Positions 1-64,000 of a stretch of 64,000 nt of DNA are shown one piece after another (position 1 is the stretch's first letter; every line of letters begins with the position of its first letter). The position numbers were made by a program, and so were the translations under genes. A model generated the notes under the pieces. It worked only from the letters and a program-made list of their open reading frames with translations, was not told the origin of the DNA and did not search any database. The DNA is taken from contig CAWCPV010000015.1 in assembly GCA_963797555.1 (NCBI GenBank), positions 1-64,000 of the forward strand. Direction: 5' to 3'. The DNA comes from an uncultured Gammaproteobacteria bacterium (lineage in GTDB: Bacteria > Pseudomonadota > Gammaproteobacteria > CAWCPV01).

Positions 1-169
1 TCGGAGCACGCGCGGCACAGGATTGGAGTGCCCGATGCTGGCCGAGCCGGCCCAAGGCGATGGGCTTGGGGCTGCGGTTGGGTTTTCGCCGGCAACCTGC
101 ACGAACGCTGCCGTCCCCTTGCGGGCAGGCTCCGTTATGGGCTTCGACCCAGAGGCGAAGCTCCGCACG

Positions 170-604
170 TCAATCCCGTTCTTTGATATGCCAGAATTTT
201 TGCATGGCGAGATAGGTGAACGACGCCGACCAGCCAATCAGCAGCAAGCCGTTGAGCGCCTCGATTCCGGTAATCAGGCGCAGTGGTCCCAGCGGGTAAA
301 TGTCGCCCATACCGATGGTGGTATACGTTTCCGCGGAAAAATAAAGATAGGACGAAAAACTGTTGGCAAAATGACCGCCGAAATTTCCCATCTCAAAGTG
401 GTCCTTCAGGAAGAAATAGGCAAGCGCGTAACAGGTGATTTCCAGCATATGGCCAAAAAAGGTTCCGAATAGCACCGCGAGCAATCGCGCTCTGGGCCGA
501 ATTCTAATCCGCGGCACGTAGGTCGAAAGCATTCTTAACACCTCGTAATGGGTGAACGTGCTCAATATGACCAGAAGCGCGGTAAACAGGGTTGCAATTA
601 ACAT
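170..604 (-). CDS. Potassium channel family protein (Ion_trans_2)
   Basis: TM helices plus pore motif YFSAETYTTIGMGDIYP. Confidence 0.85.
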   Translation of the reverse strand: MLIATLFTALLVILSTFTHYEVLRMLSTYVPRIRIRPRARLLAVLFGTFFGHMLEITCYALAYFFLKDHFEMGNFGGHFANSFSSYLYFSAETYTTIGMGDIYPLGPLRLITGIEALNGLLLIGWSASFTYLAMQKFWHIKERD

Positions 605-1005
605 GGAGCTAGAACGACAGGGGACAGGCCGCGGTCTCTATTCGAACAGATGCTTCACTCCGGCCGGCATTTTCCTCGGTCTCCGCGAAACCCTGGGGCC
701 GGCAGGTGGCCGAGGTGTGGCGATAATATCCGCAGCGAAGCACGCTTCACCCGGCGCAAAGTTTCCATTGGCCGCCTGACGGCTGGCTTCCACCACGCCT
801 GGGTGGAATTGGTAGCCAATTCCCGACACGCTGCCCGGCGATCGACTCCCGGCCCACCCGGGGCAAGATACTAAGATGGAGCGCCACCCGCGGACTCTCC
901 TCCCGCTGCGCCTTCGACCGATAACTTCCTTCGGCTGCGTTGACCTGAGCGGAATTTTTCCACCGCACCCAGGGTTCTCTGCCGTGGGTATCCGGGTTCT
1001 CGCTT

Positions 1006-1740
1006 TCAAAACTGGGGTACGGGAAGCGGTTGGTACTCGCTGCTCTGGGGGTGTCCCTCCAGGGTGAAGACCATGTCGGATTTGCCTCGGCCTCCGGAGG
1101 AGGGCGTCTTGGAAGCGGTAACCGGCTGATCCCCCATTCCGTAGCCACCGCCAGGGTTGTAGGAATGGTGCTCGCTGCCTTCCACCTGAGGAGTGGAGAA
1201 CCACAGCCACTGGCCGCCCGGCCGATAGGGCCTCACGAGGTAGACCGTGATCCAGTAGTGGCCGGCCGACAGCGGCTGAGAGCTGAAGTCGAACGTCAAG
1301 GTACCCGTGTCGAGGTCCTCACCGCCGCTCATGGACTGCATCACCTTCCTTCCCTCGTACACTGGGCCGGGCAGGCCGTCCCAGATCTCTGCGATTACGC
1401 CGTTGTCGTACTCGGGGTTGCCCCTGCTTGGCTCGGTTTCGTCGCCGAAGGCTTCCAGGTCGACCCACAACTGGGGGAGGGCCCGGCCCTCCGGCTGCCA
1501 AGCTTGGATGCGGGACCCTGCGGCCCGATCGATGCCTCTTGCCGTCAATCGATCGATGAACATGTCTCGGCTGACGGTAAAGTCGTCGAATTGATAGGTC
1601 GAGAATTTCGGCAGGTCCGGAAATTCCTGCGACACGAAGTCCAAGGACGGCTCCCTCGGAGCGGGCTGCTCCCAGATCACGTCCGCGGTCGCGACGCTGC
1701 TCACGAGCAGCAGTACGGTGAGGCCCGGTAACTCCTTCAT
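1006..1740 (-). CDS. Secreted hypothetical protein (resembles PEP-CTERM-associated domains)
   Basis: ATG at 1740 with GGAGG upstream; signal peptide MKELPGLTVLLLVSSVATA; beta-rich body ending QPLPVPQF. Confidence 0.6.
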   Translation of the reverse strand: MKELPGLTVLLLVSSVATADVIWEQPAPREPSLDFVSQEFPDLPKFSTYQFDDFTVSRDMFIDRLTARGIDRAAGSRIQAWQPEGRALPQLWVDLEAFGDETEPSRGNPEYDNGVIAEIWDGLPGPVYEGRKVMQSMSGGEDLDTGTLTFDFSSQPLSAGHYWITVYLVRPYRPGGQWLWFSTPQVEGSEHHSYNPGGGYGMGDQPVTASKTPSSGGRGKSDMVFTLEGHPQSSEYQPLPVPQF

Positions 1741-2583
1741 GAGACCTCCCCAGCCGGCATAAGGTCCCGCCCTGACCGCCCGTGGGCTCATTGGTGGAAA
1801 CCCCCGGGCATCCTTTCTGTCTCCTGGTTGTCCAGGACCGGATGCTGTCACCAGACGCGCGTAACTACGCGCTCCGAGAGCGGTTCTCGGGGCTGGCGCG
1901 CACCCTGCCAATCGAGTGCGATCCGGCGACTGCCCGCACAGTCTGGTCATCGGAGAGGATGACAGCCGACCCAAATTCGAGGTCGAGTGAGTCAATGGTC
2001 ACGCCGAGCGATGCGCCCGTTCGGAATGGCCGCGCTGCCGGCGTTTGCCGGCAGCGATCTCACGCGGAGGATCAGCATACATCGGCGGGCGCTCGCTCCG
2101 CACGTGGCGCACGTCGTCCAGGATATCGGCCGCGTGATTCTTTCGGACAGGGAGAGCGCCCTCGATGGTCTCGAGAGGTCCGTGAACCGCTGCTCCAGAA
2201 GCGACTCGATTGGTTGGTGCACGTCCGGTGCGCGCCGCACGACGTTCGGGAACTGCTCCCTTCTAAGACTGAGCAACAGAGTCGGACCGATGGCCGTCAC
2301 CTGGCCGTGCGGGGCAGATCTCGCAGTAGGGCGATACGGCGACATCCGCGGATGGCGCCTCCGCGGTTTGTACGGAGACCCGAACGATGATGTACACCCG
2401 CCGTCCCCCACGCGCGAGCTTCTTTCATCATCAGGGGCGGCACCAGACGCAATGATCGTCAGGTTCATTTTGTTCGCGACACGGGTGGTTGCCGGGGGCG
2501 GTTTTTCGGGATACGGTATGCTGTGCCTCTCTTCCAGGCCAACGAGCGGCCTCTTCGGGCCTTGCGGAGCTGAGAGCCTGACT

Positions 2584-4653
2584 GTGGCGAGCATAGCACG
2601 AGCACATCGTCTGCTTCTGTTGACGGACTCCGACGCCGTCTCCAAGCAGCTCGACGTCATGTTCCGAGAGGCCGGTATGCTGGTAAGGATCGACCGCCTT
2701 GAGACCAGCGCGGACATCGAGCTGATGCTCGGCAGAGAAGAAGATGCGTCCTGGGACTTGGTGCTGGCGGAGGCGCGGCTGGATCCGCTGCACGCCCTGG
2801 CCTCATTGCGGCATGCGGGACGCGAGATCCCGATGGTCGTGTTAACCCCAGATCGAGACGATCAGCGTGCGCTGGAGGCGTTGAATTACGGGGCACGGGA
2901 TGTCGTTTCTCTGGAGGACAAGCGCGTACTGCATGTCATCCTGCGTGAGTTGGGAGACGCTGAATGGCGCCGGACTAGTCAACGGCTCCAGGCGGCCCTG
3001 GAGGAATCCGAACAACGCGCCCACGCCCTGCTCGACAGCTCACGTGATGCCATTGCGTACATTCATGAGGGGATGCACGTCTATGCGAACCTCGAATATC
3101 TGCATCTCCTCGGCTTCCAACGGAGTGAGGACCTCGATGGACTCCCGATCCTCGATATGATAGGCGGGGACGTCCAAGCAGCATTCAAGGAATTCATGCG
3201 CGGTGTTGAGCGCGAAGGGCAGGGACCCATGCAGCTCGAGGTCCGGCTCCGCGCTGCACAAGGTGAGCTGGAGATGGTGCTCGAGGCCAGACGCGCGCGG
3301 TATGGCGGTGAGGCTTGCACTCAGGTGGTGCTCCGGCCCCGCGCAACCGATAAGGCCCTCAAAAAGGAGATTGCACGCCTCAAGGAGGCGGATCCCCTTA
3401 CCGGGCTCTATAACCGCCAGTATTTCCTGCAGGCCATCGCCGAGGCCATAGCCAAGGCGGTCAAAGCGGCCGGAGACAGCACACTGCTGTACGTTGAGCT
3501 CGATGATCTGGAGGCAGTGACGGCAAGCGTGGGCATTCCGGCGAGCGATCGGGTTCTGGTGGAGATCAGCAAGCTCGTGGAGCAGGGGCTCGGTCAGCTC
3601 GGTGCTGTTGCCCGCTTTGCGGACCACGTGTTCACAGTCTTGCTGGACATGGATGACCTCGAGAAGGCTAAGGGTCTTGCCGAGGACTTACGCCGAGCTA
3701 TTGAGGCGCAGGTGTTCGAGGTCGACGGGAAGACCGTCATGACCACCTGCACCATCGGTGTCTGCTTGATCACCTCCCAGACAGGGAGTATCCACGAAGC
3801 GCTCATCGCCGCCAAGACGGCCTCTTCCGAGGGGCGCCAGCGCGGCGGCAACCAAGTGGCGGTCAATCAGGGGAGCTGGCAGGAGTACGCCGAGGACAAG
3901 CAATGGCCGCGGCGCATCCGCGAGGCCCTCGAGAGCAACCAGTTCCGTCTGTTCTATCAGCCGGTGGTGAGCCTCCACGGCGAGCTGCGCGAGCTCTACG
4001 AAGTGCTCCTGCGCATGTTCGACAAGCAGGGCAACATGGTGCTGCCCGAGCAATTCATGTCACGGGCGGTGGAGGCCGACCTGATTCCAGCCCTGGATCG
4101 CTGGGTCATCGAGCACATCGTTCCTGTCTTCGCTCAAGAGCGGGCTGGTGGCCGGGACCCACATTTCTTCGTCCGGCTCTCAGAGCAGACCCTCCACGAC
4201 AAGGCGCTGTTGCAATGGGTGCACGACGAGGCCGAGGCGGGACAAATTCCCAGCGATCGGGTCATTCTCGAGGTGAGCGAGGCGTCGGCGGCCATTCACC
4301 TGCGGGAGATCGCTGCCTTGATCGGGCAACTGAAGCCCATCCAATTCCGATTTGCGCTCTCCCACTTCGGGCAGCGGAGCAACTCTTTCGGTATCCTCCG
4401 GCACCTGGATGTCGACTACGTCAAAGTCGATGGCACGCTGGTGCGCTATCTGAGCCGGGACCCCAAGGCTCAGGCTACGGTCAGGTCCATCATCGAGACG
4501 GCCCATGGGATGGGTAAGCTGGCGGTGGCCGAGGACCTCGAAGACGCCGAGACACTGGCGCTCCTGTGGCAGTATGGGGTCGACTATGCCCGCGGTTATT
4601 ACGTGCAGATCCCTACGGAAAAGCCCGAATTCGACTTCCTCGCGAACCTCTGA
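2584..4653 (+). CDS. fimX: FimX-like REC-PAS-degenerate GGDEF-EAL c-di-GMP receptor
   Basis: REC-like N-terminus; LLDSSRDAIAYIHEGMHVYAN PAS; DPLTGLYNR with degenerate RFADHVF; EVLLRM EAL-site variant; start inferred at GTG 2584. Confidence 0.8.
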   Translation: MASIARAHRLLLLTDSDAVSKQLDVMFREAGMLVRIDRLETSADIELMLGREEDASWDLVLAEARLDPLHALASLRHAGREIPMVVLTPDRDDQRALEALNYGARDVVSLEDKRVLHVILRELGDAEWRRTSQRLQAALEESEQRAHALLDSSRDAIAYIHEGMHVYANLEYLHLLGFQRSEDLDGLPILDMIGGDVQAAFKEFMRGVEREGQGPMQLEVRLRAAQGELEMVLEARRARYGGEACTQVVLRPRATDKALKKEIARLKEADPLTGLYNRQYFLQAIAEAIAKAVKAAGDSTLLYVELDDLEAVTASVGIPASDRVLVEISKLVEQGLGQLGAVARFADHVFTVLLDMDDLEKAKGLAEDLRRAIEAQVFEVDGKTVMTTCTIGVCLITSQTGSIHEALIAAKTASSEGRQRGGNQVAVNQGSWQEYAEDKQWPRRIREALESNQFRLFYQPVVSLHGELRELYEVLLRMFDKQGNMVLPEQFMSRAVEADLIPALDRWVIEHIVPVFAQERAGGRDPHFFVRLSEQTLHDKALLQWVHDEAEAGQIPSDRVILEVSEASAAIHLREIAALIGQLKPIQFRFALSHFGQRSNSFGILRHLDVDYVKVDGTLVRYLSRDPKAQATVRSIIETAHGMGKLAVAEDLEDAETLALLWQYGVDYARGYYVQIPTEKPEFDFLANL

Positions 4654-5099
4654 CATCGTCGAAACAGCGCTTCGAAGTCAGGGGCGCTCGTCGGGCGCAG
4701 CACTGCCCTCCGAAGCTTTTGCCCGACTTCAAGCCGGCCGCCGGCGCGGCGACGTTGCTTCCTGCACTAGCCCGTCGTGACCGTGCGGGTGTATCGAACA
4801 TGCTCCGTCCGCTTGCACCGGCTCTGTGGCCGTTCGCACACGCTGGCGGACTTTCGGGTGGCGCAGGCGAGCGCCTCAACCCGTGAGCGTGGCGACGCTG
4901 ACGTTGGAGAGTTGGTCGAGACGAATCGGGCGGCACATCCGCACCTCGGCCGCAGCCGAGCGAGCATGGAGAGCTGTTTTGGGCAGGTTCGCTGCGCCCG
5001 GAGCTTGAAGACGCACCCCGCGGTCAGCTCCAAACGCGAGAAAGCGGCGCGGCACTCGCCGCGATTTCCGTATAAGACTCTGATTGCGTTCGCCGCGTG

Positions 5100-7511
5100 T
5101 CAGCTTGTGCGGGGTACGAAGAAGAAGTCGCCGGACTCATGGCCCGCGAAACGGATGGGGGCGTATTCAGGCACCTGTTCGATGTGCAGGGCGGCTGCCG
5201 CGTAAGTGACGCGGGCCGAGACCTCGCGGAACAGTCGTTGACCCTCCAGGATGTCGCGGTTGGCCGAGAGGACCTCGATGAATGCCTTTGCGAAGACCGA
5301 GTGCTGTCCGCCGCCTGTGTCTAGGACGGGCTTCAATCCTCCAGAGGTCAGGACTGTGCGCGAGCGCTTCTCGGCCATCACCTCGATCCACTTATTGCGG
5401 GCTTCTTCCGACATTCCCACGTCCAGGGTGGCGAGGGCGGTGCGTGTCAACGTCCCCGAGTAGCACGAATCCGCAACCACCAGAACCTCTTTCGCGGACA
5501 TCGCGTTCAGCATGTCGGTAATGTCGACGTTCGAGATCCAGTTCGCGTTGTTGCCGGACTCGGCGTCGACCGGTAGCCAGTAGCCCCTTTGGTTCACCCG
5601 GTCCAAGTCCCCGTGACCGGCGTAGTAGATGAGCAGGTTGTCCTTCTCCGTGAGCTGCTCCCGCAACTTGTTCAGGGCCGACAGGATGTCGTAGCGCGTC
5701 GCGTTGCGCAACAGGGTAACCTGGAAGCCGTACTTCTTGCGCAGGATTTGCGCGATTGCCTCGGCATCGCTCACCGCTGTCTCGAGATGCGGCAGGGAGC
5801 GGTAGTCGTCGTTGCCAATGACCAGTGCATAATAGCGTCCGAAATCGACGTCCGGTATCTGCTCGGGGGCGGCCAGTTCGGTCGTTCCCCCCGGCGTGGC
5901 CTGACGAGCCGTCGCTGGCTGCGCCGGCTCCAGCGTGAACTCGACGGCCGCACGCTTGCCTTGCCTGTCTACAGCGACGAGTTGCACGGGGGTTGCAGAC
6001 GCCTCTACGGGAATCAGGCTCCGAAACAGCCCGCTGTCGCTGACTTTCTCCTGCTTGTCGTTGATGGTGAAAGTCAACAGCCCCGCCGGGGCAGTGACCT
6101 TCCCGACCACCACCCGCTCGATCCCGGAGCGCGTCTTCACCACTGGGGTGCCGCGCGTGGCGAGCAGCGGGGGGTCGATCATCTCGATGGCTGGGCCCGC
6201 GACCTCTACCGGAGGCGTGGCCCTCCTCCCGATGGCTCCGCCCTGCTTGCTGCTCCTGGCCTCCAGCGCTGCCAGCTGCTGCCGGTAGCCTTCCGACTCG
6301 GTCTTAAGGCGTGCCGCTTCCTTGGCCTGTTTGTCGAGATCTTGGCGTCGCGCATCCAACTCCTGCTGCAGCTTCTTGACGAGCGCGTCATCTTTCACCC
6401 GCGACGCCTCTTGAAGGCGGGTTTCCAGTTGCTTCTGCGCGCGCTCCGAGTCCTCACGCTGCTCACGAGCCGTCTGCTCCCGTGCCTGCGCCTGCGACAG
6501 CTCCTCTCGCAGGGCTGCGACCTCTTGCGAGCGCCGTTCGAGCTGCCGCTCCAATTCAGCGGTGCGCCCTTGGGCCGTTTTTGCGGTGGTGCCGAGACCA
6601 GCCAGTTGTTCGCGGTAAGACTGAGTCTCGGCCTCGAGGCGAGCGACATCTTGTCGCTGGCGATCGAGATCCTGCTCGCGCTGCCGCAGCTCCTGTTGCA
6701 ACTGCCTTACGCCGGCGCCGTCCTGCTGCGCACCCGACTCCTGCTGACGTTGTTGGAGCTCCTGACGCAGCCGCTCGACGTCCCGCCCCTGCTTCTCCGC
6801 CTCGCGTTTGCGGGCCGCGAGATCGCGACGGGCCTGGTCAAGCTGCCGGCGTAGGCTCGACACCTCCCCGCGCAGGCTCTCCACTTCGTGTGCCTGCGTC
6901 TGCTGCCGAGCGGTCTCGACGTTGGAAACGAACTTCAGGTTGGCCGCGGCTAGGCCGGAGGCCCGGCGGTACCAGTTCATAGCCGTCACCGTATCCTTCG
7001 GCACGCCCAACCCCCTTTCGTACAGGTAGCCGAGGCTGATCTCCGCTCTCTGGTAACCTTGGTCGGCGGCCTTCCGATACCACATGGCGGCCATGGCGTA
7101 ATCCGGCTGTGTCCCCAGCCCCTTCTCGTAAATCTCCCCGACATACGTCTGCGCCCCGGGGTCGCCCTGGGTGGCGAGCGGCAGCCACACTTTGAGGGCC
7201 GTCGCGTAGTTGGCCCGGTCGTACGCGACATACTCCCCTCCGCGGATTCGGCAGTCTCGCGCAGAGGTCTTGATGGCGCGCCTGGCGCTGAGATAAGTCA
7301 TCATCTGTCCGAGCCTGCGAATCTGTCCGGGTAGCAGGCAGTCCACCACGAGCAGGTCATCCGCGTTCTGTGCGGAGCCTCCCGTCTCTGGGCGCGCCAC
7401 ACCGCCGCTCGGCTCTCCGACTGGGGTACAAGCGCAGATCAGCGCGAAAAGCGCCGGAAGAGCCAGCCGTCGCGCGACGTGGACGGGGTGACCCCGTACT
7501 GGCCGGAGCAA
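5100..7511 (-). CDS. Caspase-family (peptidase C14) lipoprotein with Sel1 repeats and long coiled coil
   Basis: Lipobox-like ALICAC; Sel1 repeats (GEIYEKGLG, GYLYERGLGV); catalytic YYAGHG and DSCYSG; true start may be ATG near 7544 with a frameshift. Confidence 0.85.
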   Translation of the reverse strand: MLRPVRGHPVHVARRLALPALFALICACTPVGEPSGGVARPETGGSAQNADDLLVVDCLLPGQIRRLGQMMTYLSARRAIKTSARDCRIRGGEYVAYDRANYATALKVWLPLATQGDPGAQTYVGEIYEKGLGTQPDYAMAAMWYRKAADQGYQRAEISLGYLYERGLGVPKDTVTAMNWYRRASGLAAANLKFVSNVETARQQTQAHEVESLRGEVSSLRRQLDQARRDLAARKREAEKQGRDVERLRQELQQRQQESGAQQDGAGVRQLQQELRQREQDLDRQRQDVARLEAETQSYREQLAGLGTTAKTAQGRTAELERQLERRSQEVAALREELSQAQAREQTAREQREDSERAQKQLETRLQEASRVKDDALVKKLQQELDARRQDLDKQAKEAARLKTESEGYRQQLAALEARSSKQGGAIGRRATPPVEVAGPAIEMIDPPLLATRGTPVVKTRSGIERVVVGKVTAPAGLLTFTINDKQEKVSDSGLFRSLIPVEASATPVQLVAVDRQGKRAAVEFTLEPAQPATARQATPGGTTELAAPEQIPDVDFGRYYALVIGNDDYRSLPHLETAVSDAEAIAQILRKKYGFQVTLLRNATRYDILSALNKLREQLTEKDNLLIYYAGHGDLDRVNQRGYWLPVDAESGNNANWISNVDITDMLNAMSAKEVLVVADSCYSGTLTRTALATLDVGMSEEARNKWIEVMAEKRSRTVLTSGGLKPVLDTGGGQHSVFAKAFIEVLSANRDILEGQRLFREVSARVTYAAAALHIEQVPEYAPIRFAGHESGDFFFVPRTS

Positions 7512-7711
7512 ATGGAGTGATGTGGGCGACGCCCCTACTGCTCATTGGCGATTCCGACAGGTAGCGGGAGACGATTGCCAGAGTAGGAACAGGCACTAAA
7601 GTATAGCACGTGGTGGCGGCGCACAGCCGCGATGCAACTCAGGAGCTAGCCATGCCAACTGTGTCCGACCCGTGTGAGGATCGGGGGGGCGTGTCCCCTC
7701 ACGGGGAGAAG

Positions 7712-8524
7712 ATGGGATGCCTCCTCCGGGCACTGGCTCTGCTGCTGCTCGCCGGCTGTACGCCACCGGCCCTGCGGGTCGACGCTGAGGCCGCACGGCT
7801 GGGTTTTCATCGCGAGGTCGTTGCGGGCGATCCGTTTCTGCACGTGGTCTACTTGAAGCCGGCCCTCGATCAGGCCGATACCCTGCACGTCTACCTCGAA
7901 GGCGACGGATCCCCGTGGCTGAATCTCTGGACGATCGCGCCCGACCCGACACCCCGCCATCCCTTGATGCTTGGACTCATGGCACTCGACCCCGCGCCGG
8001 CTCTCTATCTCGGCAGGCCGTGCTACCAAGGGCTGGCAACGACGCCTCCCTGTTCTCCGCTGACTTGGACCGCCCAGCGCTACTCGGAAAAAGTGATCGA
8101 GAGCATGGCGACGGCGCTGCGCGGCGTCCTTTCCGCACGCGAGTCCCCCGATCTCGTGTTCCTGGGGCACAGCGGCGGTGGCACCCTGGCCATGATGCTC
8201 GCGGAGCGTTTCCCGCAGACGCGCGCAGTGGTGACCGTAGCCGGTAACCTGGATGTGCAAGGATGGGCGAAGCACCACGGCTATAGCCCCCTACGGGGCT
8301 CGCTGGACCCAAGCCGTCGTCCTCCGTTGCCGCCCCGTATCTTGCAGCTCCATCTGGCGGGGGCGAGGGATCGTGAGGTCCCCTTGAGTCTGCTGCAGAG
8401 TGCAGTGGCACGCCAGCCCGATGCGCGGCTGATCGTGTTCCAATCGTTCGATCACGTCTGCTGCTGGGGCTCGGTGTGGCGCGCGGTCCTTGCCCAGCTT
8501 CCGCGGCGCGGGGCCGGCCCTTGA
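7712..8524 (+). CDS. Alpha/beta hydrolase lipoprotein
   Basis: LLLAGC lipobox; YLEGDG; GHSGGG nucleophile elbow. Confidence 0.85.
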   Translation: MGCLLRALALLLLAGCTPPALRVDAEAARLGFHREVVAGDPFLHVVYLKPALDQADTLHVYLEGDGSPWLNLWTIAPDPTPRHPLMLGLMALDPAPALYLGRPCYQGLATTPPCSPLTWTAQRYSEKVIESMATALRGVLSARESPDLVFLGHSGGGTLAMMLAERFPQTRAVVTVAGNLDVQGWAKHHGYSPLRGSLDPSRRPPLPPRILQLHLAGARDREVPLSLLQSAVARQPDARLIVFQSFDHVCCWGSVWRAVLAQLPRRGAGP

Positions 8525-8879
8525 GTGCTCGCCGCACGCTCGCAACGTAGCACCTCGGCAACAGTTCGCGCCGTATTGCGCATTCGTAGCACCTCCGCTA
8601 CCATCCGGCATCAAGGGTGGGTGTACCGTGACTGATGGCGCGGCCCGGCGGGTCGGAATGTCCCGCGGGGCTCTCAGGGGAGCCGTGGGGGGCGTATGGA
8701 CGGTGCTGGCCCAGCGGGCCGACGGTGGTTGGAGTGTCTGGAACGAACAACAAGGCGCCAGAAAGGGGTGCGGATCATCGTGGGATCTCGGCTGCCCGAA
8801 AACCCTGCCGAGACTCCACACAACGGGCATCGTCTAGCTGTCGGCGGGGTGCATGGGGTCGACAGCGAAGGAGCGAGAC

Positions 8880-10925
8880 ATGAACAGCGCATGCTTGCGG
8901 TTGCGCCTGACGGCAGTGTTATTCGTCCTCGGCTCGCTGATAGCGACTTCGGCACAAGGCCAAATTTTCACGCTCGGAGTGGTCGACACCCCGGACCCCG
9001 TGACGGCGGGGCAGCCGGTGACTTACGTCATCACGGTGACCAACACCTCCGCACAGCCGCCCGCGACCGGACAGCCACCTGCATCAGCATCATGCGCCAC
9101 AGTCAGCGTCTCGCCGGCTCCTGCCTCGGGTTTTGCCTTCAGCGGCAGTCCGAGCGGGTGCGCGCAAAACTCGCCAGGCACGGTAACTTGTCCGCATACA
9201 GAGATCTCCCCCCAGCAGAGCGCCAGCTTTCAGCTCAGTTTCAGGACCGGCGGCCCGGGGACCTTCGCCACCGCCGTCGTGGTGGCGGAAGAGAGCATCT
9301 GCAACCGTGGTGTAGATGGCACGCTCGATGCTTCCGAGACTACGACGGTGACGCAGTCCACTCCGCCGCCCGCTTCGGGGTCCATCAGCAAGGTGTCCGG
9401 CGACACGGCCACTGTCTCCGCGGGTGCGCCCGTGACTCTAGTGGCGCAGCTTGGTGATGCCCAGGGACAGCCGGTCGCTGGTGTGACGGTCTCGTGGGGG
9501 GCTTCCCCGGCCGGCGCGGCTACCCTCGCATCACCGACGACAGTGAGCGGCTCCGACGGTCGTGCCAGCAACACCGTCGTAGTCCGCGCGCCGGTGAGCG
9601 AGCAGGTGACCGCGAGCGCGGCGGGCTTCGGATCGGCCACCTTTACGCTGGGGGCCGGTCTCGCCTTTATCCCCGGCCTCAACCCTGCACAACAGGCGGT
9701 GGCCGCGAATATCGACGTCGTGTGCCCGTCGGGCAAGGCTGCTCCGCAATTGCAGCGGGACTGTAATGCACTGTACGCCAATTCGCCGGACCAGCCGGGA
9801 GTCGCGACGGCCCTGGGGCAGGTGACATCGGAAAAGTTCTCCACTCAGGGCACGACCACCGTCAACCTGTCGGCCACCCAGTTTGGCAACATCGGGGCGC
9901 GCCTTGCAGCGCTGCGGGGGGGCGCCACCGGGATCAGTCTCGAGCGGCTATCGTTCAACCTCGACGGGTTGCCGCTGTCGGGAGCGATGTTGGCAGCGCT
10001 GACGCCAAAGGGGCTGACCGGCGGTGCGGCGAGCGCAGACGAACAGAGCCCCTTCGGCAAGCTCGGCATCTTCGTGAACGGCAACGTGTCCTTCGGCAAT
10101 CAGAGTGCGACCAACCGCGAAGCCGGTTTCGGCTTCAACACCACTGGAGTCACCGCCGGTGCGGACTACCGGTTGACCCCGGACTTGGTGCTCGGCGGGG
10201 CCTTTGGTTACGCCTCGAGCGGCGCGAGTCTGGACAACTCGGGGGGCAGCCTCGACACCAAGGACTACAGCTTGGTGGTCTACGGGACATACTACCGCTC
10301 TCAGAGTCTGTACGCGGACGGCTTTGCGAGTTACGGCTGGTCGAACTACGATTCGCGCCGGCGCATCCTATACTCGCTGCCCACGGTGGACGTGAACCAG
10401 ACGGCTAACGGCAGCACCGACGGTACCCAATACAGCCTGAGCCTCGGCGCAGGCTACGACTTCAGCCGGCAAGCACTCACCGTAGGGCCTTACGGCCACC
10501 TGACCTACCTCAAGGCCAACATCGGCGGCTTTCAGGAGAACATCGACAGCTCCGCCCCCGGCTCCGGGTGGGCTCTGAAGGTGAACAGCCAGGACATTAC
10601 GTCTCTGACCACCAGGGTGGGCGGGCAAGCCTCCTACGCCGTCAGCCGATCCTGGGGGGTTCTGGTGCCTCAGGGGCGCCTGGAGTGGCTGCACGAATTC
10701 GAGGACAACAGCTATCTCATCACGTCGAGTTTTGTGCAGGATTCGGCGGGGGTACCGTTTTCGGTCCCTACGGACACCCCGGACCGGGATTACTTCAATC
10801 TCGGCGTCGGGCTCTCGGCGGTCTTTCCACGGGGGCGGTCCGCCTTCATCAATTACGACACCGTCCTGTTCCGCAACAACCTCACTCAGCACTTCGTGAC
10901 AGCCGGGATACGGCTGGAGTTCTGA
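8880..10925 (+). CDS. Autotransporter beta-domain protein with DUF11 and Ig-like (Big_1) passenger domains
   Basis: Signal peptide; DTPDPVTAGQPVTYVITVTN (DUF11); GQPVAGVTVSW (Big_1); beta-barrel ending GIRLEF. Confidence 0.85.
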   Translation: MNSACLRLRLTAVLFVLGSLIATSAQGQIFTLGVVDTPDPVTAGQPVTYVITVTNTSAQPPATGQPPASASCATVSVSPAPASGFAFSGSPSGCAQNSPGTVTCPHTEISPQQSASFQLSFRTGGPGTFATAVVVAEESICNRGVDGTLDASETTTVTQSTPPPASGSISKVSGDTATVSAGAPVTLVAQLGDAQGQPVAGVTVSWGASPAGAATLASPTTVSGSDGRASNTVVVRAPVSEQVTASAAGFGSATFTLGAGLAFIPGLNPAQQAVAANIDVVCPSGKAAPQLQRDCNALYANSPDQPGVATALGQVTSEKFSTQGTTTVNLSATQFGNIGARLAALRGGATGISLERLSFNLDGLPLSGAMLAALTPKGLTGGAASADEQSPFGKLGIFVNGNVSFGNQSATNREAGFGFNTTGVTAGADYRLTPDLVLGGAFGYASSGASLDNSGGSLDTKDYSLVVYGTYYRSQSLYADGFASYGWSNYDSRRRILYSLPTVDVNQTANGSTDGTQYSLSLGAGYDFSRQALTVGPYGHLTYLKANIGGFQENIDSSAPGSGWALKVNSQDITSLTTRVGGQASYAVSRSWGVLVPQGRLEWLHEFEDNSYLITSSFVQDSAGVPFSVPTDTPDRDYFNLGVGLSAVFPRGRSAFINYDTVLFRNNLTQHFVTAGIRLEF

Positions 10926-11059
10926 GAGCTCGTGAATAAATCTGCTCGTCGCTGCGCTCCGGGCGCCCCACTCTCGGGCCACTCGCGACCATTTCTTCAC
11001 AAGTGCTGAGTCCGGATGCCTCCGTTTGGTCCGACCGGCTGCTGGCTCATTCACCGGGT

Positions 11060-11947
11060 TCACTGGGCCGCCAGCCTCCGGAGGGTGGGGTCGTCCGGGC
11101 GCTCTTTCGAAAGCCGCCTCCAATATTGGCGCGCCTCGTCCCTTAGATCCATCTGCTCGAGCAACGCCGCGAACGCCACCCTCTGAGACAGCGTCGCCCC
11201 GCTCGTCGGGCGGAGCTTTTCGACCAGTGCTGTTTCCGCGGCATCGGCGACCCGGAACTCTGCCCGGCTGGAGTACCGATGTCCGTCGGGCAACCTGCCC
11301 TCGATCTCCCACCCGTAGGTGGCCCCCGGCTGGAGCTGGACCTTCTCCGGGAGCCGGAGGGAGCTGCCGCGGGCGTCCGTCTCGAACAGGATGCGTCCCG
11401 CGGAGTCCGTGAGCTCGAAATGGTAGCTTGCCTGCATTTTCACTGGTTGCCACCGGAATACGGGCCGGACTTCCAGGGTCTTGGTATCGACTGGCGCCAC
11501 GAGCCGCAACCGGTCGGGCAGGGGAACTGCGCGCAACACCACACCGGCTTGCGCCAGCCCCAGCGGCTTGATGGCGACGTCCGTGGCTCCGGCCCCGAAC
11601 AGGGCATGCTTGGCCGGCTCCTGTCCCTCCAGGGCGACGGGCTGATCCTCGCGAATGTAAACCTGAGCCGGTCCACGAAAGGTAAATTCGTTTCCGGACT
11701 TGAAGTAGACCAGCGTGAGACGAGCATTCGGCTCCAGGTTGACGAGGACTCCCGGGGCCAGCTCTGTAAGGATCGTGAGCTGGCTGTTCCCCTGGTCCCA
11801 CTGGAGCCGAGCCTGTCCCTGCAAATCGGTCACCATGGACACGGTCGGGTTTGCCGCCGCAGAGTGGCTGCACAGCAAAAAGCAGGCGAGCACGATGCCC
11901 CCCCGATACCCCGAGACGAGATTCCCCATGCCATGACGGTTGTGCAT
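11060..11947 (-). CDS. Secreted DUF928-like protein
   Basis: Signal peptide; APVDTKTLEVRPVFRW and LQPGATYGW segments; helical C-terminus; adjacent to a CHASE2 cyclase. Confidence 0.65.
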   Translation of the reverse strand: MHNRHGMGNLVSGYRGGIVLACFLLCSHSAAANPTVSMVTDLQGQARLQWDQGNSQLTILTELAPGVLVNLEPNARLTLVYFKSGNEFTFRGPAQVYIREDQPVALEGQEPAKHALFGAGATDVAIKPLGLAQAGVVLRAVPLPDRLRLVAPVDTKTLEVRPVFRWQPVKMQASYHFELTDSAGRILFETDARGSSLRLPEKVQLQPGATYGWEIEGRLPDGHRYSSRAEFRVADAAETALVEKLRPTSGATLSQRVAFAALLEQMDLRDEARQYWRRLSKERPDDPTLRRLAAQ

Positions 11948-11967
11948 CTCAGTGCTCCTTCTGAAAA

Positions 11968-13775
11968 TTAGGGGGGCGGGCCAGCGGGCGGGTGGCCGCG
12001 GCTCGGCCAGCCGTAAACCTGTACCGGGGTGTGGCCCTTGACGGGCTGCTCACCCAGGGAGTCGAAGTGTTCGCCGGGCAAGGTCTCGATCACTGCAGCG
12101 GCGCAGATCACCGGGTAGCCAAGCGCCTTGGTGAGCCCTTCCAGGCGTGAGGCGACGTTGACGACGTCGCCGATCGCGGTGTACTCGTGCCGCGACTCGG
12201 ACCCGACGTGACCGATCACCGCATCGCCCACGCACAGACCGATGCCGATGCGGATTGGCGTGACGCCATCCGCCTCCAAGTCGTGGTTCAAGCTCTCCAG
12301 CCTCGAGAGCATCTCCCCTGCGGCGTCCAGCGCCTGACGACAGGGGTTGGCCAGCGGCTTCGGCGCTCCGAAGAACGCCATCATGCCGTCGCCGATGAAT
12401 TTGTCAACCGTTCCGGAATGGTCGTGGACCGCTGCCGTCATGTGAGCGAAGTGGCGATTGAGGAGTCCGATGACCTGCTCGGGCGGCATGGTCTCGCTGC
12501 GCGTCGTGAAGTCCCTAATGTCCGAGAACAAGACGCATACGCGCCGCCGGTGCCCACCCAGTCCGATGTCGAGCCGACCTTCCAGGATCTCGTCCATGAT
12601 CTGCGGGCTCACGTAACCGCCGAAGGCGCCGCGAAACGTCGGCGCTCCAGCATCTGGAGCGCGGCTTCACGAGTCTCCCGGCCAACCGTGGCGAAGATCG
12701 CCGCGCCTAGCATGGTGCTCACGGGCAGCCACCATCCTAGATGCAGCAGCCACGTGGAGACTGCCAGCGCCAGGACAGAGACGAGCCCGAGCGCGGCTAC
12801 TGCTCGACCGGGTGCCGTCGCCGTGAACCACAGCAAGGCGGCGAGGACCGTGCCCGTGGCGACCCATCGAGTCGGCACTGCGCGAATGAGCCCGGGTCCC
12901 ATGAGGGAACGCAAGGTCTGGCCGTGGATCAACACGCCGGGGACCGCGTACTGCCCTGGCTCCCAGCCCGCCAGGGGCGTGGGCACGCGAAGGCGATCCT
13001 CGAGAGGGAGGACCGTGCCCAGCAAGACGGGACGGCCTGCGAAGGCGTCCTTCAACGCCTGCTGGTCGCCACGCTCGACCCACTGCAGGACCTGGATCAG
13101 CGGTAGGTAGCGGAACGGCGCCCCCAGCGTGTAGTCGATGATGCCGGCCCGCGCCTCTACGTTGAGGTGTCGGGCCAGGCGGCCCACCAGTGTGGCCGTC
13201 TCGTCCCGCCCGCTGACCAAATCGGGGTCGAAGCGCCGGACCACCCCGTCGGGGTCGGGACGCACTAGGGCGAAACCGGTGGAGTCCCGACCTGCGAGGG
13301 AAACGAAGGGCGCGTAGATGGGCCGCGCCCTCCCCTCAGCGTCCACTGTGCGGCCCAATACCACGGGTACGCGGCCGCGCAGCGCCAGCAACTCCTTTAG
13401 CAGGCGGCGATCCCGGCCGGGGATCAGAAAGTCGTAGGAACGGTCCGGCAGGATCACGTCCAGACCGATGACCGAAGCCTGCCCAGCAGATGCCGCCTTG
13501 AGAAAGGCCCCGAGGTGGGCGTGCCAGAGGGCCATCGGCTCGGGCAGCCGTGATACCGTCTGGCTGTCGATGCCCACGATCACGACGTCGCGCGCCACCG
13601 GTCGTGTGGCGATTCGGCGTAGCAGAGCGAACTGCCGGTCCAGCAGGCCCAGGTCAAGATGGTCGCTGAGTCCGACTAACTGCATGGCGCCGGTCAGTGC
13701 GAGGACTGCCAGGAGACCGACGTGGCTCAGCCAGACCGGACGCAGCGCCTCGGTGCTGTCCGCGGGGGTGGGCAT
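11968..13775 (-). pseudogene. CHASE2-domain class III adenylate/guanylate cyclase, split by a 1-nt frameshift near 12635
   Basis: CHASE2 (VVIVGID, DPDGVVRR, PGVLIH) plus 3 TM in 12609-13775; cyclase (LFSDIRDFT, KFIGDG, GDVVNVASRLE) in 11968-12612; adding one base restores RR-RGAFGGYVSPQ. Confidence 0.8.
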
Positions 13776-14024
13776 GTCAGGGGTGCCGACTGTTGCGTGC
13801 TACTCGAAACGACCTCGGGCCGGTTGGCAGGCTGGCTCCGGTCGCCGGCGCAGCGCCCCACCATTGCGGGCGCCTGATTCCCCAGGCCTCAGCAGCGGGC
13901 ACGCTCCGGCCCGCCGCTGGCCTCGTTCCGGCGCTTGGAGGAGCGCTGACAACCCATCGCGGAGGTTACCCCTAGACGAGTGCCGCCAGCAAGGCAGCAC
14001 CCGCCCCCACGCTGCATGCCGGCC

Positions 14025-14053
14025 TTGACGCCACCGCTCGCCGTGCTTAGAAT
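14025..14053 (+). promoter_or_regulatory. Sigma70 promoter of the str operon
   Basis: TTGACG-17 nt-TAGAAT upstream of rpsL. Confidence 0.7.
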
Positions 14054-14117
14054 GCTCGGTCTTTGTGACAGGCAGGCGGTCAACCTGCCTGTTGTATTTT
14101 AGAGGCCGGAGCCTGAT

Positions 14118-14492
14118 ATGCCCACCACCAACCAGTTGGTCCGCAAGCCTCGCACCAGGAAAAGGGCGAAAGGCGACGTACCGGCGCTGGAGGCGTGCCC
14201 GCAGAAGCGCGGCGTGTGCACCCGCGTGTACACCACAACGCCCAAGAAGCCTAACTCTGCGCTGCGTAAGGTGGCGCGCGTCCGGCTGACGAACGGCATG
14301 GAGGTTACCTCCTACATCGGAGGCGAGGGACACAATCTACAGGAGCACTCCGTGGTGCTGATCCGGGGCGGTCGCGTCAAGGATCTGCCAGGCGTTCGCT
14401 ATCACTTGGTGCGGGGCTCTCTGGACGCCTCGGGTGTGAATAACCGCCGCAAGGGCCGCTCCAAGTATGGTGCGAAGCGTCCCAAGGCTTGA
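14118..14492 (+). CDS. rpsL: 30S ribosomal protein S12
   Basis: [20 protein letters not shown]. Confidence 0.99.
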
Positions 14493-14643
14493 CCGTTCAC
14501 GGCGATATTCGCAGTCCGGAACATGAGACGGGTTACCGCGCCGCCACCGGCCCCTTCGATCTCCGTCTCCTGCGAGAGAGGTGAGGGGGCAAAGGGCGTC
14601 TGCGGAGCATGTTCTCGGTAACCACTATAAGGTAGTAGCTGTC

Positions 14644-15114
14644 ATGCCCAGAAAAGGTTCTGTTCCAAGGCGGGCTATTCTGCCCGACCCCAAATATGGC
14701 AACGTCACCGTGGCCAAGTTCATCAACGTGCTGATGCGCGCTGGGAAAAAGCCGGTGGCCGAGAAGATCGTGTACGGCGCTATGGAACGTATTGCAGGGA
14801 AGGGCAAGGGGGAGCCGGTCGAGTTGCTCGACAAGGCGCTCTCCAACGTGCGCCCCATGGTCGAGGTGAAGTCGAGGCGGGTAGGCGGAGCCAACTATCA
14901 AGTGCCCGTGGAGGTCCGTGCTCTGCGTTCCCAGGCTCTGGCCATGCGCTGGCTGGTGGATGCCGCGCGCAAGCGCGCCGGAAAGTCCATGGGCGACCGG
15001 CTGGCGTCCGAGATTCTGGACGCTTCCGAGAGCCGGGGAGCCGCCGTCAAGAAGCGTGAGGATACGCACCGCATGGCCGAGGCGAACAAGGCGTTTTCGC
15101 ATTACCGGTGGTAA
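14644..15114 (+). CDS. rpsG: 30S ribosomal protein S7
   Basis: [10 protein letters not shown]...[11 protein letters not shown]...AFSHYRW. Confidence 0.98.
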
Positions 15115-15132
15115 TCCTGGGAGCGACTGACC

Positions 15133-17226
15133 GTGCCACGCAAGACGCCGATTGAGCGTTACCGGAACATCGGCATCATGGCGCACATCGATGCCGGTAA
15201 GACCACGACCACGGAGCGCATCCTGTATTACACCGGCGTGTCCCATAAGCTTGGTGAGGTGCACGAAGGCACCGCCACGATGGACTGGATGGCGCAAGAG
15301 CAGGAGCGGGGAATCACGATTACTTCCGCGGCCACGACGTGCTTCTGGAAGGGTATGGAGCAGCAGTATCCGGAGCACCGGATCAACATTATCGACACGC
15401 CGGGCCACGTAGACTTCACCATCGAGGTGGAACGTTCGTTGCGTGTCCTCGATGGGGCGTGCGCTGTGTTCTGCGCGGTGGGCGGCGTCGAGCCGCAGTC
15501 CGAGACGGTGTGGCGTCAGGCCAACAAGTACGGCGTCCCCAGACTGGCCTTCGTGAACAAGATGGACCGCGCGGGGGCCAACTTCGTCCGCGTCGTGGAT
15601 CAGATGCGCACACGTCTGGGGGCTAAACCGGTACCGCTGCAGCTCCCCATCGGCGCAGAGGATACGTTCAAGGGCATCGTGGATCTCGTCAGGATGAAGG
15701 CCATCTACTGGGATGAAGCCACCATGGGGATGCGCGTCGATGAGGCCGAGATTCCAGCCGATATGCGCTCGGATTGCGATGAGTGGCGCGAGAAGCTTGT
15801 CGAGGCGGCCGCAGAGGCATCCGAGGACCTGATGGAGAAGTATCTGGAGGGTGAGCCCCTGAGCGAGGGGGAGATCCGCAAGGCCATCCGTATCCGTACG
15901 CTGCGTAACGAGATCGTTCCGATACTGTGCGGTTCCGCCTTCAAGAATAAGGGTGTCCAGGCGATGTTGGATGCGGTGATCGAGTATCTCCCGTCGCCGG
16001 TGGACGTTCCCGCCATCAACGGCATACTGGAGGACGGGAGCGTGGCGGAGCGTCAGCCTTCCGACGATCAGCCGTTCTCCGCCCTGGCCTTCAAGATCGC
16101 CACGGACCCCTATGTCGGTACTCTGACGTACCTGCGGGTCTATTCCGGGCAGCTGAAGGGGGGTGAGCAAGTCTATAACCCGGTGAAGAGCGGGCGGGAG
16201 CGCATCGGCCGCATTCTTCAGATGCATGCCAACCACCGCGAGGAGCGTAAGGAGGTGTTCACCGGGGACATCGTCGCTGCCGTGGGGCTGAAGAACGTGA
16301 CCACTGGCGATACGCTGTGCGACATGAATCGGGTAATTACCCTGGAGCGCATGGAGTTTCCGGCGCCGGTAATCTCGGTGGCCGTGGAGCCGAAGACCAA
16401 GGCCGACCAAGAGAAGATGGGTGTTGCCCTGGGCAAATTGGCCGCCGAGGACCCGTCCTTCCGAGTGCATACCGACGAGGAATCCGGTCAGACCATTATT
16501 TCCGGTATGGGTGAGCTGCACCTCGAGATCATCGTCGACCGTATGAAGCGGGAGTTCAACGTCGAGGCCAACGTGGGCGCTCCGCAGGTGGCCTATCGCG
16601 AGACCATCCGGACCGCGGTCGAGCAGGAGGGCAAGTTCGTACGTCAGTCGGGCGGCCGCGGCCAGTACGGGCACGTGTGGCTGCGCTTGGAGCCGAAAGA
16701 GCCTGGCACCGGCTACGAGTTCGTCAACGGCATCGTGGGAGGCGTCATTCCCAGGGAATATATCCCGGCGGTCGGCAAGGGTGTGCAGGAGCAACTGGAC
16801 AACGGGGTGATCGCGGGTTTTCCGGTGGTCGACGTAAAGGTTACCCTCTATGACGGCTCCTACCATGAGGTGGATTCCAGCGAAATGGCTTTCAAGATTG
16901 CCGGCTCCTTGGCCTTCAAAGAAGGAGCACGTCGAGCCAGGCCGGCTCTGCTCGAGCCCATCATGAAGGTCGAGGTAGTGACCCCGGAGGAGTATATGGG
17001 CGACGTCATGGGTGACCTGAACCGTCGTCGTGGGCTGGTGCAGGGGATGGAGGAATCTCCGGCCGGGAAGATCATCCGTGCGGAGGTGCCGCTGGCGGAG
17101 ATGTTCGGCTACGCGACGGACTTGCGCTCCGCGACCCAGGGCCGGGCAACCTATTCCATGGAGTTCTCGAAGTACCTTGAAGCTCCCGCCAACATTGCCG
17201 AGGCGGTTATCAAGAAGGCGCACTGA
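15133..17226 (+). CDS. fusA: Elongation factor G
   Basis: [21 protein letters not shown]. Confidence 0.99.
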
Positions 17227-17262
17227 TTCATCAGTGTCGGTCGTGGCCTCAGGAGCACATCG

Positions 17263-18453
17263 ATGGCTAAGGAGAAGTTTCAGCGCACCAAGCCGCATGT
17301 CAATGTGGGCACTATTGGGCATGTGGATCATGGCAAGACCACGTTGACGGCGGCGATCACCAAGGTGATGGCGGCGAAGTTTGGTGGGGAGTTCAAGAGC
17401 TATGATCAGATCGACTCGGCGCCCGAGGAGAAGGCGCGTGGGATTACCATTGCCACGGCGCATGTGGAGTATCAGTCGGAGAGGCGGCACTATGCGCATG
17501 TGGACTGTCCCGGGCATGCCGATTATGTGAAGAACATGATCACCGGTGCGGCGCAGATGGACGGGGCCATTTTGGTGGTCTCGGCGGCTGATGGTCCGAT
17601 GCCCCAGACGCGCGAGCATATTTTGCTGGCGCGTCAGGTGGGGGTGCCCCACATCGTGGTGTACATGAACAAGGCGGACATGGTGGATGATCCCGAGTTG
17701 TTGGAGTTGGTGGAGTTGGAGGTACGGGATCTGCTGAGCAGCTATCAGTTTCCTGGGGATGACACGCCGGTGGTGGTGGGTTCGGCGCTGAAGGCGTTGG
17801 AGGGGGATGGCTCCGAGCTTGGGGTGCCGTCCATCTACAAGTTGATGGAGGCGATGGATGCGTTCATTCCGGTGCCTGAGCGTGCGGTGGATCAGCCGTT
17901 TTTGATGCCCATTGAGGATGTGTTCTCGATCTCTGGGCGTGGGACGGTGGTGACGGGGCGGGTGGAGCGTGGCAAGGTCAAGGTGGGTGAAGAGGTCGAG
18001 ATTGTGGGGTTGAGGCCCACGCAGAAGACCACGGTGACTGGGGTGGAGATGTTTCGCAAGCTGCTCGATGAGGGGGTAGCGGGGGACAATGTGGGGGTGT
18101 TGTTGCGTGGGACCAAGCGTGATGAGGTGGAGCGTGGGCAGGTGGTGTGCCGGCCCGGTTCCATCACTCCGCACACTCAGTTTGAGTGTGAGGTGTATGT
18201 GTTGTCGAAGGAGGAGGGGGGTCGGCACACGCCGTTTTTCCATGGGTACCGGCCGCAGTTTTACTTTCGCACCACGGATGTGACCGGCTCCATTGAGTTG
18301 CCCGAGGGGGTAGAGATGGTGATGCCTGGGGACAATGTGAAGCTGAAGGTGAATCTGATTGCCCCCATTGCCATGGAGGAGGGAGTGCGCTTCGCCATCC
18401 GCGAGGGCGGACGCACCGTCGGCGCCGGCGTGGTGTCGAAGGTCATCGAGTAG
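17263..18453 (+). CDS. tuf: Elongation factor Tu
   Basis: [17 protein letters not shown]. Confidence 0.99.
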
Positions 18454-18458
18454 TCTCC

Positions 18459-18770
18459 ATGGCAAAACAGCGAATTCGTATACGGCTGAAGGCATTCGAT
18501 CACCGGCTGATCGACCAGTCTGCGCGGGAGATCGTCGAGACCGCGAAACGCACAGGTGCGCATGTGCACGGTCCTATTCCGCTGCCGACCAAGAAAGAGC
18601 GCTTCACTGTGCTGACCTCTCCCCACGCCGATAAAGACGCGCGCGATCAGTACGAGATCCGGACCCACAAGCGCCTCATGGACATCATCGATCCCACCGA
18701 CAAGACGGTGGATGCGTTGATGAAGCTCGATCTGGCAGCGGGCGTGGACGTGCAGATCAAGCTCTACTGA
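18459..18770 (+). CDS. rpsJ: 30S ribosomal protein S10
   Basis: [18 protein letters not shown]. Confidence 0.99.
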
Positions 18771-18794
18771 GCACGGACCTAAGGACTAGCAGCC

Positions 18795-19460
18795 ATGGGC
18801 ATCGGGGTCGTCGGAAGAAAGTGCGGCATGACGCGTGTGTTCGCCGAGGACGGAACGTCGGTGCCGGTGACGGTGATCGAGGTGGAGCCTAACCGCGTCA
18901 CCCAGGTGAAGACGGCGCAACGCGATGGTTATCGCGCGGTGCAGGTGACTGCGGGCACGCGCCGTGCTAGCCGGGTAACGCGGCCCCTCGCCGGGCACTT
19001 CGCCCGGGCCGGAGTCGAGGCCGGGCGCGGACTGTGGGAGTTCAGGCTGCAGCCCGACGAAGGGCAGGACTTGGTGCCGGGCAGCGAGGTCAAAGCCGAT
19101 ATCTTCTCGCCGGGTCAGAAAGTCGACGTGCGCGGGACCAGCATCGGCAAGGGCTTTGCCGGGACCATCAAGCGGCATCACTTCGCCCGCGGCGATGCGA
19201 CCCATGGCAACTCGCTCTCTCACCGGGCGCCTGGTTCCATCGGTCAGAGACAGACTCCAGGTAGGGTCTACAAGGGTAAGCGCATGGCTGGGCACCTCGG
19301 CAACGTACAGCGTTGCGCACAAAACTTAGAGGTGGTGAGAGTCGAGACGGCCCGCAACCTGTTGCTGGTCAAAGGGGCGGTCCCTGGTGCCAAGGGAGGC
19401 GACGTCGTTGTCACTGCGGCCGCCAAGGTTCGTCGAGGGAGAACCGGCCATGGAGCTTAA
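18795..19460 (+). CDS. rplC: 50S ribosomal protein L3
   Basis: [18 protein letters not shown]. Confidence 0.98.
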
Positions 19461-20067
19461 ACTGCTGGCTCAGGGTGCTGCGCAGGGTGCCGGCGTGGAG
19501 GTTTCGGACCAGGTCTTCGGGCGCGACTTCAACGAGGCATTGGTGCACCAAGTGGTGACGGCCTATCTGGCGCGTGCTCGCCGGGGAACACGCGCGCAGA
19601 AGAGTCGAGCGGAAGTCACGGGTAGCGGCAAGAAGCCGTGGCGGCAAAAGGGCACCGGACGAGCGCGCGCGGGGAGCGTTACCAGCCCCTTGTGGCGAGG
19701 TGGCGGGGTCACCTTCGCCGCGCGCCCGACGAGCTACGCCCAGAAGGTGAACAAGAAGATGTACCGGGGCGCGATGCGCTCCATTCTCTCAGAGCTGGTG
19801 CGCCAGGGTCGTTTGGCCGTCGTCGAGGAGATATCGCTTCCCGACGCCAAGACGAAGAGCCTGGTCAGCTATCTTGTCGGTGTGGGGGTGAGCGAAGCGT
19901 TGCTCGTGACCGAGGTTGCCGACGACAAGGTGATGGCCGCTGCCCGAAATCTCCCGGGCGTGGAGGTGCGGCGGGCGGGCAGCCTGGATCCGGTGAGCCT
20001 CATCGCTTTCGACAAGGTCCTCATGACGCGGGGAGCAGTGAAGGCCCTCGAGGGGCGCGTGTCATGA
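19450..20067 (+). CDS. rplD: 50S ribosomal protein L4
   Basis: [12 protein letters not shown]. Confidence 0.98.
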
Positions 20068-20360
20068 ATCAGGAACGGCTGATGGCGATCCTTTTGGGAC
20101 CGGTGGTATCCGAGAAGAGCACCTCCGTGGCCGACCGCTACCGGCAGTTCGTGTTCCGGGTGACCTCGGACGCCCGTAAGCCCGAGATCAAGAAGGCCGT
20201 GGAGCAGCTGTTCAAGGTGGCGGTTGAGAAGGTTACGGTGTGCAACGTCAAGGGCAAACGCAAACGTTTCCGGGGCAGGTTCGGGGCGCGCAGGGCGTGG
20301 CGGAAGGCGTACGTCAGCCTTAAGCCGGGCCATGACATCAATTTCACCGGCGGCGCGTAA
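20064..20360 (+). CDS. rplW: 50S ribosomal protein L23
   Basis: [19 protein letters not shown]; operon position. Confidence 0.97.
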
Positions 20361-20372
20361 CGGAGGTCGGCG

Positions 20373-21194
20373 ATGGCGTTGGTCAAGGCAAGACCCACTT
20401 CCCCGGGGCGGCGTTTTGCGATACGCGTCGTCACCCCCGGTCTACATAAGGGCGATCCGCATACCCCCTTGGTGGTGCATGCCAACAAGAAGGGCGGGCG
20501 TAACAACCGGGGGCGGATCACGGTCCGCCACCGGGGTGGTGGCCACAAACGCCATTACCGATTGGTGGACTTCAGGCGCGACAAGGATGGTGTCCTGGGG
20601 AAGGTGGAACGCATCGAGTACGATCCCGGCCGTAGCGCTCATATCGCGCTCGTCCTCTACTCGGACGGCGAGCGGCGCTATATCATCGCCTCCAAGGGGG
20701 TCGAGGTCGGTGGAAACATCGTCTCCGGGGTGGATGCGCCGATCAGCCCCGGCAACTGCCTGCCGTTGCGCAACATCCCAGTGGGGACCCAGGTGCACTG
20801 CGTGGAGCTGAAGCCGGGCAAGGGCGCTCAGATCGCCCGCAGTGCGGGAGCCGCGGTGCAGCTCATCGCCAGGGAAGGCGCTTACGCAACCCTGAGGCTG
20901 CGCTCCGGAGAGATTCGCAAGGTGCTGGCGGACTGCAGGGCGAGCATCGGGGAGGTGGGCAATGGCGAGCACAACCTGCGCTCTCTGGGCAAAGCCGGGG
21001 CGGCGAGGTGGCGAGGCAGGCGTCCCACCGTACGCGGAGTGGCGATGAATCCGGTGGATCACCCGCACGGTGGGGGTGAGGGTAAGACCTCGGGCGGGCG
21101 GCATCCGGTGAGCCCATGGGGAGTTCCCACGAAGGGCTACAAGACTCGGCGCAATAAACGGACGAGCGCGATGATCGTGCGGCGCGGCAAATAG
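20373..21194 (+). CDS. rplB: 50S ribosomal protein L2
   Basis: [13 protein letters not shown]. Confidence 0.99.
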
Positions 21195-21214
21195 CAGAAA
21201 GCGAGGTTAGCGAG

Positions 21215-21487
21215 GTGCCACGTTCAGTCAAGAAGGGTCCCTTTGTCGACTTACACCTGCTCGGCAAGGTGTCGGAGGCGGTGGCGACCAACAGTCGGCG
21301 TCCCATCAGGACCTGGTCGCGGCGCTCTACCGTCACCCCCGAGATGGTGGGGTTGACGATCGCAGTTCACAACGGCCGGCAACATGTCCCGATCCTGGTT
21401 ACCGAGAACATGGTGGGTCACAAGCTGGGTGAGTTCGCCCCGACGCGCACCTTCAAGGGGCACGTGGGCAGCAAGAAGACGAAATGA
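21215..21487 (+). CDS. rpsS: 30S ribosomal protein S19
   Basis: [16 protein letters not shown]. Confidence 0.99.
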
Positions 21488-21506
21488 CGGCTATCGGGGC
21501 TCGCTT

Positions 21507-21839
21507 ATGCAAGTTGCAGCAAGACTGAAGTACGCGCGGATATCGGCTCAGAAGTGTCGCCTGGTAGCTAACCAGATACGTGGCCTGCGAGTGGACCGGG
21601 CGCTCGATGTTTTGACGTTTAGCTCAAAGAAGGCGGCCGGTCTCGTGAAGAAGGTCCTCGAGTCCGCCATCGCCAACGCCGAGCACAACGCCGCTGCTGA
21701 TATCGATGAGTTGAAGGTCGCGCGGGTGCAAGTGGACGAAGGCCCCGCCCAAAAGCGCATGCAGGCACGGGCAAAGGGCCGCGGCACGCGCGTCCTGAAG
21801 CGCACCAGCCACATCACTGTGGCTGTTTCGGACGATTGA
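21507..21839 (+). CDS. rplV: 50S ribosomal protein L22
   Basis: [15 protein letters not shown]. Confidence 0.98.
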
Positions 21840-21848
21840 GGGGGCTGC

Positions 21849-22514
21849 ATGGGACACAAGGTACATCCGATCGGCATACGCCTGGGGATCGTGAAGGACT
21901 GGTCCTCCAAGTGGTTCACCAGCTCTCGCCAATTTCCGGAATACCTGCACACGGACATGAAGGTTAGGGACTTCATCAAGCGTAAGCTTGCACACGCCTC
22001 GGTGAGCCGCATCGAGATCGAGAGGCTGGCGGGAAAGGCGAATATCACCGTCCACACGGCCCGTCCCGGGATCGTCATCGGTAAGAAGGGCGAGGACATC
22101 GAAGCGCTGCGCAGGGAGATTTCGGCCATGATGGGTATCGCTACCCATATTCGTATCGAGGAGATACGCAAGCCGGAGATCGATGCGCAGCTGGTGGCGG
22201 AGAGCGTGGCTCAGCAGCTGGAGCGGCGCATCATGTTCAGACGCGCGATGAAGAGGGCGGTGACCAATGCCATGCGACTCGGGGCGCAGGGCATCAAGAT
22301 CAATGTCTCGGGACGCTTGGGCGGCGCAGAGATCGCCCGCAGCGAATGGTACCGGGAAGGACGAGTGCCGCTGCACACCCTGCGGGCGGATATTGACTAC
22401 GGATTCGCCGAGGCGCGCACCACTTACGGGGTGATTGGCGTCAAGGTGTGGGTATTCAAGGGCGAGGTATTCGATCAGGCAGAGCGCACGGAACAGGTGG
22501 CGCAGCCGGCATAG
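21849..22514 (+). CDS. rpsC: 30S ribosomal protein S3
   Basis: [24 protein letters not shown]. Confidence 0.99.
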
Positions 22515-22564
22515 TCCGGTCGCGGGAGCGAGCCGGCGGCAGGGAAACACGAGGCGCTTGAACG

Positions 22565-22978
22565 ATGCTACAGCCAAAGAGGACCAAGTTCCGGAAACAG
22601 AGAAAGGGGCGCAATCGCGGCCTAGCCGCCGCCGGAACTCGGGTGAGCTTCGGGGAGTTCGGGTTGAAGGCGATCACCCGAGGCCGGGTGACGGCGCGCC
22701 AGATCGAAGCCGCGCGCCGAGCGATCGTGCGCCATGTCAAGCGTGGTGGGAAACTGTGGATCCGAATCTTCCCGGATAAGCCTATCAGCAAGAAGCCGCT
22801 GGAAGTGCGCATGGGCGGTGGCAAGGGCAACGTGGAGTATTGGGTGGCGCAGATCCAGCCGGGGCGCGTGCTGTATGAGATGGAGGGCGTCTCGGAGGAC
22901 GTAGCCCGCGTGGCCCTGAGGCTCGCCGCGGCCAAGCTCCCGGTGCAGACGACGTTCGTGACGAGGACGGTGTTGTGA
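22565..22978 (+). CDS. rplP: 50S ribosomal protein L16
   Basis: [19 protein letters not shown]. Confidence 0.99.
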
Positions 22979-23166
22979 CGAAAGGTGAGGAACTGCGACG
23001 GCGAACGATCGAGGAGTTGCGAGCCGAGCTGCAAGCGTTGCTGCGTGAGCAGTTCAACCTGCGTATGCAGAAGGCCACGGGGCAGATTGGGCCGACCCAT
23101 CAACTGCGCGAGGTGCGCCGAAGGATTGCGCGGCATAGGACAGTGCTGAGGGAGAAGGCAGGATAG
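22975..23166 (+). CDS. rpmC: 50S ribosomal protein L29
   Basis: [17 protein letters not shown]. Confidence 0.97.
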
Positions 23167-23171
23167 CGGCC

Positions 23172-23432
23172 ATGAGCGAGCAAACGAAGGCACTGCGCTC
23201 CGTGGTGGGGCGGGTTGTCAGCGGCAAGATGGACAAGACCATCACGGTGCTCATTGAGCGCCGCTTACCCCACCCGCTGTATCAGAAGTATGTGCGCCGG
23301 TCGACCAAGCTGCATGTCCATGACGAGGCGAATGCCTGTCAGGAAGGGGATCTCGTGAGGGTCGCGCCCTGTCGGCCGCTCTCGAAGACCAAGAGCTGGC
23401 GCCTCGTGGAGATATTGGAGAAGGCGCGCTGA
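23172..23432 (+). CDS. rpsQ: 30S ribosomal protein S17
   Basis: [15 protein letters not shown]. Confidence 0.98.
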
Positions 23433-23456
23433 GACAGTGGGTTCGGGAGACTGACC

Positions 23457-23825
23457 GTGATCCAGATGCAAACGATGCTGGATGTGGCCGACAACAGCGG
23501 CGCACGCCGGCTGATGTGTATCAAGGTGCTGGGTGGCGCCAAGCGTCGCTATGCCGGCGTGGGCGACGTCATCAAGGTGAGCGTCAAGGACGCCATTCCC
23601 CGGGGCAAAGTCAAGAAGGGCGAGGTCTATAATGCGGTGGTGGTACGCACGCGCAAGGGCGTGCGGCGCCAGGACGGCTCGGTGGTGCGTTTCGACAGCA
23701 ATGCTGCGGTGCTGCTCAATAATCAGATGCAGCCGATCGGTACTCGCATCTTCGGACCGGTGACGCGCGAGCTGCGTAGCGAGCGTTTCATGAAGATCAT
23801 CTCGCTCGCGCCTGAGGTGCTTTGA
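23457..23825 (+). CDS. rplN: 50S ribosomal protein L14
   Basis: [16 protein letters not shown]. Confidence 0.99.
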
Positions 23826-23827
23826 CG

Positions 23828-24145
23828 ATGCGCAAGATCCGCAAAGGGGACGAGATTGTGGTCCTGGCCGGCAAGGACAAGGGGAAACGGGGGCGCGTGG
23901 TGCGTGTTGTCGACGCGGAGCATGTCATCGTCGAAAACATCAACATGGTGAAACGACACACCAAGCCCAACCCATATCGAGGAGTCTCCGGCGGCATTCT
24001 CGAGAAGGAGATGCCGATCCACGTGTCCAACGTGTCCCATTACAATCCGGGCACGGGCAAGGCGGATCGAGTGGGTTTCCGGACGCTCGAGGACGGGCGC
24101 AAGGTGCGGTACTTCAAGTCCACGAACGAAGTCGTGGACGTGTGA
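23828..24145 (+). CDS. rplX: 50S ribosomal protein L24
   Basis: [15 protein letters not shown]. Confidence 0.98.
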
Positions 24146-24159
24146 TGTAGTTCGAGGCC

Positions 24160-24699
24160 ATGGTGAGACTGCAACAGCACTATCGAGATAAGGTCGTCCC
24201 GGATCTCATGAAGAGTTTCGGCTATGCCAGCGCCATGCAGGTGCCGAAGCTATCCAAGATCACGCTCAACATGGGGGTCGGGGAGGCGGCGGCGGATAAA
24301 CGCGCACTGGATCTGGCTATGGACGACTTGGCCCGCATCAGCGGGCAGAAGCCGGCGGTGACCCGCGCGCGCAAGTCTATCGCCGGTTTCAAGATACGAG
24401 CCGGGTGGCCCATAGGCTGCAAGGTTACCCTCCGCGGTGAGCGGATGTACGAGTTTCTGGATCGCCTCGTCAGCGTGGCCATCCCACGCATCCGGGACTT
24501 CCGGGGTTTCAGCGCGAAGGCCTTCGACAACCACGGGAACTACAGCCTGGGTGTCCGCGAACAGATCATTTTCCCCGAGATCGATTACGACAAGATCGAT
24601 AAGCTGCGAGGGCTGGACATTACTATCACGACCACCGCCCGGACCGACGAGGAGGGGCGCGCGCTGTTGGCGGCGTTCAACTTCCCGTTCAGGCAATGA
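24160..24699 (+). CDS. rplE: 50S ribosomal protein L5
   Basis: [16 protein letters not shown]. Confidence 0.99.
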
Positions 24700-24708
24700 G
24701 GCAAGCGC

Positions 24709-25014
24709 ATGGCTAAGGTCTCGATGATTTACCGCCAGTTGAAACGCGAGAAACTGGTCCGCAGGTTTGCCGCCAAACGCCAGGCCCTTAAGGCAAAGGT
24801 GAGTGACCCGACGGCCGAGCCGGCAGAGCGCCGCTCTGCCCAGCGACAGTTGCAGACATTACCGCGGGACGCGAGTCCGGTACGGTTGCGCAACCGCTGC
24901 CGCGTGTCCGGGCGTCCGCGGGGCTACTACCGCAGGTTCGGCCTGGGCCGTAACAAGCTGCGGGAGTCTGCCATGCGGGGAGAGATACCCGGCTTGGTCA
25001 AGGCGAGTTGGTAG
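24709..25014 (+). CDS. rpsN: 30S ribosomal protein S14 (long, Zn-independent type)
   Basis: [20 protein letters not shown]. Confidence 0.98.
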
Positions 25015-25025
25015 AGGAACGATCG

Positions 25026-25424
25026 ATGGCCATGACTGATCCTATCGCAGATATGCTTGCGCGCATGCGCAACGCCCAATCGGTCGGCAAACTGGAAGTG
25101 GCGATGCCGTCCTCCAAGCTGAAGGTTTCCATTGCAAAGGTGCTGGAGGAGGAGGGTTACATCCGGGACCATCGAGTGGAAGAAGATCAGGCAGGCAAGC
25201 GGACCCTTGCGATTGGCCTCAAGTATCACGCGGGTCGGCCGGTGATTGAGATGCTCCAACGGGTGAGCCGGCCGGGCGTGCGACATTATCACGGCTGCGC
25301 TGACCTGCCCAAGGTTCAGGGCGGCCTGGGCGTGGCGATCGTATCTACGTCCAAGGGCCTGATGAGCGACCGCGCTGCCCGGGCCGGAGGGCTCGGGGGC
25401 GAAGTCTTGTGCCTGGTCGCCTGA
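25026..25424 (+). CDS. rpsH: 30S ribosomal protein S8
   Basis: [15 protein letters not shown]. Confidence 0.98.
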
Positions 25425-25436
25425 GGAGGCTGTCGC

Positions 25437-25970
25437 ATGTCCAGGGTCGCGAAACAACCCATCCCCGTCCCGAAGGGCGTCGACGTAAGCCTCCAGGGGC
25501 AGTCCGTTACCGTGAAGGGGCCGAAGGGGACGTTACGGCTCGACGTGGTGCCCGGAGTAAACGTGGTGCAGGAGGACAGTGTCCTAAAATGTGCCGCTGC
25601 TCGCCCGGTCGACCGCTTGCGCGCGCTGGCAGGCACGACTCGATCCCTGCTCAACAATATGGTGAAGGGGGTGACGGAGGCATACGTCAAGCGGCTGGAT
25701 CTGGTCGGCGTAGGTTATCGAGCGCAGGTGAAGGGTCGGGAGCTGAGTCTTACGCTTGGCTTTTCCCACCCAGTCACGTTTCCGATCCCCGATGGCATCA
25801 CCATAGAGACGCCTAGCCAGACCGAGGTAGTGATCACCGGGGTCGACAAGCACCAAGTTGGACAGGTGGCTGCCAACATCCGTGCCTTCCGGCCCCCGGA
25901 ACCATATAAGGGCAAGGGCGTCCGTTACCGAAACGAAGCGGTGATCCTGAAGGAGGCCAAGAAGAAGTAG
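25437..25970 (+). CDS. rplF: 50S ribosomal protein L6
   Basis: [10 protein letters not shown]. Confidence 0.99.
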
Positions 25971-25984
25971 CGGCTGGGGAGACA

Positions 25985-26350
25985 ATGGAAAGGCGTGCAG
26001 ACAAGAAGGTGGCACGGTTGCGTCGGGCCCGCAAGGCGCGTGCTCGAATCAGCCAGCTCGGCATTAGTCGGCTGTCAGTTCATCGGACGCCGCGGCACAT
26101 TTATGCGCAGCTGTTTTCGCCGGACGGTGGGCGGGTCATCGCCAGCGCGTCGTCCCTGGAATCGCAGCTCCGCGGCATGAACGGCGAAGCAGGGAAGAAG
26201 GCCCTAGCGACGGCGGTTGGCCGACTCATTGCGGAGCGTTCGCAGGCCGTTGGGATTACACGGGTGGCCTTCGACCGATCCGGATATCGGTATCACGGCC
26301 GTGTCAAAGCACTGGCCGATGCCGCGCGGGAGCACGGTTTGGAGTTCTGA
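25985..26350 (+). CDS. rplR: 50S ribosomal protein L18
   Basis: [12 protein letters not shown]. Confidence 0.98.
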
Positions 26351-26362
26351 GGGTTTGGTTGA

Positions 26363-26872
26363 ATGGCGAGCTATGATACGGACAGATCAGGGGACGGGCT
26401 GCAGGAGAAGCTGGTGGCGGTTCGCCGCGTAGCCAAAGTGGTCAAGGGCGGCCGGCAATTTGGCTTCTCGGCGCTGACCGTGGTGGGTGACGGCCAGGGC
26501 CGCGTAGGCATGGGGCGGGGGAAGGCGCGAGAGGTTCCGGTGGCCATTCAGAAAGCCCTGGAGAGTGCGCGTCGCAGTATGCGCTCCATCCCTTTGAAGG
26601 GTGCCACTTTGCAGCATGCCATCACGGCCCGATATGGTGGCACGAAGGTGATCATGCGCCCAGCATCCGAGGGTACAGGCATCATCGCTGGCGGAGCGAT
26701 GCGTGCAGTGCTGGAGGTTCTCGGAGTGCGGGACGTCTTGGCGAAGTGCATCGGCTCGACGAACCCGATCAACGTGGTCCGCGCCACACTGGCGGGACTC
26801 AGCGCCATGGTTAGCCCGGAAATCGTTGCGACCAAGCGGGGCAAGACCATTGAAGAGATTACCAACGGATAG
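26363..26872 (+). CDS. rpsE: 30S ribosomal protein S5
   Basis: [15 protein letters not shown]. Confidence 0.99.
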
Positions 26873-26875
26873 GTC

Positions 26876-27064
26876 ATGGGCGAGCCGAAGCGACTCAAGC
26901 TCACCCTGATGCGCAGTCCCGCCGGAAGGCTTGACCGCCACCAGGCGTGTGTGCGCGGCCTCGGTCTGCGCCGCTTGCATCAGACCGTGGAGTTGGAGGA
27001 TACCCCTAGCATTCGGGGCATGGTCCGACAGGTGAGTTATCTTCTGAAGGTGGAGGAACGCTAG
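26876..27064 (+). CDS. rpmD: 50S ribosomal protein L30
   Basis: [14 protein letters not shown]. Confidence 0.97.
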
Positions 27065-27067
27065 GCC

Positions 27068-27502
27068 ATGCGGTTAAATCGCATCGCCCCTGCGCCGGGC
27101 TCTAAGCGGGTCGGCAAGCGGCTCGGCCGCGGTATTGGCTCTGGTCTGGGGAAGACGTGTGGGCGGGGTCACAAAGGCCAGCACGCCCGTTCCGGCGGGT
27201 TGCGGAAGGTAGGCTTCGAGGGCGGGCAAATGCCTTTGCAGAGACGTCTTCCCAAGTTTGGGTTTCGTTCTCCGCATGTTGGTGAGGTGGCCGAGGTACG
27301 ACTGCACGAGCTTTCAAAGGTGAAGGGCGACATCGTCGATATCGAAACCCTCCGAGCCGCCAATGTCATCGGTCGACATGTGCAGCGGGTCCGTGTCATG
27401 CGGTCGGGCACCTTAGACAGACCAGTCCGACTCAGGGGTTTGAGAGTTACCGGCGGGGCGCGGGCCGTGATCGAGGCTGCCGGCGGGGTGGTCGAGGACT
27501 AG
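27068..27502 (+). CDS. rplO: 50S ribosomal protein L15
   Basis: [15 protein letters not shown]. Confidence 0.99.
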
Positions 27503-27512
27503 ACGAGGACTG

Positions 27513-28850
27513 ATGAGCGTTCCCGGTTCAGCCTTGGCCGACCTCGGGAGTCTGGGGCGGCTCACCGAGCTTCGGCACCGGCTCTTATTCGTGCTCGGGG
27601 CGCTCGTGGTGTTCAGGATCGGAGCCCACATACCGGTTCCCGGTATCGATCCCGTCGCGCTCGCCACCTTGTTCGAGCAGCACCGCGGGACCATCTTGGA
27701 CATGTTCAACATGTTCTCGGGCGGTGCGCTGCGGCGACTAACGGTCTTCGCCCTCGGGGTCATGCCGTATATCTCCGCTTCCATCATCATGCAGCTTCTA
27801 ACGGTGGTGTCGCCTAGGCTCGAAGAGCTGAAGAAGGAGGGTGAGGCCGGCCGCCGCAAGATCACGCAATACACCCGCTACGGGACGGTGGTGTTATCCA
27901 GCTTCCAGGCGTTAGGGATCGCAATTGCTCTCGAAAGTCAGCGGGCAGGCGGTATCCCGATCGTGATCGACCCTGGCCTTGGCTTCCGCTTCACTGCCGT
28001 AGTTACCTTAATGACGGGCACTATGTTCCTCATGTGGCTGGGCGAGCAAGTGACGGAACGCGGGATCGGTAACGGCATCTCTATCATCATCTTATCGGGG
28101 ATCATCGCGGGCCTTCCGTCGGCCTTGGGTGCGACCGTGGAACTGGCCCGCACGGGCGAAATGCACATCCTGACGCTGGTGTTGCTATTCGCCGTGGCCG
28201 TCGGCGTCACTGCCTTCGTGGTATTCGTAGAGCGTGGACAGAGGCGCATCACCATCAATTACGCTAGGCGACAGCAGGGACGCAAGCTTTATGCCGCGCA
28301 GTCGAGCCACCTCCCCTTGAAGGTGAATATGGCCGGGGTTATTCCACCCATCTTCGCCTCCAGCCTGATCCTGTTTCCAGCGACCGTAGGCAGTTGGTTC
28401 GGGAGCGCCCAAGGCATGGGATGGTTGCAGGATATCTCGACTACCTTGTCTCCCGGTCAGCCCTTATACGTGATCACCTACTCCGTGGCCATCGTGTTCT
28501 TTTGCTTTTTCTATACGGCATTGGTGTTCAACCCAAAAGAGACAGCGGAGAACTTGAAGAAGTCGGGAGCCTTTATCCCAGGCATTCGGCCCGGTGAGCA
28601 GACGGCGCGATACATTGACACCATCATGACCCGGTTGACCCTGGGCGGGGCCATCTATATCACGGCCGTATGCTTGCTGCCCGAGTTTCTGATTCTCTAT
28701 TGGAACGCTCCGTTCTACTTCGGGGGTACCTCACTGCTCATCATCGTGGTAGTGGTCATGGATTTTATGGCACAGCTGCAAGCTCATTTGATGTCTCATC
28801 AGTACGAGAGCCTGTTGAAGAAGGCGAATTTGAAGGGCATCGGCCGCTGA
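27513..28850 (+). CDS. secY: Preprotein translocase subunit SecY
   Basis: About 10 TM; [15 protein letters not shown]. Confidence 0.99.
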
Positions 28851-28879
28851 AGCCGGAGCGCCAAGAACGGAGATCGAGA

Positions 28880-28993
28880 ATGAAGGTTCAGCCATCGGTC
28901 AAGCGCATCTGTCGCAACTGCAAGATAATTCGTCGCAAACGGGTGGTGCGGGTGATCTGCAAGGAGGCACGTCACAAGCAGCGGCAAGGGTGA
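28880..28993 (+). CDS. rpmJ: 50S ribosomal protein L36 (Zn-binding type)
   Basis: [14 protein letters not shown]...HKQRQG. Confidence 0.97.
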
Positions 28994-28999
28994 CGGGTC

Positions 29000-29027
29000 T
29001 TGCGGAAGTGGCTGGAAAGGCTATAAT
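29000..29027 (+). promoter_or_regulatory. Probable alpha-operon sigma70 promoter
   Basis: TTGCGG-16 nt-TATAAT upstream of rpsM. Confidence 0.55.
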
Positions 29028-29075
29028 TACAGGTTCGTTGCGTCGGCTAGTCAAGGGTCGAGGGAGATCGGCATA

Positions 29076-29432
29076 ATGGCGCGCATTGCTGGGGTGAACA
29101 TTCCCGAACGCAAGCACGCGGTGATCGCGTTGCGGCACATCTACGGGATCGGTCCAAGCCGGGCGCGCCAGATCTGTCGGAACACAGGGGTGCGTCCGGA
29201 CGCCAACATCAAAGACCTTTCCGAGGCAGAGCTTGAGGCGCTGCGTGCGGAAGTCTCTAAGCACGTTGTCGAGGGCGACTTGCGACGACAGGTGTCCATG
29301 GACATCAAGCGGCTGATGGATCTGAGTTGCTACCGGGGGCTCCGACACCGGCGCGGGTTACCCGTGCGCGGTCAGCGCACCCATACCAATGCGCGCACCC
29401 GTAAGGGTCCGCGCCGGATAATACGCAAGTAG
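29076..29432 (+). CDS. rpsM: 30S ribosomal protein S13
   Basis: [18 protein letters not shown]. Confidence 0.99.
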
Positions 29433-29443
29433 GGACGGGCGGC

Positions 29444-29833
29444 ATGGCAAAGGCGGTCACACGCGCGCGTAAGCGCGCCAAGAAGAGCGTCGTCGACGGC
29501 GTAGCGCACGTCTTCGCCTCATTCAACAACACCATCGTGACTATCACCGACCGCCAGGGAAATTCATTGGCATGGGCAAGTGCCGGCAGTTCGGGCTTTA
29601 AGGGCTCGCGCAAGAGTACGCCCTTCGCTGCACAGGTGGCCGCCCAAAAGGCGGGAAATGCGGTTGCAGAGTTCGGGATGAAGAATCTGGAGGTGATGGT
29701 CAAGGGACCAGGACCGGGTCGCGAGTCGGCGGTCCGTGCGCTGCACGCTGCGGGCTTCAAGATATCCAACATTAGCGACGTGACCCCGATTCCCCATAAC
29801 GGGTGCCGCCCGCCGAAGAAGCGCCGCGTGTAA
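29444..29833 (+). CDS. rpsK: 30S ribosomal protein S11
   Basis: [15 protein letters not shown]. Confidence 0.99.
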
Positions 29834-29851
29834 GCTCAGGAGGCTCGATCG

Positions 29852-30478
29852 TTGGCCAAGTATACCGGTCCCAAGTGTCGTCTCTGTCGCCGCGAAGGTG
29901 AGAAGCTCTTCTTGAAGGGCGCCAAGTGCTACAGCAGCAAGTGCGCGGTGGAGAATCGCAGTTTCCCACCGGGGCAGCACGGGCAGCGACGCACACGCCT
30001 CTCCGATTACGCCGTGCAGCTACGAGAAAAGCAGAAGCTGCGCCGTATCTACGGGTTAATCGAGCGGCAGTTTCGGAACTATTACGAGGAGGCGGATCGG
30101 CGCAAAGGATCCACGGGCGAAAATCTCCTGCAACTGCTGGAGTGCCGTCTCGACAATGTCGTTTATCGCATGGGATTCGGGGCCTCGCGCGCGGAGGCGC
30201 GCCAGCTATTGCGCCACAAGGCCGTGTCTGTGAACGGGCGGACTGTCAACGTGCCGTCGTACCAGGTCTCCGCAAACGCTGTCATAGCTATCAATGAGTC
30301 GGCAGCGGGTCAGTTGCGCGTGCGTGGGGCTCTGCAGGTGGCCAGTCAGCGTGGCGCTCCGGAGTGGCTCGACGTGGAGCCGGACAAGCTTCGGGGAGTA
30401 TTCAAACGCCCGCCCGATCGCAGCGACCTGCCATCAGACATCAACGAGCACTTGGTCGTCGAGCTGTACTCCAAGTAG
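29852..30478 (+). CDS. rpsD: 30S ribosomal protein S4
   Basis: [22 protein letters not shown]. Confidence 0.99.
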
Positions 30479-30591
30479 GTCCCGGAACGGCCGCCGCGGG
30501 CGTACCAGAGCCGCCGCGCGCTGGCGCTCCGGCTCAGCATCACTGATGGAGCCGGGGGCCGTCCTTTTCAGGATAGGTGAGGGAAGTCTCT

Positions 30592-31605
30592 ATGCAGGGC
30601 TCCGTACCAGACCTTCTAAAGCCGCGTGTCGTAAACATTCAGGCCGTGAATGCACGGCATGCCCGCGTGACGCTGGAACCGCTGGAGCGGGGTTTTGGCC
30701 ACACGTTGGGAAACGCGCTGCGTCGGATACTGCTATCCTCGGTTCCAGGCAGCGCCATTGTTGCCGTCGAAATTCCCGGAGTGGTGCACGAATACTCGAC
30801 CATCGAGGGCGTGCAGGAGGATGTCATCGATATCCTGTTGAACCTCAAGGGCGTGGCTTTGCGCATGCATGGCCGTGACGATGCGGTGTTGACCTTGCAC
30901 AAGACCGGCCCGGGGCCGGTATGCGTTGGCGACATCGCCGTCAGCCACGACGTGGAGGTTGTGAATCCAGATCACGTGATCGCCCATCTGACCAAGCCCG
31001 TGGACCTGGATATGACGCTCAAGGTCGTGCGGGGCCAAGGATACCAGCCGGCCAGTGTCGCCGTAGTCGGTGAAGAGGCGGCGCATCGACCCATCGGTCA
31101 TCTGGCTCTGGACGCCAGCTTCAGTCCGATCCAGCGCGTGACGTACAGCGTCGAGAGCACGCGCGTGGAGCAGCGGACCGACCTCGACAAGCTGGTGATC
31201 GAGATCGAAACGAACGGCGCGGTGGGACCCGAGGAGGCGATCCGGCTGGCTGCACGCATCTTGCAAGATCAGCTTGCGGCATTTGTGGACCTCCAGGGGA
31301 AGGCCCAGAGGCCGGAGCGGCCACGTGAGGCCGGCATCGATCCGTTGCTGCTGCGCCCGGTGGACGACCTCGAGCTGACCGTGCGTTCAGCGAACTGCCT
31401 CAAGGCCGAGAATATTTTCTATATTGGCGACTTGATACAACGCACGGAGGCCGAGCTGCTCAAGACGCCCAATCTGGGTAAGAAGTCACTCACCGAGATC
31501 AAAGAGATCCTCGCGAGTCACGGGCTGTCGCTGGGAATGAAGCTCGAGAACTGGCCGCCGCCCGGGCTGAGCGAGCAAGAAGATCCGGAACATGCACCCG
31601 CGTGA
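30592..31605 (+). CDS. rpoA: RNA polymerase alpha subunit
   Basis: [25 protein letters not shown]. Confidence 0.99.
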
Positions 31606-31645
31606 AACCTGCCCATCAGTGCGGCCCGTGACAGGGGATTGACCT

Positions 31646-32014
31646 ATGCGACACCGTAACGTCGGTCGTTATCTGGGCCGTCCCACCGGCCATCGGGAGG
31701 CGATGCTGGCAAATCTGGCGGCATCGCTGATGCGTCACGAATCCATCAAGACTACGCTTCCCAGGGCCAAGGAGCTTAGGCGCATTGCCGAACCTCTCAT
31801 CACCCTCGCAAAGTCCGACAGCGTTGCACGCCGGCGGCTGGCCTTCGCCAGACTGCGGAATCGCGATGTGGTGACCAAGCTCTTCAACGAGCTCGGACCG
31901 CGTTATCGCGAGCGTCCGGGCGGTTACCTGCGCATCATCAAGGCCGGCTATCGGCGGGGCGACAGCGCACCGGTCGCCATCGTGGAGCTGGTCGATCGAC
32001 CCGAGGAGGCGTAA
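31646..32014 (+). CDS. rplQ: 50S ribosomal protein L17
   Basis: [20 protein letters not shown]. Confidence 0.99.
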
Positions 32015-32036
32015 GGTTTCCGCGCCGACGCTACGC

Positions 32037-32065
32037 AGAAGCCGGGACATTCCCGGCTTCTCTGT
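32037..32065 (+). terminator. Hairpin terminator after rplQ
   Basis: AGAAGCCGGGA-cat-TCCCGGCTTCT stem. Confidence 0.7.
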
Positions 32066-32130
32066 GTGAGATCTAAGCTCCTGGACGGCGCCGCAATTGC
32101 GTTCCGGGGCCGGAAAGAGCGCTTACACGC

Positions 32131-32865
32131 ATGCCCATGGTCGTGTTGTTCACTGACTTCGGCATGTGCGGCCCTTATGTCGGACAGGTTAAAGCAGTGC
32201 TGCATCAGCAGGCCCCGGAGGCGTTCGTTGTCGACCTTTTCGCGGATGCGCCGGTCTGCGCGCCTCAACCGTCGGCCTACCTCCTCGCCGCCTATGTGGG
32301 GGAGTTCCCGGCCGGGACCATCTTCCTGTGCGTGGTGGACCCAGGGGTGGGAAGTGAGCGGCGAGGCGCTGTGGCCAGGGCCGATGAGCGTTGGTATGTC
32401 GGGCCGGATAATGGCCTGTTTACCCCCGTTGCGCGGCGCGCGCACGACGTCCAGTGGTGGGATATCCTTTGGCGACCCGAGCGTTTGTCTGCCACCTTTC
32501 ATGGACGCGATGTGTTTGCTCCGGTCGCCGCTTGCCTGGCCAGGGGCGAGCCATGCCCCGGTGCTGCTGTCGACTGGAGACAACGCATTGCCCCCGAGTG
32601 GCCGGACGATCTGCCCCAGGTCGTATATATCGATCGCTTCGGTAACGCAATGACCGGCCTACGGGCCGCTGGTGTGCCCCAAAGTGACGCCCTTGTGGTG
32701 GGCGGCCGAAACGTGCGCTATGCCCGCACCTACGCCGATGTCCCGGCCGGGGAGGCATTCTGGTACGCCAATGCCAATGGGCTGCTCGAGATCGCCGTCA
32801 GCCGGGGTAACGCCGCCAAGGACTTGGGCTTGTCTGTGGGCGCCCCAGTGTGTCTGAGGCGGTGA
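32131..32865 (+). CDS. SAM hydroxide adenosyltransferase (DUF62, chlorinase/fluorinase family)
   Basis: TDFG, VVDPGVGS, GPDNG, SATFHGRD, YIDRFGN. Confidence 0.92.
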   Translation: MPMVVLFTDFGMCGPYVGQVKAVLHQQAPEAFVVDLFADAPVCAPQPSAYLLAAYVGEFPAGTIFLCVVDPGVGSERRGAVARADERWYVGPDNGLFTPVARRAHDVQWWDILWRPERLSATFHGRDVFAPVAACLARGEPCPGAAVDWRQRIAPEWPDDLPQVVYIDRFGNAMTGLRAAGVPQSDALVVGGRNVRYARTYADVPAGEAFWYANANGLLEIAVSRGNAAKDLGLSVGAPVCLRR

Positions 32866-33022
32866 GCGCGCCAGTGGATTCTAGGCCGCCGCATGTAGGT
32901 GCGTGGATACTCGGCAAGGCTATTCGGCCGTCGGCCCATTCCGTTTTCTACTCGTTGTCGCGGCCCGAATGTGTTTAGTTTGCTGGCATCGCGAGAATGT
33001 CGAGCGTCATGAGGTAGCTGTC

Positions 33023-33688
33023 ATGCACATCGATGCCGTGAAGAAGGCATATCGCCGTTACGCTAACATCTACGACGCAGTGTTCGGGTCCATCCTCCAT
33101 CCTGCTCGTAAGGCTGTGATTCACGTTCTCAACTGTCAGCCCGGCGAGCGTATACTGGAGGTCGGAGTCGGAACGGGCCTTTCACTGGCCCTATATCCAC
33201 CCAACGTCCGAGTCATCGGCATCGATATCTCCGCGGAGATGCTCGCCAAGGCGCGTGTGCGCGTGGCGCGCCAGCGTCTGAAGAATGTTGAAGCGCTGCG
33301 GGAGATGGACGCCGAGGCGATGCGGTTCGACGACCATTCCTTTGACAAGGTCGTCGCGATGTACGTGGCCTCGGTCGTTCCAAGTCCCACGCGCCTCGTC
33401 GAAGAGATGCGTCGCGTTTGTCGGCCGAGTGGTGAGATGGTCATCGTGAATCACTTTCGCTCCCGCCAGCCGTTGCTCCGGACTATCGAGGATGCGCTGG
33501 CTCCGCTGTCTCGGTTGGCGGGTTTCCGTCCCGACTTCGACCTGGGCGAGTTTCTGCGCTCGACCCGGCTGGATGTGGCCGAGATGAAGCCCGCGAACCT
33601 GCTCGGCTACTGGAAAATCCTGCATTGCCATCCGCGGCCGCTGGCGGCTATGACGGGGGGTGAGGCCCGCGCGCCGATGGCGGCGTGA
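33023..33688 (+). CDS. pmtA: Phosphatidylethanolamine N-methyltransferase-like class I methyltransferase
   Basis: AYRRYANIYD, LEVGVGTG, VNHF. Confidence 0.8.
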   Translation: MHIDAVKKAYRRYANIYDAVFGSILHPARKAVIHVLNCQPGERILEVGVGTGLSLALYPPNVRVIGIDISAEMLAKARVRVARQRLKNVEALREMDAEAMRFDDHSFDKVVAMYVASVVPSPTRLVEEMRRVCRPSGEMVIVNHFRSRQPLLRTIEDALAPLSRLAGFRPDFDLGEFLRSTRLDVAEMKPANLLGYWKILHCHPRPLAAMTGGEARAPMAA

Positions 33689-34366
33689 AACCGTGCGTAG
33701 CGGCTTATCACGCTCACATCCAATGGGCTGCGCTCGCCCGCGAGGAAGCGAGTGTTTCGCTGGCTACAGCCCGTGTGGCGAGAGCAGGACGATCTGTGCC
33801 AAGGCGTGGCGGGCGTCGGAGCAGGATTCTCCCGCTCTCTGATCGCAGAGCTACCCCGCAGTTGCCTGTCATGCTTGATAGCAAACACGGTTGCTCTCCC
33901 GCAAGCGGGCGAGGGGGATTTTGCGGCGCCTACGGCGCACTTTCACGTTAATTCGTTAATTAAAGAGTAATCATTTTCCAAACCTGCGCTGCTTGCGTAG
34001 TCGCGCGGAATCGCTTGCGGCGGATCGTCCTTCCCCGGGTTGGCGGGAGACTCACCAAGCGCGCAGAACGCTTGTTGGTGGCGGGCTCCATGACCCTTAT
34101 CGGACGGTTGTCCACGGATATCCACAAGAACTGTGGAGATCTCAAGCCGGGCCGATGCGGCTCGAACTCCGCTCTACCGGCAGGCGGGGACTCGGGCAGG
34201 CCCTACGCTGTCTCTCTCCCCCGGTGTAAAAGAATCTCGGTTGCCATCAAACTCCGGCTTCAGGGGTCGGTCTAATTCTTTAAGTAAGGTGCGAGGATTT
34301 TTCCTCGCCCCGGGGAGGAGCACGCAAGAAAGCCTGGGGCGAGGCGGGCGTTCGCGCGGAGGCGTG

Positions 34367-35575
34367 ATGCGCAAGTTGGCCAGGGCACTCATGCTGTGTG
34401 TTGCTGCCGTACCACTTGCTTACGCGGGCGGACAGGGCGGAGCTTATTCTCTCGGCGGGTTCGGTGCCGGAGTTTCGACGGGTCACTTCGGCAGCGGGCG
34501 CTCGTTCGGTAGCTTCGGGGGTGGCCACTCTAGCCGTAGCTTCGGCAGCGGGCGCTTCAGCGGCGGCCAGCCTGCCGGCGGCTTCGGTGGGGGGCGCGCC
34601 GTCGGTCGTGCGGGCGGGGGACCCTCTGTCGGCAACTTCGCTAGCGGGCACTCCGTCGGGAGCTTCAGCGACCAGCCATCTGTCGGCGGCTCCGCTGCTG
34701 GACGCTCTTTTGGCCGCCCGAGCTTCGGTCGCCCGAGTGATGGCCGGCTTGGGCGCAGCGTCGGAGCTGAAAGCTCCGTCGGAGACCTCGAGGTCGGGCG
34801 CTCCGTCGGTGGCTTCTCCACCGAGCGCCCCATCCGTAGGTTCAACGGTGAGCCCGCTGTCGGCACGCTCGGTGCTGAGCGTTCGTTGCGCAGTTCCGCG
34901 CTGGAAGAGTCTCCCGGCAGGCCGAGTGGCAGGCGCATCTCCGCCGACGCGGTCGCTCCTCACCCTGCGGGTCCCAGCATAGGCGATGCTCCTGCCGAGC
35001 AACCCGGCACGCGGTCCACCATTTACCGATGGGTGGACGGGAAGGGGACCTTGCACTTTTCGGATAGGCGCCGCGGTGAGGGACAAGCCGCTGGAGCAGA
35101 GGTTCTGGCGCACGACTCGCCCGTCTTAACGTCGACGACGCTGCCACGGCGAAACGTAACGTCACCCGGAGAGCGCGACGCACAGCGAGGGAGCCACGTG
35201 ACCAACGGTCCTGGCGCGGCTCATCCCGGGGGTAGCCGGACAATCGACGGTGGGGCGACGAGTGGCCCTCATATCGGTAACGCGGGTTGGGGGCATGGGT
35301 TCCGACACCATCGCCATCACAACGCTCACCGCCGCCCCGTTGAACTCCTGGTGTTTGCGCCGTTTTACCCATTCTTGAATTTTGGCTATCCCTACGGTTA
35401 TTACCCGTACCCTTACACCTTCGATGCATACGATGGCTACGGCGACTACTGTGATCCAAACTCTCCGGCTTACGATCCCTCCCGGCTCGGCACCTACGGC
35501 GATGAGCTGATTTGCTGCAGCCCATATTCTCCCTACTATGATTCCGACCACTGCGTAAACGCCGACGAGTCCTGA
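34367..35575 (+). CDS. Secreted Gly/Ser-rich protein with DUF4124
   Basis: Signal peptide; GRS(F/V)G repeats; IYRWVDGKGTLHFSD; Tyr/Pro-rich C-terminus. Confidence 0.65.
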   Translation: MRKLARALMLCVAAVPLAYAGGQGGAYSLGGFGAGVSTGHFGSGRSFGSFGGGHSSRSFGSGRFSGGQPAGGFGGGRAVGRAGGGPSVGNFASGHSVGSFSDQPSVGGSAAGRSFGRPSFGRPSDGRLGRSVGAESSVGDLEVGRSVGGFSTERPIRRFNGEPAVGTLGAERSLRSSALEESPGRPSGRRISADAVAPHPAGPSIGDAPAEQPGTRSTIYRWVDGKGTLHFSDRRRGEGQAAGAEVLAHDSPVLTSTTLPRRNVTSPGERDAQRGSHVTNGPGAAHPGGSRTIDGGATSGPHIGNAGWGHGFRHHRHHNAHRRPVELLVFAPFYPFLNFGYPYGYYPYPYTFDAYDGYGDYCDPNSPAYDPSRLGTYGDELICCSPYSPYYDSDHCVNADES

Positions 35576-35673
35576 CCCGACGTTGACAGCATTTACCCAC
35601 ACGGGGGTCGAAACACGATAGGCGACAGGGACTTACTTGCCGCGGGCGGTTAAAGGGCGCGTCTCTAAAGCGC

Positions 35674-36612
35674 TCAGCCCTCGAGCTGCTGGATACCGTC
35701 CAGGAACCATGTGGGACGGGTGCTGCGGTTCGGGCGTATGAAGTGCCAGACCTCCCGCACCTGGTAAGGCCGCGCGTCTTCGCCCTTCTCGCTGTCCACT
35801 TCACGCATCAGGACGTCGAACAGCACGCTCGCCTCCGTCCGGTCATCCACCTCCCGCACTTCCAGGAGTTGCGCGTCCACCTTGAAGACATCGGTCCGGT
35901 TGGTGCCCGAGCGGGCACGGAACTGATCCTGTATCTCGGTGAACACCGTGTCCGTAGTGAACTGCCGGATGTCGGCGAGGTCGCCCTTGTCCCATGCCTC
36001 CTGGAGGCGGCGGTAGGCGCTCTGGGCCCCTTCCAGGAAACGCTCCCGGTCAAACCCCTCAGGGATGCTGCTTAGCGGTGCCGGGGCGACTGCAGCGGCT
36101 TCGCCCTGGCCCTCCCGCTTGAGAAGCAAGTCGGTGTCGAAACCGCGCTCGGAGCGATCTTCGTAGGCGTTGCGCTCGAAGGCCCCGGAACCCGGCGCGC
36201 CGTCGCCCGGAGATGCCGCCGACATCCCTCGCGCACGCCGACGCATCCTGAACAGGTAGTAGAGCAGGAGGGCGATGCCAGCGAACACCAGGATGTCGAA
36301 CAACTTGAGCCCCTCGAACGCGCCGCCGAAGAACAGCGCGCCCAGCAGACCGCCCAGCGCCAGCCCACCGAGCATCCCCCACAGCCCGCCGCGCTGCGAG
36401 AGCTGCGTGCGCCGTGCCTGGTTCTGCGCCTGACCCAGGCTCGGTGTCTGGTTCAGCGCAGGCCTATTCATCCTGTACGGCTGACTATAGAAGGGCTTGC
36501 TCCCGAAGGAGCGACCGCCGCCTAGGCGCCCGGCCTGGGCATCGCCGAATGGTACCAGCAGCAATGTCGCCGCCGCGAGGACGGCCATCGCGATCACCAG
36601 AAATTGCTTCAT
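35674..36612 (-). CDS. Tim44-domain protein
   Basis: RLGGGRSFG, GLALGGLLG, LQEAWD, EVWHF, GIQQ. Confidence 0.9.
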   Translation of the reverse strand: MKQFLVIAMAVLAAATLLLVPFGDAQAGRLGGGRSFGSKPFYSQPYRMNRPALNQTPSLGQAQNQARRTQLSQRGGLWGMLGGLALGGLLGALFFGGAFEGLKLFDILVFAGIALLLYYLFRMRRRARGMSAASPGDGAPGSGAFERNAYEDRSERGFDTDLLLKREGQGEAAAVAPAPLSSIPEGFDRERFLEGAQSAYRRLQEAWDKGDLADIRQFTTDTVFTEIQDQFRARSGTNRTDVFKVDAQLLEVREVDDRTEASVLFDVLMREVDSEKGEDARPYQVREVWHFIRPNRSTRPTWFLDGIQQLEG

Positions 36613-37045
36613 ACATCCCCCTCCTTTATGGACCAGCCAGCAATGTCCTGGCCCACCTTCTCGGCCAACCGTCATCCCATCGAACTCCACCTCTCTGACC
36701 CCACTCGGCACACCGCGGTTCCGTTGAAGTGGATCCCGGACAAGTGGAAAAGTAAGGCGTTGAGGGCGCAATGCCATCCGCCAATGCGCGTTGCTGGACC
36801 TGCCGCGGTCGAGCTACTACCTCACCCGGCCAAGGGGTGCCCGAGAAAACCGCTGCTGGCGGCAGCTCGGGCCTCCGTGTTGTGCTATCGTCGAATGTCA
36901 CCAGCCAGGGGCCGCCAGGGGCGTGTGGCACGCGAGCCGAATGAAAGACAATTTCGGTCGGAGACCGGTGCTGCTGGGGATCGCTGACTCCCCCGGAACA
37001 CGCCGGAACCTTTGCGGTCGATCCATACGGAAACGGGGAAGACTC

Positions 37046-37348
37046 ATGTTCATTGCAACCAATCGGTTCAGAATCGCGCCCGGTCGAGAGGAGGAGTTCG
37101 TCGAGATCTGGCGCAAGCGCGACACCTATCTCGACGGCGTACCGGGTTTCAAGGAGTTTCATCTGCTGCGAGGGCCGCAGGAGGAGACGCACACGCTGTT
37201 CGCCTCGCATTCGGTCTGGGAATCGCGCCAAGCGTTCGATGCCTGGACGAAGTCGGAGGCATTCAAGAAGGCCCATGCTCAGGCGGGTGGTGCGCGCGAC
37301 CTGTATCTGGGGCCGCCGCAGTTCGAGGGCTTCGAGGTCGTTGTCTGA
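37046..37348 (+). CDS. ABM-family / heme-degrading monooxygenase (HmoA-like)
   Basis: MFIATNRF, VPGF, WTKSEAFKKAH. Confidence 0.88.
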   Translation: MFIATNRFRIAPGREEEFVEIWRKRDTYLDGVPGFKEFHLLRGPQEETHTLFASHSVWESRQAFDAWTKSEAFKKAHAQAGGARDLYLGPPQFEGFEVVV

Positions 37349-37644
37349 CGATACCCATCGAGGCGGCAGCCGGGTCAGGCTTGACGACCAGACACCCGGA
37401 GGTGCGGGCGCGGAGTCGGGGCAGTCCCTGCAAAGCCGTCCTCGGACGTTCAACGCGCCCCGAGCGGCGCTCACCATCGGGCGTCCGCTCGCCGGAGCAG
37501 CCGCGGCCGGCACCGGCGCGTACAGGCCGGCGCTGTCTGGCGAATAGACGGCGCGCTGACCTCGAGCCCAGGCGCACGCACGAGCGCACGCCGGCCGGCT
37601 GACCCCGGCGGCCCGGAGCCGTATGATAGGTGTGCGGCGGGGAG

Positions 37645-38301
37645 ATGATCATGGCGCACAAAACGCTGTCCGAGGCCAACAAAGAGCGGTTCGACGAGAT
37701 CGCGAGCGCATGGGACGAGGACCCTCGCCGCGTGGGCACGGCGCGCGCGATCGCGCAGGCCATCCTGGAGGCGGTCCGCCCTAACGGGACCGAGCGGGCG
37801 CTGGAATTTGGCGCAGGCACAGGCCTGATCACAGCGCTTCTCGCGCCGACGCTGGGCGAGGTGCTGGCGGCGGACAACTCGGCGGGGATGCTCGAAGTCC
37901 TCGATAAGAAGCGGGGCGAACTCGGGCTCGCCAATGTGCGCACCCAGCAGAGCGACCTCTCCCGGGAGACCCCTGCCGGGCCGTTCGATCTCATTTTCAG
38001 CAGCATGACGCTGCATCACATCCAGGACGTGGAAGGTCTTCTGGCGCGCCTCGCGGGGCTACTGGCGCCCGGCGGCCGTCTCGCGGTGGCGGACCTCGAC
38101 CACGAGGACGGCAGCTTCCACGGCGACGCGCAGGGCATCGCGCATCACGGCTTCGAGCGTGGGGTGATGGAACGCTGGCTGCGCTCGGCAGGGCTGGAAC
38201 AGATCGCGATCGTTACCGCGCACGTCATGCACAAGGCTGGAGCGGACGGGCGGCCGCGCGAGTACCCGATCTTTCTCGCAACGGCACGCATGCCGGGTTG
38301 A
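37645..38301 (+). CDS. Class I SAM-dependent methyltransferase
   Basis: LEFGAGTG, MTLHH, DGSFH..HHGF. Confidence 0.88.
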   Translation: MIMAHKTLSEANKERFDEIASAWDEDPRRVGTARAIAQAILEAVRPNGTERALEFGAGTGLITALLAPTLGEVLAADNSAGMLEVLDKKRGELGLANVRTQQSDLSRETPAGPFDLIFSSMTLHHIQDVEGLLARLAGLLAPGGRLAVADLDHEDGSFHGDAQGIAHHGFERGVMERWLRSAGLEQIAIVTAHVMHKAGADGRPREYPIFLATARMPG

Positions 38302-38599
38302 CCCCTTCTGAACCGCTATCAGCGGGTGAAGGACCAGGTTTTCACCCGGTTGGCTTGCGCCCCGTTGGTTGCAGGGTAGACGATGGTGGCCGATACCGAA
38401 AAGTAGCGGGATTGCCGATGTTCGAGACCGCCGCTGCGCCGGCAGCCATTTCTTCGCTTGACCACTTACCTTCGCCGTCCGACCTGTCCTCATCGCTTTT
38501 CACGTGTCCCCGTATCCCCGGTCACTTGCGGCTATCGCCCGAGGCTTGCGCATCGCAATGGCGACGTGCGCGCAGGGAGAAAGCGGACTGCGGACATTT

Positions 38600-38918
38600 G
38601 TTGCGGTGGTACAGGGGCTACGCTATCGGCGCCAGACATGCTGCAAGGCGCTGGCTAACGGTCGCTGCCGCCTCCACGGCGGGCTGAGCACAGGACCGAA
38701 GACCCCTGGGGGGAAGGTCCGTGCACTCGGCAACCTCAGGCAGTACCGCGCTGCGCCCGAGCCGCAACGGGTGCCGTCAAGTACATCGGCACGAAGCCGG
38801 TCAAGCGGGACAACGTCTGCAACACCGGGCTGGCGTGGACGCCAGGACAGGTGATCGCGGTCCCGCGTGAGGTCGCCGACCGGCTGCTCCGGTATCCCGA
38901 TGTCTGGGTCCTCGGCTG
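38600..38918 (+). pseudogene. Phage-like relic: HGGxSTG motif followed by a small phage-protein-like segment
   Basis: NGRCRLHGGLSTGPKT; in a shifted frame, VKYIGTKPVKRDNV...LLRYPDVW. Confidence 0.55.
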
Positions 38919-39376
38919 AAATGCGCACTTATTGCGCGCCTCCTCACTGGCTCGCGCGTTGGGGTCCCCCTGCCTCGTGCATCTCGGGGTTCGGTGCGGG
39001 CAGTCCACACCCCTCACCACCCCGACCCGAACGGCTGGTCATACACGCCTGTCTACCCGCGAATGCGCCCGATGAAGCCGATAGGTGTGGACGGAATGAA
39101 GGTTGGGTTGAACGTCTACAAGAAGCGGTAGGACTCAACCGGAGTGACGCGTCAAGGGTTCCGGGTCTGCATCCGGCTCGGCAACCGCTCAACTGGGGCC
39201 GCCGGTCACCCGCCCAATTTGTCGTCACTTACGTCAGCAGAGTCTCTCCGTAATTGACGGCGACACCGGGTAGCTTCGGCCTCCACCGTTCGTCGAAAGG
39301 ACGCCGGCAAGCAAAACAGTGACAGTATCCGGGTATCGCATGCTCATGATCGGCTTGCTGCCGCGTACGCTCGGCG

Positions 39377-40027
39377 TTAGTGCCCGGCTGTCTGTGCCCG
39401 GCGCAAGAGGGCCACAGTGATATCATGCGCTACCATGCCGCAGTAGGCCCCTGCGATGACATCGCTCAGGAAGTGGTAGCCGGTGCCCATGAGCGCGGCT
39501 GCCAAGACGCAGGACAGCCCCACACACCAGGCGCGCGATCCCGGATAGAAGCGCGATACGGCCAGCAGGGCCGCGGCAAACACCGACATATGGCCGGAGG
39601 GGAAGGCATCGAGCTGCGCGGCGCCGCCCCACCAATGGAAGCCATAGAGTTCCGGATGATCAAGCCACTGCCGTGGCGAGGGCCGCCCAAACATATACTG
39701 AAGTCCCGTCTTGAGGGCATAGGCGACGACGACCGAACTGCCAAGGAGCTGAAAGAAACGCGCCGCGATGGATGCGGGCTCCCGAGTTTCAAGGTACAGG
39801 GCAAGCGTCCAGCTCCCGAGCGCAGTCACCATCACCAGCGCCAGCAGCAGATCGGGGATAGCGCCGGTGGCGCGGCTGAGTGCAGCGTTATGAAAAATGA
39901 CCCTGGCCACCGACCGTGCGATGGGCATATCCAGATACCTGAAGCTCACGGCCACCGTGGCGACGACGGCAACAAAACCGATAATAGTCCTTCCACTCAG
40001 CCATTCGAGTCTCGTGTATATCGACAT
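39377..40027 (-). CDS. PAP2-family phosphatase
   Basis: K..FGRPSP, FPSGH, HFLSDVIAG. Confidence 0.88.
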   Translation of the reverse strand: MSIYTRLEWLSGRTIIGFVAVVATVAVSFRYLDMPIARSVARVIFHNAALSRATGAIPDLLLALVMVTALGSWTLALYLETREPASIAARFFQLLGSSVVVAYALKTGLQYMFGRPSPRQWLDHPELYGFHWWGGAAQLDAFPSGHMSVFAAALLAVSRFYPGSRAWCVGLSCVLAAALMGTGYHFLSDVIAGAYCGMVAHDITVALLRRAQTAGH

Positions 40028-40360
40028 CGTTCAGGGCTTCCGGGCTGGGGTGTGGCAGGCTAACTTCTGCGCATGCGGTTGCCATGCGGGCGCTCACCAT
40101 GACGGTGGAGGACCTGCCATAATCCTCCCACCCGACGCCGGCCATGGTCAGGGGCATCCCCTCCCCGGGCGGTAGCCCGCCATCTCGGCCGCCTGACGGC
40201 TGGTGAAGTAGGTCTTGTGCTCCGAGCGCTCGGCGTGCGCGTAGCCGGGACTCCCGGGAAATGATAGACGTGACTGCGGGTGTTCCCGATGACCGGGCCA
40301 AAGAACGCGACGCGGGAAGTGGTGAGTCGCGGTTCTCCGAAAGCATCGGAGCCAGCGGTC

Positions 40361-40560
40361 TCACTGGCCGACCGGTAGGGCTCGGAGTGCTGCTGGTGGA
40401 CTTGCCAGTTCTGGCGGTACAGGGCCGCGAGCCGTGAGTGAGAGCACCAGCACGTTTTCGGCGTTGTTCTCCTCCGCAGCCGGAGTGAAGTTGAAAGAGC
40501 CCGTGACCACGATGCTCCTGTCGATCACCATCACCCTTGTTGTGGGCGATGGCGTGTTGG
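40361..40560 (-). pseudogene. Phospholipase D/Nuc-like nuclease C-terminal fragment
   Basis: AIAHNK/VMVID (frameshifted HKD motif), TGSFNFT, NAEN; N-terminus absent. Confidence 0.7.
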
Positions 40561-40616
40561 CGGTCGACCCAGACAGGACGCCGGCGTCTGGCGACCTCAT
40601 GGTCGGCCCCCCGCGG

Positions 40617-41243
40617 TCAGTGCTTGCCATAGTCGAGCGCAACACCCTTTCGCTGCGCGTACAAGTAAGCTTCTAGCGCTCTCATCTTCGGGTCATCCGC
40701 ACTCAAAGGCTTGCCTTTGACCGGATGCTCTATGCACCAGTTGATCATGTCTCGGAGCAGAGCGACACGTCCGAGCTGTTCTTGAAACTTGGGATAGGTC
40801 TCTGGGTGTGTGTTGGCACCGTTGGGATGGCACATATCACAGGAGACGCCTATGGTGCCACGCAGCTCCGTTGCGCTGTGGAAAACGGTGGAACCGTATA
40901 CCGCGAGCTTGTAGGTCTCTCGCTGCCACATCTGTGTGTCCGGCTTGGTGACGTCGGCATAGATGGACCCTTGGCCGCGGCCGACCTGATCGCTGTTATC
41001 GGCGGGGGCGACCACCGTATGCCTTTCCAGCTCCTCCTTCATCCAATGGATCTCCGGGTGACCGGTCAGCCACTGAGCCATTATCGCCGGGTCCAAGCTT
41101 TGGGCTTGCGGGCTAGCCTCGGCCGGAGAAATCCGGACGTGGCTCTGCTTGGCTACCTCGGTCTGGGTGGCGCCACGGCTGTCTGGTGGGCCGATAAGGC
41201 AGGCCAGCGCGGCAATTGCACCGTACAGCTTAACCCTGTTCAT
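40617..41243 (-). CDS. Monoheme cytochrome c with SoxA/TsdA-like domain
   Basis: Signal peptide; CDMCH; YPKF...LRDMINWC. Confidence 0.8.
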   Translation of the reverse strand: MNRVKLYGAIAALACLIGPPDSRGATQTEVAKQSHVRISPAEASPQAQSLDPAIMAQWLTGHPEIHWMKEELERHTVVAPADNSDQVGRGQGSIYADVTKPDTQMWQRETYKLAVYGSTVFHSATELRGTIGVSCDMCHPNGANTHPETYPKFQEQLGRVALLRDMINWCIEHPVKGKPLSADDPKMRALEAYLYAQRKGVALDYGKH

Positions 41244-41293
41244 GCCTCTCTCCTCAGTGAATGCCTCGTCCCTCGGATTATCGAGCGCAGCGC

Positions 41294-42436
41294 CTAGTAG
41301 CTCGTGAGGTTCGGTTCCGCCGGCCGGTCCGCCTGACCGCCGCTGGTGAGGTACGCGGCCTTGACCTGCACCGGATTACGGTTCCAGAATCGATACACCG
41401 CATCCTTTAGCCCCTCGGGATTTGCCCGGAACGTGCCGTCCCCGAGAGCGTCATTGCGATTAAAGGGATTCGCCCGGTCCATCTGCACCGTAAGTTTTGG
41501 CAACCCTTCCGGGGCATACGGCCAGGGCCAGGCCGTCGAGAGCATGCCGTAGAAGTTGATGTTGCCGATGCGGTTCATCAGCATCTGGTGGGTATGGCCG
41601 TGGACGACACTGACCGTTCGGAATCGGCCGAGAATCGCCTGAACCTCATCGGCGTCCTCGGTCCAGAAATTCCACGGCCGGTAGTACTTGTACAGAGGAG
41701 AGTGGGAGAACACGATGACGGGTGTCTCCGGGGTGTAACGGGCCAGGTCGTTCTTTAGCCAGTCTCGCTGCTCCTCCCCCACCTTGAAGCGCCCCTGGAT
41801 TCCGTTGTCCAGGCCCGCGACCGTCTGCATCCGTTCCATGGGCGTCATGCCGCGGGCGGTCCAAAAGTCGTCCTCATAGACACTCTGCAGCACGACGAAG
41901 TGCACGCCCTTATGGTCGAAGGAGTAGGTCGGCTTGCCAAAGAGCTGCTGCCAAGTCTCACCGAGATCGTAGAACCAGTCGTGCTCGCCGACCATCACCT
42001 TGAGGGGCGCCTTGATAACCTTGAGAATCTCCGCTCCCATGTGCAGCTCTGCCGGCTGACCAAGCTGGGCCAGGTCGCCCCCGAAGAGCACGAAGTCGGG
42101 CTGGGGATTCATGCTGTTGATGTCATCTACCGCCCGCAGCATCTGATTCACGAAACGGTCGTTGACGTTCTTCGTATAGAGGTGAGCGTCCGACAGATAG
42201 GCGAAGGTAAAGCCCTGGCCGTCAGCACCGCCTTCGGCCCCGAAGGCGACTTCCACCGGTTGGAAGCCATGAAAAGGATGGCTCACTCCAGCCGACAGGG
42301 CTCCGCCGGCGGCCGCGATTGCCACCTTCAGGAAGGAGCGGCGGTCGAGGTTGCGCAGTCCCCGGAAAAAGGTCTCGCGCTCCTCGTAGTACCGGGTCTC
42401 CACGCTCTTGACGTGGGGTATTCTCTTTGCACCCAT
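41294..42436 (-). CDS. Tat-exported calcineurin-like metallophosphoesterase
   Basis: DRRSFLK; DAH, GGDL, GEHD, GHTH. Confidence 0.9.
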   Translation of the reverse strand: MGAKRIPHVKSVETRYYEERETFFRGLRNLDRRSFLKVAIAAAGGALSAGVSHPFHGFQPVEVAFGAEGGADGQGFTFAYLSDAHLYTKNVNDRFVNQMLRAVDDINSMNPQPDFVLFGGDLAQLGQPAELHMGAEILKVIKAPLKVMVGEHDWFYDLGETWQQLFGKPTYSFDHKGVHFVVLQSVYEDDFWTARGMTPMERMQTVAGLDNGIQGRFKVGEEQRDWLKNDLARYTPETPVIVFSHSPLYKYYRPWNFWTEDADEVQAILGRFRTVSVVHGHTHQMLMNRIGNINFYGMLSTAWPWPYAPEGLPKLTVQMDRANPFNRNDALGDGTFRANPEGLKDAVYRFWNRNPVQVKAAYLTSGGQADRPAEPNLTSY

Positions 42437-42480
42437 GGCCCGACCTCCTCAGCGCCCGCTGTACTTGCTCAAATCCACTT

Positions 42481-43798
42481 TCACGCGCTCCTGGAATGGG
42501 AGCTCTTTCCGTCCGCGAGCGCGGTATCGCGCAACGGCCTGTTCTTTCGGGCCATCGCCGATTGCTGGGCGCGTGCGTCGGCGTTCTGTTTGGCGAAGCG
42601 CTCATCGGTCAACGTGAGCAGGAATGCGACCATGTCATCGATCTCGTCGTCGGTGAGTCCCAGAGGCTGAATGCCGCCATCGAGAAACGGATTGGCCTCA
42701 CCGCCCTTGTTGTAGTGATCCATGACATCCCACAGCGTCGCCAGGGAGCCATCGTGCATGTACGGCGCGGTGATGCCGATGTTTCGGATCTGCTCGGTCT
42801 TGAAGGCGCCAATATCTGCGGGAGCCTTGGTCACGAGAAAACGCCCCAGCTCGGAAAGGTCGGTCTGCAACGCCAGTACATCTACCGCTTGCAGGCCCCC
42901 TGCCGTCTCGAGCGCCGCCAACGCCCGCTGAGCCAGCGCCTCGAAATCCTGGTGACGCGCGGCAACGCCGATGTTGTGGAAGCGGTTGTCGGTGCCGAGC
43001 GGCTGCGCCGGATTCAGCATGTGGCACGAGACGCAACGGGCCTTCCCGTTGAACAACGCCCAGCCACGCTTTGCTTGGGCGGAGATGGCCCGCTGGTCGC
43101 CGGCCAGGAAGCGGTCGAACGGCGCATCCAGGAATACGAGGGTACGCTCGAAGGTTGCGATGGCGCGGGCCAGGTCCTCGTAATTGGGGTCGTGCCCATA
43201 GGCCTCGTGGAACATCTTGATGTAGTCGGGATCCTTTGCGACGGCCGCGATCGCCTGCGCCTGGTTGGGCTGTCCCATCTCGACGGGGTTCAGGATCGGC
43301 AGCTTCGCCTGGGCCTCCAGCGAGGGCGCGCGACCGTCCCAGAACAAGCTGTCGAAGAACATCGCGTTCAGCGTCGTCGGCGCGTTGCGTTTGCCGTGCT
43401 GGCTACGGATGCCCTCGGAGGTCTTGCGCCGATCGGTGAACGCCTTGCCCACGTCGTGACAGGTCGCGCAGGCCACCGTCCCGTCTGCGGACAGCCGGGT
43501 CTCGAAATAAAGTCTCTTGCCGAGCGCCACCCGCGCGGGGGTGATCGCGTTGTCCGCAGGCACCACCATGGCGTCCCAGACGCCCCGGTCTACCGTTGGC
43601 GGCAGTTGTGTCACGGGCTGGTTGGGGTCTCGGCCTGCCAACAACTGATGCAACTGAGCGATTTGCTGATCCATCGGCTGCGCGCCGTGGAGATCCCTCG
43701 GTGCCGCTCCGCAAGCTGCAATCCAGCCCGCAGGAGCTCAGCACGACGACGGCATGGAGAGTCATGAGCTGACACACCCGCGATGCTCGCTTGTCCAT
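42481..43798 (-). CDS. Diheme cytochrome c peroxidase/MauG-family protein (N-terminal signal apparently frameshifted near 43730)
   Basis: CATCH, FWDGRA, CVSCH, TAPYMHDGS; main ORF 42481-43674. Confidence 0.85.
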
Positions 43799-44053
43799 GG
43801 CAAACGACTCCGACGGTGGTAAAGGAATTTTAGACGTGGTCCAAGCCTAAACCACGGAAATCCCCTTTGCAAGGCCCGGCGGATTAGTTTTCGTCGTTGC
43901 TCTCGGGCCGCTCGCGAGGATTCGTGCACAGGCTCTGAGGGGTTCAGGGGCGCCGGCTCACCGGTACCTAGGGACCGATGTAACCATGCGCGCCGGGGGT
44001 GGTTTAACATCTGTGTGCGGCGGGACGCCGCAGCATTCCAACGGAGATCCGCC

Positions 44054-45700
44054 ATGTCCATGCGCCATCCCACTATCGGACGTTATCTCCTGCAGAGCCT
44101 GCACCGGGCCGGCATCGGGCATGTGTTCGGAGTGCCCGGTGACTATGTGTTGCGCTTCTACGATGAGCTGACGCGCGGGCCGCTGGTGCACATCGGGACG
44201 ACACGCGAAGACACGGCGGCATTCGCGGCGGATGGCTATGCGCGCTGCCGCGATCTGGGTGCGCTGGCGGTGACCTATGGGGTCGGGGCGCTCAATGTGG
44301 TGAACGCGGTGGCAGGGGCTTTCGCGGAGTCCTCGCCGGTGGTGGTGATCAGCGGTGGCCCGGGCGTGCGTGAGCGGCGCGAGGACCCGCTGATCCACCA
44401 CCGCTTCGGCCCCTTTACTTTTCAGCGCGAGATCTTCGAGCGCATCACCTGCGCCACCGCGGTGCTGGATGATCCGCTCACCGCCTTCCGCGAGATCGAC
44501 CGCACCGTGCAGGCGGCGCGCTCGCACCGCAAGCCCGTCTATATCGAGCTGCCGCGCGACGCCGTGGATACGCCGGGCTTTCCGGTGCCTTCCGAGCCAT
44601 TGAGCGAGCCGGGCAGCGATCCCGCTACGCTGCAGGAGGCGGTCGAAGAAACCGTGGCACAGCTCGCCCGCGCCGCACACCCCGTCGTATTGGCTGGTGT
44701 CGAGGTGCACCGGCGCACACTCCAGGACGAGCTGGCGCGTTTCGTGCTGCGCACGCACTTGCCGGTCGCGGCGACGCTCACCGGCAAGTCGGTGATCGGG
44801 GAGCGGCATCCGGCCTACCTTGGCGTCTACGAGGGAGCGATGGGCGCTGAGGCGGCACGACGCGCCGTAGAGGAGGCGGACCTGCTGCTGATGTTCGGCG
44901 TCACGCTCAACGACGTCGATCTCGGCGTGTACACCGCTCGCCTCGACCCCAACCGCATGGTGCGTGCCAGCCAAAACGAGGTGGTGATCCGTCACCACCG
45001 CTATGCGCAGGTGTCGCTGCGCGATTTTCTGGTGGCACTGGCCGAGACCGCGCCGCAGTTGAGTGTGGTCTGGCCCGAAGCCGGCTGTGGTCCCACCGCG
45101 CCCGGGTTCCCCGAGGCCGGACGGCCCATGTCCACGGCACGCCTGATCGGGCGCTTGAACACCGCCTTGACGCCGGATATGACGGTCGTGGCCGACACCG
45201 GTGATTGCCTGTTCGCGGCCATCGAGATGCGCGTGCACGAGCGCACCGAGTTCCTGGCCTCGGCGTTCTACACCACCATGGGCTTCGCGGTGCCGGCCGC
45301 GCTCGGCGCACAGGTCGCGCGCCCCGAGCGCCGCCCGCTGATCCTGGTCGGCGACGGGGCGTTCCAGATGACCGGCACCGAGCTTGCTACCGCCGCGCGT
45401 CTAAAGCTCGATCCCATCGTGGTGGTGTTCAACAACGGCGGCTACGGCACAGAGCGCTACATCCTCGATGGGCCGTTCAACGACATCAGCGCATGGCGCT
45501 TCGATCGCCTGGGGGAACTGTTCGGCCCGCTGCACGGCTTCGATGCGCCCGATGAGGCGTCGTTCGAACGCGCGTTGCTGGCCGCGCTGGATCTGCGTGC
45601 GGCACCGAGCGTGATCAACGTGCACCTTGCGCCCGACGATGCCTCTCCGGCGATGCGCAGGCTCGCCGAGCATCTGCGCGCCCGCATAGCCGGTCAGTGA
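44054..45700 (+). CDS. ThDP-dependent alpha-keto acid (indolepyruvate/pyruvate) decarboxylase
   Basis: FGVPGDY, ADGYAR, IHH, GDGAFQM...NNGGY. Confidence 0.92.
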   Translation: MSMRHPTIGRYLLQSLHRAGIGHVFGVPGDYVLRFYDELTRGPLVHIGTTREDTAAFAADGYARCRDLGALAVTYGVGALNVVNAVAGAFAESSPVVVISGGPGVRERREDPLIHHRFGPFTFQREIFERITCATAVLDDPLTAFREIDRTVQAARSHRKPVYIELPRDAVDTPGFPVPSEPLSEPGSDPATLQEAVEETVAQLARAAHPVVLAGVEVHRRTLQDELARFVLRTHLPVAATLTGKSVIGERHPAYLGVYEGAMGAEAARRAVEEADLLLMFGVTLNDVDLGVYTARLDPNRMVRASQNEVVIRHHRYAQVSLRDFLVALAETAPQLSVVWPEAGCGPTAPGFPEAGRPMSTARLIGRLNTALTPDMTVVADTGDCLFAAIEMRVHERTEFLASAFYTTMGFAVPAALGAQVARPERRPLILVGDGAFQMTGTELATAARLKLDPIVVVFNNGGYGTERYILDGPFNDISAWRFDRLGELFGPLHGFDAPDEASFERALLAALDLRAAPSVINVHLAPDDASPAMRRLAEHLRARIAGQ

Positions 45701-45914
45701 GGAGTCGGGCGCGACGGCGCCGGGCGCGCCCTCGGACAGCGGCCCGAATCGGCCGCTGCCCCAACCCCAGAGCTTGCGAACAAATCGTCGCCAACGGTCC
45801 GATAACAAGGCGCGCGTCGCGTAGCAGACGACGAGACCTAAGTGGAGAGGCGAGGAACGCGCACCGCGCACTGCCGCAACGACTGGAGGCGCTCGCAGCC
45901 GTATGCCGCCGCCT

Positions 45915-46967
45915 TCAAACCAGACCACGCTCGGACAGCTCGTGTTTGAGATAGGCGTAATAAATTGGGGCGGCGACGAGACCGCCGATGCCGAAGGCCG
46001 CCTCCATCACCATCATCGCAACCAGCAGTTCCCAGGCACGCGAGTGGATGCGCGCACCCACGATGCGCGCGTTGAGGAAGTATTCCAGCTTGTGGATGAC
46101 GACCAGGAATGCCAACGATGCGCCTGCGACGTAGAGGGAGCTGCCCAGGCTCACGAGCACGATCAGCGTGTTCGAGATGATGTTCCCGACGATGGGTAAG
46201 AGGCCCACGACGAAGGTCAGGACCATCAGGGTCTTGGCCAGCGGCAGGTAGACGCCGAAAGCTGGCAGCACGACCGTGAGATAAATTGCGGTCAGCGTCG
46301 TGTTGATGGCGGCGATGGATACCTGGGCGAATACCACCCGACGGAAGGACGTCGCCAGATGACTGGCGCGCAGGGCCAGAGCCCGCGCCAGCGGCCCGGG
46401 GGCCTCGAGCGGTTTCGCTTCACGAAGAGCGACGAGCGCCCCGACAACCATGCCGATCAGGATGTGCGCCAGAGCTCGCCCGACTTCTTTGCCCGCGCCC
46501 TGAACCTCGCCCGCGTGCTCGCGCAGCCACCCCACCACCGTCTCGCGTACCTCGTCGGTCGTGGTCGGCAGTTTTGCCGCGAGCGCCTGCGGTAGTGTCG
46601 AGCGGGCTCCTTCGATGATCTGCGCCATCTTTTTAAGCAGTGCCGGGAGACTCCCGACCTCGCTGCGGAAGAACGCTGCCACGCCGGCTACCGCGAGGGT
46701 GACCGCAACGACGACGAAAGCCGCCAAGATGGCCACCGCGACCCTCCTTGCCGCTTCGCTCGACAGTCGGCGGTGCAGGCGCGGCGCGACCAAGTGGACG
46801 AGCTCATATACCAGGAGTCCGGCAAACAACGCGGGCACCAGATGCAGGGGAGGGACGAGCAACAGCGCCGTCCCCGCCGCGATCCAGGCGGCAATCTCGT
46901 ACCCGGTCGGTCTTGCCGGTGCTACGTCGGCAGCAGTCTTCAGAGCGAATGGATGGTCGGATGGCAT
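45915..46967 (-). CDS. AI-2E family transporter
   Basis: Multi-TM; GLLPIVGN, HKLEYFLNARIVG. Confidence 0.88.
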   Translation of the reverse strand: MPSDHPFALKTAADVAPARPTGYEIAAWIAAGTALLLVPPLHLVPALFAGLLVYELVHLVAPRLHRRLSSEAARRVAVAILAAFVVVAVTLAVAGVAAFFRSEVGSLPALLKKMAQIIEGARSTLPQALAAKLPTTTDEVRETVVGWLREHAGEVQGAGKEVGRALAHILIGMVVGALVALREAKPLEAPGPLARALALRASHLATSFRRVVFAQVSIAAINTTLTAIYLTVVLPAFGVYLPLAKTLMVLTFVVGLLPIVGNIISNTLIVLVSLGSSLYVAGASLAFLVVIHKLEYFLNARIVGARIHSRAWELLVAMMVMEAAFGIGGLVAAPIYYAYLKHELSERGLV

Positions 46968-47505
46968 GGTATGTCGCGCGTGTCATGGGCCGCGGGGTCG
47001 TTGCATGCTTGGCCCGAGAGGCTGCCGGTGGGCCTGGAATGCACGAACCCGTGAGCAATGATAACAGCGGGCGGCTGCGAAGCTGATCCAGACCCTCCCC
47101 GTTCATCGCAGCGCACGCGAGGATCTGTGCCGCCGCGGCGGTACGCTGGATCGAAAACCTGGATGAAACGGACCGAGTCGCCAAGCTAGCCCTGTAAAGC
47201 CGGACCGTGGATGGACTGGGAGCTACCGGTATCGGAGAAACCTGCTGCAGCGAGGAGAGCGGAGGGACTGCACCGGCAAAAAAGGCTCACCCCCTGGCCC
47301 TTTCCGGGAACGTCGGCCGTGGTGAAAGAGAAATCGGCGCCGGCCGACCGCATGCGACGCCACAAGCCGTGAGCAGGCGGCGTGTGCAGCCATGACAGGT
47401 AGGGAAAAGAGAGCAGGCCCTTTCCTCGGCGTTCGATACACGACTCGCTGCCCGCATGTTGATGCTTCAATCATCGTGATGACAGAACATCACCAGGAGT
47501 ATCCT

Positions 47506-47736
47506 ATGCGCAACACGCTCGACCTGGACGAAGACGCTACCGCGGTAATCATGGAGCTGGCACACACTCACAACTTTTCCATCGGAAAGGAAGTCTCCCG
47601 GCTGGTTCGCGAGGCGCTCCAGGCGCGCCCAGGGGGTCATGGGGAGAGCGTGGCTGGCTTCGAGCCCTTTCCGGCAGAGGGTAGGCTGGTCACGAACGAG
47701 ATCATAGACCGTCTGCGCGACCTGGAAGGCGTTTGA
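47506..47736 (+). CDS. RHH/CopG-type antitoxin (VapB-like)
   Basis: MRNTLDLDED...SIGKEVSRLVREAL...VTNEIIDRLRD; TGATG overlap with a PIN gene. Confidence 0.8.
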   Translation: MRNTLDLDEDATAVIMELAHTHNFSIGKEVSRLVREALQARPGGHGESVAGFEPFPAEGRLVTNEIIDRLRDLEGV

Positions 47737-47875
47737 TGCGGGCTCCGCTCGATATCAACGCGTTGATCGCGGTTCTGGATGCCGCCCACGTGCATCGCCT
47801 CCCTGCGCGGGTGTGACCGGCGGGCGGCGATCGCTCACGGCTGGGCCTCCTGCCCGATCACCCAGAACGGCCCCG
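47736..47875 (+). pseudogene. Truncated, frameshifted PIN (VapC) toxin
   Basis: [13 protein letters not shown] then [11 protein letters not shown] in another frame; the rest is missing. Confidence 0.75.
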
Positions 47876-47895
47876 AAAATTCTGGAGATCTAGTG

Positions 47896-48204
47896 ATGTC
47901 TGCCCGCATCGCCGTGCCCCGCGACCATATTGCAGATTTCTGTCGGCGCAACCACATCCGTCGGCTCGCACTGTTCGGCTCGGTGCTCCGCGAGGACTTC
48001 GGTCCAAGAAGCGACGTGGATATCCTGGTAGAGTTCGAGGAGGGCTACACCCCAGGGTTTCTCGGGCTCGCGAGGATGGAGCGGGAGCTTTCCGAGGTGT
48101 TCGGCGGCCGCAAGGTGGACCTGCGCACGCGCGCGGACCTCAGCCGCTATTTCCGCGACGAGGTGGTCGCTGCGGCGGAGCTGGAGTATGAGACACCAGG
48201 ATGA
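47896..48204 (+). CDS. MNT nucleotidyltransferase antitoxin (MntA-like)
   Basis: GS-x10-DVD ([16 protein letters not shown]). Confidence 0.9.
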
Positions 48205-48535
48205 AATCCGCCTGCGGCACATGCTGGACGCGGTTCGAGAGGCGATGTCGTTCGCCCGTCATCGAACGAGACAGGACCTCGATGCGGACCGCATGCTCGT
48301 CCTCGCCCTGGTGAAGGACATCGAGATCATCGGGGAAGCGGCGAACAGCATCAGCCAGGAAACCCGCGCCAGGCTGCGCCACATCCCATGGCGCGACATC
48401 GTGGGCATGCGGAACCGGCTGATCCACGCGTACTTCGATGTCGACTTGGACGTGGTGTGGCAGACGGTGACCAGTGACCTGCCTGCATTGGAGCCGCTGC
48501 TCGTCGACGCACTGGGGACTCCGCCCAACTCGTGA
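48188..48535 (+). CDS. HEPN (DUF86/HepT-like) RNase toxin
   Basis: [18 protein letters not shown] (Rx4HxY). Confidence 0.9.
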
Positions 48536-48539
48536 ACCG

Positions 48540-48760
48540 GGCGTCGTCGACCGGCTCACCTTCGACTCCCCTTACCCGGAGCCGCGCCAGCACTGGGCAG
48601 TACGACCGCGACAGCCGATCCTTCCGCCTGAAGGAAGGGCGGCGCCCCGCGGGTTACGCGTGGCCGCCCCCCGCTCCCGTTCCTTGGACCACCCGGGCGT
48701 CTTCGTCCCCACCCCGCTGGTCAACCGCATGCGGGACCGCGTGCGGGCGTGGCGGCAGGG
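48540..48760 (+). pseudogene. N-terminal remnant of a type III restriction Res subunit
   Basis: DRL..DSPYPEPRQHW / YDR..F.L.EGRRPAGY / DHPGVFV..PLVNRMRDRVRAWR across shifting frames. Confidence 0.65.
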
Positions 48761-49196
48761 TCAGCCTCAAGCCCGCCAGAGGGCATGCCGTGCGAGCAAC
48801 CAGTGTGGGCTCCGCACGTGGAACCGCGGCAGAAGGATGTGCGCCGACAGCCGGTCCAAGACTCGAGGCGCAGCTCCGTTTGCCCGTCGGACAGGGCTTT
48901 GGGCAAGCGGTGGACCAGGGCCGCTCCGTCGGCCGCTCGCTTGGTCTTCACGGTCATTGGCGTCAGACGCGCCCGAAGCTACCTCCCATCACCCCGTCGA
49001 GTCGCATGCGCTTTCGTAGTTCTGGGACTCTCGGGCCCGCGCCGTTTCCCAATGGGAGTCCCATCTATGGACAGTGCTCCGTTGCTTGAATCGGCAGGGA
49101 CGGTACGCCGCAACTGCGGCATGATGAGCGGATCTCGTCAAGTTCGGGGGCTTAAGGATCTGACCCGCAGCCCGGATGCTTGCTCCGGGTCTCCAC

Positions 49197-49292
49197 CGTC
49201 ATTCCGGCTGGGAAGCCGGAATCCAGCGGCCACGGACGGCATGGCTCGGCCTCCGTGCGCCTGGATTCCGTACAGTCCCTGTACGGAATGAC
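49197..49292. repeat. CGTC-type REP doublet (palindromic element)
   Basis: CGTCATTCCGGC-tgggaa-GCCGGAATCCAG ... CTGGATTCCGTACAG-tcc-CTGTACGGAATGACG. Confidence 0.65.
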
Positions 49293-49382
49293 GAGCTGCG
49301 CGTAAGGACGTGGGTTTGACCGGGCGTACGCGACGTGCTGCAATGGAACGCGTGATAAGCGGTTCATCAGGAAGGTCCCGGC

Positions 49383-49889
49383 ATGAGTGCAGCGCAACGT
49401 TTCGTTCCCGATCCGAGAGTCGAGGCCGCCATCGAATTCGGCCTCGGCCTTGAGATCGATGCCCCGTGGGAGACCAATGGACAAGGACAGATCATCCTGA
49501 ATCCGCCCATCGGTCTCGCCCACGCCAAGCGTGCCGACCGCATTGCCGTGGCCATCCGGTCGCTCCTGCCCGACTGGCACGTGTGGTCAGGAGTCGGGAT
49601 CCATACCGCCGACGGGGTGAAAGCGCCCGATCTGGCCGTCGCTCCCCCGGATTTTGACGAAGCCACGGACTCGCGGGGCTTCCTCGTCCGCGCACCGGAC
49701 ATCTGCGTGGAGATCATGTCGCCCTCCAATACCTGGGAAGAGATGCGTCACAAGACACTGCTCTATCTGGCCGCCGGGGCGAAGGAGGTGTGGGTGTGCG
49801 ACGAAAGCGGGGCGCTGCATTTCTTCGACGGCGCCGGAGAGCGAAGCGCATCGGCCTTGGCCACCGGGATGGCCAGCAGTATCGGCTGA
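49383..49889 (+). CDS. Uma2 family endonuclease
   Basis: GVKAPDLA, APDICVEIMSPSN, YLAAGAKEVW. Confidence 0.9.
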   Translation: MSAAQRFVPDPRVEAAIEFGLGLEIDAPWETNGQGQIILNPPIGLAHAKRADRIAVAIRSLLPDWHVWSGVGIHTADGVKAPDLAVAPPDFDEATDSRGFLVRAPDICVEIMSPSNTWEEMRHKTLLYLAAGAKEVWVCDESGALHFFDGAGERSASALATGMASSIG

Positions 49890-50119
49890 GACTGACGCAG
49901 TGACTCTCCGCATGGGGTGTGCCCGCACCGCAGACACAGCGTCGGTCGACGCGGAGAATTCGCGCGTGGGCCGTTATGTTGGCAGAAGTTGTCGACTTCC
50001 TTGCGCTCCTTGCACGGCATTTCACCAGTGTCGAAAGAATTGTGCGTGCAGCGCGAAGAGCGGAGCGAGAATTCCGCTGACCCAAGGGTGACCCCGTGGT
50101 CGTGGGCATTTCTTCGTTG

Positions 50120-52214
50120 CTAGCCGGAAATAAATATTTCTTTCGCGTGGAACTGACTTACTCCAATGTCATCTGTGCCGGACCACTTTCCAACAATATC
50201 TATGTGTTTTTCTAGGAACTTCAGCTTCTTCCCAGGCCATGGACAGAGTAGATCCTCTGGGTTCTTGGGCGATCCACCCACATAGACCGATATCTGGCCA
50301 TGAGTAAAGATAATCCCAATTGTCTTTCCATTGTATTTGGCATCAAAGCCACCCATTCGGTTCCCGCAGCCATTATTACCTATCGGTGTAACCGTGATCG
50401 TCTCAGATTTAGATGGGGTATTGATAGCATGGACAGCCGCTGTGGGCTCGATCACTATAGCAAGCGGACAGGGATTTACGTCACAGGCATGCCCCGTCAA
50501 GCACTTGTCCCAATCCTTGGATCGAAAATACAAGATGACATGCGCAGATTCTTGTCGCATCGCCCGCCTTCCGGTCTCCCAGTCGACATCGCCACGGCCG
50601 ATGCGAAAGTAAAGTTCGTCGTAACTACTGCACATGAAGCCATATTGTGCGTTATTGTCGTCGGCCTTAATGGAGAATGACCAGAAGCCGCCAGACCCGG
50701 ATGGTTCTTCGACCGTCGTCATTCTCCCAGACAACGTCATGGTTCCGTGGGCTAGAATCTTGTCGACCTGGCCAGCTTCTTGGTTCAGCCGAACGCGTTC
50801 GGCGATGAGTTGCCGTTTCTCGGCCTCGTTCGCAGCATCATTCTTCTGCACAACCCCAGGTACGCCCTTCTCCGGTGCCCATGTGGTGGCGTCACGCGGC
50901 TTATTGCCAATCGTGTAGATGACTCCGATAACCAATGCCACCAGGACCAGGGCCACGAGGCGCGGCCAAGGGCGTTTGGGCTGAGGAGGCGTGGGCGTGG
51001 GGGGAGGTTTAACAGTCTGCCTTGGTACTGGGCCGGGCGCCGGGCGCGTCGGCTGAGGCTGGGGTTGCGGGGGTGGTTGGGGCTTCGGTTGCGCGGCGGG
51101 TGTGGGCTGCGCAGCCAAGGTAGATACGGTGGTGGGCGGTCGGAATCGGGTTCGCACCACGAGGGGCTCGAGGACCTGGATCCACTGCCTGTAGCTCGCC
51201 CGGGCGTTACGGCTTATGGCATCCGCACCCTTCCAGAAGGTCGCTTCAAAGGGGCGCTTTAGGGAGTCCTGGGTAGCCGCGTAGGTCTGGCGGTAGTGGG
51301 CGTAGAACTCGCTGTTGTCCGCTTCGAAGTTGTCGTAGGACGGATCGACCTCCGGCCAGCGATAGCGGGAAACATAAGCTTCGAGTCCCCTCGGACCCAG
51401 GACATGGAGGTAGAAGTAGGGGAAGCAAGCAAACAGAAAGTAGTGCACCCCGACCGCCACGGACCAGGTGTCCGTGAGCAGGTCCACGGTCACAGTGCTC
51501 TGCCCGTCGGATGCCTGACTCCGTTGCGCGTTGATCTCTGGCGCCACCCACTCGTCGCCCTTGCCGAAGGTGGTGGGCGCATCCTCCGGGCGATCGACCA
51601 CCACCCCGCTGTCATAGTCGATCAGGACCAAGTGCCCATCGGTTCAAATTGACGAACAAATTCGGTGGGTTGACGTCGGCGTGGATGTAGTACAGCTCGC
51701 GGAGGATGGCGAAGCACTCCGCCAGCTCCAGCGCCAACTGGCGCTTGAGGTTGCTGTCAAGATGCAGGAACTCCCGGAAGCGGTGGTCCAGGCGGTGGTC
51801 CAGGATGTCCTCGAAGCTGGTGAAGTAGCTCGGGTCGAGCCAATGGGCGGCGTACCCCAGCACCGACTGATGACCCAGTTGTCCTTCGAAGCTGAACTGA
51901 GGCAAGGCGTACAGACCCGGAACCGCAGCGAGTGACTTGCCCTCGCGGGCCAGCTCCTCCTGCTTGCTGCGGACCCGTGCCTGGAGTTTGCGAATCGTCT
52001 CGTAGCTGCGCCGGTCGTTGCCTCCCGGGTCGGGCTTGAAGAGCTTGATCACCAGAGCCACCGGCGGGGATGCATTGTTCACCGCCAGGCATCGGTAAAT
52101 CTGTCCGAAACCCCCTTCGCTGAAGGGCCGCGCGTCAATCTCGACGGATTGCAACTGCTCCCAGCCAGCCGTGAGACCGCTACTCTGCGATTGCGTGATT
52201 CGAATGGCAGGCAT
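50120..52214 (-). CDS. Ser/Thr kinase-TM-extracytoplasmic domain protein (copy B), frameshift near 51640
   Basis: EGGFG, VIKLF, HADVNPPN / IDYD, APE, DTWS; Pro-rich linker; TM; Cys-containing beta-rich C-terminus. Confidence 0.8.
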
Positions 52215-52221
52215 TACATGG
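51089..52221. repeat. Near-identical ~1.13 kb direct repeat, copy B (kinase domain)
   Basis: Matches 54875-56007 at offset 3786; the one difference noticed is GLEAY versus ELEAY. Confidence 0.95.
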
Positions 52222-52395
52222 AAGGCCGGGGGCCGCCCCTAAGTCCTCTCCTCGTCGGCGCGCGGGCCTATCGGGGCTCCGGGTGTGCAAGGAGCGGAGT
52301 ACGGCTTGGTGATCGCGACAGGTGCCTTTCGTGCCGCACTCTGGGAATGGGGAGTCAGGGTGCTTCAGTTCCGGAGATTGGCAACTGACCGACAG

Positions 52396-52596
52396 TTACG
52401 GGATTCCACGGAGAAGACGAAATACAAACCGAGCCAGCCGAAAGGGCGCCAGAAATAACGCCCTTACTACATACGCCGCCAATGTGCCAACCATTTCTGC
52501 CCACCCCTCTTTTCCTAGGCTGAATCTTCCCAACGCCACCAGCATGACAATCAATATGCCAGCGGCCACGAGTAACGGAAGTGCAGTTTCCTTCAT
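52396..52596 (-). CDS. Small membrane hypothetical protein
   Basis: MKETALPLLVAAGILIVMLVALG...; hydrophobic; start uncertain. Confidence 0.45.
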   Translation of the reverse strand: MKETALPLLVAAGILIVMLVALGRFSLGKEGWAEMVGTLAAYVVRALFLAPFRLARFVFRLLRGIP

Positions 52597-52776
52597 CCCT
52601 TCGTCGTCTCCTAACATCCCGTTCATCCGACGCCAGCGGCAACGCAGCGCACGCATCTCCTCGGTTAGCTTCGTCCGGCAATCGCAATACTGTTTCCCGA
52701 AGTGGGAGAGGCCGTGGCCGTTCGCCGGTAACTGCTGCTGTGCGCGCCGCGGGCGGCCGGGTCTGCCAATCCGTCT

Positions 52777-52914
52777 TCACCGTTTTTTCTCGTACATGTA
52801 ACCCGTGCCATTACAATTAGGGCAAGTCTTTTCTTTTCCTGGCCCCAATAAACCATGGTCACGGACGGTCCCTTTGCCGCCACATCTTGGACACTCGACC
52901 TTCTTTCCAGACAT
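52777..52914 (-). CDS. 45-aa DnaJ-type zinc-finger protein (not in the ORF track)
   Basis: MSGKKVECPRCGGKGTVRDHGLLGPGKEKTCPNCNGTGYMYEKKR; GAGGGA RBS. Confidence 0.75.
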   Translation of the reverse strand: MSGKKVECPRCGGKGTVRDHGLLGPGKEKTCPNCNGTGYMYEKKR

Positions 52915-53384
52915 TGGAGGTTCCCTCGCGTGATGAGCGTGTCAAATCCCAATCGCTATGCCCCACTATATCGCTATGCCCCACCATAAAGAGACGACGC
53001 CTAAAGCTCCAGCAACCGCCGGCCACCCTCCTTCAGCCACCAGCCCAGACGCTCGCCCATCCTGCGCCAGGGTTCCGCAGCCTGTGCGGGGGGCCACGTA
53101 GCTGCGCTGAGGAGGCCTCGATGCTCCGCCGCGCCACGGTGCGAAGTCGATTTGGGCGGGGTCGGCCAGACGAGAAGTTTTATGAGTGAAGCGCCATCTG
53201 AGCTGGAGGTCTGCCGAGACGACCTCCGCAATGTCTCCTCTGCGGCGGGACCCCCTCCGGCCCCGAAAGCCACCGCGGCGATGGGGAGATGGGCCTCCAC
53301 TCCCGTGAGCAACGCACTGGCTCCCAACGAGACCGACGACAGGGGAGGGCGACGCGCCAACGCCAGTCGCATTTGTTCACCTTC

Positions 53385-56000
53385 TCACACGTCCGGCCCG
53401 AACTTGAAGTTGAACTCCCTGAATGGCTCGAACATGTTGCTATCGGTCGGCACCGGCAACGGGGCCGACCCGCGGATGGCGGCCAAGGCGGAACGGTCAA
53501 ACGCATCATTGCCGCTGCTCCGTTCGACCTTCACGTCCGTGACCTCGCCGCCGGGCTGCACGCGGACACGCACCACGCACGACAGTCCCGGCGGCACGCC
53601 GAAAGGTTCCTGCCAGTTCCGTTGGACCGTGGCCCGAATGCGGTCATTATACTGGCTCAGGATATGCTGGGTCTGTCGCACCGGCTGCCTTGCCAACGAC
53701 TGCTCCTTGATCCGCCATAGTCGAATACCGCCAGTTTCAGGATTCGAGAAGGCAAAAGTCTTGCTGTCGGGGGCGAAGGCGATGCGCTTCTGGCAGCACC
53801 CAGTTTCCCTGAGGTCAAATAGGAGACGTCCATCAGCTACCCGCCACAAGCGCAGTACGGTTGGCGTGCCAGTGTACTTGTCATTGACAATACCCTGATA
53901 ATAATCTAATAATTGACCGTCGGCGAAGCCCAGGAGCATTGTGCCGTCCGGACTGAAAGCCAGCTCGGTGCCCTCCAGGCGGTAAGAGCCGGATGGAAGA
54001 AAGTCCAATTGATGCAGGCTGCGGCCGTCGCTCATTTGCTGGAGCTCTATGAAGTGCCTGTTGTCGTCATTTCCTCCATGCTGTTTCCACACGGCGCGGT
54101 ACCTCCCGCCCGGTGAAACTTGCGCCTGACGCCCTCGCACCCAAGAAATGGAGAAGTCTTTTTCATCCTCTTTCCTGACATCGGTCAGGCGTCCGTCGCT
54201 GAGCCGCCATAGTTGGGTCTCGGTCCGGAACCTGACAGCAATTTCGCGCGCACCCCGGCTGAACCGAATCTCATGGATCTCCTCATACGGTCGGTTTACG
54301 TCGATGGTATGTGCCAAGCTGCCGTCTGTCGTCCGCCAAAGCTTGATTGTGCTCTTCTGGCCTACCGTAGCCAGTGCAACGAGTTGTCCGTTGGGACTGT
54401 AGGTGAACGCGGTGGGCCGATCCCCGCAAGGGTACCCAGTTTTTGGAGGTAACGAGATGGTAAGAAGAATGCGTCCGCTCGCGACATCAAAAAAAACTGG
54501 ATCCCCAGATTACAACCGTACGCAACAGCCAGGGTGCCCGCGTCGGGACTGAAGGCGAGAGCATCCGCTTCGCCCAGCGTCCTAAATTGTTTATCGGGTG
54601 GCCATGTGGTACTAATGCGCTTCTCAGGCGGTGGTGGAGCGACGCCGGGAGGTTGCATTGGGTACTGTGCCCGGCGCACCGGCTGCGGTTTATTACCAAT
54701 TGTGTAGATGACTCCGATAACCAATGCGACCACGACCAAGCCCACGAGGCGCGGCCAAGTGGCTTTGGGCTGAGGAGGTGCTGGGGTGGGAGGAGGTTTA
54801 GGAGTCTGCCTGGGGACTAGGCCGGGCGCGGGCGCCGGGCGGGTCGGCGGAAGCTGAGGTTGTGGGGGCTGGACTTGCGCGGCGGGTGTGGGCTGCGCAG
54901 CCAAGGTAGATACGGTGGTGGGCGGTCGGAATCGGGTTCGCACCACGAGGGGCTCGAGGACCTGGATCCACTGCCTGTAGCTCGCCCGGGCGTTACGGCT
55001 TATGGCATCCGCACCCTTCCAGAAGGTCGCTTCAAAGGGGCGCTTTAGGGAGTCCTGGGTAGCCGCGTAGGTCTGGCGGTAGTGGGCGTAGAACTCGCTG
55101 TTGTCCGCTTCGAAGTTGTCGTAGGACGGATCGACCTCCGGCCAGCGATAGCGGGAAACATAAGCTTCGAGCTCCCTCGGACCCAGGACATGGAGGTAGA
55201 AGTAGGGGAAGCAAGCAAACAGAAAGTAGTGCACCCCGACCGCCACGGACCAGGTGTCCGTGAGCAGGTCCACGGTCACAGTGCTCTGCCCGTCGGATGC
55301 CTGACTCCGTTGCGCGTTGATCTCTGGCGCCACCCACTCGTCGCCCTTGCCGAAGGTGGTGGGCGCATCCTCCGGGCGATCGACCACCACCCCGCTGTCA
55401 TAGTCGATCAGGACCAAGTGCCCATCGGTTCAAATTGACGAACAAATTCGGTGGGTTGACGTCGGCGTGGATGTAGTACAGCTCGCGGAGGATGGCGAAG
55501 CACTCCGCCAGCTCCAGCGCCAACTGGCGCTTGAGGTTGCTGTCAAGATGCAGGAACTCCCGGAAGCGGTGGTCCAGGCGGTGGTCCAGGATGTCCTCGA
55601 AGCTGGTGAAGTAGCTCGGGTCGAGCCAATGGGCGGCGTACCCCAGCACCGACTGATGACCCAGTTGTCCTTCGAAGCTGAACTGAGGCAAGGCGTACAG
55701 ACCCGGAACCGCAGCGAGTGACTTGCCCTCGCGGGCCAGCTCCTCCTGCTTGCTGCGGACCCGTGCCTGGAGTTTGCGAATCGTCTCGTAGCTGCGCCGG
55801 TCGTTGCCTCCCGGGTCGGGCTTGAAGAGCTTGATCACCAGAGCCACCGGCGGGGATGCATTGTTCACCGCCAGGCATCGGTAAATCTGTCCGAAACCCC
55901 CTTCGCTGAAGGGCCGCGCGTCAATCTCGACGGATTGCAACTGCTCCCAGCCAGCCGTGAGACCGCTACTCTGCGATTGCGTGATTCGAATGGCAGGCAT
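53385..56000 (-). CDS. Ser/Thr kinase-TM-WD40-TolA/TonB C-terminal domain protein (copy A), frameshifts near 55426 and 54492
   Basis: Same kinase as copy B; AFSPD/IKLW/LRLW WD40 repeats; C-terminal RATVQRNW..VRVQPGGEV..SSGNDAFDRSALAAI..APLPVP. Confidence 0.8.
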
Positions 56001-56007
56001 TACATGG
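54875..56007. repeat. Near-identical ~1.13 kb direct repeat, copy A (kinase domain)
   Basis: Matches 51089-52221. Confidence 0.95.
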
Positions 56008-56094
56008 CGGGCGGGGGGGAGTGGGCCGACCCCGGTTTACGCAGGCCGCTAGGGAGAGATGCCAGGCTAGGCTGTACCATCCCAGGTCGGAGAA

Positions 56095-57039
56095 TCATTC
56101 ATCTTGCCGCGGGGGCAAACCCGGGCGCCGCCGCCCAGCCTGGTAACGCACCGTCGGCGCGGTGACGATCACGCCCAAGGACGCATCGTCGTCCAGCAAA
56201 TGCTCGGTCCGGAGCTCGTCGGCATAGGCCCTGAGGGCGGCACTCAAGGCGCCATCGGTCGTGTTCTCGGGCAGGGAGAAGAACCCATTGAGCGTGGCGA
56301 AGAAACGCAACATCGGGGGTTCCATTTTGATCCATGTGGTACCGTCCTTGGTGCGCCCGACGTTAACCTGATCATGGGAAAAGATGCCGTCCGTGCACGT
56401 CATCACAATGTCTCCGTACTCAAAGTCTTTGCCCAAGCAGAGAATTGCCGGCTGAGCTTCCTCGTCGCGCGCGGAAATGGAGATCATGCGGTACAGTGCC
56501 TCTTTGCCCATCTCATTCTGCACTGTGTGTGGGTTGAGGTAGTTCAGAGCGTTCCACGGGGCGTAATGGTTTGGTGAGAGATCGTTGAAGTTGCCCCGAA
56601 GGTGCCAGAGGCCGCCATTGCCCACGTAGCCCAGCCACAACTCCGCCATGCTTTCTACGGCCACGATTAAAGTGGTGCCGAAGCTCTGCTCGGGGTCCAC
56701 CTGGATCCCCTCCCGCGCGCAGTACTCTGCCGCCTTCTGCTTGACGTGCACCCGGGCCTGGGCGAAAAGCTGCCGCAGAGTGCAAGCATCCATGCCCGGT
56801 ACCCCGGCGATGCTGGCAGCCGCTGCCTCAACTGCCCACTGAGCGCCGAGCCCAGCGTGCGCCTGCGAGCCCAAGCCGTCGGCGACAATTACCGCCCGCA
56901 GGCCGCACCTCGGATTGTCCGCCGTGGCAACCGCGTCCTGGTTCTCGCTCGGGTCCTTCCTGTAGGTGGTTGAGGCTACGCCTATGAGAGAGGAAGGGGA
57001 CTCCATCTGCATCGCCACTGTCCGCCGCCGCTTAAACAC
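56095..57039 (-). CDS. PP2C-family protein phosphatase
   Basis: ENQDA, VADGLGS, GTTL, CTDG, DDAS. Confidence 0.88.
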   Translation of the reverse strand: MFKRRRTVAMQMESPSSLIGVASTTYRKDPSENQDAVATADNPRCGLRAVIVADGLGSQAHAGLGAQWAVEAAAASIAGVPGMDACTLRQLFAQARVHVKQKAAEYCAREGIQVDPEQSFGTTLIVAVESMAELWLGYVGNGGLWHLRGNFNDLSPNHYAPWNALNYLNPHTVQNEMGKEALYRMISISARDEEAQPAILCLGKDFEYGDIVMTCTDGIFSHDQVNVGRTKDGTTWIKMEPPMLRFFATLNGFFSLPENTTDGALSAALRAYADELRTEHLLDDDASLGVIVTAPTVRYQAGRRRPGLPPRQDE

Positions 57040-57082
57040 GTCGCTTAACCGGTGATAATGGGGTCGGCATCGAAATCGTGTC

Positions 57083-57741
57083 TCAGGCGATTTTCACGTT
57101 CTTGCCCGAAGAGACCGATTCGATGAAGAATTTCCGCAGGTCTTCGTCCCGGTAAGTGGTCCGGTAGCGCAGAGGCGAACTCGCCAGATCCTGAAGGAGG
57201 GCCTCGGCCTCAGTGTCCTTCTGGCCGACAGCCGCAAAGAGCGTGGTGCACAGGGTGATCTTCAGGTTCTGTTTGACTCCTGTGCCACCGTTCTGGGGTC
57301 GCCGCCGCTCATACCGTCGGACATGACGACGATGACCACGCTGCGGGGCACCGACTCGGTGCTCGATCCCGAGAGAAACTGCTGCGCAACCCCCTCGGCA
57401 CAGCGCAAGGCCACCCCAATGTCGGTTCCCCCACCGTGGCCGATCATGGGGTTGTAGTTCGCATAGTCGTCGATGTCCTTAACAGAGCTCGCCGGAGTGT
57501 GGACGGTGGCGCTGGTGTCAAACGTCACTACCGCGATGGAGAAGTTCGACTTCACACGGCTCTTCTTGAGCAGGCCCAACAGTTCCTTGACAGCCTGCTC
57601 CACCATCTGCGCCTTACTGACTTTGCTGGCGGTCATCTCGCCCATGGACCCGCTGCCGTCGAGCACGAGAATACCGAGCTGGCGGAAGGTGGCGGGCACA
57701 ACGGGAGGAGCATCAAAGTCTGTGACCAATTGGTCTTTCAT
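57083..57741 (-). CDS. vWA-domain protein (TerY-like), frameshift near 57277
   Basis: LDGSGSM MIDAS, GGGTDIG, MSDG; shifted frame continues KQNLKITLCT...LRKFFIESVS to TGA at 57083. Confidence 0.8.
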
Positions 57742-57871
57742 GGGTTTCTCCGAAGAATAGCAAATTCAAAGACTCCAGAAGATATTAGCGCCCGCGGGCT
57801 CGTGACGCTCTCGGGTCACGTTGCCTGGTTTCTTTGAATCAACGCATTCATTGCTTGTAGGCGCGCGGTAT

Positions 57872-57900
57872 CTTGTAGCATCATCGCGTTACGCGTGCAA
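57872..57900 (-). promoter_or_regulatory. Possible sigma70 promoter of the vWA-PP2C-kinase operon
   Basis: TTGCAC-17 nt-TACAAG with a TG extension on the minus strand. Confidence 0.35.
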
Positions 57901-58219
57901 GCCAGTCAGCAGTCTCGTGTGGATAGCGCAGACGCGGAACGCCCAAGACCGAAACGCCCCGTGCGGCTCAGGCCCCAGAAACTCAGAGCGGCGCCTTGGT
58001 CGCTGATGAGATCCGAGAGGTTCTCGATAGCCTCGGACATCCGGTAGTCGTGGACCATCGGATGGAGCTTGCAGGTGTCACGAACGGTTCCGAGCACGTC
58101 AACCCCCGAGTTCCAGTGTACACGCCATTGCGCGTGGTTCCTCCGCTCCTGGGGCGGGTCGCCCTCCGTCATCGAGCGATGCGATGAATCGTCTGCTGCT
58201 GGTCCGCAGTCTTTCGGTC

Positions 58220-58344
58220 GCAGCGCCGCTCACCTGATTGCGCAGCGCACGGCGCTTGAGCCAAATGTCGAGGGTTTCCCGGCCGCAAGCGAATCCCGCG
58301 CAGTCATGGCGATCGGTCAACGGTTCCGGCGCACCGATCGTCAC
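58220..58344 (-). pseudogene. Truncated GNAT toxin (TacT/AtaT-like)
   Basis: PEPLTDRHDCAGFACGRETLDIWLKRRALRNQ, then similarity is lost. Confidence 0.75.
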
Positions 58345-58631
58345 CCCTTCTCCCAGGGCGGCACGGTCTGCATGGTCTTGCGCAGCCGCTCGTTGGGTTG
58401 CGGCGGGGCCTCGAGCCGTGCCTGGAAGGCGGCGAAGGCTGCGGCGCCAACGCGCAACAGCGCGCGATCGAGCACGGCCTCCTCGGCGGCCCGACGCGTG
58501 GCGTCGAGGATGAACTCGGTGCGGTTCTTGCCCGTAGCGCGGGCGGCACGGTCGATCAGGTCGCGTTCCTCTGGCTTGATACGCAGGTTGAGGGTCTGGC
58601 GCTTGCTGGGTGGTTCGTGGACTGTCGACAT
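58341..58631 (-). CDS. DUF1778 antitoxin (TacA-like)
   Basis: LNLRI..ERDLIDRAA..TEFIL..AEEAVLD..PNERL..PW. Confidence 0.9.
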   Translation of the reverse strand: MSTVHEPPSKRQTLNLRIKPEERDLIDRAARATGKNRTEFILDATRRAAEEAVLDRALLRVGAAAFAAFQARLEAPPQPNERLRKTMQTVPPWEKG

Positions 58632-58667
58632 GGCTTCTCTCCGGTTTCCTCCGATACTACCAGCCGC

Positions 58668-58686
58668 GTAACGACATTGTCACTAC
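58668..58686. promoter_or_regulatory. Palindromic operator upstream of the DUF1778 antitoxin
   Basis: GTAacGACAtTGTCacTAC imperfect inverted repeat. Confidence 0.5.
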
Positions 58687-58692
58687 AGGCGG

Positions 58693-58806
58693 GTACGTCG
58701 GGCTGGGCGCGCTTGTGAGTAGCCGGAGTATTTCGATATGAGCCGGCGCGCCGTAAGCCGATGCTTGCCAGGGATGTCGGGTTACGCTGCGCTAACCCGA
58801 CCTACG
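58693..58806. repeat. GTAG-family REP doublet (REPIN-like), copy 1
   Basis: GTACGTCGGGCTGGGCGCG...GTCGGGTTACGCTGCGCTAACCCGACCTAC. Confidence 0.75.
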
Positions 58807-59030
58807 GCTTGCGCCCCGAGGAGGCTTGGTGGCTGTTCGGCATGACCGCCCTCGCGACGGGCGGCATCAATGATGCGGACAAGGGTTGGCGGGTTGCGCT
58901 GTGCTAGGCGCTGGGCGACGTGGCCCAGAACGGGCTGATCAAGCGGCGGCGCCTGGCGGCGAAGGAGGGGCAGGGCGGGCATACGGCACTGCCGTTGTTC
59001 GAGGATTGAATTCCTCCAGAGAAGGCAAGA

Positions 59031-59064
59031 TTGACTCGCCTGAGAGTCCCAACCAATATGGTTG
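59031..59064 (+). promoter_or_regulatory. TA promoter with overlapping operator
   Basis: TTGACT -35 box and CAACCA-ata-TGGTTG palindrome over the -10 region. Confidence 0.5.
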
Positions 59065-59085
59065 CAACCAGCGAGGTATATTTCC

Positions 59086-59370
59086 ATGCCTTCCCTCACC
59101 TTGAAAGACATTCCGATGCCCCTGATGGAACGGCTGCGCGCACGCGCCGCGGAGGATCAGCGGAGCCTGAATCGGGAAGCCATCTGGCTGCTGGAGCAGG
59201 CCCTGGAGCCATCCGGCGATGCCGCGCTGCGTCTGCAGCAAGAATGCGAAGCCCAGGTTGCCGCCTGGAATGCGCTGGCTGGACGCTGGCAGGGAACCGA
59301 GGAAGAAACGGATGCGGTGGTCGAAGACATCTACCAATCCCGCACCCGGGGTCGAGAGATCACGCTTTGA
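59086..59370 (+). CDS. FitA-like RHH antitoxin
   Basis: MPSLTLKDIP..ERLRARA..RSLNRE. Confidence 0.85.
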   Translation: MPSLTLKDIPMPLMERLRARAAEDQRSLNREAIWLLEQALEPSGDAALRLQQECEAQVAAWNALAGRWQGTEEETDAVVEDIYQSRTRGREITL

Positions 59371-59777
59371 AGCTGCTGGATACGGACGTTTGCATCGAGA
59401 TCCTGCGCGGCAACCCACGGGTTCTGCAACAGCGCACCGCTATCCCGGACCGGATCGCCACGACCTGGATCACAGCCTGCGAGCTGGCCTACGGTGCAGC
59501 CAATTCCCGGCACCCGAAAGAAAAGCAGACCCTGGTGACGGAATTCCGGTCCACGCTGCCGCTCGTTGACTTCAACCTGGCCAGCGCACTGCTCTTCGGG
59601 AGCCATAAGGCACGCCTGCGTCGGGGTGGAGCGTCCGTCGCGGATGCGGACCTGATGATCGCTTCGATTGCCCTCGCCCACGGTGCGACCCTGGTCACTG
59701 GCAATACCCGTCATTAGGAGCGGTCCGATGGTTTGCTGTTGGAGAACTGGATACGCGAGCCGCCGCGGGAGCGGTAG
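59367..59777 (+). pseudogene. VapC/PIN toxin with in-frame TAG at 59715
   Basis: LLDTDVCI, ELAYG, DLMIASIA, LVTGNTRH*ERSDGLLLENW. Confidence 0.8.
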
Positions 59778-59846
59778 CGCCCGCTGCGGGAACCAATCGC
59801 CCGCGATGAATCGACCTGCCGACCATACCAGTGCGGCTCGAAACAT

Positions 59847-59940
59847 TGCAGGTAAAGCGCGACGCCATCACTGCGGCGGGAAAAGAGTTCGGTGCCCGAC
59901 GCATTCGCGTGTTCGGCTCGGCGGCACGCGGGGACCGCCA
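59847..59940 (+). pseudogene. MNT nucleotidyltransferase N-terminal fragment
   Basis: LQVKRDAITAAGKEFGARRIRVFGSAARGD, then truncated. Confidence 0.65.
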
Positions 59941-60023
59941 CCTTCGGCCTTATGTGCGGGTGGAGGCCGTAGACCTGTGAGCAAGCCATGGAGCCCTGCG
60001 CACTGCACATTCTCGACAGACGG

Positions 60024-60136
60024 GTAGGTCGGGTTAGGCGCGCTTGCGAGTGGCCGGAGTATTTGGATGGCTGCGACGCGCGCCGTAACCCGACGCTTGC
60101 CGTGGATGTCGGGTTACGCTGCGCTAACCCGACCTG
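60024..60136. repeat. GTAG-family REP doublet (REPIN-like), copy 2
   Basis: GTAGGTCGGGTTAGGCGCG...CGTAACCCGAC...GTCGGGTTACGCTGCGCTAACCCGACCTGC; homologous to 58693-58806. Confidence 0.75.
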
Positions 60137-60157
60137 CCATCTGCCTCCGTTCGACAC

Positions 60158-60940
60158 ATGAATAGCGACCTGCGCGACCAGAGCACCATCCTCGACGCAC
60201 TGAATCGCCTGGCGTTCCGCCGGCCTCGGTAGCCCTGTACATTGATGCCGATAATCAGTCTCACCAATGCGCGAAGGGACTGCTGAGCGTGTTTCGGGAG
60301 GATCTCGACACCCGCGTCGTTAGCGCCACCATTGCCGGGAACAATCATGGCAAACAGATCGACAGATGGCGCGACGAACTGGTCGCCGCGCTTCCCGACC
60401 TCGTGGTGCACCCGCTCGCCGCGCCTGACCGCAAGCAGGCGGCGGATGTTGCCCTGCTGATGGCGTTGGGGGCTGACCTGGAACGGCATATCTGCGAGGG
60501 CGAGGTGGTGGTGATCGTTTCCTGGGATGAGCTATTGATCGGCGCCGCCGAACAGATCAAGGCGCGCGGCTGCAGGACCTTGATCGCTTACGCGGACGGC
60601 GAGATCCCGCCGGCCCGCAATCCACACCTGACGACCCTGCTGCTGCCCGCTTTGGCGAAACCGGTCTCGGTCCCTCGTGCGGCGCCGGTCGTCGCCCGGC
60701 GGCTACCGAGACCGCGCCTGCGCGGCTGCCGGACCGGGCTCCCGACGGCGCCGTCGCGTCGGTGCTCGCACAGCTCGCGGCATGTGTACGCAGCAGCCGG
60801 GTGGGGGCTATGGCGCTTCGGATGTGGGCCAAGCCCTGTCGAAGCTCGGCTACGACAAAGCGGCGCGAGCCCGCTTCCTTGCGTCGGTGCCTGGCCTCCG
60901 TGTGCGCGGCACTGGCCCGAACAAAGTCTTGGAGTTCTGA
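60158..60940 (+). pseudogene. NYN-domain (PIN-like) protein with C-terminal LOTUS/HTH-like domain, two frameshifts
   Basis: ALYIDADN, KQAADVAL, IVSWD; C-terminal ASDVGQALSK..FLASVPG in another frame. Confidence 0.65.
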
Positions 60941-61545
60941 GACGGTCGAGGAATCCGGCGCCGCACCTAGCCAGTTTCGTCAGCCGATAACCCAGCAATT
61001 CCCGGGGGTAGACGAGATTGTCCAGATGCGATTCGAGCCTCGAAATAACATCCTCAAGACCGTAACGTGGACCTGGCGCCGTGGAATCTGAAGATCGCCC
61101 AACTGCGCGAGACGCGGATGCTCGGGCGCTGGAACGAGCGGTCCATGGAGGCACGAGTCGCTGCTGAACCGGGAGCGCTATCGGCGCTTGGATGTCTTCT
61201 TCGCCAGGGGGGCCAGGCAATCCGAGTCGCACCGGACAGCGTGATTCGGTCGCTCCTCGCCGGGCGCCTCGCTGTCGGGCCACTCGCGACGATTTCTTCA
61301 CAGGCTCAGAACAGTTCGTTTCTATTGACCAATCTCAAGGAACGTTAGACTATGATTTGCCGCCTAAGGGGTGGGGATCGCGAAATCTCTTTTCCATAGG
61401 CGCTGATAGGGGGAAATCGGAGTCCAGAGTGGGGAGCTGCCTTCGTGCAACTCTTTGATGGAATCCGTTTTCTCGCCGCTCATCGCCTCCAGGCAGCCAA
61501 GACGATGCCATATAAGACACTAACTCACCAGAGGAGACCAACAGG

Positions 61546-62523
<978 letters not shown>

Positions 62524-62528
62524 AGTAC

Positions 62529-62562
62529 GCGGGGTGCCCGCATCCTGGTGCGGGCACCCCGC
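62529..62562. terminator. 14-bp GC hairpin after the Met-rich gene
   Basis: GCGGGGTGCCCGCA-tcctgg-TGCGGGCACCCCGC; no U-tract. Confidence 0.5.
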
Positions 62563-62859
62563 CGATGGCTGAGGCACGCTCGTACCGAGGGGGTTCGGCT
62601 GACTGCTTAACGGTCACTGTGTCCCGTGCCGCAGGGCATTATGTCCTCTGCGCGCGTTGCTGCGCGGGTGTTGGCGCCGGCGCGGAGGATGCCTCGTGTC
62701 ACTTCCGCTCGACGCCGTCCCCGCATCCCCGATAAATAAGGCGACGCCGCGTTCCGGCAGCACGAGCCCTTGCCCCAGCCTCCCTGTTCATCCGCATGCG
62801 CATGCGGCTGCGCCCTCGAGATTCCGAGCGAAGGCCGCGCCCGGACATCGCCCAGCGCA

Positions 62860-62987
62860 CAGGGGTCGATAGTCCTCCACAGGGCGTCGGCGCTGTGGTT
62901 CCAGCTCCAACGCACATCCAGGGCCAGCTCCGCGAGGCCCGCCAACGGCTCGGGCAAGGGACGCAGGAAATAATGGGCAGGATGCAT
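62860..62987 (-). pseudogene. Alpha-glucan phosphorylase N-terminal (DUF3417) fragment
   Basis: LPEPLAGLAELALDVRWSWNHSADALWRTIDP, then similarity is lost. Confidence 0.7.
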
Positions 62988-63279
62988 AGGGTCCCCTCCG
63001 CCGAGAGCCTGTGAATCAATCCGCTGCGCTTTCCGACAGGGCGTTGCGCGGTGTTCATGGCGTACCTCCCTTTACGCCACCCCTTCGGGGTGTCCTGCGG
63101 ACGTGCCGAATGGCTGTCCTGCCATTCGGTCGCTCGTCGCCTTTCGACTCGATGTGTCTCGTCGCCGCGCGCCGTGCGCCTCGCTCTCGGGCCGTCGGGA
63201 CGATGCCTTCACAAGCTTTGAGATCGCCCCGCCCGGGGCCACACGGTGCTCATCGCTCGGCGACCGATACGCTCGCCTG

Positions 63280-64000
63280 TCATGCCGGCCCGGCTTCCGC
63301 CTCGGCTAGCGCGACGGTAGCCGCGATCAGCGACAGGTGGGTGAGGCCTTGGGGAAAGTTGCCGAGCATCTCCCGGCTGCGCGTGTCGTACTCCTCCGCA
63401 AACAGGCTCAGGTCATTGCCGGTGGCGACCGCTTTGCGGAACACCTCATGGGCCTCGTCCACCCTTCCCTGGCGCGCCAGGCATTCGACGAGCCAGAAGG
63501 AGCAAGCGAGGAACACGCCTTCCCGGCCCGGCAGACCGTCGTCGTCGGGAGCATAACGCCGCAGCAATCCGTCCTCTGCCAGCCCGGACCGGACCGAGTC
63601 CGTGGTGCGGATCATGCGCGGGTCCTGATACTCCACAAAGCCGACGATGGGCAGGAGCAGCAAGGCCGCGTCCATCCGGGGACGGTCGAAGGCTTGGATG
63701 AAGACCCCGCGCTCGCGGCATCGTAGCCCTTCTCTTCCACTGCACGCCGTATCTCGTCGCGGGTGCGCTTCCAGTCCTCTACGGAGCGTCCCGTCCCAGA
63801 TCCTCGGCAAGGCGGATCCCGCAGTCCAGCGCCGCCCAGCACATGGCCTTGGACTGGACGAAATGGCGGGGCTCGCCGCGCATCTCCCAGATCCCGCGGT
63901 CGGGCTCGCTCCAGAGCGCGGCTGCAGCGTTCACCAGCTCGACCAGGAATTCCCAGTAGTCGTCGTCCGGCGAGTGCCCCCGCTGGTGCCAGCGCCAGGC
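63280..64000 (-). CDS. Glycoside hydrolase family 15, C-terminal part (runs off the window; frameshifts near 63783 and 63715)
   Basis: PDRGIWEMRG, SKAMCW, EGVFLACSFW, GNFPQGLTH. Confidence 0.88.

What the first reader, a model, noticed from the sequence alone, without database searches (positions are those of the whole stretch)
53385..54700. Kinase ectodomain made of a WD40 propeller plus a TolA C-terminal-like domain: possible decoy sensor
Seen: after the TM come WD40-type repeats and a terminal domain (IRATVQRNW...SSGNDAFDRSALAAIRGSAPLPVP..F.F) typical of TolA domain III/TonB_C. Known: TolA-III is the co-receptor of filamentous phage g3p and group A colicins, and its partner TolB is a beta-propeller. 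Inference: a Tol-mimic fused to a kinase could detect invaders or envelope stress and trigger phosphorylation signalling. I do not recall this fusion as described.
Basis: partly seen in the sequence, partly recalled or inferred. Interest (0 to 1): 0.75.

Follow-up and report, generated by a model that had tools for sequence, protein, structure and literature searches.

The report
Broken receptor kinase carrying a TolA copy
A membrane Ser/Thr kinase gene has a periplasmic sensor made of a WD40-type propeller plus a copy of the bacterium's own TolA end domain, an unusual fusion, but in this assembly frameshifts break the gene and its operon.

Summary
On the minus strand, after a TM helix (54695-54757), come six WD40-type repeats and a C-terminal TolA domain III (53388-53708): Pfam TonB_2 3e-19, TIGR02794 above cut-off, and all eight best PDB fold matches are TolA-III. 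This domain is sister to the genome's own TolA (58-59% aa). The homology runs past the tolA stop into a tolB 5' remnant, so it is a segmental copy of the tolA-tolB junction grafted onto the end of the propeller. The propeller is WD40-type, with no sign of TolB ancestry.

The gene lies in a vWA-PP2C-kinase operon, TerY-P-like by gene content. It has a tandem paralogue that shares a 1133-nt near-identical kinase cassette but carries a different ectodomain. Intact kinase relatives carry other ectodomains (FGE-sulfatase, WD40, BON). TolA-III was annotated on 0 of 59 relatives.

The "kinase ectodomain" is not one ORF. A 1-nt insertion splits both kinase copies, a T8 run shifts the frame in the first propeller blade, and the vWA gene is shifted too. 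It is either a recent pseudogene or a local assembly error, and reads could not settle which. The decoy-sensor idea remains untested speculation. I rate it a new variant of a known kind, of moderate interest.

The parts
57083..57741 (-). vWA (TerY-like) gene, frameshifted. The N-part is 57262-57741. The C-part is in another frame and ends at 57083.
   Evidence: VWA_2 8.7e-11 and VWA 4.8e-9. PADLOC TerY is weak at 4.3e-4. The C-terminal piece VKQNLKITLCTTLFA...FFIESVSSGK lies in a second frame. It matches the single-frame 240-aa vWA of L043.
56095..57039 (-). PP2C-type Ser/Thr phosphatase gene, intact ORF of 314 aa
   Evidence: PP2C_2 PF13672 at 2e-16. Stp1/IreP PP2C at 2.3e-8, below cut-off. 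Homologous PP2C genes (37-44% id) sit between vWA and kinase in L040-L043.
55398..56000 (-). Kinase 2 N-lobe with catalytic loop (GGFGQIY, VIKLF, HADVNPPN). The frame ends after a 1-nt insertion at 55427-55428.
   Evidence: Alignment to intact homologues P0154-P0157, three of which pass the Pkinase PF00069 cut-off.
54362..55429 (-). Kinase 2 C-lobe (LIDYDSG, WVAPE), Pro-rich linker, TM helix (54695-54757) and first propeller blade. The frame is lost at the T8 run, 54489-54496.
   Evidence: This piece is 53-57% identical to P0154-P0156 over the C-lobe.
53712..54600 (-). Six-repeat WD40-type beta-propeller (periplasmic), spanning the T8 frameshift
   Evidence: AF2 model with blocks mostly at pLDDT 75-96. 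Foldseek to the PkwA WD40 domain 5yzv at 5e-13. VIA Z 18.1 to RbBP5 and Z 14.0 to the PknD sensor. Family relatives are P0005, P0030, P0040, P0120 and P0044.
53388..53708 (-). TolA domain III, a diverged copy of the genome's own tolA 3' end
   Evidence: It is 58% aa identical to own TolA and 71% nt identical over 340 nt. It is sister to own TolA with 98/95 support. All conserved TolA-III columns are kept.
53004..53372 (-). Remnant of the tolB 5' end copied together with the tolA 3' end (open 123-aa ORF). Homology covers about the first 50 codons.
   Evidence: The DNA alignment continues through the tolA stop and spacer into tolB. BLASTP to own TolB gives 44% over 41 aa, E 1e-4. A 15-nt gap removes the codons matching TolB 'TIEIT'.
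50120..52214 (-). Kinase 1, a tandem paralogue with the same 1-nt insertion and an unrelated 250-aa ectodomain with no Pfam match
   Evidence: The cassettes are 1133 nt long with 2 mismatches (52221-51089 against 56007-54875). They then diverge in the linker and TM and are unrelated beyond.

Best explanation
This is a lineage-specific receptor Ser/Thr kinase gene in a vWA-PP2C-kinase operon (the TerY-P type of phospho-switch).

Anatomy: the protein has a cytoplasmic Hanks-type kinase, a Pro-rich linker and one TM helix. Its periplasmic sensor is a six-bladed WD40-type propeller. A copy of the organism's own TolA domain III has been grafted onto the end of that propeller.

Origin: the graft came from a segmental duplication of the tolA-tolB junction, and a decayed tolB 5' stub still follows the gene.

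Inferred mechanism when the gene was intact:
- Something binds the periplasmic propeller/TolA-III.
- That changes kinase activity across the membrane.
- The PP2C resets the phosphorylation.
- The vWA protein is the likely partner or substrate.

TolA-III is a ready-made protein-docking surface. It would tie the sensor either to TolA's own periplasmic partners, so that it reads the state of Tol-Pal and the envelope, or to molecules that target TolA.

In this assembly the system is dead or dying. Both kinase paralogues share a 1-nt insertion in the catalytic core, the sensor carries a second shift in a T8 run, and the vWA gene is shifted.

Shown: domains, origin, operon and breaks. Inferred: topology, signalling route and ligand.
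For: Domain identity:
- Pfam, NCBIfam and PDB sequence hits.
- AF2 of the domain alone has pLDDT 86.6. Foldseek ranks 1-8 are all TolA-III, with TM 0.49-0.85 and rmsd 1.9-3.3.

Origin from own tolA:
- The genome's tolA lies in a ruvCAB-ybgC-tolQRAB-pal-cpoB cluster.
- It is the best match to the kinase's domain (59%, E 2.9e-39). The best of 60 same-class genomes reach 48-49%, and none of the 53 with a match has a second copy.
- The two are sisters in the tree with 98/95 support.
- Homology continues into the spacer and the tolB 5' end.

Selection after the graft:
- dN/dS is 0.35 at dS 0.88.
- There are no indels in 313 coding nt, against 16 gap columns in about 125 nt of the tolB stub.
- The conserved TolA-III residues are kept.

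Propeller family:
- Relatives end exactly at the graft point, and one of them (P0044) is itself kinase+TM+propeller.

Kinase family:
- 59 hits with variable ectodomains.
- The vWA-PP2C-kinase order is conserved in 4 of 10 genomic loci from three phyla.
- The TerY-P triad is described in PMC10542128 (passages read).

Breaks.
Against: - No ligand, partner or phosphorylation target was tested.
- The fusion is known from a single MAG (84.6% complete) with no relative closer than class, so conservation of the architecture cannot be shown.
- The kinase pieces themselves give no Pfam hit at E <= 0.1. Kinase identity rests on intact homologues.
- PADLOC support for TerY-P is weak. vWA scores 4.3e-4, PP2C gives nothing, and STK_OB reaches 0.005 for one homologue only.
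- The four frameshifts mean either that the system is not functional or that the assembly is locally wrong.
- All three pieces of kinase 2 are still fully open, which fits a very recent inactivation but equally fits sequencing error.
- The pairwise dN/dS mixes the constrained tolA branch with the kinase branch. The kinase branch is about twice as long (0.43 against 0.20), so constraint on the grafted copy is relaxed.
Confidence: 0.6

Rival explanations
1. Integrated decoy. The TolA-III on the kinase mimics the cell's TolA. TolA-targeting invaders such as filamentous-phage g3p or group A colicin translocation domains bind it and switch on the kinase, giving an alarm or an abortive response.
For: - TolA-III is the surface used by such invaders. 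Solved complexes found with this domain include g3p-TolA (2x9a, 1tol), CTXphi pIII-TolA (4g7x) and the colicin A/N-TolAIII entries (3qdp, 3qdr).
- The domain was copied from the host's own TolA and kept its conserved residues.
- The kinase family has interchangeable ectodomains, and this genome holds two cassettes with different ones. The locus sits among toxin-antitoxin genes.
- TerY-P-like modules were reported as anti-phage systems (PMC10542128, passage citing Gao et al. 2020).
Against: - No binding or phage data exist.
- The gene is broken here.
- No second example of the fusion was found, so there is no sign of recurrent selection for it.
- The copy is 41-42% diverged in protein from the real TolA, which a good mimic need not be.
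- The triad is not a profile member of the tested TerY-P family.
Confidence: 0.12
2. The frameshifts are assembly or consensus errors and the operon is intact and active in the organism. Local errors could arise in a duplicated 1.1-kb cassette and at a homopolymer.
For: - All three frames of kinase 2 and both of kinase 1 are open right up to the junctions, with no residues lost relative to homologues.
- One site is a T8 run.
- The shared kinase insertion lies inside a 1133-nt near-identical repeat, where read placement and polishing are least reliable.
- The assembly also contains odd T92 and A29 runs.
Against: - Two of the three distinct sites (AAC-C-GAT and the vWA site near CAGGAGTCAAAC) are not homopolymers.
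- Five other Pkinase genes match the profile end to end in open frames of 282-1356 aa.
- About 12 genes of the tol-pal region are intact, and 96 ORFs reach 1000 aa or more.
- Frameshift-like ORF junctions are no commoner at homopolymers (3.3%, 3.5% and 2.7% for runs of 6, 7 and 8 or more) than at random positions (3.1%). This is a crude test that flagged only 2 of 5 known sites.
- A second vWA-PP2C-kinase locus on contig 7 is also riddled with shifts.
Confidence: 0.3
3. The T8 run is a slippage switch. Transcriptional or replicative slippage to 9 (or 6) T restores the sensor in a fraction of transcripts or cells, which would be phase-variable expression.
For: - The frame would be restored by 9 or 6 T (read).
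- A/T runs of 8 or more are rare here, 28 in 5.3 Mb.
- Slippage on long A/T runs is established in other bacteria (recalled, no call).
Against: The kinase core carries a separate non-slippery 1-nt insertion, so restoring the sensor frame alone would not give a working protein. There are no expression data.
Confidence: 0.05
4. The 310/374-aa propeller-TolA-III ORF is an independent gene, not part of the kinase.
For: It was called as a separate 310-aa protein in the public collection (P0002).
Against: - It has no signal peptide or TM although both of its domains are periplasmic types.
- It lacks the first blade, which lies just upstream in the kinase's frame.
- The stop-to-stop frame opens only 13 nt upstream of the T8 run.
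- Relatives of the propeller carry an N-terminal TM or a kinase+TM.
Confidence: 0.03

Closest known systems
TolA domain III (E. coli, P. aeruginosa and V. cholerae TolA; Pfam PF06519/PF13103, TIGR02794)
   Same: The sequence profile, the conserved SSGN..FDRSA..A...S.PLP.P signature and the helix + beta-beta-alpha-beta fold are shared. The closest relative is the genome's own TolA.
   Different: The domain is not at the end of a TolQR-anchored, long-helical TolA in a tol-pal operon. It is appended to a propeller on a receptor kinase. Partner binding is untested.
TerY-P triad (TerY-like vWA + PP2C + Ser/Thr kinase; Anantharaman et al. 2012 and Gao et al. 2020, as cited in PMC10542128, passages read)
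   Same: The same three genes occur in the same order. That order is conserved in 4 of 10 loci of kinase relatives.
   Different: Described TerY-P kinases end in a zinc ribbon or an OB fold and are cytoplasmic. This family has a TM helix and interchangeable periplasmic domains. PADLOC profiles match only weakly. Defence activity is not shown for this family.
Receptor Ser/Thr kinases with a beta-propeller sensor: M. tuberculosis PknD (1rwi, NHL propeller) and T. curvata PkwA (5yzv, WD40)
   Same: A Hanks-type kinase is joined to a propeller. PkwA is the best Foldseek and PDB-sequence hit for the propeller. The PknD sensor aligns at Z 14.0.
   Different: The kinase subfamily differs. The propeller here has six degenerate WD40-type blades. 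No known example carries a TolA-III after the propeller.
Other TonB_2-ending multidomain periplasmic proteins (caspase-like + Sel1 + TonB_2, seen in two same-phylum genomes)
   Same: A TolA/TonB-type C-terminal domain is used as a terminal module on a non-Tol signalling-type protein.
   Different: The N-terminal domains differ and there is no kinase. I read their domains by eye from the sequences and did not run them against Pfam. Their TonB_2 match is weaker (2.2e-14 and 6.9e-17).

Membership tests
TolA domain III (PF06519 / TIGR02794) | Profile match above the curated cut-off | tested here: met
   PF06519 scores 34.1 bits (cut-off 25) and PF13103 scores 69.3 (cut-off 22). TIGR02794 scores 68.6 (cut-off 59.45), covering only model positions 276-362.
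TolA domain III (PF06519 / TIGR02794) | TolA-III fold | tested here: met
   The AF2 model has pLDDT 86.6. Foldseek ranks 1-8 are TolA-III structures (6s3w, 1lr0, 2x9a, 3qdp, 1s62, 1tol, 3qdr, 4g7x), E 3e-7 to 3e-4.
TolA domain III (PF06519 / TIGR02794) | Conserved residues of TolA-III in relatives | tested here: met
   In the 29-row alignment A4, all 4 invariant and 11 nearly invariant columns are kept by the kinase copy.
TolA protein (whole) | N-terminal TM anchor, long helical domain II, gene inside the tolQRAB-pal cluster | tested here: not met
   The domain follows a propeller on a kinase gene. The genuine tolA is on contig 9. So this is a TolA-III domain, not a TolA.
TolA domain III (function) | Binds the TolB N-terminus and other Tol-Pal partners | not testable with these tools
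   This needs binding assays.
TonB C-terminal domain (PF03544) | Closer to TonB CTD than to TolA-III | tested here: not met
   PF03544 scores 35 bits, weaker than TonB_2. The 20 PDB sequence hits at E <= 0.01 include TolA entries but no TonB. TonB CTDs first appear at Foldseek rank 9, at 9.6e-4.
WD40 beta-propeller | Propeller fold of WD40 type | tested here: met
   Foldseek to 5yzv at 5e-13, though with low TM of 0.33-0.42. VIA Z 18.1, rmsd 2.8 over 215 residues to 5ov3.
WD40 beta-propeller | Pfam WD40 (PF00400) profile match | tested here: not met
   Only PD40 at 0.0015 (18.9 bits, below the cut-off of 20.9) and Beta-prop_THOC3 at 0.029. The repeats are degenerate.
TolB-type (PD40) propeller | Specific similarity to TolB | tested here: inconclusive
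   There is no tblastn hit to the genome's own tolB. TolB is not among the 50 VIA rows shown. A weak sub-threshold PD40 hit exists.
Hanks-type Ser/Thr protein kinase (PF00069) | Profile match and catalytic motifs in one open frame | tested here: not met
   The motifs GxGxxG, VIK, HxDxxxxN, DYD and APE are all present. However, they are split by a 1-nt insertion, and the pieces give no Pfam hit at E <= 0.1. Of the intact homologues, 3 of 4 pass the PF00069 cut-off.
TerY-P triad | Adjacent vWA, PP2C and Ser/Thr kinase genes | tested here: met
   The order is conserved in L040-L043.
TerY-P triad | Match to the defence-system profiles (TerY, PP2C, STK_OB), with the kinase ending in an OB fold or zinc ribbon | tested here: not met
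   TerY scores only 4.3e-4. PP2C and the kinase pieces give no hit. STK_OB reaches 0.005 for homologue P0155 only. The C-terminus is a TM plus periplasmic domains.

The most novel reading that the evidence does not exclude
A bacterial 'integrated decoy'. A receptor kinase of a vWA-PP2C-kinase immune-type module has captured a copy of the host's own TolA-III, the domain that filamentous phages and group A colicins must grasp. Attack on the Tol system would then be sensed directly in the periplasm and turned into phospho-signalling. The tandem cassette with a different ectodomain would mark a swappable-sensor family.
Probability: 0.1. Interest if true: 0.8.

Novelty: new variant of a known kind. 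Interest (0 to 1): 0.38.

Why it matters
Receptor Ser/Thr kinases in bacteria are common, but their ligands are mostly unknown. Here the origin of a sensor module can be traced precisely. It is a piece of the cell's own tolA-tolB junction, grafted onto the end of a propeller sensor and then kept under some constraint.

If the gene is alive in the organism, it offers a concrete, testable link between the Tol-Pal envelope machine (or its invaders) and phospho-signalling. It would also be an example of sensor-cassette swapping in a widespread but uncharacterised membrane branch of vWA-PP2C-kinase triads.

If it is a pseudogene, it is a snapshot of the birth and death of a domain fusion and has little functional consequence.

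Tried and rejected
- Read support. One public run (X1) held 5% of the sampled words. When laid, only two exact 151-nt contigs fell on the PP2C gene, plus three short unlike pieces. Nothing covered any frameshift site, so there is no information on whether the indels are real.
- Complex prediction of the kinase's TolA-III (alignment A4) with the genome's mature TolB gave the verdict 'no answer' (score 0.09, mark 0.32). It is not evidence either way.
- The search of earlier findings near the locus returned nothing.
- ESM Atlas gave only generic WD40 clusters at 0.82.
- The kinase N-lobe query found no match in 60 same-class genomes.
- A word-based search for long proteins (656-2000 aa) carrying this TolA-III scored none of 71 candidates. 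This is weak evidence.
- Chimeric misassembly with tolA is rejected. The copy is only 69-71% identical in DNA to the genome's tolA and brings its own diverged tolB stub.
- Programmed +1 ribosomal frameshift at the kinase site is rejected by eye. There is no slippery or stop-codon context at AAC-CGA, and the P-site tRNA cannot re-pair (inference).
- My first recollection that this was a 'vWA ternary system' of Kaur et al. 2020 was wrong. Those systems are vWA-MoxR-VMAP. That paper mentions a vWA + PP2C + kinase linkage only in passing, in section 29 (passages read).
- The first GC3-filtered homopolymer test was too strict and was replaced by the one.
- A literature search on TolA + threonine kinase + decoy + filamentous phage listed 12 of 46 papers. 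By title and abstract start, none describes such a fusion.
- Supplementary files of papers were not consulted.
Full report
**What is at the coordinates**

All the genes concerned lie on the minus strand.
- A hydrophobic segment (WPRLVGLVVVALVIGVIYTIG, 54695-54757) follows a Pro-rich linker.
- Downstream I count six repeats by eye, each with an SP(D/N/G)G-type core and an LW(R)-type end.
- After the repeats comes a terminal domain...YNDRIRATVQRNW...SSGNDAFDRSALAAIRGSAPLPVP...FNFKF.

The terminal domain is clearly TolA-type.
- Pfam gives TonB_2 3.1e-19, TonB_C 2.1e-8 and TolA 3.1e-8, all above their cut-offs.
- NCBIfam TIGR02794 (tolA_full) gives 68.6 bits against a cut-off of 59.45, over its last 87 positions.

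**It is not one reading frame**

Three-frame translation shows three pieces.
- The kinase N-lobe and catalytic loop are in one frame (55398-56000).
- The DYD/APE lobe, linker, TM and first blade are in a second frame (54362-55429).
- The remaining blades plus TolA-III are back in the first frame (53388-54509, 374 aa, P0001).

Four intact homologues from metagenomes (P0154-P0157, 49-57% identical over the C-lobe) read NLF(V/I/L)..(N/R)DGH(L/A)VLIDYDSG straight through the first junction. The window therefore carries a 1-nt insertion, AAC-C-GAT at 55427-55428.

The second junction lies in a T8 run (54489-54496). Six or nine T would restore ...NLGIQFF(F)DVASGRILL..., which matches the first blade of the propeller relatives.

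The vWA gene upstream is also shifted. Its C-terminal part, VKQNLKITLCTTLFA...KFFIESVSSGK, is in another frame. The orthologous vWA of locus L043 is a single 240-aa ORF.

The public gene calls for this contig are the separate pieces of 200, 351, 310 and 503 aa.

**The operon and the paralogue**

The gene order is vWA (VWA_2 8.7e-11), then PP2C (PP2C_2 2e-16, intact), then kinase 2, then a 1.1-kb spacer, then kinase 1.

Kinase 1 (50120-52214) shares a 1133-nt cassette with kinase 2. It has two adjacent mismatches and the same insertion. The two copies then diverge through the linker and TM (86-94% identity). Kinase 1 ends in an unrelated ectodomain with no Pfam match.

The kinase identity rests on the intact homologues. 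Three of four pass the Pkinase cut-off, whereas the window's own pieces give nothing at E <= 0.1.

A profile of the family found 59 proteins.
- Five are annotated with FGE-sulfatase, one with WD40 (P0161) and one with BON.
- Most have no annotated ectodomain.
- None is annotated with TolA or TonB families.

In one-genome-per-species contigs, 10 loci encode relatives.
- Four of them (Thermoanaerobaculia, two Longimicrobiaceae, Ca. Thiomargarita nelsonii) have homologous vWA (51-59%) and PP2C (37-44%) directly upstream in the same order.
- None has a hit to the propeller or to TolA-III.

This is the gene content of the TerY-P triad. That triad is described as a vWA + PP2C + kinase phospho-switch, and a variant of it was reported as an anti-phage system (PMC10542128, passages read). 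However, the PADLOC profiles match only weakly (TerY 4.3e-4, nothing for PP2C). Described TerY-P kinases end in a zinc ribbon or an OB fold, not in a TM helix with periplasmic domains.

The neighbourhood holds TacA-type and FitA/PIN toxin-antitoxin genes, a NYN-domain gene and a Uma2 gene.

**The TolA-III domain is a copy of the cell's own**

The genome's real tolA sits in a canonical ruvCAB-ybgC-tolQ-tolR-tolA-tolB-pal-cpoB-queEC cluster on contig 9. Its domain III is 58% identical in protein to the kinase's and 71% identical in DNA over 340 nt.

Among 60 genomes of the same class:
- 53 have exactly one match each, in frames of TolA size.
- The best reach only 48-49% identity.
- G000 alone has two matches.

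In a maximum-likelihood tree of 31 TolA-III rows, the kinase copy and the genome's own TolA are sisters (98/95). The kinase branch is about twice as long, 0.43 against 0.20. One row of that tree, L023, comes from the unpublished genome G039. The result does not depend on it.

The DNA homology continues past the tolA stop codon, through the short spacer and into the start of tolB. The 123-aa ORF right after the kinase gene (53004-53372) aligns to TolB residues 64-104 (44% over 41 aa, E 1e-4). It lacks 15 nt corresponding to 'TIEIT' near the mature TolB N-terminus. So a segment spanning the tolA-tolB junction was duplicated and fused in frame to the end of the propeller gene.

The closest propeller relatives (P0005, P0030, P0040, P0120, P0044) all end within a few residues of that point. 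P0044 is itself a classical kinase + TM + this propeller.

After the graft the domain was not free to decay.
- dN/dS against tolA is 0.35 at dS 0.88.
- There are no indels in 313 coding nt, against 16 gap columns in about 125 nt of the tolB stub.
- Every conserved column of TolA-III is kept.

**Folds**

AF2 of P0001 with a 22-row alignment gave pLDDT 77.5. The model has a propeller (residues 4-266), a low-confidence linker helix and a confident C-terminal alpha/beta domain.

The propeller:
- It matches WD40 structures. Foldseek to the PkwA WD40 domain gives 5e-13, but with low TM, partly because the first blade is missing from this frame.
- VIA gives Z 18.1 to RbBP5 and Z 14.0 to the extracellular sensor of the receptor kinase PknD.
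- TolB is not among the rows shown, and the propeller has no tblastn hit to the genome's tolB. Nothing supports a TolB origin, though this is not an exclusion.

TolA-III folded alone (29-row alignment, pLDDT 86.6):
- Foldseek ranks 1-8 are all TolA-III. They include the complex with the TolB N-terminal peptide (6s3w), the complexes with phage g3p/pIII (2x9a, 1tol, 4g7x) and the colicin A/N-TolAIII entries (3qdp, 3qdr).
- TonB C-terminal domains start at rank 9.
- The PDB sequence search agrees. It lists TolA entries and no TonB at E <= 0.01.

**Are the frameshifts real?**

I could not decide. The only public run with any of the sequence covers none of the sites.

Evidence against a generally error-prone assembly:
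- 96 ORFs reach 1000 aa or more.
- About 12 tol-pal region genes are intact.
- Five other Pkinase genes match end to end in open frames.
- Frameshift-like junctions are not enriched at homopolymers (2.7-3.5% against 3.1% at random positions). The test is crude and flagged only 2 of 5 known sites.
- Two of the three distinct sites are not homopolymers.
- A second vWA-PP2C-kinase locus on contig 7 is also full of shifts.

Evidence for error or very recent inactivation:
- Every piece is open up to its junction with no residues lost.
- The shared kinase insertion lies in a near-identical repeat.

My estimate is about 0.65 real against 0.3 artefact.

**How it most likely works or worked**

Shown:
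- The domain set.
- The origin of the TolA-III.
- The operon.
- The family's variable ectodomains.

Inferred:
- N-in/C-out topology. The kinase needs ATP, and TolA-III and such propellers are periplasmic.
- Signalling from the periplasmic sensor to the kinase.
- Reset by PP2C.
- The vWA protein as partner or substrate.

TolA-III is a docking surface. I cannot separate these two. I give the decoy about 0.1-0.12.

**Novelty**

Receptor kinases with propeller sensors and vWA-PP2C-kinase triads are known. TolA/TonB-type end domains on other multidomain periplasmic proteins also exist. Two same-phylum genomes have proteins of 704-716 aa that I read by eye as caspase-like + Sel1 + TonB_2. A TolA-III copied from the host's own tolA onto a kinase sensor was not found elsewhere in my searches or in one literature search (listing only).

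I classify it as a new variant of a known kind. It is seen in one incomplete MAG and is broken as assembled, so interest is moderate.

Noticed in passing
window 49183-49316: A repeat of about 110-130 nt is present at 14 other places on eight contigs at 76-93% identity, in both orientations. It looks like a REP- or MITE-type element.
   Followed up: no
L002 (G000 contig 7, 319000-333000): A second vWA-PP2C-kinase locus of a different kinase subfamily, followed by Sel1-repeat coding sequence and a TM plus ectodomain fragment 76-88% identical to kinase 1's ectodomain. Nearly every gene is split over several frames.
   Followed up: partly
window 52358-52927: The spacer between the two kinase genes is 90% identical over 581 nt to contig 7 (323434-324013), also downstream of the ecto-1-like fragment. 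The ectodomain and its 3' flank therefore seem to move as a unit.
   Followed up: no
window 53004-53372: The tolB 5' remnant keeps a start codon, an RBS-like GAAGGTG and a signal-peptide-like start. It has lost the 5 codons matching 'TIEIT' of the mature TolB N-terminus, the region that in other bacteria binds TolA-III (the role of the region is recalled and is echoed by the title of PDB 6s3w).
   Followed up: partly
window 57906-60990 and 49383-49889: A cluster of accessory genes: TacA-type antitoxin (58341-58679) with no recognisable toxin match next to it, a FitA-like RHH + PIN pair (59044-59717), a NYN-domain gene (60166-60990) and a Uma2-family gene (49383-49889).
   Followed up: no
window 61546-62523: An ORF made of Gly/Met/Pro-rich 9- and 18-nt repeats (ATGGGCGGC...). 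It has nine listed repeat copies and no Pfam match.
   Followed up: no
L045 683-2833 and L046 676-2790 (genomes G164, G172): Secreted 704-716-aa proteins that by eye combine a caspase-like N-terminal domain, a Sel1-like segment and a C-terminal TonB_2 domain. They are another case of a TolA/TonB-type end module on a signalling-type protein. They were not run against Pfam.
   Followed up: partly
G000 genome: The assembly contains a T92 run and an A29 run. These are unusual for a 63% GC genome and may be assembly artefacts.
   Followed up: no
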